Positions 1-64,000 of a DNA stretch of 64,000 nt are shown here, in pieces; within the stretch, counting starts at the first letter, position 1, and every line of letters begins with the position of its first letter. The position numbers and the translations under genes were made by a program. The notes below the pieces were generated by a model. The model had not been told where the DNA came from. It was given only the letters and a program-made list of their open reading frames with translations, and ran no database searches. This DNA comes from an uncultured Verrucomicrobiae bacterium (GTDB taxonomy: Bacteria > Verrucomicrobiota > Verrucomicrobiia > Limisphaerales > Palsa-1400). The stretch covers positions 576,001-640,000 of the forward strand of contig CAVPOM010000018.1 of assembly GCA_963707025.1 (NCBI GenBank). The letters run 5' to 3'.

Positions 1-1067
1 ACGAAGTTGCCGCCGATGTAAAGCTGGCCGTTGACCGCCGCGGCGCAGCTCACTGTGCTGCTCACCTGGCCGGCAGAACCGGGCGCCAGCGGCTCCCAGG
101 AGGCCCCGTTCCAGTGCGCCGCGTTGAGAATCGCGGTTCCGCCGATGTTGGTGAAATTGCCCCCGGTATAAATCTGGCCCGCGACCAGCGCCAGCGCGAA
201 GTTCGTCCCGGAGGGGCCGCCACCCATTGCATTCCATTGGCTGCCGTCCCAGCGCGCCAGGTTGGTCATGTTCAAGCCGTTGACCGACTGAAACGCGCCC
301 GCGAGGTAGAGGTTGGTGCCATCGCTGACAATTTGATTGACAGAAGGGTATGGCCCGCCGGTCGCTCCGCCCATCGCATTCCACTGCCGGCCGTCCCAGC
401 GCGCCACGTTATCCACTTCCAAACTTCCGGCGTAGCGAAACACGCCGCTGGCAAGAAGGCTCCCGGACGCGTTCGTCGTCAGCGAAAGCACGGACGGAAG
501 GGCAGATCCGTTGTTGTTGGTCGTGCCGCTCAGGCCGGGTCCCAGCGCAAACCAATTCGTGCCATCCCAGCGGGCGATGTTGGTCGCGGCCACCGCCGCG
601 CCCGCCTGCGTGAAATTGCCGTCCACATAAAGATTGTTGCTCAGAACCAGCAGGCTGGAAACGATGCCGTTGACCCCGCCGCCGACGCCCGACCAATTCG
701 TGCCGTTCCACTGCGCCAGACCCGGCGCGGCAACGCCGCCGGCGTTGGTAAAATAGCCGCCCGCGTAAATGTTGCCGTGCCATTGCGCGATTGCGAACAC
801 CAGCGGGCCGCCTCCACTGAACCCGCCCGCAAACCCGGTCCAATTGGTCCCGTCAAACTGCGCGATGCCCGTTGAGGCCGCTTCGCCCGCCGCCCCGAAA
901 GAGCCGCCCATATACAAATTGCCGCCGATTTGTGTGATGGTCAAAACCGTGCCGTAGTCCACGCCCGGCGGCCCGAATTGATCGTCCCAGTGATCGTCCA
1001 CCCCTGCCCATGCTGCGAAAACAGTGGCAAAGGCCCACAGACCGGCCACCATGTGAGATTTTCTCAT
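1..1067 (-). CDS. Secreted beta-propeller-like repeat protein (partial, runs off the left edge)
   Basis: Read manually: MRKSHMVAGLWAFATVFAAWAGVDDHWDDQFGPPG..., a signal peptide followed by repeated 'LYxGGxFT.aGG....iARWdGtnW.algGG' blades. Absent from the ORF track because it has no stop in the window. Confidence 0.8.
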   Translation of the reverse strand, partial: MRKSHMVAGLWAFATVFAAWAGVDDHWDDQFGPPGVDYGTVLTITQIGGNLYMGGSFGAAGEAASTGIAQFDGTNWTGFAGGFSGGGPLVFAIAQWHGNIYAGGYFTNAGGVAAPGLAQWNGTNWSGVGGGVNGIVSSLLVLSNNLYVDGNFTQAGAAVAATNIARWDGTNWFALGPGLSGTTNNNGSALPSVLSLTTNASGSLLASGVFRYAGSLEVDNVARWDGRQWNAMGGATGGPYPSVNQIVSDGTNLYLAGAFQSVNGLNMTNLARWDGSQWNAMGGGPSGTNFALALVAGQIYTGGNFTNIGGTAILNAAHWNGASWEPLAPGSAGQVSSTVSCAAAVNGQLYIGGNF

Positions 1068-1076
1068 AGGACTCCA

Positions 1077-1202
1077 GAGCAGTTTCACAAATACTGTAGC
1101 CGCATTACAAGGTAGGGCGGGCACTCCGTTGCCCGCCGCGGCGCGCACGGAGTGCGCGCCCTACCACCCTCATTTATGGCTACACAATTTCTTAAACCGC
1201 TC
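1077..1202. repeat. 126-bp MITE-like element with a GTAG-type REP palindrome core
   Basis: Ends GAGCAGTTT...AAACCGCTC, core GGTAGGGCGGGCACTCC...GGAGTGCGCGCCCTACC. A similar inverted copy lies at 58369-58494. Confidence 0.8.
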
Positions 1203-1299
1203 CAAAGGTTGCGATTTATAGCGTCTTGACTTCCGGCTGTCAAGCAGGATGGCGGCCGATCCAGGATGGGTTCTGGCAGCGTCTCCGCAAAACAAGATC

Positions 1300-1328
1300 T
1301 TGCCGGGCGGCGGCGCCGGCCCTATCTT
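1300..1328 (+). promoter_or_regulatory. Candidate sigma70 promoter of the SRP RNA
   Basis: TTGCCG-N17-TATCTT just upstream of the SRP RNA. Confidence 0.45.
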
Positions 1329-1340
1329 GAAACTGAATTT

Positions 1341-1432
1341 GCCAGGGCCCATGGAATGTGGACTTACGAACCCCGCCAGGGCCGGAAGGCAGCAACGGCA
1401 GTCTGCTCCGCATCTGCCGTGGTCACCCTGGC
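1341..1432 (+). ncRNA. ffs: Signal recognition particle RNA (4.5S)
   Basis: Terminal helix GCCAGGG...CCCTGGC and domain IV motif CCAGGGCCGGAAGGCAGCA. Lies upstream of dnaX, a common context. Confidence 0.9.
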
Positions 1433-1442
1433 ATTTTCTTAA

Positions 1443-1544
1443 TTGCGATTGCGGATGGCGGATTGCGGATTGAGAAACAAGCACAAGTGGCCTTGCGCTT
1501 CCTGCGTTTCTAATCCGCAATCCGCCATCGCCAAGCCGCAATCC
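1443..1544. repeat. Inverted heptamer tandem repeats (GATTGCG)n...(AATCCGC)n
   Basis: Visible directly; forms a long hairpin between ffs and dnaX. Confidence 0.8.
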
Positions 1545-1551
1545 AAAACAG

Positions 1552-3295
1552 ATGTCATATCAAGTCATAGCCCGAAAGTACCGCCCGCAGCGTTTCGCCG
1601 ACGTCGTCGGCCAGGAGCACGTCACCCAGACGCTGGCCAACGCCATCGGCGCAAACGCATCGCCCACGCCTACCTGTTCTGCGGGCCGCGCGGCACCGGC
1701 AAAACCACCATCGCCCGCATCTTCGCCAAATGCCTCAACTGCACCGACGGCCCGAAGGTTGATTTTCCGACGACGACCCGCGCTTCCAGGAAATCGCCGA
1801 GGGCCGCGTCGCTGGACGTGCTGGAAATTGACGGCGCGAGCAACAACGGCGTCGAGCAGGTGCGCGAGCTGCGCGAGACCTGCAAATACGCGCCCGGCCA
1901 ATTCGCGCGGTTCAAAATCTACATCATTGACGAGGTCCACATGCTCCGACGGCGGCGTTCAACGCGCTGCTGAAGACGCTGGAAGAGCCGCCCGCGCACG
2001 TGAAGTTCATGTTCGCGACGACCGACCCGGAAAAGGTGCCTGCCGACGATTCTTTCCCGCTGCCAGCGGTTTGATCTGCGCCGCATTCCCGGCCGCGCTC
2101 ATCGTCAAACAACTGCGCCAGATCGCCAAGAAGGAAAAGGTGAAGATTGACGAGGCCGCGCTCTACGCCATCGCGCGCGGGGCCGACGGCGGCATGCGCG
2201 ACGCCGAATCCACGCTGGACCAGCTCATCAGCTTTTGCGGCGACGAAAATCGAGGAGCCGGACGTGCTGTCCATGTTCGGCCTGGCCGCCCAGGGCCAGA
2301 TTCTGGCCTTGAGCGAGGCCGTCCTGGCCGGCGAAACCGAGAAGGCCTTGCGCCAGTTGAACGAACTGGCGCAACACGGCAAGGACCTGGGCCGGCTGCT
2401 CTCCGAATTGCTGAAGCATTTCCGCAACCTGCTCATTTTCCAGGTCTCGCGCGGCGATCTCGCCCTGATCGAAGCCTCGGAAGCCGAAGCCGCCGTCCTG
2501 GCCGGCCAATCCGCCCGCCTCAACAGCGACGGCCTGACCCGGATGATGGACGTGCTGACCGATTGCGAAGGACGCCTGCGCGACACCGCTTCGCGCAAAA
2601 TACTCCTGGAAGTGACGCTCCTGAAAATGATCGAGGCGCGCCACGCCGTCAGCATTGATGTCATTTTGCAGCAATTGCAACAATGGCGCGCCGAGGCCGC
2701 CGGCGCCTTGCCCCGCCCGACGGCTGCCAAAACCGATTCCGCCGGCGCGCCGTCCAAGGCTCCATCCTCCGCGCCGGTCCGCCCGCCCGCCGCGTTGGCC
2801 GCGGAGGCCATTCCCGTCTCCGCCGCCGGCGGCGAATTGACGCCACTTTGGGGCAGACTGGTGGAGGCGGTCGGCCGGGCCAGCCCGTTTGTGCTTGACT
2901 ATCTCAAAAAGGCCGACCCGGTATCCCTTTCTAAAAACTTGTTGACTATCGGATTTGACCCGGAGTTTGCGGACCAAATTAGCCTCATTGACTGCAAAAA
3001 GAATCACGACTTGCTGCAAACCAAGCTTTCGGAACTGGGTTATCCGAATGTGCAGGTGAAGTTCGTGCAAGCCGCCGCGCCGCCCAACAGCCCGGCGGAG
3101 CCGGCGCCTCCCGCCGCGCCCGCGCCGGCCCCGGCCGCTCCAGCGGCTCCGGCGGCCAGGCCGGCGGACGCCGCCGCGCCGCTCCGGCAAAATCCGCCGC
3201 CGGTTTCCGCCGGCAAGGATGACTTTAAAAACGATCCGTTGATTCAAAAAGCCCTGGAAATATTCAAAGGCCAAATTGTTGAGGTCCGTTCCTAA
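1552..3295 (+). CDS. dnaX: DNA polymerase III subunit gamma/tau (several frameshifts at 1650-2250, probably sequencing errors)
   Basis: [46 protein letters not shown] and SRCQRF motifs spread over different frames; Pro/Ala linker and C-terminal [11 protein letters not shown]. Confidence 0.95.
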
Positions 3296-3360
3296 AATCC
3301 GCCCTGTCCTCCGAAGCTCCGCCGTGTGGAGCGCAGGAGGAAATCCCCAATCCAAAAAAT

Positions 3361-3669
3361 ATGCCAAGCCTCGGAAAACTCATGAAACAGGCTGCGCGCA
3401 TGCAGCAGCAAATCGAACAAATCCAGGCCCAGCTCGCCGCCCGCACCGTCCAAGCCAGCAGCGGCGGCGGCGCGGTCAAAGTCGTGGCCAAATGCGACGG
3501 CTCGCTGGCCTCCATCAAGATCGACCCGCAGGCCATCAATCCCGCCGACGCCCAATTGCTGGAGGACCTGATCCTGACCGCCGTCAACCAGGCCCTGGAG
3601 GAAGGCAGGAAGATTTCCAGCGCGGAAATGGGCAAGGCCACCCAGGGCTTCAGCCTGCCCGGGATGTAA
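3361..3669 (+). CDS. ybaB: YbaB/EbfC nucleoid-associated protein
   Basis: LMKQA..MQ, SGGGAVKV and LEDLILTAVNQA motifs; dnaX-ybaB-recR synteny. Confidence 0.95.
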   Translation: MPSLGKLMKQAARMQQQIEQIQAQLAARTVQASSGGGAVKVVAKCDGSLASIKIDPQAINPADAQLLEDLILTAVNQALEEGRKISSAEMGKATQGFSLPGM

Positions 3670-3679
3670 GAACCGCCGG

Positions 3680-4279
3680 ATGCTCCTCCCCGAACCCATT
3701 AGTTCCCTGGCCGCCGCCCTGGGCCGTTTGCCCGGCATCGGCCCCCGCTCGGCCGAGCGCCTGGCCTTGCACCTGGCCCAAACGGAGTCCCAAGCCGTCC
3801 GCCAACTGGCCGAGGCCCTGCTCCACGCCCGCGAAAAAATCCGCGCCTGCTCCCTCTGCGGCGCCCTGACCGAACGGGATCCCTGCGCCCTCTGTGCCGA
3901 CGACCGGCGCGAGGCCGGCACCATCTGCGTGGTGGAACGGCCCGTGGATGTTTTCTCCTTGGAAAAGGCCGGGGTCTTTCATGGCAAATACCATGTCCTG
4001 GGCGGCAAGATCTCGCCCCTCAACGGCGTCGAGCCGGAGGATTTGCGCATCGCCGCCCTGGAAGCGCGCCTGGGCGCCGGCGTCAAGGAAATCATCCTCG
4101 CCCTCAGCACCGATGTCGAAGGCGACGCCACCAGTTTCTATCTGGCCAAACGCCTGGCGGGCAAGGGCGCCAAAATTTCCCGGCTCGCCTACGGCCTGCC
4201 CGCCGGCAGCGGCCTGGAATTCGCCGACGAAATCACCCTCGGCCGCGCCTTGGAGGGCCGGCGCGATCTGGCGCCTTGA
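3680..4279 (+). CDS. recR: Recombination mediator RecR
   Basis: LPGIGPRSAERLA, C4 zinc finger, ICVVE, YHVLGG.ISPLNG and EGDAT toprim motifs. Confidence 0.97.
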   Translation: MLLPEPISSLAAALGRLPGIGPRSAERLALHLAQTESQAVRQLAEALLHAREKIRACSLCGALTERDPCALCADDRREAGTICVVERPVDVFSLEKAGVFHGKYHVLGGKISPLNGVEPEDLRIAALEARLGAGVKEIILALSTDVEGDATSFYLAKRLAGKGAKISRLAYGLPAGSGLEFADEITLGRALEGRRDLAP

Positions 4280-4294
4280 ATTCATCCGGCCAAC

Positions 4295-4909
4295 ATGAAA
4301 GCTCCCGCCGTCGTGGTCTTTGATCTGGGCAAAGTGCTGGTGGACTTCGATTACAGCATCGCGGCGCGGCGCATCCTGCGGCGGAGCCGCCTTGGGGGCG
4401 CGGAATTGCAGCGCTTGCTTTGCACCTCGCCCCTCCTGTGTCAATACGAAACCGGCGCGATCAGCACCGCGCAATTTTACGAGGGCGTGTGCGCCGCCTC
4501 GGGCTACGACGGCGGGTTGGCGGAGTTCAGCGCGGCCTTCGCGGACATTTTTACCGAGATCAAGCCGATGACCGCGCTGCACGACGCGCTGCGGGCGGGC
4601 GGCGTTCCCACCTGGATCTTTTCCAACACCAATGAAATCGCGGCCCGTCACATCCGCCGCCGCTTCCCGTTCTTCTCCAATTTCGACGGCTGGGTTCTTT
4701 CCTACGAGCACGGCGCGATGAAGCCCGACCCCCGGCTTTACGAAGTGGTCGAACGCCAAACCGGCCGCCGCGGCGCGGACATTCTGTATCTGGACGACCG
4801 CCCGGAAAATGTGGAAGCCGGCGCCGCGCGCGGCTGGCGCGCCCTGCTGCATGAAACGCCGGAAAAAACGCGAAGCCTCATAGAAAACCTGGGCCTTCCG
4901 GTTGACTGA
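4295..4909 (+). CDS. HAD-family phosphatase (YihX-like)
   Basis: FDLGKVL, SNTN, KPDPRLY and YLDDRPENV motifs. Confidence 0.9.
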   Translation: MKAPAVVVFDLGKVLVDFDYSIAARRILRRSRLGGAELQRLLCTSPLLCQYETGAISTAQFYEGVCAASGYDGGLAEFSAAFADIFTEIKPMTALHDALRAGGVPTWIFSNTNEIAARHIRRRFPFFSNFDGWVLSYEHGAMKPDPRLYEVVERQTGRRGADILYLDDRPENVEAGAARGWRALLHETPEKTRSLIENLGLPVD

Positions 4910-5383
4910 GGCAGCCACAAATAAAGAAACAGCTTTGAAAGGATGAACTTGCAACCAAGTAAAAGCCCCCTAATCTGGAACATGCTTGCGCGATCTCATC
5001 CTTCCAATAGAGCCATCCATCGCTGGCCTGTCTGCAAGGAGGATCGGTGAGCAAGTTGCGCGCGGTATTGGACACAAACATTCTTGTGGCGGCGTTCCGT
5101 TCCAAGACTGGAGCGTCCTTTGAAATTTTTCGGCGATTGCTGAATGACGAATGGACCGCCGTCTTGAGCAATCACCTCATTTACGAATACGAAGAAGTTC
5201 TTAAACGAGATGCCGCCAGCCTGTCATTAAGCGCCAGCGACGTTGACGAACTCTTGAACGCCATCTCTGCCCGTGGCGAAGAATGGTCATTGACGCACGA
5301 TTGGGACCCCGTATTGGCTGACCCCGACGACGAGCCTCTGGTGCAATTGGCGCAAGCCTCAAGTGCTTTGATCATCGTCACCC

Positions 5384-6877
5384 TGAGGTGGACCCCATCC
5401 TTTAGACCACGGAGCGCATGAAATAAGCGCGACTTTTGCCGATTGCTGTCATTACTAATTGTAGTTGACTACTGTTCATTCCGTGTTTCAAAACCCTTTC
5501 GAAAAGAGAGAACGAGCGATGCGGAGCACTGCCCGTCCTCCCTCTCCGTTTTCTTAGGGTTCTCAACTCTACCGCCGCAGGCGGTCTGATTTCAAGCCTT
5601 TTCCTGCCGCCTGCCTCTCTGTCAAGTGCTGCGATCGCTCCTGCCTCTGGCAGGTTGCATCGCTTCCCATTTGGCCGGTTGGGCTCCATGCGTGCCGGGA
5701 TCAAAATACGCGTCCGCCGGCGTCGCATAGCCCAACGCCTGGTGCGGTCGTTCCCGGTTGTAGCCGTCAAACCACCGGCCCAGTCCGCGCCCTGCCGCCA
5801 ACCCGTCGCCATAGTCTTGCAAATAAATGTCCTCATACTTGGCGCTCCGCCACAGCCGCTCGATAAACCGGTTGTCCATCCAGCGACCCCGTCCGTCCAT
5901 GCTCACGTCCACCCCCGCCGATTCCACCGCATCGATAAACATCGGGGAGGTGAACTGCGATCCCTGGTCGGTATTGGAAATCAACGGCGCCTGACGCCCC
6001 GCCCGCAACGCCGCCTCCCAAGCGTCCACACAAAAGTCCGCCTCCAACGTGTTGCTCAAGCGCCATCCCAGCACGTAACGACTCCACCAATCCATCACCG
6101 CCACCAAATACATAAACCCAGTTGCCATAGGCACATACGTAATGTCCGAACACCAAACCTGATCCGGTCCCGTCACTGCCAAATTGCGTAACAGATACGG
6201 ATAAATCTGGTGCCCCATCTCCCGCAGACTCGTCTTGGGCTTGGCGTAAATCGCCTCGATCCCCATCAACCGCAGCAGCCGCACCACCCGTTTGCGATTG
6301 ATGGTCAAACCCTCCCGGCGCAACAGCACGGTCAGTTTGCGGCTGCCATAAACCGGGTGGTCCAAATGCATCTGGTCCAACCGCCGCATCAGCGCCAGGT
6401 TCTCCTCTGTCTCCGGACAGCACTGGTAATAATAACTGCCACGGCACACCGCCAGCAGCTCGCACTGGCGCCGCACGCTGAGCTGCGGATCGGGAGCGAT
6501 TAAACATGTTAAAGCCCCAGTTGCCTGGACTTTTTTTTAAGCCAGTCCAAGTCCACCGTCAGTTGGCCAATCTTCTCATGCAGTTGGGCAATCAACTGTT
6601 CCTGATCCTCCGTGCGGGGTTGCCCGGGCTCAAACAATTCGGGCATGTGATCCCGAATCGTCGCCCGCCACTGCGTGACCTGCGCCGGATGCACCGCATA
6701 CTCTCGCGCCAATTGCGCGACCGTCTTCAGCCCCACCAGGGCTTCGAATCCCACTTTGGCCTTGAAGGCCGCACTGTGTCTTTTCCGTTTTGCTTTCATA
6801 AGTCTGCTCTTTCTTATCTACAGCAAACCGGCAAAAATCGAAACTTACCTGTGGTCTAAAAATAGGGGTCCAGCTCA
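5384..6877 (-). mobile_element. IS3-family insertion sequence, copy 1 (1494 bp)
   Basis: Imperfect 27-bp terminal IRs TGAG(G/C)TGGACCCC...TTTAGACCAC with TG...CA ends, CCC target duplication, orfA/orfB. Confidence 0.97.
5622..6799 (-). CDS. IS3 transposase OrfAB (orfA 6509-6799, orfB 5622-6476)
   Basis: HTH OrfA; rve motifs WCSDITY, NTDQGSQF and DNRFIERLWRSAKYE; A8G slippery site for a -1 frameshift. Confidence 0.95.
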
Positions 6878-6968
6878 CCCACAATACCCGCCATTTGCAG
6901 CCTGCGGTCGAATTGGGCATTCAGGTCTTGAAACCAAGGGAATTCTTGGTTAAACTCCGTCAGCTAAA

Positions 6969-7208
6969 ATGAGCACTTTGGAAGTACACATTCCTGACCT
7001 GTTGTTAAAACAGGTCAACGAAATCGCCGCGAAGGAAAACGTGAGCGTGGACCAGCTTGTTTCCATCGCCCTAGCCGCGCAAGTATCCGCTTCGCAGGCG
7101 CGCGAGAGCATTTCGTCCCGCGCCGCAAGGGTGAACTGGCAAAAAGTGGATGATATCCTGGCTCGCGTCCCGGACAACCCGCCGCTCCCTGGCGATGAGT
7201 TAAATTGA
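6969..7208 (+). CDS. Ribbon-helix-helix (HicB-like) antitoxin
   Basis: MSTLEVHIPDLLLKQVNEIAAKENVSVDQLVSIALAAQV...VPDNPPLPGDEL; translationally coupled to the PIN gene. Confidence 0.8.
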   Translation: MSTLEVHIPDLLLKQVNEIAAKENVSVDQLVSIALAAQVSASQARESISSRAARVNWQKVDDILARVPDNPPLPGDELN

Positions 7209-7784
7209 GGGAACGGGCAGTTGTGGAGCAATATTGCTGACATGCAAATCTGCTGCTGCCATTGGATTCTGCTTTGTTATTGGACACCGGAAAACCCGCG
7301 ACTCAGAAAATCGAACAAATCACGATCACCATCGGGCTTGGCTCAAGCGACTTTGTTGGACCGCATATTGAATAAAAATGCCACAACAATATGTCTTGAC
7401 GTCTGTGCATGCAGAAACCTCACCCCAAGGAAAAACATAGCCAATGTCTGCGTCTCGCTCATCCGGTCCGCGCGGAATGTGCTCATTTGGCGGACGTCCA
7501 AATATGCCTTGCAATAGCTGCTTGTGAAAACAATGCCTCGCCTGCTCTTTCTTAACAGAAGCATCGCTCCACGAACTCCCGAATTTGGGTCCAATGGCAC
7601 ACAAACTCATCGAGTAAATAGCTCCTGAACAAAAGCAAATATCGCCAGCAAAATTTTCCCCACTCCCTCTGACAGGTTGAAAGGAATAACGAGACCACGG
7701 AGCGTTTTGATTCATCGGCTTTGAAATGGCGAAAAGCGGTGAACTCAGAAATTCATCACGGGTCGTCCGCGCGGTAATGATCAC

Positions 7785-9277
7785 TGAGCTGGACCCCTAT
7801 TTTTAGACCACAGGTAAGTTTCGATTTTTGCCGGTTTGCTGTAGATAAGAAAGAGCAGACTTATGAAAGCAAAACGGAAAAGACACAGTGCGGCCTTCAA
7901 GGCCAAAGTGGGATTCGAAGCCCTGGTGGGGCTGAAGACGGTCGCGCAATTGGCGCGAGAGTATGCGGTGCATCCGGCGCAGGTCACGCAGTGGCGGGCG
8001 ACGATTCGGGATCACATGCCCGAATTGTTTGAGCCCGGGCAACCCCGCACGGAGGATCAGGAACAGTTGATTGCCCAACTGCATGAGAAGATTGGCCAAC
8101 TGACGGTGGACTTGGACTGGCTTAAAAAAAAGTCCAGGCAACTGGGGCTTTAACATGTTTAATCGCTCCCGATCCGCAGCTCAGCGTGCGGCGCCAGTGC
8201 GAGCTGCTGGCGGTGTGCCGTGGCAGTTATTATTACCAGTGCTGTCCGGAGACAGAGGAGAACCTGGCGCTGATGCGGCGGTTGGACCAGATGCATTTGG
8301 ACCACCCGGTTTATGGCAGCCGCAAACTGACCGTGCTGTTGCGCCGGGAGGGTTTGACCATCAATCGCAAACGGGTGGTGCGGCTGCTGCGGTTGATGGG
8401 GATCGAGGCGATTTACGCCAAGCCCAAGACGAGTCTGCGGGAGATGGGGCACCAGATTTATCCGTATCTGTTACGCAATTTGGCAGTGACGGGACCGGAT
8501 CAGGTTTGGTGTTCGGACATTACGTATGTGCCTATGGCAACTGGGTTTATGTATTTGGTGGCGGTGATGGATTGGTGGAGTCGTTACGTGCTGGGATGGC
8601 GCTTGAGCAACACGTTGGAGGCGGACTTTTGTGTGGACGCTTGGGAGGCGGCGTTGCGGGCGGGGCGTCAGGCGCCGTTGATTTCCAATACCGACCAGGG
8701 ATCGCAGTTCACCTCCCCGATGTTTATCGATGCGGTGGAATCGGCGGGGGTGGACGTGAGCATGGACGGACGGGGTCGCTGGATGGACAACCGGTTTATC
8801 GAGCGGCTGTGGCGGAGCGCCAAGTATGAGGACATTTATTTGCAAGACTATGGCGACGGGTTGGCGGCAGGGCGCGGACTGGGCCGGTGGTTTGACGGCT
8901 ACAACCGGGAACGACCGCACCAGGCGTTGGGCTATGCGACGCCGGCGGACGCGTATTTTGATCCCGGCACGCATGGAGCCCAACCGGCCAAATGGGAAGC
9001 GATGCAACCTGCCAGAGGCAGGAGCGATCGCAGCACTTGACAGAGAGGCAGGCGGCAGGAAAAGGCTTGAAATCAGACCGCCTGCGGCGGTAGAGTTGAG
9101 AACCCTAAGAAAACGGAGAGGGAGGACGGGCAGTGCTCCGCATCGCTCGTTCTCTCTTTCGAAAGGGTTTTGAAACACGGAATGAACAGTAGTCAACTAC
9201 AATTAGTAATGACAGCAATCGGCAAAAGTCGCGCTTATTTCATGCGCTCCGTGGTCTAAAGGATGGGGTCCACCTCA
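7785..9277 (+). mobile_element. IS3-family insertion sequence, copy 2 (1493 bp)
   Basis: Near-identical inverted copy of 5384-6877, 1 bp shorter at a T tract; CAC target duplication at 7782-7784 and 9278-9280. Confidence 0.97.
7863..9040 (+). CDS. IS3 transposase OrfAB (orfA 7863-8153, orfB 8186-9040)
   Basis: Same proteins as copy 1. A -1 shift at CTTAAAAAAAAG (about 8121-8132) reads into orfB. Confidence 0.95.
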
Positions 9278-9429
9278 CACGCTCGGTGACTCAAATACTA
9301 TTGTGCCGTCGGAATGGATCATGATGTGGTCATGATGCATGTCCAATAACTAATATACAAACAACGGTTCGTCCATTTAAATGGCGGAATGGATATTGAT
9401 GAACCGATACTCCGCCTTGCCGTTCTTCG

Positions 9430-10629
9430 TTACAGCTCGCGCAGCGCCGCGGCGATGGGCAGGCGGGCGGCGCGGATGGCGGGGAAAAGGCCGCCGACCA
9501 GGCCGATCACCGCCGCCCAGACCAGGCCGCGCAGAAGCAGCGCCGGGGTGACGCGGAAGGCAAAGGCCACCTGGCTGAAGCTCTGCCAGTTGAGCGTGGA
9601 GGTGTGAAAATTGTTGAAGGCCAGATACGCCAGGCCGCCCCCCAGAATTCCTCCGGCCAGCGCCAGCGCCAGCGATTCGAGCATGAGGGACACCACAATC
9701 GCCCCGCTGCCGAATCCCAGCGCGCGCAAGGTCGCAATTTCGCGCGTGCGCGCCGCCACCGCGCTGTACATGGTGTTCAACGCCCCGAAAATCGCGCCCA
9801 GGGCCATGAGCGCCGCGATCAGAACACCCAGCGTATTGATCAACTCGGTCAGCATGACGGAATGGGCGGCGAAATATTCCGATTCCCGCGCCACTTTCAC
9901 ATTGACACGCGGGTTGGAGAGCAAGGCATTGGTGAATGACTGGTAGGCCCCGGCCGAATTGAGTTTCACATAGACGGATTGATAGGTGTCGCCCCGGTTG
10001 AAGGCGGCCTGCAACACTTTGCCGTCGGTCCAGATTTCCGATTCCGCCGCTCCGCCGCCGGCGGAGAAAATGCCCGCCACCCGCCAGTCGGACCGGCCGA
10101 CTTTGATGGTGCCGCCCAGCTTCAGCCCGCCAAATTCCTGGGCCGCGCCCACGCCGGCGATGACCTCGTTTTTCCCCCACTCGTTCATCCGGCCCGCCAG
10201 GAGCTTGATGTTCCCCCGCACCAGCAGCGCCGCCGGGTCCACGCCCCGCAGCGGCACGTTCGCATCCGTCCCGGTGGAGCGCTTGGGCAGGTTGATCATC
10301 ACATACAACTCGGCCGACGAGAGCGGCCCGTTGCTGCCCCGCGCCACCTCGGGCGCATCGGCGATCACCTGCGTCATTTCGTGGCTCAGCCCGCTGACCA
10401 TCTCGCTGTCCGCCCCGCTGCGCAGCACGATGGCGTTGTCGTCCGAGCCGGAAGCGGTCATGGCCATCTTGAATCCAACGGCCATGGACAACACGCCGAC
10501 CAGAACCGCCACCACGCCGGCGATGCCCACCATGGTGGCGGCGACTGAGCCGAGGCGGCGCGGCACGCTCATCAACCCAAAACGGGTGACGGCGACGACT
10601 TGCAACAACCATGTCCACGGTCCGATCAT
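9430..10629 (-). CDS. ABC transporter permease (MacB/FtsX family)
   Basis: RTREIATLRALGF and C-terminal GGLFPAIRAARLPIAAALRE. Confidence 0.92.
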   Translation of the reverse strand: MIGPWTWLLQVVAVTRFGLMSVPRRLGSVAATMVGIAGVVAVLVGVLSMAVGFKMAMTASGSDDNAIVLRSGADSEMVSGLSHEMTQVIADAPEVARGSNGPLSSAELYVMINLPKRSTGTDANVPLRGVDPAALLVRGNIKLLAGRMNEWGKNEVIAGVGAAQEFGGLKLGGTIKVGRSDWRVAGIFSAGGGAAESEIWTDGKVLQAAFNRGDTYQSVYVKLNSAGAYQSFTNALLSNPRVNVKVARESEYFAAHSVMLTELINTLGVLIAALMALGAIFGALNTMYSAVAARTREIATLRALGFGSGAIVVSLMLESLALALAGGILGGGLAYLAFNNFHTSTLNWQSFSQVAFAFRVTPALLLRGLVWAAVIGLVGGLFPAIRAARLPIAAALREL

Positions 10630-10630
10630 G

Positions 10631-11788
10631 TTACATCCTTCGCAAAGAGTCGGCCACGCGCAGGCGCATGGCTTGGAGGGCGGGAAAAATTCCCGTGGCC
10701 AACCCCAGGGCCAGGCTGATGCCCAGGCCGGTCAACAAATCATTGACTGGAAAATAGAAGAACGGCAGCAGGCCGTTGGTCGGATCGCCGCGCAAAATGA
10801 ACAGCCAGGACAGGCCCAGCCCGAGCACCCCGCCCAGCACCGCCAGCAGACAAGACTCCGCCATGACCTGGCAGAGCACCTGGCCATTGGTGAATCCGAT
10901 GGCCTTGAGCACCCCCAATTCTCCGGTGCGTTCGCGGACGGATTGGGCCATGGTGTTTCCCGCCACCAGCAAAATGGTGAAGAAGACCGCGCCCATGATC
11001 CCCTGGGCGATGAGTCCGATGTTGCCAATTTGCTTGGCGAAGGACTGGACAAAGGCGCCCTCGGGTTCGGTTTTGGTTTCGGCGGGCGAGTTGGCGAATT
11101 CGTCATCAATGCGTTTGGCGACGGCCACCGCCTGCGACGGGTCCTTCACGCGGATGACGTACCAGCCGACGTGTCCCTTGTCATATTGGCGTCCCTCGTC
11201 GAAGTAATCGTAGCGAAACCAAAGCGGGGTGGTATCGGTCGCGTTGTCCTGTCCGTCGAAAATGCCGGCCACACAAAACTCCCAGAGCGGGCTGCCATCG
11301 GATTTGGTCCAGATGGCGGTGGTAATGGGAATGGTGTCGCCAATTTTCCAGTGAAAACGATCGGCGGTCTTGCGTCCCACCACCGCCGCGTTGCGCGAGC
11401 TGAGCCAGGCCTTCTTCTGCTCCGGGGCAAGAATGACCTTCGGGTACATGGCCAGAACCTCCTCCGGCACCACCGCCATCTGCGGAAAAAAGTTGCGCGG
11501 CTCGTCCTGGTAAATGCCGCCAAACCAGGTGAAATGGGCCGAGCCGGCGACTCCGGGAATCTTTTCAATGCTCTGCTGGTAACTGCCCGGCAAGGAAATG
11601 ATGAGCGAAACTTTGTGGCGGACCACCAGGCGATCCGCCCCGGCCATGGCCACGCCGCCGACCAGCGCCTGTTTGATGGCGGCAATCAAACCAAACAGCA
11701 TGAAGGCCACGAGAATGGAAAGCATCGTCAGCAGCGTGCGCAGCTTGCGGCGCTGGAGATTGCTCCAGATGAGGGGGAGGAACTTCAC
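10631..11788 (-). CDS. ABC transporter permease (MacB/FtsX family)
   Basis: Probable GTG start MKFLPLIWSNLQRRKLRT; ERTGELGVLKAIGF. Confidence 0.92.
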   Translation of the reverse strand: MKFLPLIWSNLQRRKLRTLLTMLSILVAFMLFGLIAAIKQALVGGVAMAGADRLVVRHKVSLIISLPGSYQQSIEKIPGVAGSAHFTWFGGIYQDEPRNFFPQMAVVPEEVLAMYPKVILAPEQKKAWLSSRNAAVVGRKTADRFHWKIGDTIPITTAIWTKSDGSPLWEFCVAGIFDGQDNATDTTPLWFRYDYFDEGRQYDKGHVGWYVIRVKDPSQAVAVAKRIDDEFANSPAETKTEPEGAFVQSFAKQIGNIGLIAQGIMGAVFFTILLVAGNTMAQSVRERTGELGVLKAIGFTNGQVLCQVMAESCLLAVLGGVLGLGLSWLFILRGDPTNGLLPFFYFPVNDLLTGLGISLALGLATGIFPALQAMRLRVADSLRRM

Positions 11789-11828
11789 GGCAAGAGGGAA
11801 GAGCGGAGGCCTGGAGTCTCGGAGGAAC

Positions 11829-11903
11829 GGAGTGTTGGAGTGATGGAGTGATGGAGTGATGGGCCGGATCGCGCCATCCCAACACTCCAACACTCCAATA
11901 CTC
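11829..11903. repeat. Inverted octamer tandem repeats (GGAGTGAT)n...(CAACACTC)n
   Basis: Visible between the ABC ATPase and permease genes. Confidence 0.8.
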
Positions 11904-11921
11904 CGTTTTCCCGGTTCTTCT

Positions 11922-12629
11922 TCATTTCTGCGCTTCGCTCCACAGTTGGCCTTTATCGAGGTGGACCGTCCGCGCCGCGCGGGCCGAGGCGTGGGGATCG
12001 TGCGTGACCATGACGATGGTTTTGCCGTGCTCCCGGTTCAGCGCCTGGAGCAAATCCAGGATCTCGTCGCCCGCCTTCCGGTCCAGGTCGCCCGTCGGCT
12101 CGTCGCACAACAGCAGGGTCGGGTCGGTGACAATGGCGCGGGCGATGCCGACCCGTTGCTGTTCGCCGCCGGAAAGGGTGCGCGGATAATGTTGGGCGCG
12201 ATGCGACAAGCCGACGACGGCCAGGGCGGTCTGGACATGCTGGGCGCGCTCGGCCTTGGAAAGGCGGGTGAGGAGCAGGGGCAATTCCACATTCCGGGCC
12301 GCGTTCAGCACCGGCATGAGGTTGTAAAGTTGAAAAATAAAACCGACATGCCGCGCGCGCCAGTGCGCCAGTTCCCGCTCGGCCAGCCGGTCAATGCGCT
12401 CTCCGCCCACCGTCACCGAACCCTGGGTGGGACGGTCCAGTCCGCCGATCAAATTGAGCAGCGTGCTCTTGCCCGAGCCCGACGGCCCCATCAGGGCGAG
12501 GAATTCCCGGGCCGGCACCTGCAAATTCAGGTCGGCCAAAACATGAATATCTTCCGCGCCGCGGTGGAACACCTTTTCCACCCGCTCCACCCGCACCAAC
12601 GCGCCGTCGCTCGATTGATGTTCGCTCAT
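11922..12629 (-). CDS. ABC transporter ATP-binding protein (LolD/MacB-like)
   Basis: GPSGSGKST, LSGGEQQRV, LLCDEPTGDLD and VTHD motifs. Confidence 0.97.
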   Translation of the reverse strand: MSEHQSSDGALVRVERVEKVFHRGAEDIHVLADLNLQVPAREFLALMGPSGSGKSTLLNLIGGLDRPTQGSVTVGGERIDRLAERELAHWRARHVGFIFQLYNLMPVLNAARNVELPLLLTRLSKAERAQHVQTALAVVGLSHRAQHYPRTLSGGEQQRVGIARAIVTDPTLLLCDEPTGDLDRKAGDEILDLLQALNREHGKTIVMVTHDPHASARAARTVHLDKGQLWSEAQK

Positions 12630-13852
12630 GACTTTTTTTCTTTCACCGCCGCCCCATCTTTCAGGCCGGCCGGGGCCTCGACAATGACTTTTTCACCGGC
12701 CCCCACTCCCGCGCTCAAGACGGCGTCTTCGCCCTGCGCTTCGCTGACGGTGACGGCGCGCCGTTGCGCACGGCCCTTGTCCACCGTGAAGATGACATCC
12801 TGTCCGTCCTGGTTTTGCAAGGCGCTTTTGGGCACGATGACCGCGCGGGTGACCGCTTCGGGAGCGGCGGCCGTCTCGCGAAAGGCCACTTTGACCGCCA
12901 TGTCCGGGAGGATGCGCGGATTGAGTTTGTCGAAGCCCACCCGCACTTTCACCGTCGCCTTCTGGCGGTCGGCGGTGGGAATGATGGCGATGACGTGGCA
13001 CGGGATTTTCCAGTCGGGGTAGGCGTCCAGCGCCGCCTCGGCCGGTTGGGCCGGCTCGACGCGGTTGATGTAGCTTTCGTTGACGTCCAGTTCAATTTCC
13101 AGCGAGTTCATGTCCACCACCGTGCCAATGCCCGTGCGGGTGAAACCGCCGCCGGCGGAAATGGGGGAAATCATCTCGCCGGGCTGCGCGTTTTTCGTCG
13201 TGACCACGCCGTCGAACGGGGCGCGGATGACCATGTCTTCGATTTGCTGCTGCCACATGGCCACCTGGCGCTCCCCGGCGGTAATGTCCATTTCCTGGCG
13301 CTTGATGCGCGCCCGCATCGTCATGGCGTCGGACTCGGCGGTTTCCAGGTCGGCTTGCGAGGCCACTTTCTGTTTGGCCAGCTCGGTGGCGCGCTGGAAG
13401 GCCAGGTCGGCTTGTTTGAGTTGGGCGCGCGTTTCTTCCAGGGACAGGCGCGTCGAATCCAACTGCGCCTGGGCCAGCTCCAGGCTGGTCCGGACATTGG
13501 AATCATCCAGCCGCGCCAAAATCTGTCCTTCCTTGACCTTCAGTCCTTCCTCAATGTCCACCTCAATGACCTTGCCGGTGACCTTGGCGGAAACGGTCGC
13601 CTGCCGCCGCGCCGTGACATAGCCGGAAGCGTTCAAAACCGTCCGCTCCGCGCCACCGCCGCCACCGCCGGCGGCCCGGGCCACAACCGTCCGCACCTCC
13701 ACCGTCTCCGCCCGCCCGCGCCACCAAAGCGCCGCGCCCGCCACCGCAGCGAGGACAACCACGGCCACTGCCAGCCACGATTTGGACGAGCCGGCCGTTT
13801 CCGGGCGGCGCTCGATGCGCAAGTCATCCAAGGCTGGTTTGGGCGAACTCAT
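12626..13852 (-). CDS. Periplasmic adaptor (membrane fusion protein), MacA-like
   Basis: N-terminal TM, lipoyl halves (VKEGQILARLD, IRAPFDGVV) and a coiled-coil hairpin. Confidence 0.93.
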   Translation of the reverse strand: MSSPKPALDDLRIERRPETAGSSKSWLAVAVVVLAAVAGAALWWRGRAETVEVRTVVARAAGGGGGGAERTVLNASGYVTARRQATVSAKVTGKVIEVDIEEGLKVKEGQILARLDDSNVRTSLELAQAQLDSTRLSLEETRAQLKQADLAFQRATELAKQKVASQADLETAESDAMTMRARIKRQEMDITAGERQVAMWQQQIEDMVIRAPFDGVVTTKNAQPGEMISPISAGGGFTRTGIGTVVDMNSLEIELDVNESYINRVEPAQPAEAALDAYPDWKIPCHVIAIIPTADRQKATVKVRVGFDKLNPRILPDMAVKVAFRETAAAPEAVTRAVIVPKSALQNQDGQDVIFTVDKGRAQRRAVTVSEAQGEDAVLSAGVGAGEKVIVEAPAGLKDGAAVKEKKS

Positions 13853-13913
13853 AAATGTCCGTCCCTAGCAGAACGGTTTTTGCCGCCCGGGTCAAGCCGC
13901 GGAGGAACCAGGA

Positions 13914-13997
13914 TCAGCTTTTGCTTTTAGGACGCAAGTGTTCGGAAAGCCTGGAAAGCAGGCGTTGATGCCGTTCGCCGGAGATGGAACCGATCAT
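13914..13997 (-). pseudogene. Remnant of a probable PemK/MazF-type toxin (C-terminal 27 aa)
   Basis: MIGSISGERHQRLLSRLSEHLRPKSKS*, overlapping the antitoxin stop (ATGA). Resembles the IG.is...l...l C-terminal helix of PemK toxins. Confidence 0.5.
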
Positions 13998-14209
13998 CCT
14001 TTGAGATCGGCTGCGGAATAAACCGGTTCGTCGTCACCATAACCCCTCGCCAAGGCGCGGGTGGCGGCACCGTGCCAGTGCGCCTCCTCGGAGGATTCTT
14101 CCTTTGACAGGACCGTCACCATCAACGGCGAGTTGTGAGGCAGATCGAACGGCTCATCCAAAACAATCTGTTTTCCGTTAAAATGTGCTTTCAATGTGAC
14201 CGCAGGCAT
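13994..14209 (-). CDS. Small antitoxin-like protein (AF2212/DUF104-like)
   Basis: MPAVTLKAHFNGKQIVLDEPFDLP...LARGYGDDEPVYS. Confidence 0.7.
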   Translation of the reverse strand: MPAVTLKAHFNGKQIVLDEPFDLPHNSPLMVTVLSKEESSEEAHWHGAATRALARGYGDDEPVYSAADLKG

Positions 14210-14334
14210 GGACTCAACATATTTTGACAGGAACACAAGCGCAAGGGGAAATGATGGGACTCCGCGCCGGCCAGAGCGGCTGGATTTTTCTGCTTCAACA
14301 AACGAAACGGCGGTTGTATCATACAAACCAGACG

Positions 14335-14883
14335 GTGAATTCCAACACACAACTGAGCGTTACTTACAAGCTCGAATCTGCCGACCTCCGAGCGTTTCAG
14401 CGTTACGCGCTCAAGAACCTTCCCAGCGCTCGCCGGGTTCGTTACATGACTGCAGCCGTTATGGCTGCGCTTTGCCTTTGGTTGACCCTGACCTCAGATG
14501 ACCATCGGCTTGGTTTTCGCATTGCTTACTTTTTCATCTTGGCGTTGGTCTTTTGGGGCCTGATGAGTTTGTGGTTGTTCATCGCGACGCGCATTTCGCA
14601 GGGGCGCGCTTACACTTCCGAAAAGCACCGGTCGGTTCTCTGCGAGCACACTGCGACATTGGCAGATGACGCATTTATTGACGTGACGCCCTGCAACGAA
14701 GCCCGGAATCTGTGGCAGGGGATTTATCAGGTGGCAGATGCCGAAGATCATGTTTACATTTTTACCTCGGTGCATTCAGCGCACATCATCCCGAAACGCG
14801 CGTTTGCAAATGAAGCGGGCGTTCGAAAGTTTTATGAGAGAGCATTCAATTTACAGTCAGCAGCACAACGGGTCGCCGCCTGA
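14335..14883 (+). CDS. YcxB-family membrane protein
   Basis: Two TMs then W..I.......YIF.....AHIIPKRAF; start uncertain. Confidence 0.8.
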   Translation: MNSNTQLSVTYKLESADLRAFQRYALKNLPSARRVRYMTAAVMAALCLWLTLTSDDHRLGFRIAYFFILALVFWGLMSLWLFIATRISQGRAYTSEKHRSVLCEHTATLADDAFIDVTPCNEARNLWQGIYQVADAEDHVYIFTSVHSAHIIPKRAFANEAGVRKFYERAFNLQSAAQRVAA

Positions 14884-14938
14884 GAGTGCTTCCGCGGCGG
14901 GCGTTGAGCCGAGTCATATTTCGGCGCACTGAAAAATT

Positions 14939-15322
14939 ATGTCATCCCACATTCCGGAAGGTGATTGGCGGCACTTCAAGCGCGTGCATGGGGAGATTTA
15001 TGAGCGTTTCTGTGCCGGTGTCCTGGCGGAGTTGGCGGCGATCCTCAAGGCTGGCGAGGGGACCGCGTTTGACCGGTATGACCGGGCCTGCAAGCTGCTC
15101 AAGAGGCGGGACAAGGAGTTGCGGCGCGCTTTCGACGACTTTCGGCGTTCCACGGCCGTCTGGCAGTTGGCCATCATGCGGAGGATGGGCCTGCTGACAG
15201 ACCAGGATCTGAGCGTCTTTTCCGCGCAGACCCAGGAGCAGATTCGAGGTATCGCCTCCATTGGCCGGGAGCCGGACAGTCCAGCCAGCGCGAGCCAGCC
15301 GGGTCGCTCAGAGACGGATTAA
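14939..15322 (+). CDS. Hypothetical protein (cassette-like)
   Basis: Compact 127-aa ORF (IPEGDWRHFK...ERFC...FDDFRRSTA); the C-terminus runs into an inverted repeat. Confidence 0.75.
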   Translation: MSSHIPEGDWRHFKRVHGEIYERFCAGVLAELAAILKAGEGTAFDRYDRACKLLKRRDKELRRAFDDFRRSTAVWQLAIMRRMGLLTDQDLSVFSAQTQEQIRGIASIGREPDSPASASQPGRSETD

Positions 15323-15517
15323 GCGAGGGCGGCGGCTGGCTCGGGCCGCCGGCGTTTGCCTTGAGCCACTTCCGCCCAGGCGCACGTTGGGGCCATTTGT
15401 GTTGTCGCCGCGTGCGCCTCCAACCATGCCACCTGCCTTAAAGGCTTGTCTTTCGGGGGCGATTCTGCCAATAAAACCGCGAATCAAATCTCCGTATAAA
15501 CAACGGCTTCCGGTGAT

Positions 15518-16906
15518 ATGAGGATTTGGCCGCGCATTCTGGCGTTATTTTATCTGCTCATTGCGGGCGGGGCCGCGTGGCGGACGGTGGCGCATACCAG
15601 CGAGGCGGCGCGCTGCTTCGATCAAATATGGAGCAAGGAAAGCGTGCAAAACGAAGGCGCCCAATTTGTCTCCCGCTATTTAAAGGCGGAGCATCCGATC
15701 ATCGGACCTTTCGTTTGGCCGTCCATCAAGCAAGCCCTGGACTTGCCCTCGTTGCAGGAATCTTCGCACGAACTGGGCTTCGAGATTCCTCATTTGGCGC
15801 AATGGGCCGACCGGGAGACCGCCCTGGCTGCCTGGTGGTCCTGGCTTTTTTTGAGTGCGAGTCTTCTCTACCTCGTTGCGGCCAGCGCGGTCCCGGACAG
15901 CCATCGGAGCCGGCATGTGCTTTTCGCGCTCGCCGGCGTTTCCACCCTTTCCTTTGCCGTGGGCATGGCCGCGCCGGCCATGGTGATTTTGACCATGCCC
16001 AGCGTGGCGGTTGAATCGGGAAAACTCGCCTTCGTTCTGCAACATGAAATCAGGAGCATCCTGTCAGTGATTGCGCGGCTCTTTTCCTCGGGCCATTGTT
16101 TCATCGGCGGTTTGATTGCGGCCTTCAGTATCGTCACGCCCTTGATCAAGACATCCCTGACGGTCATCGCCAGCACGACCGCCTCTTCCTCTCTCCACGC
16201 CAGCATCACCCGGTTCCTCCATGCCATCGGCAAGTGGGCCATGGCGGATGTTTTTGTGGCCGCCGTCCTGCTGGCCTATTTCGCCCTCAATTCCCAGGAG
16301 GCCACCAAAGCCATTCCCTGTCCCGGCTTGTATTATTTCGTGGGTTACTGCTTGTTGAGCATGGTGACAACCTTGCTCCTGGCCAATTTGGACTTCCTCG
16401 GCGAAAACAAATCGCCCCGCCCCGCGAAGAAGCCCGGAGTCGCAGTCATGGCCGGATTATTCGGCGGGGCCTTGCTCTTGATTGTGGCGGGCAGCATTTA
16501 CATGCTGGCCAAACACCCGGTTCCGGTCGTGCCGGTGGAGTTGAATGATTCCCAGGTGAGCCTGCCGGCTCATCGTTCGCATAAAATACCATTAAGCATT
16601 CCACATGCGGGCATTCTGTCAATTGCACTGCGCGTGACGCGGGGCAATGCTGTCAATGTGGCCCTCATCCGCGCCGATCAGCTTTCGCAGGTCGAACGAA
16701 CCAACGGCGTGATGGAGGCCGCGAAGTTGCAGCGGGCTAGTTTGCCCGCTTTTAAAGCGGTCCAAGCCAAGGTTTACAACCGCACCAACCAAATTGAGAA
16801 AGGCGATTTCCTGATTGTCCTGCAAGATACCACGCTGGGAATTCTCTCTTCCCGAACGAGCGACATCGAGGTTTACGCTGAATTAAGAAATCCCCGCCAA
16901 CCCTGA
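15518..16906 (+). CDS. PqiA-domain membrane protein with a C-terminal soluble domain
   Basis: SILSVIARLF, FSIVTPLIK, IGKWAMADVFVAAVLL and PGLYYFVGYCLLS motifs. Confidence 0.8.
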   Translation: MRIWPRILALFYLLIAGGAAWRTVAHTSEAARCFDQIWSKESVQNEGAQFVSRYLKAEHPIIGPFVWPSIKQALDLPSLQESSHELGFEIPHLAQWADRETALAAWWSWLFLSASLLYLVAASAVPDSHRSRHVLFALAGVSTLSFAVGMAAPAMVILTMPSVAVESGKLAFVLQHEIRSILSVIARLFSSGHCFIGGLIAAFSIVTPLIKTSLTVIASTTASSSLHASITRFLHAIGKWAMADVFVAAVLLAYFALNSQEATKAIPCPGLYYFVGYCLLSMVTTLLLANLDFLGENKSPRPAKKPGVAVMAGLFGGALLLIVAGSIYMLAKHPVPVVPVELNDSQVSLPAHRSHKIPLSIPHAGILSIALRVTRGNAVNVALIRADQLSQVERTNGVMEAAKLQRASLPAFKAVQAKVYNRTNQIEKGDFLIVLQDTTLGILSSRTSDIEVYAELRNPRQP

Positions 16907-16978
16907 CGGACCCATGGCGACGGAGGAGTGATTTCCGGCTGGTGCAATACCAAACTCGCAATGCTAGGATGCGGGGCG

Positions 16979-17571
16979 ATGTCTCCGGTAACGCATTTGC
17001 TGGCCAGTTGGATCATCGCGGCCAAAACCACCGACAATCCGCGCGATTGCCGGTGGTCGCGCTGGCCGGGGTTTTGCCGGACCTGGACGGGTTGGGCATT
17101 GTGGCGGATGTGTTCAACCATCTGGTCCGGCACAAGGAGACGGCCTGCTACCAGGATTTTCATCACTTTCTGATGCACGGAGCCTTGGGGGCGGCGGTGG
17201 TTTCGGCCGCGCTGGCCTGCTTTGCCCGGCGGCGCGGGCGGGTGGCGATTTTAGCGCTGCTTGTCTATCATTTGCACTTGTTGTGCGATTTGGTTGGGTC
17301 GCGCGGACCGGACCCGGGGGACAAGTGGCCCATTTGGTATCTCGCCCCGTTGAGCCGGCATCCGATGTGGATTTGCCCCTGGCAGTGGCGGCTGGACGGC
17401 TGGCAGAACGGCGTCATCTCCATCGTGCTTTTTGTCTGGGCCATGGCCATGACGCTGCAGCGCGGGGATTCCATCATCGGCGTTTTCAACCGGAGGGCCG
17501 ACGCGGTGTTTGTCCGGACACTCCGGGGATGGCGCCAATCATTCCGCCTCCGGTTTGAAAAACGGGAGTAA
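16979..17571 (+). CDS. Membrane metal-dependent hydrolase (YdjM-like), frameshift near 17053
   Basis: MSPVTHLL...(shift) LPDLDG, HHFLMH and HLHLLCD motifs. Confidence 0.8.
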
Positions 17572-18254
17572 GGGCATGTCCGGATCGCCCAGGGAAAAGA
17601 CCCGTTCGGCCAAATCGTTGAGGGCCAGGCGGGTTTTGGCGAAGCGGGTGGAGAGGGTCTCGAAAATCGCGGCCACGTCATAGCGCCGGGCCAGGCGATG
17701 GTTGCCGGCCACATGAAAATTGATGCGGCCCAATTCCTCATAATAACTCAGATCCGGACAGGCCCGGCGCTCGGCCCGGTGGCGGATGCTCTCCGGGAAA
17801 ACACCGGAGAGGAACAGGGAATGATTGCCGATATGCGCGCGAATATAAAAGGCGGTGCGGTCATCGGCGGTTTGCAGCGCCGCCAGCATTTCAAAAAAAT
17901 AATCCAGCGGGCCTGCCTGCCCGGGGGCGACCAGCCGCTGCGCTCGGCGCGGGAGAATTCCGCCAGCAACTCGGCCACGTAATCCGCCACCGGCCGGTCC
18001 GCAATGCCCGATTCGCGCAGGACATGGCGCACCAGCACGTAAAAATAGAAATGACTGGAGACCCGCAGGCAGCCGCGTTGTTCCAGCAGCGCGTGAAACA
18101 GGGCGTCGTTATCCAGTATCAAATCGCGCGTTTCCAGATCGCCCAGCAGCGCGGTCAGCGAAGGCGCGCCGCCCTTGTCTCCCAGCACGGCCAGGATGAA
18201 AGCAACGTCTTCCGCGGTGAATTGCACCCGGCAGTTGGCTTGGATCACATTCAT
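17539..18254 (-). CDS. Conserved hypothetical protein, frameshift near 17900
   Basis: Two consecutive ORFs (17748-18254 and 17539-17889) form one protein: VADYVAELLAEF...HIGNHSLFLSGVFPE. Confidence 0.7.
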
Positions 18255-18338
18255 AAAAGCAGGCGCAGCATAATCAGTTCCAACCCGCCCTGCGACTTTG
18301 CAGTTTCAAGATAAACCATCCGGGCCTAAAGTCCATTT

Positions 18339-19211
18339 GTGGATGCAGACAATCGCATTATCCCGGCCCGGTCCCGCAGAGAGGTGATGGATTGGGGCCT
18401 GGTTCTGGCCAGCCAGGATATTGAAGCCATGATCGTGCGAACCGAGCCAGGCTGGGGGTTGGCGGTCGGAGAGCTTGATTTTGAGCGGGCCCAAGCCGTC
18501 CTCCGGCAATACCGGGTGGAAAATCGCGGCTGGCGCTGGAAACAACAGCTTCCCGGTTCGGGCCTGGTCTTTCACTGGGGCGCGCTCGTCTGGGTGGCGG
18601 CCATGGCGGCGTTTTATTATTGGACGATGGTGGCCTTTCCCGACTTGCAAGAGGCGGGAAAGATGGACAACCGCCTCGTGGCGGCAGGCCAATGGTGGCG
18701 TCTTTTTACCGCCATCACCCTGCACGAAAATCTGCCGCACTTGGCCGCCAATGCCGTCACGGGGCTTTTGTTGCTGGGACTGGCCATGGCCCGTTTCGGG
18801 CCGGGAGTGGCAATGCTGGCGGCATTTCTTGCCGGAGCGGCGGGCAATGGCGTGGGCCTGTTGGTCCATTCAGACGCCAGTCGAAGTCTTGGGGCGTCGG
18901 GCATGGTCACGGGAGCCTTGGGGTTGCTCTCCGTTCATTCTTTCTCACTTTGGAGAAAATATCGCGCGGCGCGGGGTTTGATGGTGCGCGGCGCGGTGGC
19001 CGGCTTCCTCATCCTGGTATTGATCGGGTTCGCGCCGGGATCGGACTTCGCGGCCCACATCGGCGGCTTTCTGGCCGGGGCCGCCATCGGCCTGGCTTTC
19101 AACGCGGTCCGACCGGCCGTCTGGCAAGGCGGCTGGCTCAATGTGGCCGGCGCCCTGGCGCTGGCCGCGCTGCTCACCATCACCTGGCGCCAGGCCTTGG
19201 CCGGCTCCTGA
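18339..19211 (+). CDS. Rhomboid-family intramembrane serine protease
   Basis: WWRLFTAITLH, HLAAN, GASG and AHIGGFLAG motifs. Confidence 0.93.
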   Translation: MDADNRIIPARSRREVMDWGLVLASQDIEAMIVRTEPGWGLAVGELDFERAQAVLRQYRVENRGWRWKQQLPGSGLVFHWGALVWVAAMAAFYYWTMVAFPDLQEAGKMDNRLVAAGQWWRLFTAITLHENLPHLAANAVTGLLLLGLAMARFGPGVAMLAAFLAGAAGNGVGLLVHSDASRSLGASGMVTGALGLLSVHSFSLWRKYRAARGLMVRGAVAGFLILVLIGFAPGSDFAAHIGGFLAGAAIGLAFNAVRPAVWQGGWLNVAGALALAALLTITWRQALAGS

Positions 19212-19260
19212 GTCCTGCGCCGGGCCAACTCACCGATCCGTCCGGTTGCCACCGCCGCCG

Positions 19261-19635
19261 TTATGGCAGCACATGGACCGTCGGGTCAATCTGGCAAGTC
19301 GGCGAGGTCTGGCAGTTGTTCAGGATGTAACTGGTGGCAAACGACTGGCCCGGATCAACCGGGCAAATGGGCAGCTCCCCATTGCCGCGCCCGATGTAGG
19401 GCTGGAGATTGGAAGCGACGGGAATGGTCGTTCCCAAGGCTCCGGTTTCCAGCGCCCATTCCTGTTGGGCGGCATCAATCATCCGCAGGTTGTCTATGCA
19501 CAGTTTGGTTTGAGAGGTCGCGCGTGCGTGTAAGATGTTGGGAATCGCGACGGCCGCCAGTAACGCTATGATAGCGACGACAATCATTATTTCCACCAAG
19601 GTAAACCCACGCCGACCATGTTTAATGGTCTGCAT
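19261..19635 (-). CDS. Type IV pilin-like protein
   Basis: GFTLVEIMIVVAIIALLAAVAIP N-methylation motif; 124 aa with Cys residues. Confidence 0.9.
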   Translation of the reverse strand: MQTIKHGRRGFTLVEIMIVVAIIALLAAVAIPNILHARATSQTKLCIDNLRMIDAAQQEWALETGALGTTIPVASNLQPYIGRGNGELPICPVDPGQSFATSYILNNCQTSPTCQIDPTVHVLP

Positions 19636-19762
19636 ACTTTATGTCATTCCATTCGCCGCCGTGAACCAGGCTGTGGGCTTGTATAGTATTAGGACATTAA
19701 TGTTCACAAATTGCCCACGGCAAGCTGCGAATTGCGCTTGTTTGGAGCGCACCAACAATAAA

Positions 19763-19777
19763 GCAGGTTCCGTTCCC
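19763..19777 (-). promoter_or_regulatory. Candidate sigma54 promoter of the pilin gene
   Basis: GGAACG-GAAC-CTGC gives GG-N10-GC spacing about 130 bp upstream of the pilin ATG. Confidence 0.45.
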
Positions 19778-19834
19778 AAGCAAGCTCCATCCCGGCCGCG
19801 CCCCGGAAAAAACCCTGGCCTCGCCAAACCAACC

Positions 19835-22258
19835 CTAACCACCGAACGCTGGGGACGCCGTGGACCATGGGGAAGGCCCGCACCGCTTGCCTGCGCCAAA
19901 CCAACTCCAGCACAGCCCGCAGACCATCAAGCCCAGCACGGACAGACACGCTCCCCAACGGAAGGCCAAGTCCTTGTAAACCAAGGTGATCTGGTGCCGG
20001 CCCGCCGGGGCCTCGACCGCTTGGAACGCCTCGTTGGCGCGCCATAATGGCACAGACTTGCCGTCCACGCTCGCTTTCCAATCATGATACCACGCCTGCG
20101 AAATGGATACCATGGCCGGACCGGGCGCCTCGACTTCCAGCACAATCCTGGCCGGGCTGAATTGTTGGGCGACCACCCGCGCCGCCTCCTGCCGTTGAGC
20201 GGTGATGGACGATTGCGCTTCCAGCGGCAGGTAAATGCTGGTGTGAAAGTCAATGGCGGGGTTGGCCAGTGCCTGCAAGGTCGCTTCTTCGCTGGCAAAG
20301 ACCGGCGCCTGCCCGGCCGTCAGCCACGGAATATAGGAAGGCCGCCGCACCCAGTCGAAAACTTTTCCCGGCGCAATGGTCTGGGAAACCGCCATGACAT
20401 CCTCCAATCCGGCCAGCCTGGCCTCCGCATTGATGTCAAAGAGGGAAAGAACTCTGTCAATCGGCCGCAAGTAAAGCGAGAAAAAGCCGTCCACCTTGGG
20501 CACGCCATCCAGCAGATTGCAGTTGGCCAAAAAGACCGACCGATTCAGCAAATAATTGGTCGCCATATCCGCCGCCGAATTGTAATACATCTGGTGGGCC
20601 GCGTAGGGGGACATCATGACCCGGGACTCTCCGGCCATGACCGGCCCCGTTTTAAAGATCCTTTCCAGCCCGGGCTGGTAAATGGAAGGAGCCACCGTCG
20701 GATTCTGCCAAGGCTCATGGGTCAGGACATCCAGCCAGCACATACCCAGCAAGGCCAGTCCGGTCCAGCCGCGCCAAGCCGGGCGGATGACCAGAAGATA
20801 AACCAGGCCGATTATCAAAATTAAGAAACCGGCCCGTTCCAATCCGTTGGCCGCCAGCTTCGCCCAAGGCAAGCCGCCGGCAGGCCACTGCCGGGCAAAC
20901 CAGAGGATCAGCCCAATCAGAACCAGCAGAGTGCAGCCGCAGGCCAAGTCCGGCCGCCACCAGCCCGGCCGGACCGGTTGCCAATTCTCGTATTGCCCGA
21001 TGGCCGCCGCCGCCAGCAGCGGCAGGGCGAAGATCGTGGCCAGAACAAACTTCACCGGATAACGGAACAGGCCCAAAAATGGGAAAAGATGCCGCAGCGG
21101 CGTGAACAAGAAACCCTGGTCGCCCAGCGCCAGAACCAGGCTCAGCCCCAGCACCACCCCGGGCAGCCAGACCCGCCAGGAGCGGCTGCGGCCCAGCGCC
21201 ATCACCGACAGAAAAACCGCGCCGGTCCCGGCATAATAAGAGGAGGTCCAGTGTTGATGCTCTTGCTGGATGATTTGCTGCCAGGGTGAAGTTTGGAAAA
21301 CGGGCACCAGAAAATTGGCCCAGCCGCACCCCGGCATGGACCAGGCGGAATTGCCAAACTGATTGCTCCGGTTGGAATGCAGGCTCAAATCCACGAACGG
21401 CAGCCATTGCGCCGCCGCCAGGCACAGCGCCAGGCAACCCACCCCAAAAAAACGGCGCGCCAAAATCAGGCGCGGCAACATATCGCTAAGAAAGGTAGGG
21501 CGGGCAGTCCTCTGCCCGCCGTCGGGGGCGGCGGGCAGGGGACTGCCCGCCCTACCACCCGCGGCCGATGAGGAACCAGACGCGAGAAGGGTTCCCTTGC
21601 CAAAGGAGAGCGCCGCCAGCGCGAACAGGAACAGCCAGGTCAGCAGGATGGTTTCCGGGCCGCCCGCCAGCACCTGCAACGCCGCCGCCAGCGCGGCCAG
21701 GATGATTTTGCGCCCGCCGCATTCCCAGGCCTCCTGGCCCAGCCAGATCACCCAGGGCATCAGGGCGAAGGTGGCGATATGACTGGGCCACATCAGGAAA
21801 TTGAGGGAAAGACCGTTGAAGGCAAAGAGCGTTCCGGCCACCGCCCCGCCCAAACGCGATCCGCTCCAGCGCGCCGCCAGAAAATACATGCCCAGACCCC
21901 CGAGAAAAAGATGCAGCAAACAAAAAAACGGCAGCGACCACGTCAGCGGCAACAGCAAATAGATCAACGAGGGCGGATACAGCGTCAGCGTGTTCAACTG
22001 GGCCAGAAAAGGCGTGCCGCAGCAACTGAGCGGATTCCACAGCGGCCATTCGCCCCGCCAAAAGCTCTCGCGGAAATAACCGGCGACCGGATAACTAAAA
22101 AGCCCGAAATCGCGCACCGCGAAGGTCTGCCCCCCTTGCAGCACCTCGCGGAACGGAATAAAAATCATCACCGCCAACAGCGCGGCAAACAGACCCGGCG
22201 ACCACCAGTTTTGGCCGGCGCTGGGAAGGCAAGGGGCGCATTTCACTTTTCCGGGCAT
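19835..22258 (-). CDS. YfhO-like polytopic membrane protein (GT-C glycosyltransferase-like)
   Basis: PLWNPLSCCGTPFLA, LYPP, FRYPVKF and C-terminal WYHDWKASVDG..RANEAFQAV..PAGRH motifs. Confidence 0.85.
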   Translation of the reverse strand: MPGKVKCAPCLPSAGQNWWSPGLFAALLAVMIFIPFREVLQGGQTFAVRDFGLFSYPVAGYFRESFWRGEWPLWNPLSCCGTPFLAQLNTLTLYPPSLIYLLLPLTWSLPFFCLLHLFLGGLGMYFLAARWSGSRLGGAVAGTLFAFNGLSLNFLMWPSHIATFALMPWVIWLGQEAWECGGRKIILAALAAALQVLAGGPETILLTWLFLFALAALSFGKGTLLASGSSSAAGGRAGSPLPAAPDGGQRTARPTFLSDMLPRLILARRFFGVGCLALCLAAAQWLPFVDLSLHSNRSNQFGNSAWSMPGCGWANFLVPVFQTSPWQQIIQQEHQHWTSSYYAGTGAVFLSVMALGRSRSWRVWLPGVVLGLSLVLALGDQGFLFTPLRHLFPFLGLFRYPVKFVLATIFALPLLAAAAIGQYENWQPVRPGWWRPDLACGCTLLVLIGLILWFARQWPAGGLPWAKLAANGLERAGFLILIIGLVYLLVIRPAWRGWTGLALLGMCWLDVLTHEPWQNPTVAPSIYQPGLERIFKTGPVMAGESRVMMSPYAAHQMYYNSAADMATNYLLNRSVFLANCNLLDGVPKVDGFFSLYLRPIDRVLSLFDINAEARLAGLEDVMAVSQTIAPGKVFDWVRRPSYIPWLTAGQAPVFASEEATLQALANPAIDFHTSIYLPLEAQSSITAQRQEAARVVAQQFSPARIVLEVEAPGPAMVSISQAWYHDWKASVDGKSVPLWRANEAFQAVEAPAGRHQITLVYKDLAFRWGACLSVLGLMVCGLCWSWFGAGKRCGPSPWSTASPAFGG
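21494..21556. repeat. GTAG-type REP palindrome inside a CDS
   Basis: GGTAGGGCGGGCAGTCC...GGACTGCCCGCCCTACC, same family as the core at 1111-1165. Confidence 0.85.
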
Positions 22259-22265
22259 CTTCTCC

Positions 22266-22370
22266 TAATCTTAATCCTAATCTAATCTTAATCCCCTCCG
22301 TGTTTTTCACGATCGAAGAGCAGATTCATTCGGCTTAAGATTAAGATTAAGATTAGGATTAGGATTAAGA
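22266..22370. repeat. Inverted hexamer tandem repeats (TAATCT)n...(GATTAA/G)n
   Basis: Visible directly. Confidence 0.8.
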
Positions 22371-22410
22371 AAGCCGAAAACGGCGGCGCCGGGCCAGACC
22401 GCCGGCGCTT

Positions 22411-22647
22411 TTATTGTCTTTCGTATTCACCCTTGTTGACACGTTTGAGAACGGTGAAGCCGGCTTTTTTGGCGTCGGAAATGGAAAGCGAGCGGGGCGT
22501 GTTGAAGGTGGAAAAGACCTTGCGCACGGGCCGGCGGCACGCGGGACAAACCTTCAGTTCCGCCGCGTCCAGCGGGCGGCGCAAAGTGAAGCGCCCCTGG
22601 CAGACCGGGCAATTCCCTTCGCACAATTCATATTCGTATAATGGCAT
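22411..22647 (-). CDS. FmdB-family zinc-ribbon protein
   Basis: MPLYEYE..CPVC...CPAC...VRKVFS. Confidence 0.85.
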
Positions 22648-22860
22648 GGCTGATCCTCTTATAGCACAGGTTGCGGCCAATCGCGCTGCCATTATTATAG
22701 CACGCGCGGCCGGCCGGGGCCAACTCAGGAAAACCCCCGTTAGTATCCTGATTTGTTGCAGGGTCGAGCCTGCGCCTCGAAATCGGCGCCCTGCGCCGAC
22801 AAGACAACAACCAAATTAAGGCACGACCGGCAACGGCGGGGGCGGGTCAGACCTGTGCGC

Positions 22861-22955
22861 CCCAAATGACCAATTCTCAATGACCAGTTTTCAATCGTTT
22901 GAATCGCGGAAATCCTGCCCAAGGCAAAGAATCGCCAAAAAAACAGATGCGCCCC
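22861..22955. repeat. Dispersed ~95-bp repeat
   Basis: Reverse complement matches 51800-51892 and in part 53826-53871. Confidence 0.75.
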
Positions 22956-23019
22956 CGTCCCGCCTTCCCGTTTGGTTTTGAATGACTTTTGCGGGCAGGC
23001 GGATATACTGCCGCGCTTG

Positions 23020-25185
23020 ATGACTGGCGAAGCAACAACCCTGGCCCCGGAACACCTCCTCAACCGCGAGTTGAGCTGGCTGGAGTTCAATCATCGCGTG
23101 CTGGAGGAGGCGCTGGACCCGGCCACGCCGCTGTTGGAGCGGGTCAAGTTCTTTTGCATTTTCAGCTCCAACCTGGACGAGTTTTTCGAGGTGCGCGTCG
23201 CCGGCCTGAAACAGCAATTGGACAGCCCGGTGGTGGACCGCACGCCCGACGGCATGACGGTCACGGAAAACCTGCGGGCGGTCACCCGCCGGGTGCGCCA
23301 ACTGGTGGAGCGTCAATACAAATGCTGGCGGGAGGAATTGCGGCCCGCCCTGGCGGAACACGGCATCCGCTTCCTTGCCTTTGCCGAGCTGTCCGCCGCC
23401 GACCGCGCCTGGGTGGAAAATTTCTACCGCACCCAGGTCCGGCCGGTGCTCACGCCGCTGGGTTTGGATCCGGCCCATCCTTTTCCGCAGTTGCTCAACA
23501 AATCGCTCAACAGCATCGTGCAACTGGAAATCACGCAGGAGGGGGAAACGCGCCAGCGACTGGCGGTGGTGCAAGTGCCGCGGGTGCTGCCGCGCCTGGT
23601 CAAGCTGCCCCGGCCCGATTCTTCCGCGCAACATTATCTGTTCCTCGGCGCGGTCATCGGGCATTACCTGGCCGACCTGTTTCCCGGCACCACCATCCTC
23701 GGCTACTGGCATTTCCGCGTCACCCGCAACAGCGAGCTTTACATAGATGAAGAGGAAACGGCCAACCTGCTCAAAGCGGTTGAAAATGAACTGCTCAACC
23801 GCCGGCGCGGCGAGGCCGTGCGCCTGGAAGTCGAGTACGGCTGCCCGCTGGAAATCCGGGCCCAGCTTCTGGAAAACCTCGGACTGACCGAAGAGGACCT
23901 GTTCCTGATTGACGGGCCGGTCAACCCCATCCGCCTGAGCGCCATCACCGAAGGCGACCATTCGCCCGAACTGCGCGATCCGCCGTTTATCGCCCCGGTG
24001 GCCGCCGCGCTGCGGGAGCGTCCGGACGTTTTCGCCGCCATCCGGGAGCGGGACCTGCTGCTGCATCATCCCTACGAGAATTTCAGCAGCGTGGTGGATT
24101 TTCTCAAGCAGGCCGCCGCCGATCCCGGCGTGCTCGCGGTCAAACAAACGCTCTATCGCACGGGCGGCGACGCGCAAGTCGTCGGCGCGCTGATGGAGGC
24201 GGTGCGCAACGGCAAGCAGGTGACGGCGGTGGTCGAACTGAAGGCCCGTTTCGACGAAGCCAACAACATCCTTTGGGCCCGGCGGCTGGAGGAGGCCGGC
24301 GTGCATGTCGTCTATGGGCTGGTCGGCTGCAAAATCCACGCCAAGATGTGCCTGGTGGTGCGCAAGGACAGCGACGGCATCCGCCGTTACCTGCATCTGG
24401 GCACGGGCAATTACAACCCCGCCACGGCCCGTTTTTACAGCGACCTGAGCCTGCTGACCTGCAAACCGGCCTTCGGCGAGGACGCGACCAATCTTTTTAA
24501 TCTGCTCACCGGCATCTGCCAGTTTCAGGGAACGAAAAAGCTGCTGGTCGCCCCCTTCCAACTGCACCCGCGCATGATCGCCCTGATCGAGCGGGAAGCG
24601 GTTCATGCGAAAAAGGGCCTGCCCGCGCGCATCATCGCCAAAATGAACGCGCTGGTGGACCCGCAGATCATCGGGGCCCTCTGCCGCGCCTCCCAGGCGG
24701 GAGTGCAAATTGACTTGATCGTGCGCGGGATTTGCTGTCTGCGCCCGCGGGTCAAAGGGGTGAGCGACCGCATCACGGTGCGCAGCATCGTGGATCGTTT
24801 TCTGGAACACAGCCGCATCTTTTATTTTGAAAACGCCTGCCAACCGGAAGTTTTCGCGGGCAGCGCCGACTGGATGCCGCGCAATTTTTTCCGCCGCATC
24901 GAGGTGGTTTTCCCGGTGGAAGACGGCAATTTGCGCGAGCGCCTGCGGGGCGAATTGCTGGAAATCATCCTGCAGGACAACGAGAAGGCGCGTTTTTTGC
25001 AACGCGGCGGCTCCTACCGGCGGCTGCGCCGCCGCCCGGGCGCCCCGGCGCGCCGCAGCCAGAACGAATTCATCCACTTGGCCGAATCCCGGCCGCCGGC
25101 CGGGGCCGCCGCCGGGCAAAGCGACGGGAAGTTTCCCCGCTTTAAGCTGGCGCCCAGCCCCCTGGCCGAAGCGCCGCCGGGATAA
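23020..25185 (+). CDS. ppk1: Polyphosphate kinase 1
   Basis: NRELSWLEFN, SSNLDEFFEVRV, LLHHPYE, ELKARFDE, GTGNYN and SADWMPRN motifs. Confidence 0.98.
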   Translation: MTGEATTLAPEHLLNRELSWLEFNHRVLEEALDPATPLLERVKFFCIFSSNLDEFFEVRVAGLKQQLDSPVVDRTPDGMTVTENLRAVTRRVRQLVERQYKCWREELRPALAEHGIRFLAFAELSAADRAWVENFYRTQVRPVLTPLGLDPAHPFPQLLNKSLNSIVQLEITQEGETRQRLAVVQVPRVLPRLVKLPRPDSSAQHYLFLGAVIGHYLADLFPGTTILGYWHFRVTRNSELYIDEEETANLLKAVENELLNRRRGEAVRLEVEYGCPLEIRAQLLENLGLTEEDLFLIDGPVNPIRLSAITEGDHSPELRDPPFIAPVAAALRERPDVFAAIRERDLLLHHPYENFSSVVDFLKQAAADPGVLAVKQTLYRTGGDAQVVGALMEAVRNGKQVTAVVELKARFDEANNILWARRLEEAGVHVVYGLVGCKIHAKMCLVVRKDSDGIRRYLHLGTGNYNPATARFYSDLSLLTCKPAFGEDATNLFNLLTGICQFQGTKKLLVAPFQLHPRMIALIEREAVHAKKGLPARIIAKMNALVDPQIIGALCRASQAGVQIDLIVRGICCLRPRVKGVSDRITVRSIVDRFLEHSRIFYFENACQPEVFAGSADWMPRNFFRRIEVVFPVEDGNLRERLRGELLEIILQDNEKARFLQRGGSYRRLRRRPGAPARRSQNEFIHLAESRPPAGAAAGQSDGKFPRFKLAPSPLAEAPPG

Positions 25186-25189
25186 ACCG

Positions 25190-25813
25190 ATGTTGCGAAC
25201 CAAATTCATCCCCGCCAGCGCGCCGGCCTGCCGCCGCCTCATGGTGGTGCTGCACGGGTTGGGCGACAGCCTGGAAGGCTGGCTCTGGCTGCCCGGGGCG
25301 CTGCAACTGCCCTGGCTTAATTTCTTGCTGGTCAACGCCCCCGAGCCGTACTACGGCGGCTGGTCCTGGTACGACTTGGATTCGGGCGCGGGCCTGGCCG
25401 CGAGCCGTCAAATGCTTTTCCAATTGTTGGATGGACTCAAGGAATATCCCGCCGGTCAGATCGTGTTGTGCGGTTTTTCGCAGGGCTGCCTCATGGCGAT
25501 TGAAGCCGGGGTGCGTTATCCGCGCCGGCTGGGGGGAATCGTGGGGATCAGCGGCTACGTGCATGAGCCGGAACAGTTGATCCGGGAAATGTCGCCGGTG
25601 GCGCGCCAGCAGCGGTTTCTCCTCACCCACGGCACGCACGACCCGCTCATCGCCATCGAAAGGGCGCGCCCGCAAGTGGCCTTGTTGAAGACGGCGGGGC
25701 TGAAAATTGACTGGCGCGAATTCGTCAAAGGCCATACTGTAGCGGGCGAAGAGGAGGTGGCGGTCATTCGTCAGTTTGTCCGGGACTGTTATGCTGAGAC
25801 TGCAAAGGAGTGA
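25190..25813 (+). CDS. Phospholipase/carboxylesterase (alpha/beta hydrolase)
   Basis: LHGLGDS, GFSQG, HGTHDP and GH motifs. Confidence 0.92.
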   Translation: MLRTKFIPASAPACRRLMVVLHGLGDSLEGWLWLPGALQLPWLNFLLVNAPEPYYGGWSWYDLDSGAGLAASRQMLFQLLDGLKEYPAGQIVLCGFSQGCLMAIEAGVRYPRRLGGIVGISGYVHEPEQLIREMSPVARQQRFLLTHGTHDPLIAIERARPQVALLKTAGLKIDWREFVKGHTVAGEEEVAVIRQFVRDCYAETAKE

Positions 25814-28412
25814 AGCCAGGAGTTGGCGGCGTGTCGTGCAGATGACGGCGCTGTGGCCGCTTTTTTGGCTGGCGGCCCAAGGCGCGGCGATCACCGGTTT
25901 TTCTCCCGCTTCCGGCCCGCCGGGAACGGTGGTGACGGTGAACGGCTCCGGATTATCGCACCCGGCCGGTTTTCTTTTCAACAGCGTCACCTACGCCGAT
26001 TTCGACCTCGTTTCGGACAGCCAGCTCCAAGTGGTCGTGCCCTTGGGCGCCACCACCGGGCCGCTCAGCGTGGTCGTGGGAGGCGTGGCCAGCGCCAGCA
26101 GCGGCACTTTCACGGTGGCTCCCTTCATCAGTTCCTTCAACCCGGCCAGCGGAGCGCACCCCACCGCGGTCACCCTCTTCGGCGGCAATTTCGTCACCGG
26201 CGCCACCACCGTGACCTTCACCGGGGCAAGCCCCGTCAACGGCACGGTCACCGCCCAGAACCAGGTCGTCGCCGTCGTGCCCACCAACGCCGCCGACGGC
26301 CCGATCACGGTGACGACCAGCGCCGGGGCGGCGGTGACGGCCGGTAATTTTTTGGTCAGCCTTTCTCCCACCATCACCGATTTTTCGCCCGCCTCCGGCA
26401 CCAACGGCACGACGGTGGTGATTGACGGCTCCAACTTCATCACCAATGGCACGACGGTGAAGTTCGGCAGTTATGCTTCCGGCAGCGTCGCGGTGGTGGC
26501 GTCCACCCAGCTTCAGGCGGTGGTGCCGACGGGCGCGACCAACGCCGCCATCACCGTTGCCACCACCAACGGGGCTTATGTGAGCAGCAACATTTTCATG
26601 ACCGGATTCACCTCCGGCATAACGGATTTTAATCCGACCTTCGGGGGATCGAACGCGAATGTAATTATTGACGGCTTTGGCTTCAGCACCGCGACCAGCC
26701 TGGTTTTCGCGGGCGTCACGCTCCTGCCCGGCTCCCATTACATCACTGCGGTTAACGACACCCAGATGCAAGTGGTGGTCCCCCCGGGCGCCAGCAACGG
26801 ACCCATCACGGTCGTTTCTTCCCGCGGCAGCTTCACCACCAGTTCCAATTTCCTGACCAGCCCCGGGCCGGTCATCACGGATTTCAATCCCGTGGCGGCC
26901 GGGCCCGGCGCGAACGTGACGCTGGACGGCTTCAATTTCGCGCCGGGGATGAGCGTGAAGTTCGGCGGCAAGAGCGCGGCCGGCTTCACCGTCACGCAAG
27001 TCAACCAACTCCAGGTCGCCGTCCCGGCCGGCGCCACCAACGCGCCCATCTCGGTTTCGCTCGGATTGGACAGCTTCACCACCAGCAGTAATTTTACCGT
27101 CACCGGAGCGGGTCCCATCATCACCGGATTTACTCCGGCGTGGGGAGCGCAGGGCATGACCGTGACCATCTCCGGCAGTTTTGCCAGCCTTGGCTCGCCG
27201 GGGGTGGAGTTCAACGGGACGGCCGCCAGCTACACCCCTCTGACCAGCTACGATCAGGTGCAGGCCGTCGTGCCCGCCGCGGCGACCTCCGGCCCGATCA
27301 GCCTCGCCAACAGCGGCGGCACGAACACCAGTTCGGCGCTGTTTTATCTTCAGCCCTGGATCACCAACTTCACCCCCGCCAGCGCCATCGCCACGGCCAC
27401 CGTCACCATCAACGGACGCAACCTGGCCAACGCCACTTCCTTGCTGGTCAACGGCGTGCCCTGGAGTTTCACCGGCACGGCCACGCAAATCGTGGCGGCC
27501 ATCCCGACCAACGCCAGCACCGGCGCGATGACGCTGGCCGCGCCCGGCGGCATTTATATTGACACCAATGTGTTCAAGGTGCTGCCCAAAATCAACAGCT
27601 TCAGCCCGCTGGTCGGCCCGACCAACTCCGTCGTCGTTATTTATGGCACGACCCTTCTCCATGTGACCAACGTCCAATTCAACGGCGTCAACGCGAGGCC
27701 GTCCTCGGCCAGCGCCAGTCAAGTGCAGGTGGTGGTGCCGTACAACGCCGTCTCCGGCCCGATCACCGTTTTCTCCGCCGATGGCAGTTCGGTCAGCGCC
27801 GCCTCTTTCGCCGTGACCCAGCCGAGCCTGGTCGTCCTCACCAAAACCGCCTCGTCCCAGCTCCTGGCGCCGGGCGCCAGCGTGACCTACACCCTGACGG
27901 TGACAAACCAGGGCCCGTCCATCGTCTCCGGCCTCATCATCACCGATCTCCTGCCCGCCTCGCTCAATTACCTTTCCGCCGGCAGCACGCTGGGGGCCTG
28001 CGCCTTCAGCAACGGCGTCCTCACCTGCAACGCCGGCATCCTGACCAACAACTTTGGACTGACCATCACCATCACGGGAAATTCCGCCGTCAGCGGAGAC
28101 CTGGTCAACACCGCCTCGCTCAATTTCATCGAAGGCAACCTGGACAATGAGGACAACTTCGCCTCCGCCGAAGTATTATATTTGACAGATCTGCAAAGGA
28201 CCTTGAGCCTACAGCGTCTGGCGGCGCCGCCGCGGGTGGTGCTCTCCTGGCCCAGTTCGGGCGTGTCCTTTCTGCTGGAGTACAGCACCAACCTGGCAAA
28301 CCCGGCCAACTGGCAAACCAACACTTCGGCCCAGACCGTCATCGGCGGCCAGGTTTATGTCACCAACAGCGCCGCCGGGCCTTCGACTTTCTTCCAGCTC
28401 AAAACGCACTGA
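25791..28412 (+). CDS. Secreted IPT/TIG-repeat protein with a DUF11 domain
   Basis: About 8 repeats of 'P.ITdFsPasG..gt.VtI.G.nf', then LTKTAS...YTLTVTNQGPS, and a C-terminal LEYSTNL..W...FFQL tail. Confidence 0.88.
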   Translation: MLRLQRSEARSWRRVVQMTALWPLFWLAAQGAAITGFSPASGPPGTVVTVNGSGLSHPAGFLFNSVTYADFDLVSDSQLQVVVPLGATTGPLSVVVGGVASASSGTFTVAPFISSFNPASGAHPTAVTLFGGNFVTGATTVTFTGASPVNGTVTAQNQVVAVVPTNAADGPITVTTSAGAAVTAGNFLVSLSPTITDFSPASGTNGTTVVIDGSNFITNGTTVKFGSYASGSVAVVASTQLQAVVPTGATNAAITVATTNGAYVSSNIFMTGFTSGITDFNPTFGGSNANVIIDGFGFSTATSLVFAGVTLLPGSHYITAVNDTQMQVVVPPGASNGPITVVSSRGSFTTSSNFLTSPGPVITDFNPVAAGPGANVTLDGFNFAPGMSVKFGGKSAAGFTVTQVNQLQVAVPAGATNAPISVSLGLDSFTTSSNFTVTGAGPIITGFTPAWGAQGMTVTISGSFASLGSPGVEFNGTAASYTPLTSYDQVQAVVPAAATSGPISLANSGGTNTSSALFYLQPWITNFTPASAIATATVTINGRNLANATSLLVNGVPWSFTGTATQIVAAIPTNASTGAMTLAAPGGIYIDTNVFKVLPKINSFSPLVGPTNSVVVIYGTTLLHVTNVQFNGVNARPSSASASQVQVVVPYNAVSGPITVFSADGSSVSAASFAVTQPSLVVLTKTASSQLLAPGASVTYTLTVTNQGPSIVSGLIITDLLPASLNYLSAGSTLGACAFSNGVLTCNAGILTNNFGLTITITGNSAVSGDLVNTASLNFIEGNLDNEDNFASAEVLYLTDLQRTLSLQRLAAPPRVVLSWPSSGVSFLLEYSTNLANPANWQTNTSAQTVIGGQVYVTNSAAGPSTFFQLKTH

Positions 28413-28530
28413 GCCTCCCCGGCTCGCCGCCCGGAAATTCCAGGCGGGAATTGCCGGGATTCAATCCACCGGGGCGGTTTTCCTTGAGGAAAAACATTGC
28501 CCGCCGGCGGCTGCTTTCCTATGGTGGGGC

Positions 28531-29313
28531 GTGCCGGTGCATTTCACCATTTTGGGCAGCGGATCGGGCGGCAATAGCGCTTTCCTGGAAACGCCCGTCG
28601 CCCGCCTGCTGATTGACGCCGGTTTAAGCGGACGCCAAATCCGCCAGCGCCTCGGCACCATCGGTCGTTCGCCGGAAACCCTGCACGGCATTCTCATCAC
28701 CCACGAACATTCCGACCACATTGCCGGCCTGGCCGGCCTGGCCACCCGCCTGCAACTGCCCGTCTATTGCAACCGCCTGACCCGGGAAGCCATCGAAGCC
28801 CAGTTGCAAATCCAAATCAACGCCCGCATTTTCGAAACCGGCGCCTCCTTCGAAGTCGGCGATGTCACCGTGGACACCTTCTCCGTTCCGCATGACGCCA
28901 GTGATCCGGTCGGTTTTCTGCTGCACACGCCCTCCGGCAACATCGGCATTCTGACCGATCTGGGCCATGTCACCAAGCTGGTGGTCGAGCGGGTCCGCGC
29001 CGCCAATGTGCTCCTGCTCGAAACCAATCACGATGTCAAAATGTTGCAGGACGACCCGCGCCGCCCCTGGAGTTTGAAGCAACGCATCCTGAGCCGTCAT
29101 GGCCACCTCTCCAACGACGGCGCCGCCGACCTGGTGGAGCAAATCGTTTCCGCCGGCCTGGGCCGTCTTTACCTGGGCCATCTCAGCCGCGATTGCAACC
29201 GGCCCGAACTGGCCATTCGCGTCGTCCGTGAGCGCCTGCGCCAGATGGGCGTCACCCATGTCCAGGTCGAATCCACCTGCCAGGACACGCCCTCCCCCAC
29301 TTTTTTGTGGTAG
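28531..29313 (+). CDS. MBL-fold metallo-hydrolase (YycJ/WalJ-like)
   Basis: LGSGSGGN, THEHSDH, PHDA, TDLG, ETNHD, GHLSN and HLSRDCN motifs. Confidence 0.92.
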   Translation: MPVHFTILGSGSGGNSAFLETPVARLLIDAGLSGRQIRQRLGTIGRSPETLHGILITHEHSDHIAGLAGLATRLQLPVYCNRLTREAIEAQLQIQINARIFETGASFEVGDVTVDTFSVPHDASDPVGFLLHTPSGNIGILTDLGHVTKLVVERVRAANVLLLETNHDVKMLQDDPRRPWSLKQRILSRHGHLSNDGAADLVEQIVSAGLGRLYLGHLSRDCNRPELAIRVVRERLRQMGVTHVQVESTCQDTPSPTFLW

Positions 29314-29316
29314 AAC

Positions 29317-29801
29317 CTATCTCTTCCCCTCAATTTCCAGGAAGGCGGCGGTCATCGCCCGGATGCCGGTTTTGATGGATGGCTCCGGCAACGGGGCAAA
29401 CAAGCTGGAATGCAGCGAAGGCAGCGGCTGGCCCGTGCGCAAGGCTTCCATCTTGGACTCCACGCTGATCGTGCCCAGCCAGAACATGCAAGTCGGCACT
29501 TTTTCCGCCGTCCGGCCCAGTTGCCCGAAATCCTCCCCGCCCATCACCGGCTCTTTATGGAAAACATGCCCCTCTCCGAAGACCGACCGGAAAACGCCCG
29601 TCAACCGGCGCGTCAAAGCCGGATCGTTCACCATCACCGGGGTGGAATCATTTTCCAGGACATGGACGACCGGCAGGCGGTCTTCCGGCAGGCCCGCCGC
29701 AAGGGCCAGACCGCGGGTGATGCGCCGGATGGCGGCGATGGTTTGCAGCCGCACCTCGTCCGAGTAGGAACGAATAGAGTCAACAAGTATTTTAGTTTCA
29801 T
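29317..29801 (-). pseudogene. M20 amidohydrolase with a large internal deletion
   Basis: Only the C-terminal ~150 aa remain (RSYSDEVR, VNDP.L, MGGEDF, LHSSLFAP), joined out of frame to an ATG-led leader MKLKYLLTLFV. Confidence 0.75.
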
Positions 29802-29831
29802 GGGTTTTGGCAGGAGACGGCCTGGGCGCGC

Positions 29832-30764
29832 TCAACCCCACACCTCGGATTGGCGCAGTTGCTTCAAGAGCAGTTGCTCCAGCGGCGTGTCCGACAGGAC
29901 GCTGAAAAAATTGATGCCCCGGCCCTGGCAATACTCCCGCAGGCGCTGGCAAAAATTCCGCACCGTTTGCTGGTAGGCCTTGAGCCGGAATTTGCCAAAC
30001 GTCACCTCCTGCAATGCTCCCGTCTCGGAGTCCACCAGCCGCAAATCCCCGTAGGCCGGCGGCGCGAATTCCTCCGGCGCCAGTATCTGGATGGCGTTGA
30101 CCTGGAAGCCGCGCCCGATCAACGCGTTCAAACCCGCCTCGTAACCGGCCGGGTCCAGAAAATCGCTCAACAGCACCGCCAGCCCCGCCTGGCGCGCCTG
30201 GATGGCGCCGCGGCGCAACGCCTCGTTCAAATTGGCCGGCCCGCGCGCCGTCACCGTGGCAATATTCTTGAAAAACTCCAGGGCGGATTTGCGCCCGCGC
30301 ACCGCCCGCAACCCGCCCCGCGCCGCCTGCTCCGCGCTCCAGGCCGCCGCCTCCAGGCCCGGCGGTGGCGCGTCCAAATCAGGAAAGGCGCAGACCGAAA
30401 CCCGGTCAAACCCGCACAAGGCCACGTAGCCGACCGCCGCCGCGACCTGGCGCGCGAAATCAAATTTGGGCGGCGTGCCGAAGGTCATGGATTCGCTGGC
30501 ATCGAGAAAAATGCGCACGGGCAGCTCCCGTTCCTCCTCGTAAAGCTTGAGGAAAAGCTTGTCCAGCCGTCCGTAAAGATTCCAATCCAGATAGCGGAAG
30601 TCATCCCCGGCGACGTAGTTGCGATAATCGGCAAATTCGACCGACTGCCCGCGCGCCTTGCTCTGGCGCTCGCCCTTGGCCGAGCTTTTGGCGCGGCGGG
30701 CCGCCAGCAACTGGAACTGCTCCAGCCGGCGCAACAATTCGGGAGTCAGGAGCGCGGCGGCCAT
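29832..30764 (-). CDS. DUF58-domain protein (MoxR-associated)
   Basis: GQSVEFADYRNY..GDDFRYLDWN, FLDASESM and LSDFL motifs. Confidence 0.93.
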   Translation of the reverse strand: MAAALLTPELLRRLEQFQLLAARRAKSSAKGERQSKARGQSVEFADYRNYVAGDDFRYLDWNLYGRLDKLFLKLYEEERELPVRIFLDASESMTFGTPPKFDFARQVAAAVGYVALCGFDRVSVCAFPDLDAPPPGLEAAAWSAEQAARGGLRAVRGRKSALEFFKNIATVTARGPANLNEALRRGAIQARQAGLAVLLSDFLDPAGYEAGLNALIGRGFQVNAIQILAPEEFAPPAYGDLRLVDSETGALQEVTFGKFRLKAYQQTVRNFCQRLREYCQGRGINFFSVLSDTPLEQLLLKQLRQSEVWG

Positions 30765-30801
30765 GGTGGGCGTTCTTAAGGCAGATGGGCAGGAGTTTTC
30801 C

Positions 30802-31056
30802 CTAGGCGGCCTTCAAATCAGATGATGGCGCACAGTTGCCTTGCAGCGGACTCTGACGACGTTTTGATTTCAGGCCGATGGGCTGGGAACCCTTCACGTA
30901 CTGCTTGTTTAACTCGTGAAAACGCTTGATCTGCTTCTGGAATCTCTTCTCGTCCTTCTTCATAAAGGCAAAGAACCGGTCCAGGTCATGTCCGCAACGG
31001 GCGGAAATGTCGTGGCGGACGTCGCGGATTTCCTGGATGACAGGGTCGTTTTTCAT
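30802..31056 (-). CDS. Small putative antitoxin
   Basis: MKNDPVIQEIRDVRHDISARCGHDLDR; directly downstream of a PIN remnant. Confidence 0.65.
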   Translation of the reverse strand: MKNDPVIQEIRDVRHDISARCGHDLDRFFAFMKKDEKRFQKQIKRFHELNKQYVKGSQPIGLKSKRRQSPLQGNCAPSSDLKAA

Positions 31057-31057
31057 T

Positions 31058-31195
31058 TTACTTTTCTGCTAATATTTCCAACGGCGTCACCAGCGCTGGA
31101 GTATGCAAATCCAGCCTGGCATTGATACGCTTAATATGGCTGGTTTTGTTGGCATTGGCAAGATGACGGCAATTCCATCTCTCTAATACAGTCAT
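31058..31195 (-). pseudogene. C-terminal remnant of a PIN-domain toxin
   Basis: WNCRHLANAN...TPALVTPLEIL matches the PIN C-terminal motif (TWN.rH.aN...icTP.el); the N-terminal D.s motif is absent. Confidence 0.7.
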
Positions 31196-31199
31196 TTCA

Positions 31200-32201
31200 T
31201 CACGCCGCGACGGCCGCCGCGTCCTTCGGCACGTCCTGTAGAATCTGCGCAATAATGTGGTCGGTCGTGATCCCCTCGGCCTCGGCCTCAAAATTCAAAA
31301 TCAACCGGTGCCGCAAGGCGGCGGGCGTGACCGCCTGGATGTCCTCGAAACTGACGTTGAAGCGCCCTTGGGCCAGCGCCCGCACCTTGGCGCCCAGCAT
31401 GAGCGTTTGCCCGCCGCGCGGACTGCTGCCAAAGCGCAAGTACTGGTTGCTGATCGGCGCCGCCGTCTCCGTCTTGGGATGGGTCGCCAAGACCAGCCGC
31501 ACCACGTAATCCTTGACATGCGAGGCCACCGGCACGCCGCGCACCAATTGCTGGAACTCGTTGATTTGCTCCTTGTTCATCACGCGCGCAATTCCCGGTT
31601 TCGCGCTCTCCGTCGTGCGCGTCAGCACCTCGGTCAGTTCCTCGCCGCTGGGATAGCCGACAATCAATTTGAAGAAAAACCGGTCCAATTGCGCTTCCGG
31701 CAGCGGATAAGTCCCCTCCTGGTCAATGGGATTTTGCGTGGCCATGACGAAAAACGGCTCGGCCAGCTTGCGGATTTCCCCGCCGGCCGTGACGCTTTTT
31801 TCCTGCATCGCCTCCAGCATGGCCGACTGCGTTTTGGGCGTGGCCCGGTTGATTTCGTCGGCCAGGACCAGATGGGCGAAAATAGGGCCGTGCTGGAACT
31901 GAAATTCGCGCCGTCCGCCGGGGGCTTCCATGACGATATTGGTGCCCAGAATGTCCGCCGGCATCAGATCGGGGGTGAACTGGATGCGATTGAAGCTCAT
32001 GTCCAGCACTTCGCCCAGCGTGCGCACCAGCAAGGTTTTGCCCAGGCCCGGCACCCCTTCCAGTAAAACGTGGCCTCCCCCGAAAACCGCAATCAAAGTC
32101 CCCTCGACGATGGCATGGTGGCCGACGATGACTTTGCCAATCTCCGCGCGCAGCGCTTCGTAGGCGTTGCGGAACGATTCAATCTGTTCTTCAGTATTCA
32201 T
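31200..32201 (-). CDS. moxR: MoxR-family AAA+ ATPase
   Basis: GVPGLGKT, RIQFTPDLMPADI, LADEINRA and ATQNP..EGTYPLPEAQLDRF motifs. Confidence 0.96.
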   Translation of the reverse strand: MNTEEQIESFRNAYEALRAEIGKVIVGHHAIVEGTLIAVFGGGHVLLEGVPGLGKTLLVRTLGEVLDMSFNRIQFTPDLMPADILGTNIVMEAPGGRREFQFQHGPIFAHLVLADEINRATPKTQSAMLEAMQEKSVTAGGEIRKLAEPFFVMATQNPIDQEGTYPLPEAQLDRFFFKLIVGYPSGEELTEVLTRTTESAKPGIARVMNKEQINEFQQLVRGVPVASHVKDYVVRLVLATHPKTETAAPISNQYLRFGSSPRGGQTLMLGAKVRALAQGRFNVSFEDIQAVTPAALRHRLILNFEAEAEGITTDHIIAQILQDVPKDAAAVAA

Positions 32202-32283
32202 GGCAATCCTGTGTTCGCTGACGGAAAAGTTGTAGCAGGAGCCGCCGATAAAAACCAGCCCCAATCGCGCCTGCCAAGTGAAA

Positions 32284-32389
32284 GCGCGCGTCTTGACACA
32301 ACCACCGTGCGCTTCTTCTCCCTCTCCTCCACGGACTTGTGGAGGAGAGGGTCGGGGTGAGGAGGTTTCCCTCTTTTTAGATGCGCCCC
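32284..32389. repeat. REP/MITE-like element with CCCTCTCC...GGAGAGGGTCGGGGTGAGG hairpin
   Basis: Ends GCGCGTCT...AGATGCGC; a related inverted copy lies at 37153-37207. Confidence 0.7.
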
Positions 32390-32406
32390 AAGTGAACCCA
32401 AAAACT

Positions 32407-32607
32407 ATGTTGACCCTGCACCCTGATATTCTGGTCAAGAACGGCAAAAAGCAATTCGCCGTCCTCCCCTACGAAGAATTCCTGGCCTTGCAAGAGCGGC
32501 TGGCGGACGCGGAAGACCTTTTGGAGTTGCGCAAGGCCAAACGCGCGGAAGGCCGAACCCGCTCGCTTTCCCTGGCTGAAGCAAAGCGTCAGTTGAGCGC
32601 TGCCTAG
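32407..32607 (+). CDS. Orphan Phd/YefM-like antitoxin
   Basis: KNGKKQFAVLPYEEFLALQERLADAEDLLELRKAK; no toxin ORF follows. Confidence 0.8.
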   Translation: MLTLHPDILVKNGKKQFAVLPYEEFLALQERLADAEDLLELRKAKRAEGRTRSLSLAEAKRQLSAA

Positions 32608-32795
32608 CCCTCCCGCCCGCCTCCGTCCTCCTCCCGCCGGCGGAATAAACACTCCAAAACTCTCCCCTCTCTCCACGTAGCGTTGCGCCTAAGGCGCAAG
32701 GGCGGATCATTCTTGAGAAAGAGACCGACGCCGGGAAACTCGTGGCGGCAGCGCCGCTACGGCGGGCAGACAGGGCGGGTATTGGGCGATCTGAT

Positions 32796-34169
32796 TTATT
32801 GCCTTCCCAGAATGTGTTTAGTTAGCGCAGTGATAGATCCTGCAACGGCAGCTTCAATGTCTTTCTGTAGGACAGAAGCATCGGGCCTCGTGTGACCCTG
32901 GTACCGTAAAACAACTGCTGGCTTGCTGCGCGGAGTATCCATTCCCAAACTAGTCACCCCTGCATCAACTGTTTGACGATAAACGACGCATTCTAATCCA
33001 TGAGCCGCAATCGAATAAATAAGCACCACGTTATGACCATAATTGCTAACACGCACTCTGAGCCTGCTTTCGCAGACCAGGTCCCCCTCCAAAAACTTTC
33101 CATTCCCTCGGACAATGGGAACGGCCTGTTCGAGTGAGAATCCCCCAGACTTCGCAAGCATTTGGTTTATCTTTCCCAGATAAGGAGTCAGAAACCCCGA
33201 CATGAAAACAACTTGAAAAAAATCAGAGAGTTGGGTTAGCCTGTCATTCTTCTTCAGCGCAGCAGTCTCTCGCGCCGCGACGGCTTCCAAGTCTTCGGAA
33301 GGTTGGCCTGATGGTGGCGAGATTACTTCCTCGAGACGTTTGACCAATTCTTCAACAGTCTGAAAGCGGAGATCAAGTTCATAACTCAACCCCCTGTCCA
33401 AGAGGGCGTTAAGAAAGGCGAGTTGAATTGGATCTTGAACCCTTTTGTCAATCGAATAGTTGGGTGAGCGATGGGGAGGCCGGCCTTGGGAATCTCGCAG
33501 GTTTCTGGGACAGCATTGAGTGAGGCAGTACAACAAAATGCCGCAAAGCCCCGTCAGATCGGAGCGAAAATCTCGCTTGTTCTCACCAGGGCCGCGGCGT
33601 TCTGGCAGACTCAAGAATTTATTGTCCAATGTTTCATCCGTATCGGTGCGGTTGACATTATCATCTTGGTTGAAGGATAGCCCGAAATCCACCATCACCG
33701 CGTCCACGGGTACGAGCCCCCGAATGATAATGTTTTCAGGCTTAATGTCCCGATGCGCGATTCCTGCATTAACGGCCAAACGAACCGTGCAGCACAAATC
33801 GAGCACAACGTGGACGGCTGTCCCGACCAACATGGGTCCAGCTTTGATAACGTCAGCCAAAGTTTTGCCCTCAATCAACTCCATCACAAAATAAAGCGGA
33901 CAACTCGGATCCTCGAATTTCTCGGTGTTGTCTTCCAGGACCTTCGGCACTTTGCCGCCAGCATTATGAAGAACTTTGAGGTTGATTACTTCTTGCGCCA
34001 TTCTTCCGCGTGCTTTGCCATCTCTTGCCTTATGAGCTTTGAGCAGTTTGAGGACTGCTCGGGCAGGTTCGCCTGATACTGATTTCACGAGGAAAGTGTC
34101 CCCCTGACCGCCCCCATCGAGCGGCGCGATTTCGTTCCACTTTTCATTCCAAGGGCCATTTCCGATCAT
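32796..34169 (-). CDS. Hanks-type Ser/Thr protein kinase with an unknown C-terminal domain
   Basis: GGGQG, AVLKLLK, HRDIKPEN, DFG and LPE motifs; no obvious TM. The start may be GTG at 34187. Confidence 0.93.
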   Translation of the reverse strand: MIGNGPWNEKWNEIAPLDGGGQGDTFLVKSVSGEPARAVLKLLKAHKARDGKARGRMAQEVINLKVLHNAGGKVPKVLEDNTEKFEDPSCPLYFVMELIEGKTLADVIKAGPMLVGTAVHVVLDLCCTVRLAVNAGIAHRDIKPENIIIRGLVPVDAVMVDFGLSFNQDDNVNRTDTDETLDNKFLSLPERRGPGENKRDFRSDLTGLCGILLYCLTQCCPRNLRDSQGRPPHRSPNYSIDKRVQDPIQLAFLNALLDRGLSYELDLRFQTVEELVKRLEEVISPPSGQPSEDLEAVAARETAALKKNDRLTQLSDFFQVVFMSGFLTPYLGKINQMLAKSGGFSLEQAVPIVRGNGKFLEGDLVCESRLRVRVSNYGHNVVLIYSIAAHGLECVVYRQTVDAGVTSLGMDTPRSKPAVVLRYQGHTRPDASVLQKDIEAAVAGSITALTKHILGRQ

Positions 34170-34789
34170 CGGGTAATTGTATGGCACCGACTCCCAATTG
34201 CCAGTTGATTTCTGTGAAGCGTTCGGAGCGGAAAGACCAGGCAAAAAGAAAAGTGGAAACGCGGTCAGGACTCACACGGCCACGGCACGGGTGCATGTTT
34301 GAAAACATTTTGATTTACGTGGAGTCAAGTTCTTAGACGTTCAATCCACCCAGCGATTTCGTCACGCCGCTCTTGCGTCCGGAGTTCCGAGGAACCAGCC
34401 GGGAATCTGTCCAAGATTCCTTGGAGAATCCGAGCCTGAACATCCGGTGGACTCTCGGTAAGAATCTTGATGAAGCGCACGCGTGTTGTTCCGTCGTAGT
34501 TAAATGGATCGATATCCAGATCGAGGTCAACGTAAAAGTCATGGTGTGTTCGATAGCTGAAGTCGCCGAGATAGCCACTGCTCACTCCGATGTAGCGGTT
34601 CACAAGTTTATTGACTTCCAACCGCGTCAACGGTCCACTCGGACTCGAGCACTCGTTCGTGTTCGGCGCGCTGAATGAGTTGGCGGTCGTTTCAGTGCGT
34701 GGGGACGCACTTCGCACGTTGGCGACTTCCACCATCAGCACGCGCTTCAGAATGTGTAATGCGCCGATTCCTGGCGAATAGAGCTCCTT

Positions 34790-36240
34790 CACAGCCATCC
34801 CACAGGAAATTGGAAAAAAGTGTTGGCTTGACCATTTGAACCTGCCACAAGGCAGGCATGAAAAACAAAAAAATCAAACCGACACGGTCCCGGTTTAACG
34901 TTTTGCGCCAGATTTGCAATCTCATTCCTGCGCATGAAGTCTCCAAAATAGCGCGGGAGACCGGGGCTCTGGATAAGTCGCGCACCTTCAGTCCGTGGAG
35001 TCACACGGTCAGTTTGCTGGACGCGCAACTCACCCATTGCATCGGACTCAACGATCTGTGCGACTCGCTGCAATTGCATTCCGGGCCGCTGTCCACTTTG
35101 CGCGGCGCCAGCGCCCCCAGCCGCAACGGCCTCTCCCACGCCAACCGGGAGCGTCCGGCCCAGATGGCCGAACAACTCTTCTGGCGGGTCCTGGAGCATT
35201 TGAAAGCACAGACGCCCGGCTTTGCCGCGGGCCAGCGCCGTGGCCCCGCCTTCCGTTTCAAGATGCCCATCCATGTGATTGATAGCACGACCATGGAACT
35301 GGTGGCCAACTGCCTGGACTGGGCCAAGCACCGCCGGCGCAAGGCCGCCGCCAAAACCCATATGCGGTTGAATCTGCAGAATCTTTTGCCCGGTTTTGTC
35401 ATTGTGGACACTGCCGCCGAGCACGACAACCGACGGGCGCGGGAACTGTGCGCCGACTTGAAGAGCGGCGAAATCGCCTTGTTCGACAAGGGTTATGTGG
35501 ACTTCGGCCACTTGCGGGATTTGGACGGGCGCGGGGTCTTTTGGGTGACGCGGGCCAAGGAGAACATGGGCTATGAGGTGGTGCGGAAAATGCCCGCCTC
35601 CAGAGACCCGAAGATTTTGCGCGACGAAGTGATCGTCCTGAGCAACGAGAACAAACCCGCGCCGGAGTTGATGCGCCGGGTGGTGGCGCTGGTCGAGATT
35701 GATGGAGAGGAACGGGAAATGACCTTCCTGACCAACAACCTGGAGTGGAGTCCGCGCAGCGTGGCCGACCTTTACCGCTGCCGCTGGCAGATCGAAGTCT
35801 TCTTCAAACAAATCAAGCAGACCTTGCAGTTGGCGGATTTTCTGGGCCACAACGCCAACGCCGTGCGCTGGCAGGTGTGGACGGCGCTGTTGACCTACGT
35901 GCTGTTGCGCTACCTCAGTCACCTCTCCAACTGGGCGCACAGCTTCACCCGGCTGTTCACGATTTTGCGGGCGGCGCTCTGGGAGAAATATGATCTGCTC
36001 AATTTGCTGGCGTGCTATGGGACAGCAGGCGGCAGCTTTCGCCACTTGGCGCGGCCCGAGCAGGCGTATTTCCCCGGCTTCCAATAAAGCTATGGGACAG
36101 CACACGCGCCCAAACAGGCGCATACCAAACCCAAAAGCCAAACTCGGAAAAATCAAAATCTCATTTTACCCCGAAGACCAATTAAACCCTTGCAAATGAA
36201 CAGGTCAGCACCAGACTTTTCCCCTTATGAGACGGGTGTG
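34790..36240 (+). mobile_element. IS4-family insertion sequence (1451 bp)
   Basis: Imperfect IRs CACAGCCATCCCACAGG / CACACCCGTCTCATAAG (reverse complement); direct repeat GAGCTCCTT at 34781-34789 and 36241-36249. Confidence 0.92.
34858..36087 (+). CDS. IS4-family DDE transposase
   Basis: IDSTT, HD, FDKGY and YRCRWQIEVFFKQIKQ (YREK signature). Confidence 0.96.
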   Translation: MKNKKIKPTRSRFNVLRQICNLIPAHEVSKIARETGALDKSRTFSPWSHTVSLLDAQLTHCIGLNDLCDSLQLHSGPLSTLRGASAPSRNGLSHANRERPAQMAEQLFWRVLEHLKAQTPGFAAGQRRGPAFRFKMPIHVIDSTTMELVANCLDWAKHRRRKAAAKTHMRLNLQNLLPGFVIVDTAAEHDNRRARELCADLKSGEIALFDKGYVDFGHLRDLDGRGVFWVTRAKENMGYEVVRKMPASRDPKILRDEVIVLSNENKPAPELMRRVVALVEIDGEEREMTFLTNNLEWSPRSVADLYRCRWQIEVFFKQIKQTLQLADFLGHNANAVRWQVWTALLTYVLLRYLSHLSNWAHSFTRLFTILRAALWEKYDLLNLLACYGTAGGSFRHLARPEQAYFPGFQ

Positions 36241-37152
36241 GAGCTCCTTCAAATTGGTTTCGGTGACTTTCAACTTTGAGCCATCTTGCCAGAAGGCGTA
36301 GGCCGAATTCGCCAATCGCTTGTACGCTTCGAAGTCGATCTTTCGCGCAGTCGCAGCGAGGCAAAGGATTTCGTGGGCATGGTTGAAGCCTCGCAACCAC
36401 TCGCCGTCAATTTGCCAAGCCTGTTCAGCGGCACTCTTTGGCGACATGAGGAACACGGTGTCGAATCCCGCAAGGCAGTGGATGATCTGGTTACAATAAG
36501 CCAGAAGTTCTTCCGCGCTTGCCCTCGCATATCCTGAGATCAGGTTTTCGTCTCCTTGGTTAGCGGAGGCGCAGATACCACGGTAATGGTCGTTGTCTGA
36601 TAGTGGCCACGTTTCTGGTTGACGGCAGGCTTCGAGGAGTTTCGGATAATCCTGCTCGCGGTCTGCCGCGAGCCAGTTGATGTAAAGGAATTGCGCCAGG
36701 GAGCCTTTGATGGGGGCTTTGTCGAGCCGAAGAGGGATGAAACGGCGCTCCTTGTTCAGCGGGTCGCGAAACCGGAAGGTGCCGGCCTCCAACTGCGCCC
36801 AGTCGGAGCCGAACGCATTCGCCGACATGCAGAGCACGAGCACGCGCGAGTGCTCCAGTCCTTCCTCGATCTTCGCCGGGATGCTGTCGCCTGGTTTTAG
36901 CACCCAGTCATCAAGCCAAACCTTCAGCCCGTCGTTCCTCAACCGCTCCGCGACATCACGAACAACCGCTTTTTCCTTCGTGCTGTGGCTCAGGAAAACA
37001 TCATATTGGAAATCCAAGGACACGATTTGATATTATGGCTGTGCATGTAGTTGGCAAGGAATTCAGTATGCGCCGTTTTTTAAGATTGGTCATTGATGTG
37101 AGCGAAATAAACCGGTCTCGCCTCACGGCATTTTTGTGGTTATTTCCATAAA

Positions 37153-37207
37153 CCCTCACCTCACCCTGACCCTCTCCCCTCCCATCGGATGGGAGCGGAG
37201 AGGGAAC
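37153..37207. repeat. REP-like hairpin CCTCACCCTGACCCTCTCC...GGAGAGGG
   Basis: Same family as 32320-32362, opposite orientation. Confidence 0.7.
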
Positions 37208-37930
37208 AGGCGACGGACACGAATTCTTCCACGGAGGTCTGTCGAGCGACGGCAGATTGGTGGACACCTGCCAGAAATATAATATGCCCCCTCCGTTGAC
37301 TCGGTTGCCTCCGGTTGCATCCCCTGTTCTTCCTTCTGCCTTGATACTTTCTCCCCTTTCCCCCTTGACACCACCTGGGTTAAATGCTAATTTGGCATAG
37401 TGAGAAGAGGGAAGGTGCCAGTGGAATCAGACGGGGACGGAAGCAAGACAGGCTTCCGCCAGCTAAGAATTCAACAGAAGCAATCGAAGTTTTCCCTTCC
37501 CTCTCCCCGGTCCTCCGTCCAGTCCTCCGAACTGTCCGCCACAGCCTTGGCGAAGGTGGAAGCTTTAGCGGTGGTGGAAGGCCCGGCGAAGGTGCAAGGC
37601 CCGGCGCAGGAGGATGCATTTGTCCCGCGCCGGTCAAACCGGTCAAACCCATCGCTGTCCAGCAACGTGAGCGATAAAAATGTGGAAGACCCTCACCTGC
37701 AAGGTGTTGCTGAGTCATTGGGATGTGATCGAAGCAGTCGCGGTCAAACCCAGTCAAACCATGTTTTCAACCTTGACCATGTCCTCCCTGTTGTCCGCCA
37801 TGATTTTAGCCACGGCGGAAGATTTGGGGTCGGAGGAGTCAAGTCGCGACTTCGCTCTGCTCTTTTTGACTTGTCTGCCGATCTCCGATGCAACATGGTT
37901 TTTGCCAGCGTGACTTAATCCGACTTTGCG

Positions 37931-38692
37931 ATGTCCTCCCCGCAACCCAACCTCCGGTTAGACCAGGCCCTCGTCCAGCGCGCCCTTTGTCCCAGTCGCG
38001 AAAAGGCCCGGCGCGCCATCCTGGCCGGGCAGGTCCTGCTCCGCGGGCAGACCGCCAAAAAACCCAGCGACCTGGTCAAGCCGGCAGACGATCTGGCCCT
38101 GACCGTCCCGGAACGCTACGTCAGCCGGGGCGGCTTCAAGCTCGAACACGGCCTGCGCCATTTCCAACTGGATGCGCGCGGCCTGACCGCGATTGACCTC
38201 GGCGCTTCCACCGGCGGATTCACCGATTGTCTCCTGCAAAACGGCGCGGCCAGAGTCTTCGCGGTGGACGTGGGCCGCGGCCAGCTTGCCTGGAAACTGC
38301 GCCAGGATCCGCGCGTGGTCGTCATGGAACGGACCAATGCGCGCCACCTCACCCGGCAAAGTTTCCCCCCGCCCTTCACCGGGGCGGACCTGGTGGTGGC
38401 CGATTGCGCCTTCATCTCGTTGCGCAAGATCTTTCCCGCCGCCGTTGCATTGTTGCGCCGTTCGGGTAAAATCCTCGCCTTGGTGAAACCCCAATTCGAA
38501 GCTGGCAAAGCCGAAGCGGACCGGGGCGCGGGCGTGATTACCGACCCGGCCATTCACGCCCGGGTGCTGCGCGAATTGCGCGAGTTTCTCGCCGCCGACT
38601 CCGGCGTGCTCTGGCAGGGCGAGACGGAATCACCCCTGCTTGGCCCGGCCGGCAACAAGGAATTTCTGGTGCTGCTTGAAAAGACATCCTGA
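37931..38692 (+). CDS. tlyA: TlyA-family rRNA 2'-O-methyltransferase
   Basis: S4 domain, YVSRGGFKL, DLGASTGGFTD, LVKPQFE and GNKEF motifs. Confidence 0.95.
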   Translation: MSSPQPNLRLDQALVQRALCPSREKARRAILAGQVLLRGQTAKKPSDLVKPADDLALTVPERYVSRGGFKLEHGLRHFQLDARGLTAIDLGASTGGFTDCLLQNGAARVFAVDVGRGQLAWKLRQDPRVVVMERTNARHLTRQSFPPPFTGADLVVADCAFISLRKIFPAAVALLRRSGKILALVKPQFEAGKAEADRGAGVITDPAIHARVLRELREFLAADSGVLWQGETESPLLGPAGNKEFLVLLEKTS

Positions 38693-39560
38693 AAAAATCC
38701 ATCGCATCGGGTTGGTGGCCAATGTCGCCAAACCGGCCGGCCGCGCCGCCCTGCGGGGCGCCGCCGCCCTCATCGCCCGCCACGGGCGCATCGCCGCCGC
38801 CGAGGAAAGCACCGCCCGCCAGGCGGGCCTCAAATGCCCGACCTTTGCCAGCGCGACCGAACTGGCCCGCCACTCCGATCTGCTCCTGGTCTTCGGCGGC
38901 GACGGCACCATTTTGCGCGCGGTGCGCGAAAGCGACGGCTGCCAGACCGCCATTCTGGGCATCAACGTGGGCCGCCTTGGTTTTCTCAACGCCGTGGCCG
39001 CCGGCGACCTGCCCGCGGCCTTGCAAAAGATTTGGGACAACGACTTCGTCATCGAGCGGCGTCCGCTCCTGGCGGCGACCGGGCGGTGCCAGGGCAAAAC
39101 GATCCAGTCCTGCGCACTCAACGACATCGTCATCAGCCACGGGGCCGTCTCCCGAGTGATTGAACTGGATGTGAGCGTGAACGGGGAAGCGCTGACCCAA
39201 TATCGCGGCGACGGCCTGATCGTCAGTTCGCCGACCGGTTCGACCGCCTATTCTCTTTCCGCCGGCGGGCCGATTGTCAGTCCGACGGCGCAGGTCTTTG
39301 CCATCACTCCGATTTGCCCGCATGCCCTCTCCAATCGTTCCGTCATCGTCAATGCCAACGCCACCGTGGAAGTCAAGGTCTTGAGCGAACAATTGGAAAT
39401 CATCGTGGCGGCGGACGGCCAGATGCAAGCCACCATGGGCTGCGGCGACGTTGTCACCATCCGCCGCGCCCGCCGCCCCGTCCGCCTGCTCCACCTGGGC
39501 GGCTGGTCCTTTTTTGACACCGTCCGCCGCAAATTGCACTGGAGCGGCTCATCCGTCTAA
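38676..39560 (+). CDS. nadK: NAD+ kinase
   Basis: GGDGT, GRLGFL, LND, GDGLIVSSPTGSTAYSLSAGGP and ADGQ motifs. Confidence 0.96.
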   Translation: MKRHPEKIHRIGLVANVAKPAGRAALRGAAALIARHGRIAAAEESTARQAGLKCPTFASATELARHSDLLLVFGGDGTILRAVRESDGCQTAILGINVGRLGFLNAVAAGDLPAALQKIWDNDFVIERRPLLAATGRCQGKTIQSCALNDIVISHGAVSRVIELDVSVNGEALTQYRGDGLIVSSPTGSTAYSLSAGGPIVSPTAQVFAITPICPHALSNRSVIVNANATVEVKVLSEQLEIIVAADGQMQATMGCGDVVTIRRARRPVRLLHLGGWSFFDTVRRKLHWSGSSV

Positions 39561-39592
39561 AACCGGATGCGTCAACAAGAATTATCGGAGCT

Positions 39593-40444
39593 GTGAGCGC
39601 AGAAGCCGAAAAGCCAGCCATCCCGCCGCCGGAGCGGGAGCCGCCGGCGGCGGCGCCGGTGGCCCGGCAGCCGTTGAGCTTTGGCGGAGTGGCCGCGTTT
39701 TCGCAGGCGCCGTGGCGGCGGTTGTTCCTGGCGCAGGCGCTGGCCGCCCTGCTCTGCGCCGCCAGCGCCGTCTGGTTTCTGGGACACTGCTATGCCCCCG
39801 TCATCACGCAGGAGATCCAAAAGATGCCGGAAGGGGCCGGCCTGGCCGGCGGACAACTGGCCGGCCTGCCCGGCATGGCGATTTCTGAAAACAAGTTTCT
39901 CTCCCTCGCCATCACCGCCGATGACGCCGCCGACCTGGATCAAAGCGCCGACGTGCAAATCGCGCTGCGCCGGGACCACCTGGAGATTTCTTCCCTGCTG
40001 AGTTCGGCGCTGGGCTCGCTGGAGTTTGATTACGGCAACCAGTCCGCCCTGGATTTGAGCCGGTCGCGCCTGGAGCCTTGGTGGGGCGCCTGGCGGCCGG
40101 TGGTTTTAGTCGGGGCGGGCCTGGCGGTGGCCGTTTGGCTTTTGCTGCTCTGGGCCACGCTGGCGTGGATTTACTCTCCAGCCGCAAAACTGGTCGCTTG
40201 GTTTTGTGATCGGCGGTTGTCCTGGCCCGGCGCATGGCGGCTGGCCTGCGCTGCGTTGCTGCCGGGAGCGGTCTTGCTGGCCCTGGGCCTGCTGTTCTAC
40301 GGCTGGCAGATGGTGGATATCTTTGGACTTGGTTATTTTTGGACTGTCCATTTATTGGTCGGTTGGGTTTACGTGCTGGCGGCGCCCGCCTTCGCGCCGC
40401 GCTTATTTTCCCCCAAAGAGATTCGCAACCCGTTTCGCCCCTGA
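39593..40444 (+). CDS. Hypothetical membrane protein
   Basis: Several hydrophobic segments; co-oriented after nadK. Confidence 0.7.
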   Translation: MSAEAEKPAIPPPEREPPAAAPVARQPLSFGGVAAFSQAPWRRLFLAQALAALLCAASAVWFLGHCYAPVITQEIQKMPEGAGLAGGQLAGLPGMAISENKFLSLAITADDAADLDQSADVQIALRRDHLEISSLLSSALGSLEFDYGNQSALDLSRSRLEPWWGAWRPVVLVGAGLAVAVWLLLLWATLAWIYSPAAKLVAWFCDRRLSWPGAWRLACAALLPGAVLLALGLLFYGWQMVDIFGLGYFWTVHLLVGWVYVLAAPAFAPRLFSPKEIRNPFRP

Positions 40445-40499
40445 TATTTGCGCAAACAGGCTGTTTTCGGGCCGTCCCAGAAAAGTGAGATAATCCCCG

Positions 40500-40516
40500 C
40501 TGGCACGACGGTTGCT
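40500..40516 (+). promoter_or_regulatory. Sigma54 (-24/-12) promoter
   Basis: CTGGCACGACGGTTGCT is an exact match to TGGCACG-N4-TTGC(A/T), intergenic, about 85 bp before 40599. Confidence 0.8.
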
Positions 40517-40598
40517 GATTCACGTTGGTTTGCACAGTTAACCGGACGCTGAAAACAGCCGATAAGGAGACACGGCCTCGAGCAAACGAGACGAATTT

Positions 40599-40928
40599 AT
40601 GGAACGCAACTTAGAACAACGCAAACAGTACGACGAACCTTTCAAACAAGCCGCCGCCCATTTCTTCCACCACAGCGGCCGGAGCCTGGAAGAAGTCTCC
40701 ACCGAATTGGGCCTGGCTGCGGCTGACCTGCGGACTTGGAAGCGGAAATACCCGCCGCCCCCGGCGCAAAAAACAGCCGCCAAGCCGCTCAACCCCGTCA
40801 GCCAACTCCGGGCCGAGAACCAGGCCTTGCGGGACGAAATCGTGCATTTGAAGGTGCAGTGGGAGGTTCTCAAAACCACCCTCGGCATCCTGTCGGCCAG
40901 CGCCAGCCCGAAGGAGAAATCTGCTTGA
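40599..40928 (+). CDS. Solo IS3 OrfA-like HTH/coiled-coil protein
   Basis: RKQYDEPFKQAA...SLEEVSTELGL...LRTWKRKY...LRAENQALRDE...VLK; no orfB or terminal IRs seen. Confidence 0.75.
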   Translation: MERNLEQRKQYDEPFKQAAAHFFHHSGRSLEEVSTELGLAAADLRTWKRKYPPPPAQKTAAKPLNPVSQLRAENQALRDEIVHLKVQWEVLKTTLGILSASASPKEKSA

Positions 40929-40935
40929 CAATGTT

Positions 40936-41202
40936 ATGAGAAAAGCACCGCGAAATTTGAGCGTGGAGGACCAGGTGCCATTTCGGCCCGTTGGCTTCTC
41001 TCCGCCAAAACCGGCCCATTTCACCCTCTTGCTCAGCCTGCACCGGGACCAAACGGAGGAACCCCGCAAAATACCCGTGGAGCATCTTCCCAGCCCGCGC
41101 AGCCCCATCCTTTTCAAGGTGGCGGCCATGGAGACCTATTCCAGCAACACCCCGCGCCTGAACCGCCGCCGCCAATTCTACGGCCGCTTCCGCTCCGCCT
41201 GA
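40936..41202 (+). CDS. Small basic hypothetical protein
   Basis: 88-aa ORF 7 bp after the previous gene, with AAGGAG upstream. Confidence 0.5.
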   Translation: MRKAPRNLSVEDQVPFRPVGFSPPKPAHFTLLLSLHRDQTEEPRKIPVEHLPSPRSPILFKVAAMETYSSNTPRLNRRRQFYGRFRSA

Positions 41203-41388
41203 TACCCCGTGCCGACTGGCGCCGCCCGTCGCTCCCTCTTCGCCGCCTCTCCGCCTTGGTTGCTGATCCGCGCCGTCTTTCCTTGCTTGGTCACCTTTTG
41301 CCCAGGCAGGACATTACGCTAATAAAGGGCTTGCTCTGACGGATGATCCCGCACTTTTGCAAGGCTGCGGCGATGGGTCCTTTTACCA

Positions 41389-44094
41389 TTAAGAGGCTTG
41401 GCCATCGCCGCTTGCCGGCGGCGGGTTTCCGTCCGCGCCGCCGCCGTCCAAGTCAATGAGAATGTCGCGCGGCTCGGCGCCTTTGTTGGGGCCGACGATG
41501 CCGCGCAGTTCCAGTTCGTCCATGATGCGGGCGGCCCGGGTGTAGCCCAGGCGCAGACGCCGTTGCATGAGGGAGACGCTCGCCTTCTGCTCGCTGCGGA
41601 TGATCTCGATGCACTGCTGGATCAGTTCTTCATCCTCGCCGCTGCCGCCGTTGTCGGCGTCCAGGTCGTCGGTGGATTTCTGGAGTTGTTGATGAATCTC
41701 CACTTCGTAGGTCGGCTTGCCCTGCTTGGCGATAAAGGCCACGATTTTTTCCAGTTCCCCGTCCGTGATCAACGCGCCTTGCACGCGGATTAATTTGGCC
41801 GAGCCGGGCGGCAGGTAGAGCATGTCGCCCTTGCCCAGCAGTTTGTCGGCGCCCATGCCGTCCAAAATGGTGCGGGAATCCACCTTGGCCGCGACCTGGA
41901 AAGCGATGCGGGCCGGGATGTTGGCCTTGATCACGCCGGTGATGACGTCCACGCTGGGCCGCTGGGTGGCGACGATGCAGTGAATGCCGGCGGCGCGCGC
42001 CATTTGGGTGATGCGGGCGATGGCCATTTCCACATCCGCCGGCGCGACCAGCATCAAGTCCGCCAATTCGTCAATCACCACGACAATGTAGCTGAGATAA
42101 TCCGGGATGACGATTTCCTCATCGCGCGGCACCACGATCTCTTCGTCCAATTCCACGGCGAAGCCGTCTGAGCTGACCTCGACCTTTTCCTTTTTGGCCA
42201 GGAGGGGCAGCACCGGTTGAGTCTGGGGCAGGGGTTTATGCTTGGGCCGTTCGTTGAAGGAACGGATGTTGCGCACGCCGACTTTGGCAAAGATCTGGTA
42301 GCGTTTTTCCATTTCATTCACCACCCAGCGCAGGGCGAGGATGACCTTTTTTGGGTCCGTCACCACCGGCACGACCAGATGAGGCAGGGCGTTGTATTGC
42401 TGGAGTTCCACCACCTTGGGATCAATCATGACGAAGCGGAGTTTGTCGGGCGGGAAGCGGTAGAGGAGCGAAGTGATGATGGCGTTGATGCAAACCGATT
42501 TGCCCGAGCCGGTGCTGCCGGCGATGAGCAAGTGGGGCATTTCCGACAGGTCGGCGATGATGGGCAGCCCATAGACGTCCTTGCCCAAGGCCACGGGAAT
42601 GCGGGCTTTGGTGGCGCGCCATTCCTCCGATTCGAACAGGTCCCGCACGATGACCTTGGTCTTGACGGCATTGGGCACCTCCACCCCAACGGAGCTTTTG
42701 CCCGGCACCGGCGCGAGAATGTTGATGCGCTCGGCCTTGAGGGCGGCGGCGATGTTGTTGCTCAAGGCCACGATTTTTTCCAGCTTCACCCCCGGGGCGG
42801 GATGCAGTTCGTAGCGGGTGATGGTCGGACCCTTGGTGATGTCGCCCGGGGAAACCTCGATGTCGAACTGGGCCAGGGTCTGCTGCATGAGACGGGCATT
42901 GGCCATCAATTCCTCTTTCGTCTCCGTCGGCTTGAGTGTGGTGTCGGCGCTTTGCAGGAAGTCCAGGGGCGGCAACTGGTAGTTCCCGATTTTCGGCGCG
43001 GCGGCCACGGTGATCGGTTTGGGCTTGCGCGGGGCGGATTTGGTTTTGGCCGCCGACGGCGGGACGGAGGCCGCGCCCGCGCCTTCGGGAACAGAGGCGG
43101 CCACGGCTGGCGCGCCGGCCTCCGGGACAGCCGCCTCCACTTCGGGCCGGGGTTTGACGCTTTCCTTGCCGGGCGGTTCGACTGTCCCCGCTTTGCCAAG
43201 AATGTCCACGGTGGTGGCCGCGGCAACCTCCTTGGCCGGAATCACCACGCCCTCCTCCGCTGGCGCCGGCTCTTTGGGCGGTTCCTTTTCCTTGGCTTTC
43301 TTCGGCACCGCGGCCGGATTGGATTGGGGGACACTCAAATCGCGCACGGTGGGGACCGGCACCGGCTTCATGTCGGCGCCCAATCCGCTCGGACCGGCCA
43401 CCGTGGCGGCTTTGCCGGATTTGTCCAACTGTTCCTGGAGCAGACGCGCCTGCTTTTCCAGCAAGCGCGCGCGGCGTTCGAGTTCATTCTCGCCGGCCAG
43501 GGCGGCAGCGGCGGCCGCGCTCCCGAAGCGGATGGCCCACCATTGGCGGCACCATTGCCCCAGCCTGAAATTGGTCAGATAGAGAAGGCTGATGAGATAC
43601 AATCCCGCCAAAACGATGCTGCCTCCCACCTTGCCGATGTAGCGCAGACCGTGACGATAGAAAAACTGGCCGACCAGACCGCCGCTGCTGGGAATTTCGA
43701 GGCGGGCTTGAGCCCATTTGTCGAGGCCGGGACCGGTCTCGAACATGCTGAGCAGCCCCATGCAGCAGACGATCAGAACCGCCCCCCAAACCCAGCGCTG
43801 TTGCAAATAAGAGAGAAACCCAACCAAATAACCCAGGCCGAACATCATGAGCAAGGCCGGGACCATGTAGGCGGTCAACCCAAAAGCCCAGAACAGCCAG
43901 AGGCCCAGGCGCGCCCCGACCGGTCCAATCAAGTTATTGAGCGGATTGTTGGTGGCGGTGTGATTGGCCGGAAGGTCTCTGGGATCGTAGGAAAGCAAGG
44001 CGCACAACAACAAAAGGCCTGTCAAACACAAGACGATGCCGATGACATCATTGACTCCATGCTGGTGCGAACGCGCTGCGTCTTTCCGAGGCAT
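41389..44094 (-). CDS. ftsK: DNA translocase FtsK
   Basis: N-terminal 4TM domain, HLLIAGSTGSGKS, MIDPK, IDELADLM, ATQRPS and gamma domain LGYTRAARIMD. Confidence 0.97.
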   Translation of the reverse strand: MPRKDAARSHQHGVNDVIGIVLCLTGLLLLCALLSYDPRDLPANHTATNNPLNNLIGPVGARLGLWLFWAFGLTAYMVPALLMMFGLGYLVGFLSYLQQRWVWGAVLIVCCMGLLSMFETGPGLDKWAQARLEIPSSGGLVGQFFYRHGLRYIGKVGGSIVLAGLYLISLLYLTNFRLGQWCRQWWAIRFGSAAAAAALAGENELERRARLLEKQARLLQEQLDKSGKAATVAGPSGLGADMKPVPVPTVRDLSVPQSNPAAVPKKAKEKEPPKEPAPAEEGVVIPAKEVAAATTVDILGKAGTVEPPGKESVKPRPEVEAAVPEAGAPAVAASVPEGAGAASVPPSAAKTKSAPRKPKPITVAAAPKIGNYQLPPLDFLQSADTTLKPTETKEELMANARLMQQTLAQFDIEVSPGDITKGPTITRYELHPAPGVKLEKIVALSNNIAAALKAERINILAPVPGKSSVGVEVPNAVKTKVIVRDLFESEEWRATKARIPVALGKDVYGLPIIADLSEMPHLLIAGSTGSGKSVCINAIITSLLYRFPPDKLRFVMIDPKVVELQQYNALPHLVVPVVTDPKKVILALRWVVNEMEKRYQIFAKVGVRNIRSFNERPKHKPLPQTQPVLPLLAKKEKVEVSSDGFAVELDEEIVVPRDEEIVIPDYLSYIVVVIDELADLMLVAPADVEMAIARITQMARAAGIHCIVATQRPSVDVITGVIKANIPARIAFQVAAKVDSRTILDGMGADKLLGKGDMLYLPPGSAKLIRVQGALITDGELEKIVAFIAKQGKPTYEVEIHQQLQKSTDDLDADNGGSGEDEELIQQCIEIIRSEQKASVSLMQRRLRLGYTRAARIMDELELRGIVGPNKGAEPRDILIDLDGGGADGNPPPASGDGQAS

Positions 44095-44205
44095 GAGCGC
44101 AGTCTAAAGTTGAATGCGCCGGGTGCAAAGAGCAAAGTTGCCGCGCCGCTTTGGCCGGCACGGCAACCTGTTCCACGCCAGAATCTTCATCCCGCCCAAT
44201 CGCCG

Positions 44206-45570
44206 TCAACGGTCGCTCTTGCCACCGGGCGCTTCCTTGGAGTCTTTGGCATCTTTCGCGTCCCTGCCTCCAGGCACGCCACGCGTCCCGGCTTCCGGCC
44301 CGCCGCGCATGCCGGGTCCGCCGCGTTCCGGCCCGCCGGGAGGGACTGGCCCGCCTCTCCGCAGCTCTTCCGGCCGGCGGGGCGCATCGCGAGATTCCAG
44401 GCTCCGGCGCAGGGGATCGCCGGCGGGGCGCGACTGGATTTCCTTGACCCGTTCAATGGTGCGGGTTCTTTCCAGTTCCCGTCCCCGCTCAATTCGCGAG
44501 TCGCGGATGGCGATTCTATCCACCACCACGGCATGGTGCGAGAAGAGGGCGACGCGGTCGCGGCCCAGGCCATCAAAGACCAGCCGGCCGTCCACAAACC
44601 GGTGCTCATTCATCACCAGGCTGCCGCGAAACACCATCCCCATCCGCTCCCGCGGGAGGAGGAAGGGCCGGTAATCATGGTCCCAGAAATGGTCGTAGCC
44701 GATAAAGATATAGTCATCCGGCAGCAGGCCAAAATCCACATCCACCGCCAGGCCTCCGCGATACATCAAACCGACGCCCACTTCAAAGCGAGCGGCGGGC
44801 GGCAAGGGCGCCCAGCCGGCAAAGCCTTCGGCATGGCGCCAGGAAACCCAGGCCGGAGCCCAATCATAGCCGGGAACCCAGACCCAGCCGTAGCGAAAAT
44901 CCCGCACCCACCGGCCATAATGAAACACGATGTCCCCGTAAGGAGCGTCGGAATGCCAAAACCATCCTGCATCGGTGTATTGCCACCAGCCCTGATTGAA
45001 GTAGGGCCGCCATCCTGGCATTTGGACCGCGTCGTTCGGTCTCCAGACCGGGCCGTAAGGGGGCACATCGTACCAATTGCCGAAAGGCCCGAGTTGATCC
45101 TGAAAATAATTCAGATTGATTTCCGATCCCGGCGGCGCGACGGGCCGCACGTAGGCGTCCGGCGGCGCCGGCATGGCCGGAGCCTGCGCCGGCATTCCGT
45201 ACGGCGGCGGGGCTGGAGTGGAGGGCGGGGGCACGGGCACAGGCCCGCCGTAGGGCTGGGGCGCAGCCGGCTTCATCTGTTGCAACAAAGCGATGACATT
45301 GGCCGAGACGCCCTGGCTGTTGAGATAGAGAATGTCGTCGGCGCTCAAGGAGTAAGCCGCTCCGGAGTTTTTGATTTGCGCCATGATGATATCGTCCGGC
45401 AGGTGGGCCTGGGCCAATTTCACCACATCCAGCAAGGCCGGCGAAAGGTTGGCCGGGGCCGTTTGGGCGCGCCCCACGCTCTGCCCGCTCCAGCAAAGCC
45501 AGCCGAGGGCGAGGCAGACCGCGGCGGCGGCCATGGTTCTCTGCCACTTCGAGGTACCGTTTGTTTTCAT
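44206..45570 (-). CDS. Secreted Pro/Trp-rich protein (DUF6600-like)
   Basis: Signal peptide; FQDQLGPFGNW, WRPY, FHYGRW, WVWVPG..WAPAWVSWR and GWAPLPP motifs. Confidence 0.8.
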   Translation of the reverse strand: MKTNGTSKWQRTMAAAAVCLALGWLCWSGQSVGRAQTAPANLSPALLDVVKLAQAHLPDDIIMAQIKNSGAAYSLSADDILYLNSQGVSANVIALLQQMKPAAPQPYGGPVPVPPPSTPAPPPYGMPAQAPAMPAPPDAYVRPVAPPGSEINLNYFQDQLGPFGNWYDVPPYGPVWRPNDAVQMPGWRPYFNQGWWQYTDAGWFWHSDAPYGDIVFHYGRWVRDFRYGWVWVPGYDWAPAWVSWRHAEGFAGWAPLPPAARFEVGVGLMYRGGLAVDVDFGLLPDDYIFIGYDHFWDHDYRPFLLPRERMGMVFRGSLVMNEHRFVDGRLVFDGLGRDRVALFSHHAVVVDRIAIRDSRIERGRELERTRTIERVKEIQSRPAGDPLRRSLESRDAPRRPEELRRGGPVPPGGPERGGPGMRGGPEAGTRGVPGGRDAKDAKDSKEAPGGKSDR

Positions 45571-45718
45571 AAAAATGCTTCCGTTTGGGAGCCTTCCCGG
45601 CTCCTCGCTTAAAACCGGTCAACTTGGCAACCGGACCAAGTCGTCCCACCAGCCAATACGCCACTGGCGGGAGAATCTTGCAACACAAAAAGTTTGAACG
45701 GGAGCGCCGGCGGCTCGT

Positions 45719-46978
45719 TCAATCGAGCAGGAGGGGTTTGAGGTGGCGTTGGTAGAGGTTTCGGGTGACGTTGCGGGCGACGGTCTGGGCGCAGGCGTCG
45801 AGCATGTTCAGGTAGCGCGGGCCGTGTTGGGCGGCGATTTTGTAGCCGACATGCAACAACTGGCGGACGTGCGGATTGAATTCCGGACAGCGCGGGTCGT
45901 GACGGAGCGCGGCGGCGAATTGCGCGGCGGTCCAGCGGGCGACTTGTTCCCTGGCCGGCAATTTGGCGGGGTCAATGTCAATGACCGAGGCGTAGGGGGC
46001 GCATAAATCGGCGCGGTGGCCGAGGGCCTGCGCGTAGATTTCCTGGGCGAGCGCGAGGCCGTCGCCGCCGGCTTCGGCCAGGCCGATCAATTCCTCCAGC
46101 CAGGTGGTGCCGGCGGTTTTGAGGTGGAGGCCGGCGTTGAATTTGGCCAGGGCGCGGCGGATGGGCTGGTAGAGGGAGAATTTGTCGCTGCCGGAATGGA
46201 CGCTGAGCTTGAGGTTTTGCGGCAGGCCGTAATGTTTGACGGCAAAGGCGATGACGGCGAGGTCTTCGCTGAATTCCCGCTCGAACTGGCCGACATCGCC
46301 CACGTAATCCACGCCCTTGTTGAAGCGCCCGGTGAATTTTGGGGCGATGGTTTGCAGCGCGATTTTTTCATCGGCCATGGCCGCCAGGATGATGAGCAGT
46401 TCCGGCGGGGTCTGGGCGGTGCCGGTTTCGTCCATGGAAACTTCGGCGATGAAGTTGCCCGCGCCTTTGGCCTGGGCGATGTGCCGGAAAATCTTCCCCG
46501 CCTCCTGCACGGCGCAAAGATATTGGCCGGCCACGCGGGAGACTTCGGCGCGATTCAGCTCAAAGGACCGCTGGATGCCGGGGATTTCCAGGCGGCCGGC
46601 CAGTGCGGCATGACGGTCCACAAAGGCCCGCAAGGCGCTCTCCGGCGCGGGCCTGCCAATGGAGTCGGCGACGTCAATGGTGAAAAAGTCGGAAGAGTCG
46701 AGAAAGGCGTCCACCGTGTCCAGCCGGATGTGGTCGGCGTCCACATGCCACGGTTTTTTCCAGCCGAGTTGGGCGACGGCTTTGGCCGCCGCCTCCCGGA
46801 CGCTGGCGGGCTTGGAGCCGATGATGAGATGTTCGCGATTGGATTTGTTCCAAACGGGGGTGACCTCGACGCCCTGGCCGGCGGCCAGGATGACGGCCTG
46901 CAATTGGGCCCCGGCCTGATGGGCAAACCGGTCGCCCATGCCAAAGGAAAATTTTCCGAGGGATGCGGAGTTGTTCAT
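45719..46978 (-). CDS. uxaE: Tagaturonate/fructuronate epimerase
   Basis: SFGMGDRF, DADH, EVSMDET, KLSVHSGSDKFS and HLKTAGTTWLE motifs. Confidence 0.9.
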   Translation of the reverse strand: MNNSASLGKFSFGMGDRFAHQAGAQLQAVILAAGQGVEVTPVWNKSNREHLIIGSKPASVREAAAKAVAQLGWKKPWHVDADHIRLDTVDAFLDSSDFFTIDVADSIGRPAPESALRAFVDRHAALAGRLEIPGIQRSFELNRAEVSRVAGQYLCAVQEAGKIFRHIAQAKGAGNFIAEVSMDETGTAQTPPELLIILAAMADEKIALQTIAPKFTGRFNKGVDYVGDVGQFEREFSEDLAVIAFAVKHYGLPQNLKLSVHSGSDKFSLYQPIRRALAKFNAGLHLKTAGTTWLEELIGLAEAGGDGLALAQEIYAQALGHRADLCAPYASVIDIDPAKLPAREQVARWTAAQFAAALRHDPRCPEFNPHVRQLLHVGYKIAAQHGPRYLNMLDACAQTVARNVTRNLYQRHLKPLLLD

Positions 46979-47095
46979 GGGCACGAGTTTAAAGATGGCC
47001 GGGAGGGTGACAACGCAAAACGCATCGCCAAAACTGGTGAAGGCAGGAAAGAACCTTGCCGGGCGGCGCGGGTTTTGGTTACGTTTTCCAAACTT

Positions 47096-48904
47096 GTGAA
47101 TTCCAGCACGGCAAACCGGCCCGCCGCCAGCCATTACCGCTGGGTGATTTGCGCCCTGCTGTTTTTCGCCACAACGTTCAATTACCTTGACCGGCAGGTC
47201 ATCAGCTACTTGAAGGATCCGATCTTCTGCGCGCCGGTGGCAGAGGGCGGCTTCGGCTGGTCGAACACGGACTTTGCGAATTTGACTTCCTTCTTCACCG
47301 CGTTTTACGCCGGCATGACCATCATCGCCGGCTGGGTCATTGACAAAATCGGCACAAAAATCGGACTGGCGCTCTCGCTCATCTTCTGGTCGGTGTTCGG
47401 CATGGCCAATGCCTTCGTGGGACGGCTGGTGACGATGCACATTCTGGTGCGCAGCGCCTTTGCCGTGGGCGAAGGCGGGAACTTCCCCGCTTCCATCAAA
47501 ACGGTCGCGGAATGGTTTCCCAAACGCGAACGCGCCCTGGCCACCGGCATTTTCAACAGCGGCTCAAACTTCGGCGCGATGGTGGCCGCCCTCTTCGTTC
47601 CGTGGTGCCTGCTTTATTTCGGCGATGAAAGCGGATGGAAAATGGCCTTCATCATCACCGGCGCGGCGGGTTTTCTCTGGCTGATTTTTTGGTTCTGGCT
47701 TTATGAAATTCCCGCCGGACAAAAGCGGCTTTCCCAGGCGGAATTTGATTATATTCACAGCGACAAGGAGGATGCCACCACCGAGGAAAAGCCGGGCAAG
47801 GGCGTCTTCGGAAAACTTTTCTCCGTCAGGGGCCGGATTCCGCGCGGCGCTTTTTGGGGAACGATGATTCTGATCGGCATTTTGACTCTGTTTGTCTGTT
47901 TGATGACCAGCCTGATCGTGACTCACGGCGCGCATCTTTATGTTCCCGGTTTGGGTGTCAAGGGTATTATTGACAACATCTTTGTCATCCCCGATGCCAG
48001 TTTTTCCATGATTGTTCATGGCAGGATTAATGCTTATGACAATCTCAACATTTTTGCCCTGGCCTTTCGCCTGGCCTGGCTGTTGGTCGTGGCCTGGATC
48101 GCCATTGCTCTGCAAATAAAGCGATGGCATGACCTGGAAAAAACCGGCTGGCTTGTCCTGATCAACCTCGTGCCGGGCGTTGGAAGCGTGGTATCGCTCC
48201 TGGTTTTGGGATTCTGCAAAGGCAGTTCCGGCTCGAATAAATTCGGCAACGAAGGCAGCCCCGGGTTGCTGGGTTACCGGCAAACCTGGTCGTTTTTCTG
48301 GGGGAAATTTCTCACCGACGGCGTGTGGTGGTTCTACCTTTTCTGGCTGCCGGATTATTTGAACAAGCAATTTGGCATGACCAAGGAGCAGGTCATGATG
48401 CCGACGTTCATCGTTTACGGAGTCTCCATTGTCGGCAGCGTTTATGGCGGCAGCATTCCCATGACGCTCATTAAGAAGGGCATGGCGGTTTACAAGGCCC
48501 GCATGCTGGCGATGTTCCTCATCGCCCTGGCTCCGCTGACCGTTTTGGCGACACAGTATTTTGGCAACGTCGGCGAGTTTGGGAAATGGGCCGCCGTGCT
48601 GGCCGTCGCGACGATTTGCATCGGCGCCGCCGCGCATCAGGCCTGGTCCGCGAACCTGTTCACCACCGTTTCCGACATGTTCCCGAAAAAGACGGTCGGT
48701 TCGGTCACGGGCATTGGCGCCATGGCCGGCGGCCTGGGCGGCGTGGTGGTTCAGCAACTCGCCGGCGGCCTGACCGATGCCTTGAAGGAGAATCCGCAGA
48801 CCGCCTACCTCGTCATGTTCCTTGTCTGCGCCTTGAGTTACCTCGTCGCCTGGGGAATCATGAAAGCGCTCGTGCCACGCCACCAACCCATCACAGATTT
48901 ATAA
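47096..48904 (+). CDS. exuT: Hexuronate MFS transporter (ExuT-like) with an inserted DUF805-like domain
   Basis: FATTFNYLDRQ, EWFPKRERALATGIFNSG, FYLFWLPDYL and AHQAWSANLFT motifs; an extra ~150 aa in the central loop. Confidence 0.85.
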   Translation: MNSSTANRPAASHYRWVICALLFFATTFNYLDRQVISYLKDPIFCAPVAEGGFGWSNTDFANLTSFFTAFYAGMTIIAGWVIDKIGTKIGLALSLIFWSVFGMANAFVGRLVTMHILVRSAFAVGEGGNFPASIKTVAEWFPKRERALATGIFNSGSNFGAMVAALFVPWCLLYFGDESGWKMAFIITGAAGFLWLIFWFWLYEIPAGQKRLSQAEFDYIHSDKEDATTEEKPGKGVFGKLFSVRGRIPRGAFWGTMILIGILTLFVCLMTSLIVTHGAHLYVPGLGVKGIIDNIFVIPDASFSMIVHGRINAYDNLNIFALAFRLAWLLVVAWIAIALQIKRWHDLEKTGWLVLINLVPGVGSVVSLLVLGFCKGSSGSNKFGNEGSPGLLGYRQTWSFFWGKFLTDGVWWFYLFWLPDYLNKQFGMTKEQVMMPTFIVYGVSIVGSVYGGSIPMTLIKKGMAVYKARMLAMFLIALAPLTVLATQYFGNVGEFGKWAAVLAVATICIGAAAHQAWSANLFTTVSDMFPKKTVGSVTGIGAMAGGLGGVVVQQLAGGLTDALKENPQTAYLVMFLVCALSYLVAWGIMKALVPRHQPITDL

Positions 48905-48974
48905 AATCTTCCGCTGAAAAACAACAGCCCGCTGCGGCAGGCCGCTGCCACGGGCTGAATTTTTCGCAGCGCGA

Positions 48975-50382
48975 TCAGGCGGGAAATGCGAAATAATTTT
49001 TGGCGTTGCGGTGACAAACGTCCCTGACAAGGTTCTTCAGCCAGTCGCGGCGGTCGGGGAGGCGGCCGGTGGCGACCTCGGAGCCGAGGATGTCGCAGAG
49101 GATGCGGCGGAAGTATTCGTGGCGGGGATAGGAGAGGAAAGAGCGCGAGTCGGTCAGCATGCCCGGCGAAGCGGCTGAGCAATCCCAGGTTTGACAGCGC
49201 GTTGAGTTGGGCGCGGATGCCGTCCTCCTGATCCAGAAACCACCAGGACGAACCATACTGCAGCTTGCCCGGAATGGAGCCGTCCTGAAAACTGCCGGGC
49301 ATGGCGGCGAACAAATGGGTGTCGGCCGGATTGAGATTGTAGAGGATGGTTTTGGGGAGCTGGTTGCGGCTGTTCAAACGGTCCAGGTAGCGGACCAGCC
49401 CTGCGGCCTGCGGAAAATCGCCGATGGTGTCGCAGCCGGTGTCGGCGCCCAGGAGCGCGGCCATGCGGGTGTTCGGGTCGCGGCAGGCGCCGAGGTGAAG
49501 CTGTTTGGTCCAGCCTTTTTCCGCGTCGAGCGCGCCAAAGAATTCCATCATGAAGGAGGCAAACCGCTCGGCGTCCGCCGGCCTCGCCGCCCGGCCCTTG
49601 AGGGCGGCGGAAAAAATGGCGGCGGCTTGTTTTTCCGTGCAATCCAGCGCGGGCATCTGGTTGAGGCCATGATCGGACAAGCGTTCGCCCCGGGCATGGA
49701 AAAAGGCGTGCCGGCGGTCCAGGGCCTGGAGAAAACCCTTGAAGGTGTCCGCGCCCGCGCCCGCCGCCTGGCTGAGGCGCTTGGTCCAGGGCTGGAAGCG
49801 TTCGGGCTGGCCGACGCGCAGGGCGTTGTCCGGGCGGAAGGCGGGCAGCACTTTGACCCGCCAGGCGGACCGGGCGATGGCCTGGTGGTGTTCGAGGGAA
49901 TCGGCGGGATCATCTGTCGTGCATATTATTTCGACGTTCATGCGTTCGACCAGGCCGCGCGCCGACCAGCCCGGCCGGGCCAGGAGGCGGTTGGCCTCGT
50001 CCCACACGGCCGGGGCGGTGGTTTCGTCGAGCAGGGCCTTGATGCCGAAATAGCGGCGCAATTCCAGGTGGGTCCAAAGAAAGAGGGGGTTGCGCAGGGT
50101 GTGGGGCACGGTGGCGGCCCAGGCCTGGAATTTTTCGCGCGGGGTGGCGTCCCGGCCGGTGATGAGGCGTTCGGGCACGCCGTCGGCCCGCATGGCGCGC
50201 CATTTGTAATGGTCGCCTTCCAGCCACGGTTCGTGGAGATTTTTGAAGCGGCGGTCCTCCGCCAAGTCGCGCGGCGACAGATGGCAATGATAATCAATGA
50301 TGGGCTGGGCCGCGGCCGTGCCATGGTAGAGCTGGCGCGCCAGCGGGTTGGAGAGCAGAAAATTGCGGTCGCAAAATTTCAT
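48975..50382 (-). CDS. uxaC: Glucuronate isomerase (frameshift near 49165)
   Basis: [29 protein letters not shown], then [20 protein letters not shown] in another frame. Confidence 0.95.
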
Positions 50383-50394
50383 GTTTTCAACGGG

Positions 50395-51168
50395 TCAAAT
50401 GGACACGGCATCAAAGCCTCCATCTACAATAAGTTCAGCGCCGGTCATAAAGCTGCCGGCCTCCGAGGCCAGGAGCAGGGCCGCCCCGGCCAGCTCGGGC
50501 GGCTGGCCGAACCGGGCCATGGGCGTTCTGGCCAGGATGGCCGCCACGCGCTCCGGGCTGAGCACCTGGCGGTTTTGTTCGGCGGGAAAGAAGCCCGGCA
50601 CCAGGAGGTTGACCCGCACGCCCCGGGCCGCCCATTCGCGCGCCAGATTTTTGGACAGATTATGCACCGCCGCCTTGGAGGCGGAGTAGGTGAAGACGCG
50701 GGAAAGCGGGGTGAGCGCCGAGGCCGAGCCGACGTTGATAATGCTGCCGGAGCCGCGTTCCACCATGTATTTGCCAAAGACCTGGCAGGCGAGAAAAAGG
50801 CCCTTGAAGTTGACGGACAGGATGCGGTCCAGCTCCGCCTCCGCGATGTCGAGAAAGGGGGTGGCGGAATTGACGCCGGCGCCGTTGACCAGAATGTCCA
50901 CGCCGCCGGTTTTGGCCAGGGTGTCGCCCAGCAGTTTGTCCAGGCTGGCCTTGGAAGTGGTGTCGCAAGCCAGAAAGTCCGCTTGGCCGCCATCGGCGGC
51001 AATTTGGGCCAGGCGCGTTTTTGCTTTCTGGGCGTCGCGGCCGGCGAGCACGACGGAGGCGCCGGCTTGGGCGAAGGCGGCGGCGATGGAGCCGCACAAT
51101 TCCCCGGTGCCGCCGATGACCACGGCGACTTTGCCGCGCAGTGAAAATAGTTCGGCCGGAGTTTTCAT
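50395..51168 (-). CDS. SDR oxidoreductase (mannonate/fructuronate reductase-like)
   Basis: [18 protein letters not shown] and PGFFPAEQN motifs; in the hexuronate cluster. Confidence 0.88.
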
Positions 51169-51246
51169 TGTCAAAGAGTCTGTGCCATTTCCCGGCGGAA
51201 TGCAATCCGCGGGTCAGAAGGCGCCGGAGAGACGGATGGATTCATC

Positions 51247-51499
51247 GTTGGAGTGGTGGAATGGTGGAAGAAATGCAGAATGCAAAATGCAGAATGCAAA
51301 ATGGATTCGGAGAGCGGCAATTTTATCCGTGCCATCCTGGATAACCTGAGCGCCGCGGCTGAAGCGTTGGAGTGGTGGAGTGGTGGAAGAAATGCAGAAT
51401 GCAAAATGCAGAATGCAAAATGGATTCAGAGAGCGGCAATTTTATCCGTGCCATCCTGGATAACCTGAGCGCCGCGGCTGAAGTGTTGGAGTGGTGGAG
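51247..51499. repeat. Tandem repeat with a 119-bp unit (two full copies and a partial third)
   Basis: Units start at 51247, 51366 and 51485; each full unit contains GGAGTGGT and AATGCA(G/A) sub-repeats. Confidence 0.9.
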
Positions 51500-51504
51500 C
51501 GGCG

Positions 51505-51631
51505 GGGCCACGCCGGCTTCGTCCACCGTGGCAATGTGTTCGTCGTCGGCCCCCACGCCGAAGGCGGCATAGAAATCCTGCGCCATCGGGCCGAGGTGCG
51601 GCGTGGCGGCGCGGTTGGGGTAGTGCCAGTG
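51505..51631 (-). pseudogene. Fragment of a Peptidase_S74/intramolecular chaperone domain
   Basis: WHY....HLGPMAQDFYAAFGVGADDEHIATVDEAGVA. Confidence 0.7.
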
Positions 51632-51799
51632 GCGGCAGGCTATGGCCGTCGCCTGCCTTTATTTCCTCTGGTTTGCGGCGGGCATAGACCGCCGTTAGAA
51701 TCGTGGACCCGAACCATTAGCGATGCGCTTGGGGACGCAACCCGGAGGCGGGCGGGACGCGCGCGCTCCCAGAGAAGGCGCCCATCAGGGGAAGCAGCG

Positions 51800-51892
51800 T
51801 GCGCCTTTCCCTTTTTTTGGCGCTTCTTTGCCTTGGGCAGGATTTCCGCGATTCAAACGGTTGCAAATTGGTCATGGAGCGTGGGTCATTTG
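51800..51892. repeat. Dispersed ~95-bp repeat (inverted copy of 22861-22955)
   Basis: Shares CTTTGCCTTGGGCAGGATTTCCGCGATTCAAACG. Confidence 0.75.
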
Positions 51893-52021
51893 ACCAGTTC
51901 ATGGAGCGGATTTATCACCTTGATTCCGGTGATAGAGGAGGAGGAGGAGACGCCCCGCCCATCGCAGGATTGGACATTGCGCAGGATTGACCGGGCTGGA
52001 CAAAGGCGGTACACCCATGGC

Positions 52022-52405
52022 ATGAAAAAAATAATCGTCAAACCCGCGGGCGGCGCGGCGGCCGTCGGGCCTTACAGCCAGGGCGTGCGCGCGGGGGATT
52101 TCCTTTTTTGCGCGGGGCAGATCCCGCTGGTTCCGGAGACGGGCCAGATGGTCGGCCACGACGTGCAGGCGCAGACGGAACGGGTTTTGGAGAATGTCAA
52201 AATCATCCTGCGCGACCAGAAGCTGGATTTCGGGCAGGTGGTCAAAACAACGGTTTTCCTGACGGACCTGGCGGATTTCACCGCGATGAACGAGGTTTAT
52301 GCCCGCTATTTCAAGGCGGATTTCCCGGCGCGTTCCACGGTGCAGGTGGCGGCGCTGCCGCGCGGGGCGAAGGTCGAGATCGAGGTGGTGGCGCATTATG
52401 ATTGA
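52022..52405 (+). CDS. ridA: RidA-family enamine deaminase
   Basis: GPYSQ, AGQIPL, MNEVY and PARSTVQVAALPRGAKVEIE motifs. Confidence 0.95.
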   Translation: MKKIIVKPAGGAAAVGPYSQGVRAGDFLFCAGQIPLVPETGQMVGHDVQAQTERVLENVKIILRDQKLDFGQVVKTTVFLTDLADFTAMNEVYARYFKADFPARSTVQVAALPRGAKVEIEVVAHYD

Positions 52406-52414
52406 AGCAAGTGA

Positions 52415-53782
52415 ATGAACCCTGCCGTTTATTTTTTGACCGGGCTGGCGGCCGGCGCGGTGGTCTTCTGGTGCCTGGGGTTTTTTTTCGGGCGGCGGTC
52501 CGGCTGGCCGGCGGACCACCGCCTGGAGGAGGAACTGCGGCAGCAGGCGCAGCAGCGGGAAAAGGAACTGGGGGAGGCCCGGCAGCAACTCAACCAAGCC
52601 GGCGCGGCGGCGGCGGCCTTGGAGGCCAGGCGCGAGGCGGCGGAGCGGTTGCTGACCGAAAGCCGGGAGCTCTACGGGCAAAACCTGCGCTCGGCCAAGG
52701 AGGGGCAGGACAAGGCCTTGGCGGATTTGCGCGAGGCCTTCCAAGCCCTGAGCGCGGAGGCGCTCAAGCAAACGGCGCCGCAGTTTTTGCAACTGGCCAA
52801 TGAAACGCTGGCCAAGTTCCAGGAGTCGGCCAAAGGGGACCTGGCCCAGCGCCAGCAAGCCATCGCCACACTGGTGCAGCCGTTGAAGGAGCAGTTGGAA
52901 ACCTACCAGAAGCGCCTGCAACAAAGTGAAACCGCCCAGGCGGCGACTCTGGGGGAAGTCAAGAAACAGATCGAAGGACTGGCCCAAAACAGCCAGGCCC
53001 TTTCCAGCGAGACCCTGCAGTTGCGCCTGGTGCTCAGTTCCAACCAGGCCCGGGGCCGCTGGGGCGAGGAAACGCTGCGGCGGGTGGTGGAGGCGGCCGG
53101 GATGAGCGCGCATTGCGATTTCCGCGAGCAAACCCAGTCTGGGGAGAGCAAGCCGGACCTGACGGTGCATCTGCCGGGCAACCGGATCATCATTGTTGAC
53201 TCAAAGGTGCCGGATTTGGATTTTCTCAAGGCCATTGACACGGCCGACCCGCGCCAGCGCGGCGAGGCCCTGGCCGCCCATGCGGCCAAGTTGAAGAGCA
53301 CGATCCGGGACCTGGCCGGGCGCGATTACCCGCGCCAGTTTCCCAACGCCCTGGATTACGTGGTGCTGTTTTTGCCGGCCGAATCGCTCTTCAGCGCCGC
53401 CCTGGAGGGGGACCGCGATTTGATTGTCTGGGCGGCGCAACGGCGGATCATGCTGGCCACGCCGGCCTCGCTCATCGGCCTGTTGCGGGCCGTGAGCGTG
53501 AGCTGGCAGCAGCAGGCCCAGAGCGAAAATGCGCGCGAGATTGCGGCGGCGGCGCAGGAGCTGTTCAGCCGCGTGGTCAAGCTCATGGAACATTTCGAGC
53601 GCATCCGGGGCGGGCTGGAAAAGGCCAACGCGGCCTACAATGACGCGGTGGGAAGCTATGAGCGGATGGTGCGGCCCACCGGCGAGCGGCTGTTGAAACT
53701 GGGCGGCAACGCCGCCGCCAAGGGGCTGGCGGATATTCAGCCGTTGGAGGCCACCCTGCGGTTGCCCCCGGCGCCGCCATGA
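52415..53782 (+). CDS. rmuC: DNA recombination protein RmuC
   Basis: N-terminal TM, coiled coil, RGRWGE, KPD..VHLP, IVDSK and VLFLPAES motifs. Confidence 0.95.
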   Translation: MNPAVYFLTGLAAGAVVFWCLGFFFGRRSGWPADHRLEEELRQQAQQREKELGEARQQLNQAGAAAAALEARREAAERLLTESRELYGQNLRSAKEGQDKALADLREAFQALSAEALKQTAPQFLQLANETLAKFQESAKGDLAQRQQAIATLVQPLKEQLETYQKRLQQSETAQAATLGEVKKQIEGLAQNSQALSSETLQLRLVLSSNQARGRWGEETLRRVVEAAGMSAHCDFREQTQSGESKPDLTVHLPGNRIIIVDSKVPDLDFLKAIDTADPRQRGEALAAHAAKLKSTIRDLAGRDYPRQFPNALDYVVLFLPAESLFSAALEGDRDLIVWAAQRRIMLATPASLIGLLRAVSVSWQQQAQSENAREIAAAAQELFSRVVKLMEHFERIRGGLEKANAAYNDAVGSYERMVRPTGERLLKLGGNAAAKGLADIQPLEATLRLPPAPP

Positions 53783-53793
53783 AACCGGCGGGG

Positions 53794-54058
53794 CGCCGCG
53801 ACCCTGCCAAAAACCGGGATGCGCCCGCGATGCAAACGATTGCAAACTGTTCATTGAGAATTGGTCATTTGTCATCGGCATCCGGCCAAGGTCTTCCGAT
53901 AACCAATAACAAATCTTCCATGACCAATTCTCAATCGAGTGATGCAAAGGCGCAACTCACTTTTTGGACGTTTCCCAGGCAGGGACGCCGTGCCGATTCG
54001 GAATCGGGATCAAGGCCGGCGCAACGCCGCGACCCTGCCAAAAACCGGGATGCGCCCG
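53794..54058. repeat. 34-bp direct repeats bracketing a TTGGTCA/TGACCAA hairpin repeat
   Basis: CGCCGCGACCCTGCCAAAAACCGGGATGCGCCCG at 53794-53827 and 54025-54058. Confidence 0.8.
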
Positions 54059-54217
54059 GCGAGCCAGGCCTTGCATTTTAAGTCTTGAACTGGCCGGGCG
54101 GGGTCACTACCCTCTGCCTGTAAATACTGGTGACAGGCCCCGAATTTACATTTCGGGGATTTTTATTGCCGCGGCGGCAAAGAGGGCGGACGGTTGCTTG
54201 GAGCATTTAAGGAAATT

Positions 54218-55485
54218 ATGGCCAATACCATTTTAGTCGGCGCCCAATGGGGCGATGAGGGCAAAGGCAAGATCATTGATGTGCTGACCGAGAAGGCGGA
54301 CATCGTGGTGCGCACCCAGGGCGGCAACAACGCCGGCCACACCGTGTTCCTGGGCAAAAAGAAATATGTGCTGCACCTCATTCCCTCCGGCATCCTGCGC
54401 CCGGGAAAAATTTGCGTGATCGGCAACGGGGTGGTGGTGGACCCGGTGAGTCTGGTGGCGGAAATAGACGAATTGCAACGGCTGGGGGTGCGGGTCAAAC
54501 ATTTGTGCGTGAGCGAGTCGGCCCATCTGGTGCTGCCCTATCACCGCGAACTGGATTCGCAGCGGGAAATGCTCAAGGGCAAAAATAAAATCGGCACGAC
54601 CAAACGCGGCATCGGCCCGGCCTACGGCGACAAGGCGGCGCGCACCGGCCTGCGCATGATTGATCTGATCAACCCGGAGCGTTTCCGGGCGCTGCTCCGC
54701 CTCAAGATCAAGGAGAACAACGAGATCTTGCGCGCCTTCGGGGCCAGGCCGCTTTCCTTCGCCAGGGTCCACGCCGAGTACCGCGCGGCCGGGGACCGCT
54801 TGAAAGCGTTTGTCGCCAACACGGTGGTGCTGCTGCACGAGGCCACCCGGCGCAACGCCGAGATTCTTTTTGAGGGCGCGCAAGGGACCTTCCTGGATAT
54901 TGATCACGGGACCTATCCGTTTGTCACTTCCTCCAACACCACCGCGGGCGGGGCCTGCACCGGCTCGGGCGTGGCCCCGCACCGCATGGAACGGGTGGTC
55001 GGCGTGATGAAGGCTTACACCACGCGCGTGGGCGAAGGTCCGCTCCCGACCGAGAGTCGCCGAAATCGCCGATATGTTGCACGGCATGGGCCGCGAATTC
55101 GGGGCGACGACGGGACGGGCCCGGCGTTGCGGCTGGTTCGACGCGGTGGCCACGCCACTATGCCACGATTATCAACGGGATTGACGAACTGGCCGTGACC
55201 AACCTGGACGGATTGGACACGGTGGAAACGATCAAGGTGTGCATCGCCTATCGCGCCGGCTCGGCCCGGCTGGATTATATGCCGGCGGACAGCGGGTTGA
55301 TGGCCAGGTGCCAGCCGGTTTATGCCGAATTGCCCGGCTGGGGCGCGCCGACCTCGCACTGCCGCACCTGGAAGGATCTGCCCCGGCGCGCGCGCGGATA
55401 TTTGAAGGCCCTGGCGGACTTGACGGGCGCGCGGCTGCGCCTGGTTTCGGTTGGCCCGGCGCGGGCCCAGACCATAGTTGTGTGA
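54218..55485 (+). CDS. purA: Adenylosuccinate synthetase (frameshifts near 55060 and 55155)
   Basis: [40 protein letters not shown] and TTGR.RRCGW motifs. Confidence 0.97.
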
Positions 55486-55494
55486 GGTTTGCTT

Positions 55495-56232
55495 ATGGCG
55501 GGCGGGCCCCTTCATCTCAGCGCGCAGGCCAAGGCCACCATCCCCGGTCATGTCGCCATTATCATGGACGGCAACGGGCGCTGGGCCAAGCAACGCCATC
55601 TTCCGCGCGTGGAAGGCCATCGCCACGGGGTGGAGTCGGTGCGCGCGGTGGTGCGCGCCGCCGGCGAAGCCGGCGTCAAGCAACTGACCCTCTACGCCTT
55701 CTCGGTGGAGAACTGGAACCGGCCCAAGGACGAAGTGGACACCCTCATGCAATACCTGGCGCGGTTTCTCAAGACGGAGATCGGGGAACTGACCAAAAAC
55801 AACGTGCGGCTGGACGTGATTGGGCAGATCTACCGCCTGCCCGAATTTGTGCAGGAGCAGTTGAAGAAAACCCAGGCCGCCCTGGCGCGCAACAACGGCC
55901 TGACCTTGATCCTGGCCTTGAGTTACGGGGGGCGCACCGAGATCGTCGAGGCGGTGCGCGGCATCGCCCAGAAAATCAAGGAGGGCCAGTTGGATCCGGC
56001 CGAAATCAACGAGTCCTTGTTTTCCCAGCACCTTTACACCCGCCATTATCCGGACCCCGACCTGCTCATCCGCACCAGCGGGGAGATGCGCATCAGCAAT
56101 TTTTTGTTGTGGCAGATTTCCTACGCCGAACTGGTGGTGACGCCGACCCTCTGGCCGGATTTTCGCAAAGCCCAGTTTTTTGAGGCGCTGGAAGAATACA
56201 CCCGCCGCCACCGCCGCTTCGGCCAGGTCTGA
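55495..56232 (+). CDS. uppS: Undecaprenyl diphosphate synthase
   Basis: HVAIIMDGNGRWA, FSVENWNRP and RTSGEMRISNFLLWQ motifs. Confidence 0.97.
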   Translation: MAGGPLHLSAQAKATIPGHVAIIMDGNGRWAKQRHLPRVEGHRHGVESVRAVVRAAGEAGVKQLTLYAFSVENWNRPKDEVDTLMQYLARFLKTEIGELTKNNVRLDVIGQIYRLPEFVQEQLKKTQAALARNNGLTLILALSYGGRTEIVEAVRGIAQKIKEGQLDPAEINESLFSQHLYTRHYPDPDLLIRTSGEMRISNFLLWQISYAELVVTPTLWPDFRKAQFFEALEEYTRRHRRFGQV

Positions 56233-56287
56233 ACTCCGGCAAATCCAAGCTAGACACCTGGCGCCGGTTCGTTAATTTTCCCTGCTG

Positions 56288-57202
56288 ATGCCAGAACCTG
56301 CGCCAGCGCCGCCCTCCCCGCCGTCCAAGGCGGCCATCTTCCTGCGGCGTCTGACCAGTTTTGTCATCCTCTGGACCATTGTGCTGGTGGCGCTCTTTTC
56401 GCCCTACAAGATGGTGTCGGATTATTTTTTCCTGCTCATCCTGATGTTTCTGGCGGCGGCGGGTCTGATGGAGTTTTACGGGATGGTGGGCAAATTGGGG
56501 CATCAATGTTACGCCGGATGCGGCGTGTTTGCCGGCCTGCTCCTGCTGGCGGCCACGTTCGTGGATTGTTCGGGAGAATTGGGCCATGCCGCCGGACCGT
56601 CGCGGGTCAACGATTTTGAAAGCAGTTTTTTCATCCTTTTCGTCCTGGGATTGTGCATCCGCCAATTTGTTTCCCGGCACACCACCACCGGAATCGTGGC
56701 CATCGCCACCACGCTGTTGGGGCTGATGTACGTGCCCTGGCTGCTGAACTTCATCCAAAAAATCAATTTCTTCACTCCCAACGTGGAGGGCCATTATTAC
56801 CTGCTCTATTTTGTGGTGGTGACCAAGTTCAGCGATTGCGGGGCTTACCTGGTGGGATCGCTCATTGGCAGGCATAAAATGATTCCCCGCATCAGCCCCG
56901 GCAAAACCTGGGAGGGCTTCGCCGGCGCGGTCCTTGTTGCCACCGCCGCCAGCGTGCTTTTTGCCTCTGTGGCGGGCGGGCATCTGGCCGGGATGACCCT
57001 GGGCCATGCCGTCATTCTGGGGGTGATGTTGGGCCTGTCGGCCGTGGTGGGCGATTTGATCGAATCCCTTTTTAAGCGGGAGGCCGGCTTAAAGGATTCG
57101 GGCCGTCTGTTTCCCGGCATCGGCGGAATTCTGGACTTGCTGGACAGTTTGCTCTTCAATGCCCCGTTGATGTATTTGTATTTGCGCCACATTCTGACCT
57201 GA
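56288..57202 (+). CDS. cdsA: Phosphatidate cytidylyltransferase
   Basis: ISPGKTWEG and GDLIESLFKR...KDSG..FPG.GGILD motifs. Confidence 0.95.
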   Translation: MPEPAPAPPSPPSKAAIFLRRLTSFVILWTIVLVALFSPYKMVSDYFFLLILMFLAAAGLMEFYGMVGKLGHQCYAGCGVFAGLLLLAATFVDCSGELGHAAGPSRVNDFESSFFILFVLGLCIRQFVSRHTTTGIVAIATTLLGLMYVPWLLNFIQKINFFTPNVEGHYYLLYFVVVTKFSDCGAYLVGSLIGRHKMIPRISPGKTWEGFAGAVLVATAASVLFASVAGGHLAGMTLGHAVILGVMLGLSAVVGDLIESLFKREAGLKDSGRLFPGIGGILDLLDSLLFNAPLMYLYLRHILT

Positions 57203-58339
57203 TGAAGAACGTAGTATTGCTCGGCTCGACCGGCTCCATCGGCACCAGCACCATCAAGGTGGCGCAGGATTTGCCCGACCGCATCCGCCTGGCCGGCCTG
57301 GCGGCGGGCCACAATGCCGAACTGCTCCTCCAGCAAACCCTGCAACATCGTCCGCGGGCCATATCCATCGGCGATCCGGTCCAGGCCGCGGGCTTGGAGA
57401 GCAGGCTCGGCGCTTCGGTCCAGGTTTTTTCGGGCGACGATGGCTTGCTCAAACTAGCCACCCTGCCGGGGGCGGACATTGTCTCTGATCGCGATTTCGG
57501 GCACGGCGGGTTTGCAGCCGGCGCTGGCGGCCATCCGCGCGGGCAAGGACATCGCGGTGGCTTCCAAGGAAATCCTGGTCATGGCGGGGGAGACGATCAT
57601 GCGCGAGGCGCGCGAACATGGCGTGCGCGTCCTGGCGGTGGACAGCGAACATTCGGCCATTTTCCAATGCCTGGACGGCAAGCCCGCCGATTCGGTGCGC
57701 GCCCTTTGGCTGACGGCTTCGGGCGGTCCCTTCCGCGCCACGGCCAGGGAGGAATTTCCCGGCATCACGGTGGAGCGGGCCTTGCAGCATCCCTCCTGGG
57801 TGATGGGCCGGAAGATCACGATTGATTCGGCAACACTTTTCAACAAGGGCCTGGAAATGATCGAAGCCCGCTGGCTCTTCGACATCGAAATCGGCCGGGT
57901 GCAGGTGGTGGTCCATCCCCAGAGCGTGGTGCATTCCCTGGTCGAGTTTGTGGACGGTTCCATCATCGCCCAGTTGTCCACGCCGGACATGTGCCTGCCC
58001 ATTCAATATGCCCTGACCTATCCGGACCGGGTATTGAGCAACCGGGTGCAAACGGACCTGGCCGCGCTGGGGCAACTGACCTTTGAGCCGCCTGACCCCG
58101 AACGGTTTCCCGCGCTCAAGCTGGCCCGCCAGGCGGGCGAGATGGGCGGGACCCTGCCGGCCGTCTTGAACGCCGCCAATGAAGTCGCCGTGGACGCCTT
58201 CATCAACCGGCGCATTAACTTTCCGCAGATCAGCGAGTTGGTGGCCCGCGTCATGTCCCGCCATGACGTGGTGAAACACCCGGACCTGACCCGCATCCTG
58301 GCGGCCGATCTCTGGGCGCGCGAAGAAGCGGGCCGTTGA
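57202..58339 (+). CDS. dxr: 1-deoxy-D-xylulose 5-phosphate reductoisomerase (frameshift near 57485)
   Basis: LGSTGSIG, VDSEHSAIFQ, LTASGGPF, ITIDSATLFNKGLE and NAANE motifs. Confidence 0.96.
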
Positions 58340-58368
58340 CGCGTGCCAGGCCAAGGGGTCGCCCATCA

Positions 58369-58494
58369 GGGCGGTTTAAGAAATTGTGCAGCCCTAGATG
58401 AGGATGGCAGGGCGCGCACTCCGTGCGCGCCGCGGCGGGCAACGGAGTGCCCGCCCTACCGCGTAATGCGGCGACAGTATTTGTGAAACCGCTC
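58369..58494. repeat. 126-bp MITE-like REP element (inverted copy of 1077-1202)
   Basis: Reverse complement aligns along its full length with 1077-1202. Confidence 0.85.
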
Positions 58495-58530
58495 TTGGGC
58501 TTGGTGTCAACAGGCGAAACGATTTTGTCC

Positions 58531-59319
58531 TCAATTTTCTTTATTGAGTTCTTCCCGGGCCCCCATCCCTTTATCATTTATCATTTCCGCATCCCGCGCC
58601 ACCAGCACCACAAACTCCCCCTTGGCCGGCCGCTGCTCCATCTCCAGCAACAATGCGGCCGGGCGGCCTGTCTTGAATTCCTCAAATTTCTTGGTCAGCT
58701 CCCGCGCCAGCACCACCTTTCTTTCCGGATACACTCCAGCCAGTTCCGCCAGCAGCTTCACGATCCGATGCGGTGATTCGTACAAAACCAGCGTGCCCGG
58801 AACCTCTTTCACCGCCTCAAGCTGGCGCCGCCGCCGACCCGGTTTATGCGGCAAAAATCCCAGGAAATGGAACTCGTCCGCCGGCAAACCGCTCGCGCTC
58901 AAGGCCGCCACCAGCGCGCACGGCCCCGGCACCGGCTCCACCCGGCACCCGCCCGCCAGCGCCCATTTCACCACCCGCTCCCCCGGATCGCTGATGCCGG
59001 GCGTTCCGGCGTCCGTCACCAGCGCGATCTTCTCCCCCCGCCGCAACCGCTCCACGATTTCCCGGCTGCGCGCCGCCTCGTTAAATTGAAAACAACTCAA
59101 CATCGGCTTGGAAATGCCAAAGTGTTTCAGGAGCCGTCCGGTGTGGCGGGTGTCTTCCGCCGCCACCAGGTCGCACTCCTTGAGCACCCGCAAGGCCCGC
59201 AGCGTCACATCCTCCAAATTCCCGATGGGCGTCGCCACCAGGTAAAGCGTGCCCGGCCGCAGCGGCGGCAATCCGGACGAAACATCCTGCTCAATCCTGT
59301 CCTGGCTTTCTTCCATCAT
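58531..59319 (-). CDS. rsmI: 16S rRNA C1402 2'-O-methyltransferase
   Basis: LYLVATPIGNLED, AEDTR, DAGTPGISDPG, YESPHR and RELTKKFEE motifs. Confidence 0.96.
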   Translation of the reverse strand: MMEESQDRIEQDVSSGLPPLRPGTLYLVATPIGNLEDVTLRALRVLKECDLVAAEDTRHTGRLLKHFGISKPMLSCFQFNEAARSREIVERLRRGEKIALVTDAGTPGISDPGERVVKWALAGGCRVEPVPGPCALVAALSASGLPADEFHFLGFLPHKPGRRRRQLEAVKEVPGTLVLYESPHRIVKLLAELAGVYPERKVVLARELTKKFEEFKTGRPAALLLEMEQRPAKGEFVVLVARDAEMINDKGMGAREELNKEN

Positions 59320-59373
59320 GGCTTCTTCATTTTGCCTTTTGCCTTTTGCCTGTGATCCTAGCACAATCCTGCT

Positions 59374-59979
59374 GTGAAACAATGCGTTGTCGTGCTGGAT
59401 CTGGAAGGCGTGCTCGTGCCGGAAATCTGGATTTCCGTCGCCGAGAAAACCCGGATCCCCGAACTCCGCCGCACCACCCGCGACGAGCCGGACTACGACA
59501 AGCTCATGCTCGGCCGGCTCAAAATCCTCGATGAGCACGGCCTCAAATTGGCCGACATCCAGGACACCATCGCCACCTTGAAACCTCTGGACGGCGCGCT
59601 GGATTTTTTGCGCCAGCTCCGCGCCCTCACCCAGGTCATCGTCCTCTCCGACACCTTTGAAGAATTCGCCAAGCCGCTCATGCGCCAATTGGAGTGGCCC
59701 GCCATTTTCTGCAACCACCTGGTCATCGAGGACGGCAGAATCGCCGGCTACAAGATGCGCCAGCCCCAGCCCAAGCGCAGTTCGGTGACCGCCTTGAAAA
59801 GCCTGAACTATTTCGTCATCGCCGCCGGCGATTCCTTCAACGACACCGCCATGCTCCTGGAAGCCCACGCCGGTTTTTTCTTCCGCGCCCCCGCAGCGAT
59901 CCGGGCGCAATTCCCCCAATTCCCGCCCTTGGAGAGTTACCCCGATTTGATGCAGGCCATCCAGCGGGCCATGGCCTAG
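59374..59979 (+). CDS. thrH: Phosphoserine phosphatase/homoserine phosphotransferase
   Basis: LDLEGVLVPEIW, TTRDEPDYD, LSDTF and GDSFNDTAML motifs. Confidence 0.95.
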   Translation: MKQCVVVLDLEGVLVPEIWISVAEKTRIPELRRTTRDEPDYDKLMLGRLKILDEHGLKLADIQDTIATLKPLDGALDFLRQLRALTQVIVLSDTFEEFAKPLMRQLEWPAIFCNHLVIEDGRIAGYKMRQPQPKRSSVTALKSLNYFVIAAGDSFNDTAMLLEAHAGFFFRAPAAIRAQFPQFPPLESYPDLMQAIQRAMA

Positions 59980-59985
59980 AATTCT

Positions 59986-60966
59986 TCAATCCTCCTGCTT
60001 CATATCCCGGCTCATGAGGGACTGCACGGCCTGGCGGACATTCTTGTGTTCATAAAGCATGGCAAAGACTTCCCGCACGATGGGCGTCTCGATTTCCAGC
60101 CGGCCCGCCAAATGATGGGCCGCGCGCGCCGTCGGATAGCCTTCCGCCACCGCCACCGCGCCGGCCACAATGTCCTCCACCTTTTCCCCGCGGCCGACCC
60201 GTTCGCCAAAACGGCGGTTCCGGCTCAAGCGCGAAAAGCAGGTCACGGTCAAATCCCCCAACCCGCTCAAGCCGGAAAAGGTTTCCGCGCTGGCGCCGCA
60301 AGCCACCCCCAGCCGCCGGATTTCCGCCATGGCCCGGGTGATCAGCGCCGCCTTGGTGTTGTCGCCGAAGCCCAGCCCGTCCCCCACCCCGGCCGCGATC
60401 GCCACCACATTTTTCAACGCCCCGCCCAACTCCACCCCCAGCACATCGCGGCTGGTATAAACCCGGAAAGTCGGGCGATGGAAAAGAAGCTGGATTTTTT
60501 TGGCGAGGGCCGGGTCCGGATGCGCGGCCACAATGGCGCCGGGAATTCCCTGCGCCACCTCCAGCGCGAAACTCGGCCCCGACAACACCCCCGCCGCCGC
60601 CTCCGGCATGGTGGCGCGCAAAATGCCCGACATGGTCAGCCCCGTTTCATCTTCAATTCCCTTGGTCACGCTCACGGCAATTCCCCGGAACCAGGGAAGG
60701 CGCGCCGAGACTTCGCGCAGGAATTTCGAGGGCACAGCCACCACCAGGCACTCCCTGGCCGCCGCGGCCGCCAGCAGGTCCGGCTCGTAGCGCAATTGGG
60801 CCGAGAGTTGAATGCCGGGCAAAAAAACCTCGTTGCGCCCCGTGCGCTGCACCTCCCGCAGCAGGGCCGGTTCATTGCCCCACAGCGTGACCTCGTTGCC
60901 GTTTTGGCACAGCAAGTCGGCCAAAGCGGTCCCCCAAGCCCCGGCGCCGATGACCGTGACTTTCAT
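59986..60966 (-). CDS. gpsA: NAD(P)H-dependent glycerol-3-phosphate dehydrogenase
   Basis: GAGAWGTAL, TKG, SGPSFA, GALKNVVAI and GLGDLTVTC..SRN motifs. Confidence 0.97.
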   Translation of the reverse strand: MKVTVIGAGAWGTALADLLCQNGNEVTLWGNEPALLREVQRTGRNEVFLPGIQLSAQLRYEPDLLAAAAARECLVVAVPSKFLREVSARLPWFRGIAVSVTKGIEDETGLTMSGILRATMPEAAAGVLSGPSFALEVAQGIPGAIVAAHPDPALAKKIQLLFHRPTFRVYTSRDVLGVELGGALKNVVAIAAGVGDGLGFGDNTKAALITRAMAEIRRLGVACGASAETFSGLSGLGDLTVTCFSRLSRNRRFGERVGRGEKVEDIVAGAVAVAEGYPTARAAHHLAGRLEIETPIVREVFAMLYEHKNVRQAVQSLMSRDMKQED

Positions 60967-61595
60967 GGCGAGGCCTGGTGTTTTTTGGCCACGGCGCGAT
61001 TTTCCGTTCCGTCGAGCAGGCGTCGCATATTGGCCTTGTGCTTGTAAATGGCCAGCACGGCCAGGGCGGTCATCACCAAAGTCATTTTGCTCCCGTAGTG
61101 AAAACACCAGACGGCCACCGGCAACACGACCGCCGCCGCGATTGAAGCCACCGAGACATAGCGGGTGGAGACAAAAACAATCCCCCAAATCGCCAGGGTG
61201 GCCGCGCAAGCCACCGGCGCCCAGGCCAACCCCACGCCCGCCAACGTCGCGATCCCCTTGCCCCCTTTGAATTTGAGCCAGCAAGTATAGACATGGCCCA
61301 ACACCGCCGCCACCCCCGCCGCCAGCGCCAGATTGTCCGGCGAGGCTCCGGGAGAACATTTCTCCGCCAGCAACGGAACCCACCTGGCCGCCGCGAAACC
61401 TTTGACCCCATCCAAGGCCAGCACCGAGATGCCGGCGGCGGTTCCCAGCACGCGAAAGACATTGGTCGCCCCGATATTGCCGCTGCCCGCCGTGCGGATG
61501 TCTATCCCGCGCGCCATCCCCGCCACATACCCGGTGGGCAGCGAGCCGATCAAGTACGAGATCACCACGGTCAGACTGTAAGCGCCGATTTGCAA
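60963..61595 (-). CDS. plsY: Glycerol-3-phosphate acyltransferase
   Basis: GSGNIGATNVFR, FKGGKGIAT and HKANMRRL motifs; start approximate. Confidence 0.95.
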   Translation of the reverse strand: MQIGAYSLTVVISYLIGSLPTGYVAGMARGIDIRTAGSGNIGATNVFRVLGTAAGISVLALDGVKGFAAARWVPLLAEKCSPGASPDNLALAAGVAAVLGHVYTCWLKFKGGKGIATLAGVGLAWAPVACAATLAIWGIVFVSTRYVSVASIAAAVVLPVAVWCFHYGSKMTLVMTALAVLAIYKHKANMRRLLDGTENRAVAKKHQASP

Positions 61596-61801
61596 GCAAC
61601 TCCAAAAAACAAGGTTCTCCACTTCCAAACGCAATCCCGCCAGAAGAATGCCGTCCCTCTTCAAAGTATAAAGTTAAAAATCATCGCCTTCCATCGCCCG
61701 CAAAACGGCCTGGACAAACCCGCGCATTTCCCCTACCCTCTTTCTTGCGCTTATGGAACCGGAGCGAGATTTTCAACCTGCTGGAAAAGGGACCGGGTAA
61801 C

Positions 61802-62590
61802 ATGCACGGCCCCTCCCACAACCCCACCCCCGCGGGCGCGCCAAATGGGGAGCATGGCGCGCGGGGCGGCGGCTTTACTTTGATTGAATTGCTCGTCGTC
61901 GTGGCCATTATCGCCATTCTCGCCTCGCTGTTGTTGCCGGTCTTGGGCAAGGCCAAGAACCACGCGGGCAAAGTCACCGACATGGATAATCTCCACCAAA
62001 TCATGGTGGCGGTCCACCTCTACTGCTCCGACAACAGCGATGTCCTGCCGCCGCCCAATTGGGACGGCGGCGGTTCTGCTTCCGACCCGCACAGCACCAA
62101 CACCGGCTGGCTCTACGCCGTCAATTTGAACGTCCCGGACAACACCGCCAGATTTGTCGTCCAAACCGGATTGTTGTGGAACACCCTGCGCATCGCCAAA
62201 GTCTATTTTTGTCCGATGGATAATCCATCTCTTCCCGTCCTTTCCGTCAGGGACCAGCGGGTGGAGACCCGCCCGCAACAGATTTCCAGTTATGCCATGA
62301 ACGGCGGCATCGTGGATTATTTTAACGAGATTTATCCGCCCGTGAAACTGTCGGCGATGGACTCGGAAGCCTGCGCCTTCTGGGAAACCGACGAGAATGA
62401 ACCGCAGTTTTTCAACGATGGCGCCAACTTTCCGTCCGAAGGTGTCAGTGGCCGCCACTTGGCCGGCGGCGTTCAAGCCTTGTTCGACACTTCGGTCAGT
62501 TACGTCAAAACCAACTTGTGGTATCAGGACGTTTACTCCACCAATAAAAACCGCCTCTGGTGCTATCCCAACACCGTCAATGGCCGGTGA
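61802..62590 (+). CDS. Prepilin-type N-terminal cleavage/methylation protein (PVC-expanded family)
   Basis: GFTLIELLVVVAIIAILASLLLP, CP.D, SYAMN and an RH-x-F.D tail. Confidence 0.9.
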   Translation: MHGPSHNPTPAGAPNGEHGARGGGFTLIELLVVVAIIAILASLLLPVLGKAKNHAGKVTDMDNLHQIMVAVHLYCSDNSDVLPPPNWDGGGSASDPHSTNTGWLYAVNLNVPDNTARFVVQTGLLWNTLRIAKVYFCPMDNPSLPVLSVRDQRVETRPQQISSYAMNGGIVDYFNEIYPPVKLSAMDSEACAFWETDENEPQFFNDGANFPSEGVSGRHLAGGVQALFDTSVSYVKTNLWYQDVYSTNKNRLWCYPNTVNGR

Positions 62591-62665
62591 AGACCCGCCT
62601 CCGCCAGCGCCGCCGGCCCGCAGTCCTGAATTGCCATCCCGCCCGTTTCATTCCAGTCTCTCCCC

Positions 62666-63694
62666 ATGTCAACCCAGCTTAAAGTGGCCGTTTTGGGCGT
62701 CGGTTCCCTGGGCAAGGAACATGCCCGCATCTACGCCCATCTGGCCGCCGCCGGGCTGATCGAGTTTGCCGGCGTGCATGATGCCGCCCCGCAGACCGCC
62801 GCCAAAATCGCCGAAAAATATGGCGTGCCGGCTTTTGCCACCCTGAGTCAGGCCATGGCCGGCGCGTCCGCATTCAGCGTCGTCACCCCCACCAGCACGC
62901 ATTTTCAACTGGCCGACACCCTCCTGGCCGCCGGCAAACATGTGCTGGTGGAAAAACCGATGACCGAAAATGCCGCCCAGGCCGCCCGCCTGGTGCAGCG
63001 GGCCGCGCAAAAAAATGTCGTCCTGCAGGTCGGCCACGTCGAGCGCTTCAATCCCGTGCTCCATTACCTGGAAACCGTGGCCACCGATCCGCGCTTTATT
63101 GAATCCCACCGCCTTTCGCCCTACCCGGCGCGCAGCACGGACATCGGCGTGGTGCTCGACTTGATGATTCACGATCTGGACGTAATTCTGGCTCTTGTGC
63201 GGTCGCCCGTCGCGAGCGTGGATGCGGTGGGCATCCCCGTGTTGAGCAAGACGGAGGACTTTGCCAACGCCCGGCTGCGCTTTGCCAACGGCTGCGTAGC
63301 CAACCTCAACGCCAGCCGCGTCAGCTTCGAGCGCATGCGCAAGATCCGCGTTTTCAGCGGCGGGGCCGTCACCTGCTATGTTTCGCTGGATTACCGGGCG
63401 CAGGAAGGTTTCATTTACCGCGTCGCCCGCGAAGGCGAAGAGGAGTCGTCCCTTTTGAAAAAACTTCTCCATGCCAAAGACTCCGTCATCGTCAGCCAGT
63501 TCGCCGGCAAAAAAATCGTGCGCGAACCGGTGCCCATTGAAAAAGACGAGCCTCTCAAGCTCGAACTGCAGGATTTCATCCGCTGCATTCAATCGCATCT
63601 GACCCCGAAAGTCAGCGGCGCCACCGCCAAGCGCGCCCTGGATCTGGCCCTGGAAATCACCCGCCAGATCCAGTCCGGCCACGCCACGACATGA
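62666..63694 (+). CDS. Gfo/Idh/MocA oxidoreductase (GnnA-like)
   Basis: GVGSLG, VLVEKP, GHVERFNP and DLMIHDLD motifs. Confidence 0.9.
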   Translation: MSTQLKVAVLGVGSLGKEHARIYAHLAAAGLIEFAGVHDAAPQTAAKIAEKYGVPAFATLSQAMAGASAFSVVTPTSTHFQLADTLLAAGKHVLVEKPMTENAAQAARLVQRAAQKNVVLQVGHVERFNPVLHYLETVATDPRFIESHRLSPYPARSTDIGVVLDLMIHDLDVILALVRSPVASVDAVGIPVLSKTEDFANARLRFANGCVANLNASRVSFERMRKIRVFSGGAVTCYVSLDYRAQEGFIYRVAREGEEESSLLKKLLHAKDSVIVSQFAGKKIVREPVPIEKDEPLKLELQDFIRCIQSHLTPKVSGATAKRALDLALEITRQIQSGHATT

Positions 63695-63768
63695 AAGAAA
63701 ACCGCCCGCGCGCCTCTTTACTAAATGCCAGCGAAGTGTCACCTTGCGGAGTGATCCCATAATTCACC

Positions 63769-64000
63769 ATGGGCCGCCTGATTATTATCCTTCCGGTGCT
63801 GGCGTTCGATGTCTGGCTGTTGGCCACAACGGGGAAAAAACAATGCAAAATCTGGGCGCAAGCCCGCGCCTGGCCGCGGTTGGCCGGGGCCGCCGCTCTG
63901 GGCGTGGCGCTGGGCGTTTGGCTGGCGCTTTTCGTCGAATATCATTGGGGAGCCGGGACCCGCGTCATCGGTTTTCCGGTCCCCGTTTGTTTTTTCCATC
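63769..64000 (+). CDS. Hypothetical membrane protein (partial)
   Basis: Open to the window end: MGRLIIILPVLAFDVWLL...IGFPVPV. Confidence 0.55.
   Translation, partial: MGRLIIILPVLAFDVWLLATTGKKQCKIWAQARAWPRLAGAAALGVALGVWLALFVEYHWGAGTRVIGFPVPVCFFH

Follow-up and report, generated by a model that had tools for sequence, protein, structure and literature searches.

The N-terminal domains (NTDs) of AbiJ proteins were proposed in 2013 to act as sensors or antitoxins attached to exchangeable toxin domains, TIR among them; the same source reports AbiJ-NTD2, 3 and 5 fused to TIR domains and AbiJ-NTD1 and NTD3 in fusions with protein kinases (Anantharaman et al. 2013, PMC3710099). In work on SadR, Abi_C was shown to be a HEPN RNase required for defense (PMC13590631). 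Among TIR proteins, AbTir is stated to need E208 for cleavage of NAD+ (PMC10641520), and AP-GTPase proteins with COR are listed in PMC7159879 as conflict effectors. The prototype of the kinase PD-T4-6 (Vassallo et al. 2022; PADLOC PDLC04039-04064) is one validated coding sequence of E. coli UMB0949 (RRM76169.1; PMC9519451 Tables S1, S2); a mutant in Table S6 of that paper is labelled 'PD-T4-6B K101A'. According to PMC11514479, the PADLOC PD-T4-6 models also tag a PASTA kinase that all S. thermophilus genomes carry.

The locus described here lies in a window of 64,000 nucleotides from an uncultured Verrucomicrobiae bacterium and holds a split TIR gene and a kinase gene on the same strand (Table 1). 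The closest solved sequences to its TIR domain are AbTir, BtTir, and PdTir (PDB 7UWG, 8G83, 7UXR, 3H16; E 1e-14 to 8e-13), with which it shares the WxxxE motif; in contrast to these, the window TIR stands at the N-terminus, with a helical bundle and an Abi-type domain behind it, and its NADase activity is predicted. In Abi_C proteins the counterpart of the C-terminal domain is found at the N-terminus or in the center, but the window protein is devoid of HEPN and carries the NTD last, not first, behind a variable middle. The TIR head belongs to the same clade as that of the TIR–WD40–Roc–COR–DUF4365 proteins (ROCO/AP-GTPase; 72-85% identity; L002, L198, L199, L204, L205), whereas WD40, Roc, COR, and DUF4365 are absent from the window gene. 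Thoeris, the CBASS/Pycsar TIR effectors, and SPARTA have the TIR fold alone in common with it: the insert holds no ThsA, cyclase, SAVED/STING, or Argonaute gene, and NCBIfam scores are far under cut-off. The kinase resembles PD-T4-6 in being a Hanks kinase of about 440-460 aa that stands alone; both carry an extra C-terminal domain, both are sporadic and mobile, and the primer in Table S8 of PMC9519451 that encodes RAFL-A-VLKSQKD in PD-T4-6 mutagenesis has RAVLKLLK around K41 as its window counterpart. This likeness is known from the PADLOC models; taken by themselves, the last 154 aa of the window kinase match no PADLOC or Pfam model. The architecture of the TIR protein has no named system in the PADLOC HMMs, NCBIfam, or the literature searched, as the earlier note on this DNA had suspected, and the open-access papers searched describe no TIR–X–Abi-NTD protein, TIR/kinase pair, or tandem TIR-headed loci.

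Table 1 Features of the locus, with positions in the window.
Feature	Position	Strand	Basis
Accessory insert between moxR and tlyA, about 5.6 kb including IS	32276-37839	.	G017 comparison
REP-like repeat core, left; inverted pair with 37159-37177	32344-32362	-	
Hanks-type kinase, 457 aa, PD-T4-6 subfamily	32796-34169	-	PADLOC PDLC04049, E 3.6e-92
Promoter-like -35/-10 of kinase (CTGGCA-17-TACAAT)	34176-34204	-	promoter scan
3' part of split gene: middle-domain end, linker, Abi_C-associated NTD-type domain	34325-34780	-	
Target-site duplication, left copy	34781-34789	+	sequence comparison
IS4-family element, 1451 bp	34790-36240	+	imperfect inverted ends and transposase match
IS4 transposase, 409 aa	34858-36087	opposite to host gene	
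Target-site duplication, right copy	36241-36249	+	sequence comparison
5' part of split gene: TIR head and most of helical middle domain	36250-37023	-	
Promoter-like -35/-10 of TIR gene (TTGCCA-16-TAATAT)	37030-37057	-	
REP-like repeat core, right	37159-37177	+	

A TIR gene cut by an IS4 element

The TIR reading frame and a 157-aa frame, which the earlier note had joined, are one real gene cut by IS4. The 9-bp sequence GAGCTCCTT stands on both sides of the element, its copies 1460 nt apart; with the IS removed, a frame of 412 codons runs from 37023 to 34325, the junction (TETNLKEL/YSPGIGALH) falling at codon 261. Five intact database proteins span the break (P0002, 412 aa; P0003, 408 aa; P0004, 412 aa; P0006, 427 aa; P0010, 405 aa) and align without gaps over residues 245-280. 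Against these five the TIR is 77-84% identical, the middle 64-76%, and the C-terminal domain 78-89%, and the split gene ends where the homologues end (IxRLRA-stop). The genome holds 44 near-full copies of the IS, 99.8-100% identical and flanked in 38 of 44 cases by an exact 9-bp duplication, so that the ends of the element and the length of the duplication are certain; the transposase passes the curated threshold of NF033592 (251.5 bits, cut-off 115). The idea that the IS specifically masks this locus does not hold, since its copies generally prefer lower-GC flanks (median 52.7% vs 60.2%). Contigs from three soil DNA runs contain the locus in short pieces, none of them bridging the insertion site. 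The -10 hexamer of the TIR gene ends 6 nt before the GTG, and a leaderless start is predicted; the same hexamers with the same spacing occur upstream of the homologue at L114.

The TIR head comprises residues 9-129 (Pfam TIR_2, 94 bits, cut-off 28, E 1.3e-26), with PADLOC TIR matches restricted to residues 4-111; in the alignment W75 and E79 fall on the WxxxE motif of AbTir, which bears out the glutamate noted earlier at the catalytic position. The helical, unnamed middle domain is present in 24 representatives. It gave generic helical-bundle matches only in fold searches (Z up to 9.1) and no usable match in the Atlas, and in fold searches with full-length models the lists were filled by TIR and kinase matches.

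The C-terminal ~100 aa (34328-34633) are the domain that Abi_C/AbiJ-type proteins carry N-terminally, here in the opposite position, as had been suggested in the earlier note: Abi_C stands behind this domain in 82 of the 120 homologues listed, 79 of these 82 keep RN-x3-5-H, and NTD identity in the Abi_C-bearing homologues is mostly 56-75% over the domain. In the TIR protein neither PF14355 nor a PADLOC AbiJ model matched, and the frame stops after the NTD. The assignment to AbiJ_NTD5 (PF18865) was rejected, with matches in 0 of 79 aligned members and none in the genome at E<=10; the Atlas feature similarity of 0.92 to AbiJ_NTD5 (PF18865 on 38% of members) is a lead only. None of the other Pfam AbiJ_NTD models match the domain, and an NTD profile had no match among solved-structure sequences (best E 0.089).

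The neighboring kinase

The kinase is Hanks-type, as stated before, with K41, E60, HRD139-141, and DFG161-163; K41, E60, R140, D141, K143, N146, and D161 are invariant among 47 kinase sequences. A kinase domain (1-285) is followed by a helical linker and an unnamed alpha/beta C-terminal domain (344-456). The model (pLDDT 89.5) superposes on PknB with Z 24.6 and rmsd 3.0 over 249 aligned residues, and its fold suggests a soluble protein. Six PD-T4-6 models match at E<1e-62 (3.6e-92 to 5.7e-63), the next model at 5.8e-31, and the PknB-type NCBIfam reaches 66 bits against a cut-off of 450; the protein therefore belongs to the PD-T4-6 subfamily and is not a generic Hanks kinase. PDLC04056 covers residues 31-422 of the 482-aa open reading frame.

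The distance of about 150 bp between the genes was confirmed: 155 nt separate the TIR gene from the ATG at 34169, where the 457-aa protein of the database begins, and 80 nt from the alternative TTG start of the 482-aa frame. The kinase -10 hexamer ends 6 nt before the ATG, and an own leaderless promoter is predicted; across the genome this offset is the commonest (55 of 2816 ORFs, vs 8-31 at other offsets). The promoter scan gave 4 sites vs 1.8 +/- 1.3 in shuffles, and no terminator-like site was found in the scan between the genes, so the two may be co-transcribed.

Genomic context and co-occurrence

In another genome of the genus (G017) the moxR–tlyA gap is 432 bp, and DNA similarity ends at 32275 and restarts at 37840; in the other 4 of 5 genus genomes both flanks were not found together. 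The insert contains only the TIR gene, the IS, the kinase, and a small antitoxin-like ORF, with no TIR or DUF4365 remnant beside the genes. The REP-like core has 55 copies in the genome, and the only two in the window bracket both genes. Both genes lie below the GC of the backbone, as the note had it: 50.4% for the kinase (lowest 1.0% of 4960 genome windows) and 55.2% for the TIR gene (lowest 8.6%), vs a genome median of 60.6%. The two genes differ in GC3 (0.52 vs 0.59-0.68).

The kinase is absent from all 11 TIR–X–NTD loci examined (1.05-8.0 kb of downstream sequence each), and TIR, middle, and NTD are absent from all 9 kinase loci examined, whose neighbors differ from locus to locus; both sets are small, and 100 close kinase proteins exist. 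These reciprocal counts speak against a conserved two-gene TIR/kinase system as proposed in the earlier note, and the kinase itself maps to the named single-gene PD-T4-6; the claim of a new system should be dropped, the arrangement probably being two defense genes side by side. The large genome searches scored the top few candidates per genome, many of the genomes being incomplete. A sample of 250 order genomes gave a TIR head in 14 and the kinase in 1, without overlap; the 30 family genomes gave the kinase in G005 and the NTD in G024; and none of 5 genomes picked for their NTD held the kinase. Across the family, order, and class samples both genes occur together only in G000. The 351-genome sample around G620 yielded no kinase. 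Any kinase occurs at only 2 of 160 NTD loci (L053, L133), 27% identical and 2.5-7 kb off. On viral contigs, 2 of 80 loci had PD-T4-6-type kinases, the other 78 being weak generic matches that were dropped, and no NTD relative was found; plasmids gave two kinases and no match to P0002 at 1e-15, and phages no kinase at 1e-15.

Discussion

The locus probably consists of two separately acquired defense-type genes, the broken copy of a predicted one-protein TIR NADase from a modular TIR–middle–Abi-NTD family and an intact PD-T4-6-type kinase. In the likely mechanism of the intact TIR protein, the C-terminal domain, whose partner in Abi_C/AbiJ proteins is a HEPN RNase, would sense a phage component or restrain the enzyme; upon infection the TIR heads would self-associate and cleave NAD+ via E79, leading to abortive infection. 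In this genome the IS severs the C-terminal domain, and the function of the TIR protein is likely lost. The suggestion that the pair is disabled in this lineage accordingly applies to the TIR gene and not to the kinase, whose frame is intact and whose predicted promoter would be untouched by the IS. The kinase, a putative defense gene from a known family, likely acts alone and would phosphorylate host or phage proteins upon infection. The TIR head and its promoter probably originate from a TIR–WD40–Roc–COR–DUF4365 locus with variable 3' cargo, of which they formed the 5' end, and the kinase is likely one more gene landed in such a site.

A coupled two-gene system, with the kinase activating the TIR protein or activated by it, is very unlikely. 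It would fit the shared strand, the short gap without a terminator-like site, and the single low-GC insert missing from G017, and the reported fusions of AbiJ-NTD1 and NTD3 with kinases indicate that NTD-kinase links exist in principle; the neighborhoods, however, appear largely to refute it, the genes share no genome besides G000 and differ in GC and GC3, the kinase has its own promoter-like element, and its subfamily was validated as a single gene. It is unlikely, too, that TIR–X–NTD proteins are accessory sensors, not self-sufficient, of a TIR-headed operon (as a rule TIR–WD40–Roc–COR–DUF4365), coupled to the product of the next gene through TIR–TIR contacts in the way proposed for effector-associated domains (EADs), the partner here being lost and its slot filled by the kinase. 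The gene may need a partner, since another TIR head or a ROCO remnant lies downstream in 8 of 11 loci: a second TIR head follows exactly 22 nt past the stop in 4, and DUF4365 remnants occur in 4. In L082, one of the 2 of 11 loci with this exact middle domain (L081, L082), TIR–WD40–Roc comes after a 412-aa TIR–middle–NTD protein (P0246), and L002 has a related X–NTD–TIR gene 19 nt ahead of a full 1164-aa TIR–WD40–Roc–DUF4365 gene. Domains duplicated on neighboring genes have been proposed to couple homotypically (PMC7159879), and the adjacent heads of L082 are mutual best matches (92.9%, rank 3 of 190 pairs), but this applies to 1 of 3 pairs examined, those of L081 and L001 ranking 28 and 58 of 190. 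Moreover, no partner is present at 3 of 11 loci (L003, L006, L165) or in the window's genome, which has one TIR head only; L001 and L084 have a second head that is broken as well; and EADs are defined as non-enzymatic, yet the window head retains WxxxE.

Fusions of this kind are very unlikely to be functionless by-products of recombination in a decaying hotspot. TIR heads are indeed truncated or frameshifted in many places (second head of L001, L084, L197, L201-L203, L301), L003 has a premature stop, and family members are thinly spread (no NTD in the 400 genomes of the class sample). Against this, 20 of the 120 homologues listed are TIR-head–X–NTD fusions, nearly all stopping within a few residues of one another, and 19 of the 20 keep GS[DE]WxxxE, all but one partial protein; proteins of the same 412-aa architecture turn up again at 70-95% identity. 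Codon positions 1-2 of the TIR head agree at 93% vs 68-69% for position 3, and in the NTD codons with synonymous-only changes outnumber amino-acid-changing ones (22:16 and 30:11), so both domains are under purifying selection.

Should the intact protein prove to be a sensor-gated NADase, it would be a clean test of the 2013 idea of Abi NTDs as portable phage sensors, since the same ~100-aa domain would gate a HEPN RNase when placed ahead of it and a TIR when placed behind. The middle between TIR and NTD varies from 13 to 251 aa, and the natural forms run from a 247-aa TIR–NTD minimum up to 485 aa, a ready deletion series that makes the sensor test cheap. The lead to follow is the modular, often tandem TIR-headed locus, which could be an unrecognised route to bacterial immune-receptor diversity. 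It is quite doubtful that the TIR head and promoter stay constant in an immune locus that diversifies around them, its tandem cassettes forming one NAD-cleaving filament that joins many sensors to a single effector. In that reading, recombination at the head would fuse new sensor cargo in frame (helical bundle, SLOG-type, patatin, iSTAND, or WD40–Roc–COR–nuclease, with or without Abi-NTD), the window gene being one such cassette. One more TIR–WD40 locus, broken, was found in a 251-genome sample. In a quick tree of the NTD, based on few columns, TIR-head and NTD–TIR forms are intermixed.

Architecture of the split gene

The anatomy proposed in the earlier note, one gene split by an IS4 element between short duplications, was borne out: the transposase scores above the NCBIfam cut-off, and the reading frame with the element removed runs for 412 codons. 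Five intact proteins (405-427 aa, two of exactly 412) give independent support for a single gene, as they align across the junction without a gap. The genome of the window (G000) holds 44 near-full copies of the element, 38 with an exact 9-bp duplication; their identity of 99.8-100% indicates that the insertion is recent and the IS expanding. Some copies in this recent expansion are nested, or broken up by other elements.

Residues 9-129 of the split protein form a TIR_2 domain. Among solved structures, BtTir, AbTir, and PdTir are nearest in sequence; their WxxxE motif lines up with W75/E79, in agreement with the catalytic glutamate noted earlier, and NAD+ cleavage by AbTir requires E208, in that motif [PMC10641520]. 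In the model of the intact 412-aa homologue P0002 (pLDDT 81), the middle of the protein (about 138-290) forms a helical bundle; this region has no family name and was found in 24 representatives. Across the family, the segment between the TIR head and the C-terminal domain measures 13 to 251 aa and may be a bare linker, this helical bundle, a PF18185 domain (presumably STALD/SLOG), or another unknown kind. The helical middle (P0221-P0241) is also a mobile module, fused to an Mrr-type nuclease, a C-terminal TIR, ORF6C, a hydrophobic tail, or unknown parts.

A search with the last ~100 aa (the NTD) matched 266 longer proteins. Among the 120 matches listed, from which all class counts are taken, Abi_C lies behind the domain in 82 (RN-x3-5-H in 79 of these), 20 are TIR-head–X–NTD proteins (P0023 assigned by hand), 16 have other tails (12 of them a C-terminal TIR), and two are partial. 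The likeness to Abi_C/AbiJ proteins proposed in the earlier note is thus confirmed; in those HEPN RNases the domain is N-terminal-type, whereas in the split protein it comes last, without the RNase. The homologues share one end point (IxRLRA-stop), which shows that the C-terminal end of the split protein is native. None of 79 members matched the Pfam AbiJ_NTD models; Atlas gave AbiJ_NTD5, a lead only. A second, unnamed domain of ~125 aa precedes the NTD in both ~380-aa Abi_C and X–NTD–TIR proteins (P0007, P0013, P0015, P0028, and relatives).

The insert and the kinase gene

In the same-genus genome G017, moxR and tlyA are 432 bp apart, which identifies the corresponding interval here as an insert; in the other four of five genus genomes the two flanks were not found together. 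The TIR and kinase genes are both GC-poor relative to G000, as had been noted. Judging by the names of near hits, the host is probably a verrucomicrobium. The two REP-like cores, an inverted pair bracketing both genes, are the only ones in the window (55 copies across G000) and may mark or mediate the insertion. A small Phd/YefM-like antitoxin ORF is convergent with the kinase gene (Pfam E 2e-4, below the cut-off); no adjoining toxin gene was seen.

Features of the 64-kb window (positions in nt)
Feature	Position	Strand	Remarks
rve/HTH_21 transposase ORF	5622-6476	-	284 aa
rve/HTH_21 transposase ORF	8186-9040	+	284 aa
ORF	19835-22258	-	807 aa; A-rich stretch; no Pfam match at 1e-8
Insert between moxR and tlyA	32276-37839		5.6 kb
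REP-like core	32344-32362		
Phd/YefM-like ORF	32407-32607	+	
Kinase gene	32796-34169	-	ATG at 34169; 457 aa in database
Split TIR gene	34325-37023	-	
IS4 element	34790-36240		1451 bp; flanks GAGCTCCTT at 34781 and 36241
REP-like core	37159-37177		

The kinase start codon lies 155 nt past the TIR gene stop, close to the ~150 bp first estimated. Its catalytic residues are invariant across 47 relatives, and its model matches PknB with Z 24.6. Six PD-T4-6 models of PADLOC match it (E 3.6e-92 to 5.7e-63; next model 5.8e-31), an assignment based on these profile models; the C-terminal 154 aa had no match. PD-T4-6 is a named and validated Ser/Thr kinase defence consisting of a single CDS [PMC9519451]. 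PD-T4-6 models also label a housekeeping-like PASTA kinase of S. thermophilus [PMC11514479]. Relatives of the kinase have different neighbours at every locus, among them a SIR2-like gene (L210:4877-6100) and, in a different genome, an SMI1/KNR4-like ORF (L296:7848-8159).

TIR-headed loci in other genomes

The same TIR head forms the N-terminus of TIR–WD40–Roc–COR–DUF4365 proteins of 1,090-1,400 aa; in one TIR–WD40–Roc–DUF4365 protein (L002:8857-12348) a LuxR-type HTH lies within the WD40 repeats. A search of the order sample with only the TIR head gave 18 loci; seven run into WD40/Roc and four have at least two heads, as do 10 of the 32 loci examined in all. Behind or between the heads lie, among other cargo, iSTAND, patatin, ORF6C, PLD, YhcG nuclease, and AAA ATPases. 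Many heads are broken; of three pairs of adjacent heads, one consists of mutual best matches. The TIR-headed locus looks like one of fast turnover with a constant TIR 5' end, and it recalls the principle of homotypic adaptors set out by Kaur et al. 2020 [PMC7159879]. At L081:2795-2900 a third TIR start, ~9 codons long, comes after the second TIR gene; beyond it the sequence is unrelated, a hint of a breakpoint at the extreme 5' end of the head. No description of tandem TIR-headed loci was found in the open-access literature searched, and the supplementary material of Anantharaman et al. 2013 and Kaur et al. 2020 may include them.

Interpretation

The window locus probably consists of two defence-type genes acquired separately, a reading whose functional steps we infer throughout. 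The intact TIR protein would act as a one-protein, sensor-gated NADase, from which the IS4 element in G000 severs the putative sensor; the intact kinase would act alone. For AbiJ-NTDs, phage sensing or toxin restraint has been proposed [Anantharaman et al. 2013, PMC3710099]. Abi_C is a HEPN RNase required for defence, and a recognised NTD is absent from 2,257 of 2,815 Abi_C proteins [both from PMC13590631].

That the TIR protein and kinase form a coupled pair, as the earlier note proposed, seems improbable. They are neighbours on one strand, and no terminator was found between them. The co-occurrence check was negative: a kinase is present in none of 11 non-redundant TIR–X–NTD loci with 1.05-8.0 kb of downstream sequence (duplicates L087, L114, L164, and L173 removed), and TIR, middle, or NTD in none of nine loci of the kinase subfamily. 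These samples are small, and the middle domain of the split gene is common to only L081 and L082. In 250 order genomes (one sample) the TIR head occurs in 14 and the kinase in one, with no overlap; 30 family genomes include relatives of both, never in the same genome; among 400 class genomes the kinase occurs in three and the NTD in none, few candidates being scored per genome in these large searches. In both genes a -10 hexamer ends 6 nt 5' of the start codon, the offset of the genome-wide peak (TANNNT 6 nt before 55 of 2816 first ATGs in G000, vs 8-31 at other offsets). The shared offset suggests separate leaderless transcripts for the two genes, and from the peak it seems that G000 has a class of leaderless mRNAs; the promoter scan was weak overall (4 sites vs 1.8 +/- 1.3).

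A role of TIR–X–NTD proteins as accessory sensors serving a TIR-headed operon is unlikely, if less so than coupling to the kinase. A second TIR head begins 22 nt past the stop in 4 of 11 TIR–X–NTD loci, a DUF4365 remnant directly follows the gene, or lies one gene later, in another 4 of 11, and something else lies downstream in three. A functionless by-product of recombination is as improbable as coupling to the kinase; broken heads are to be set beside the intact, full-length homologues and their common end point. Separate acquisition remains the preferred reading.

NTD–TIR fusions were predicted in 2013 (Anantharaman et al., PMC3710099, catalogue AbiJ-NTD2, 3, and 5 as fused to TIR), and PD-T4-6 already has a name. 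The TIR-first, NTD-last order is undescribed in the open-access literature searched, and cases of it may stand in the supplementary files of the two papers from 2013 and 2020. The locus matters for the unnamed TIR–X–NTD family and the modular locus, not for the proposed TIR/kinase pair.

Elsewhere in the window, the two 284-aa transposase ORFs are inverted, have identical Pfam scores, and possibly belong to a composite element.
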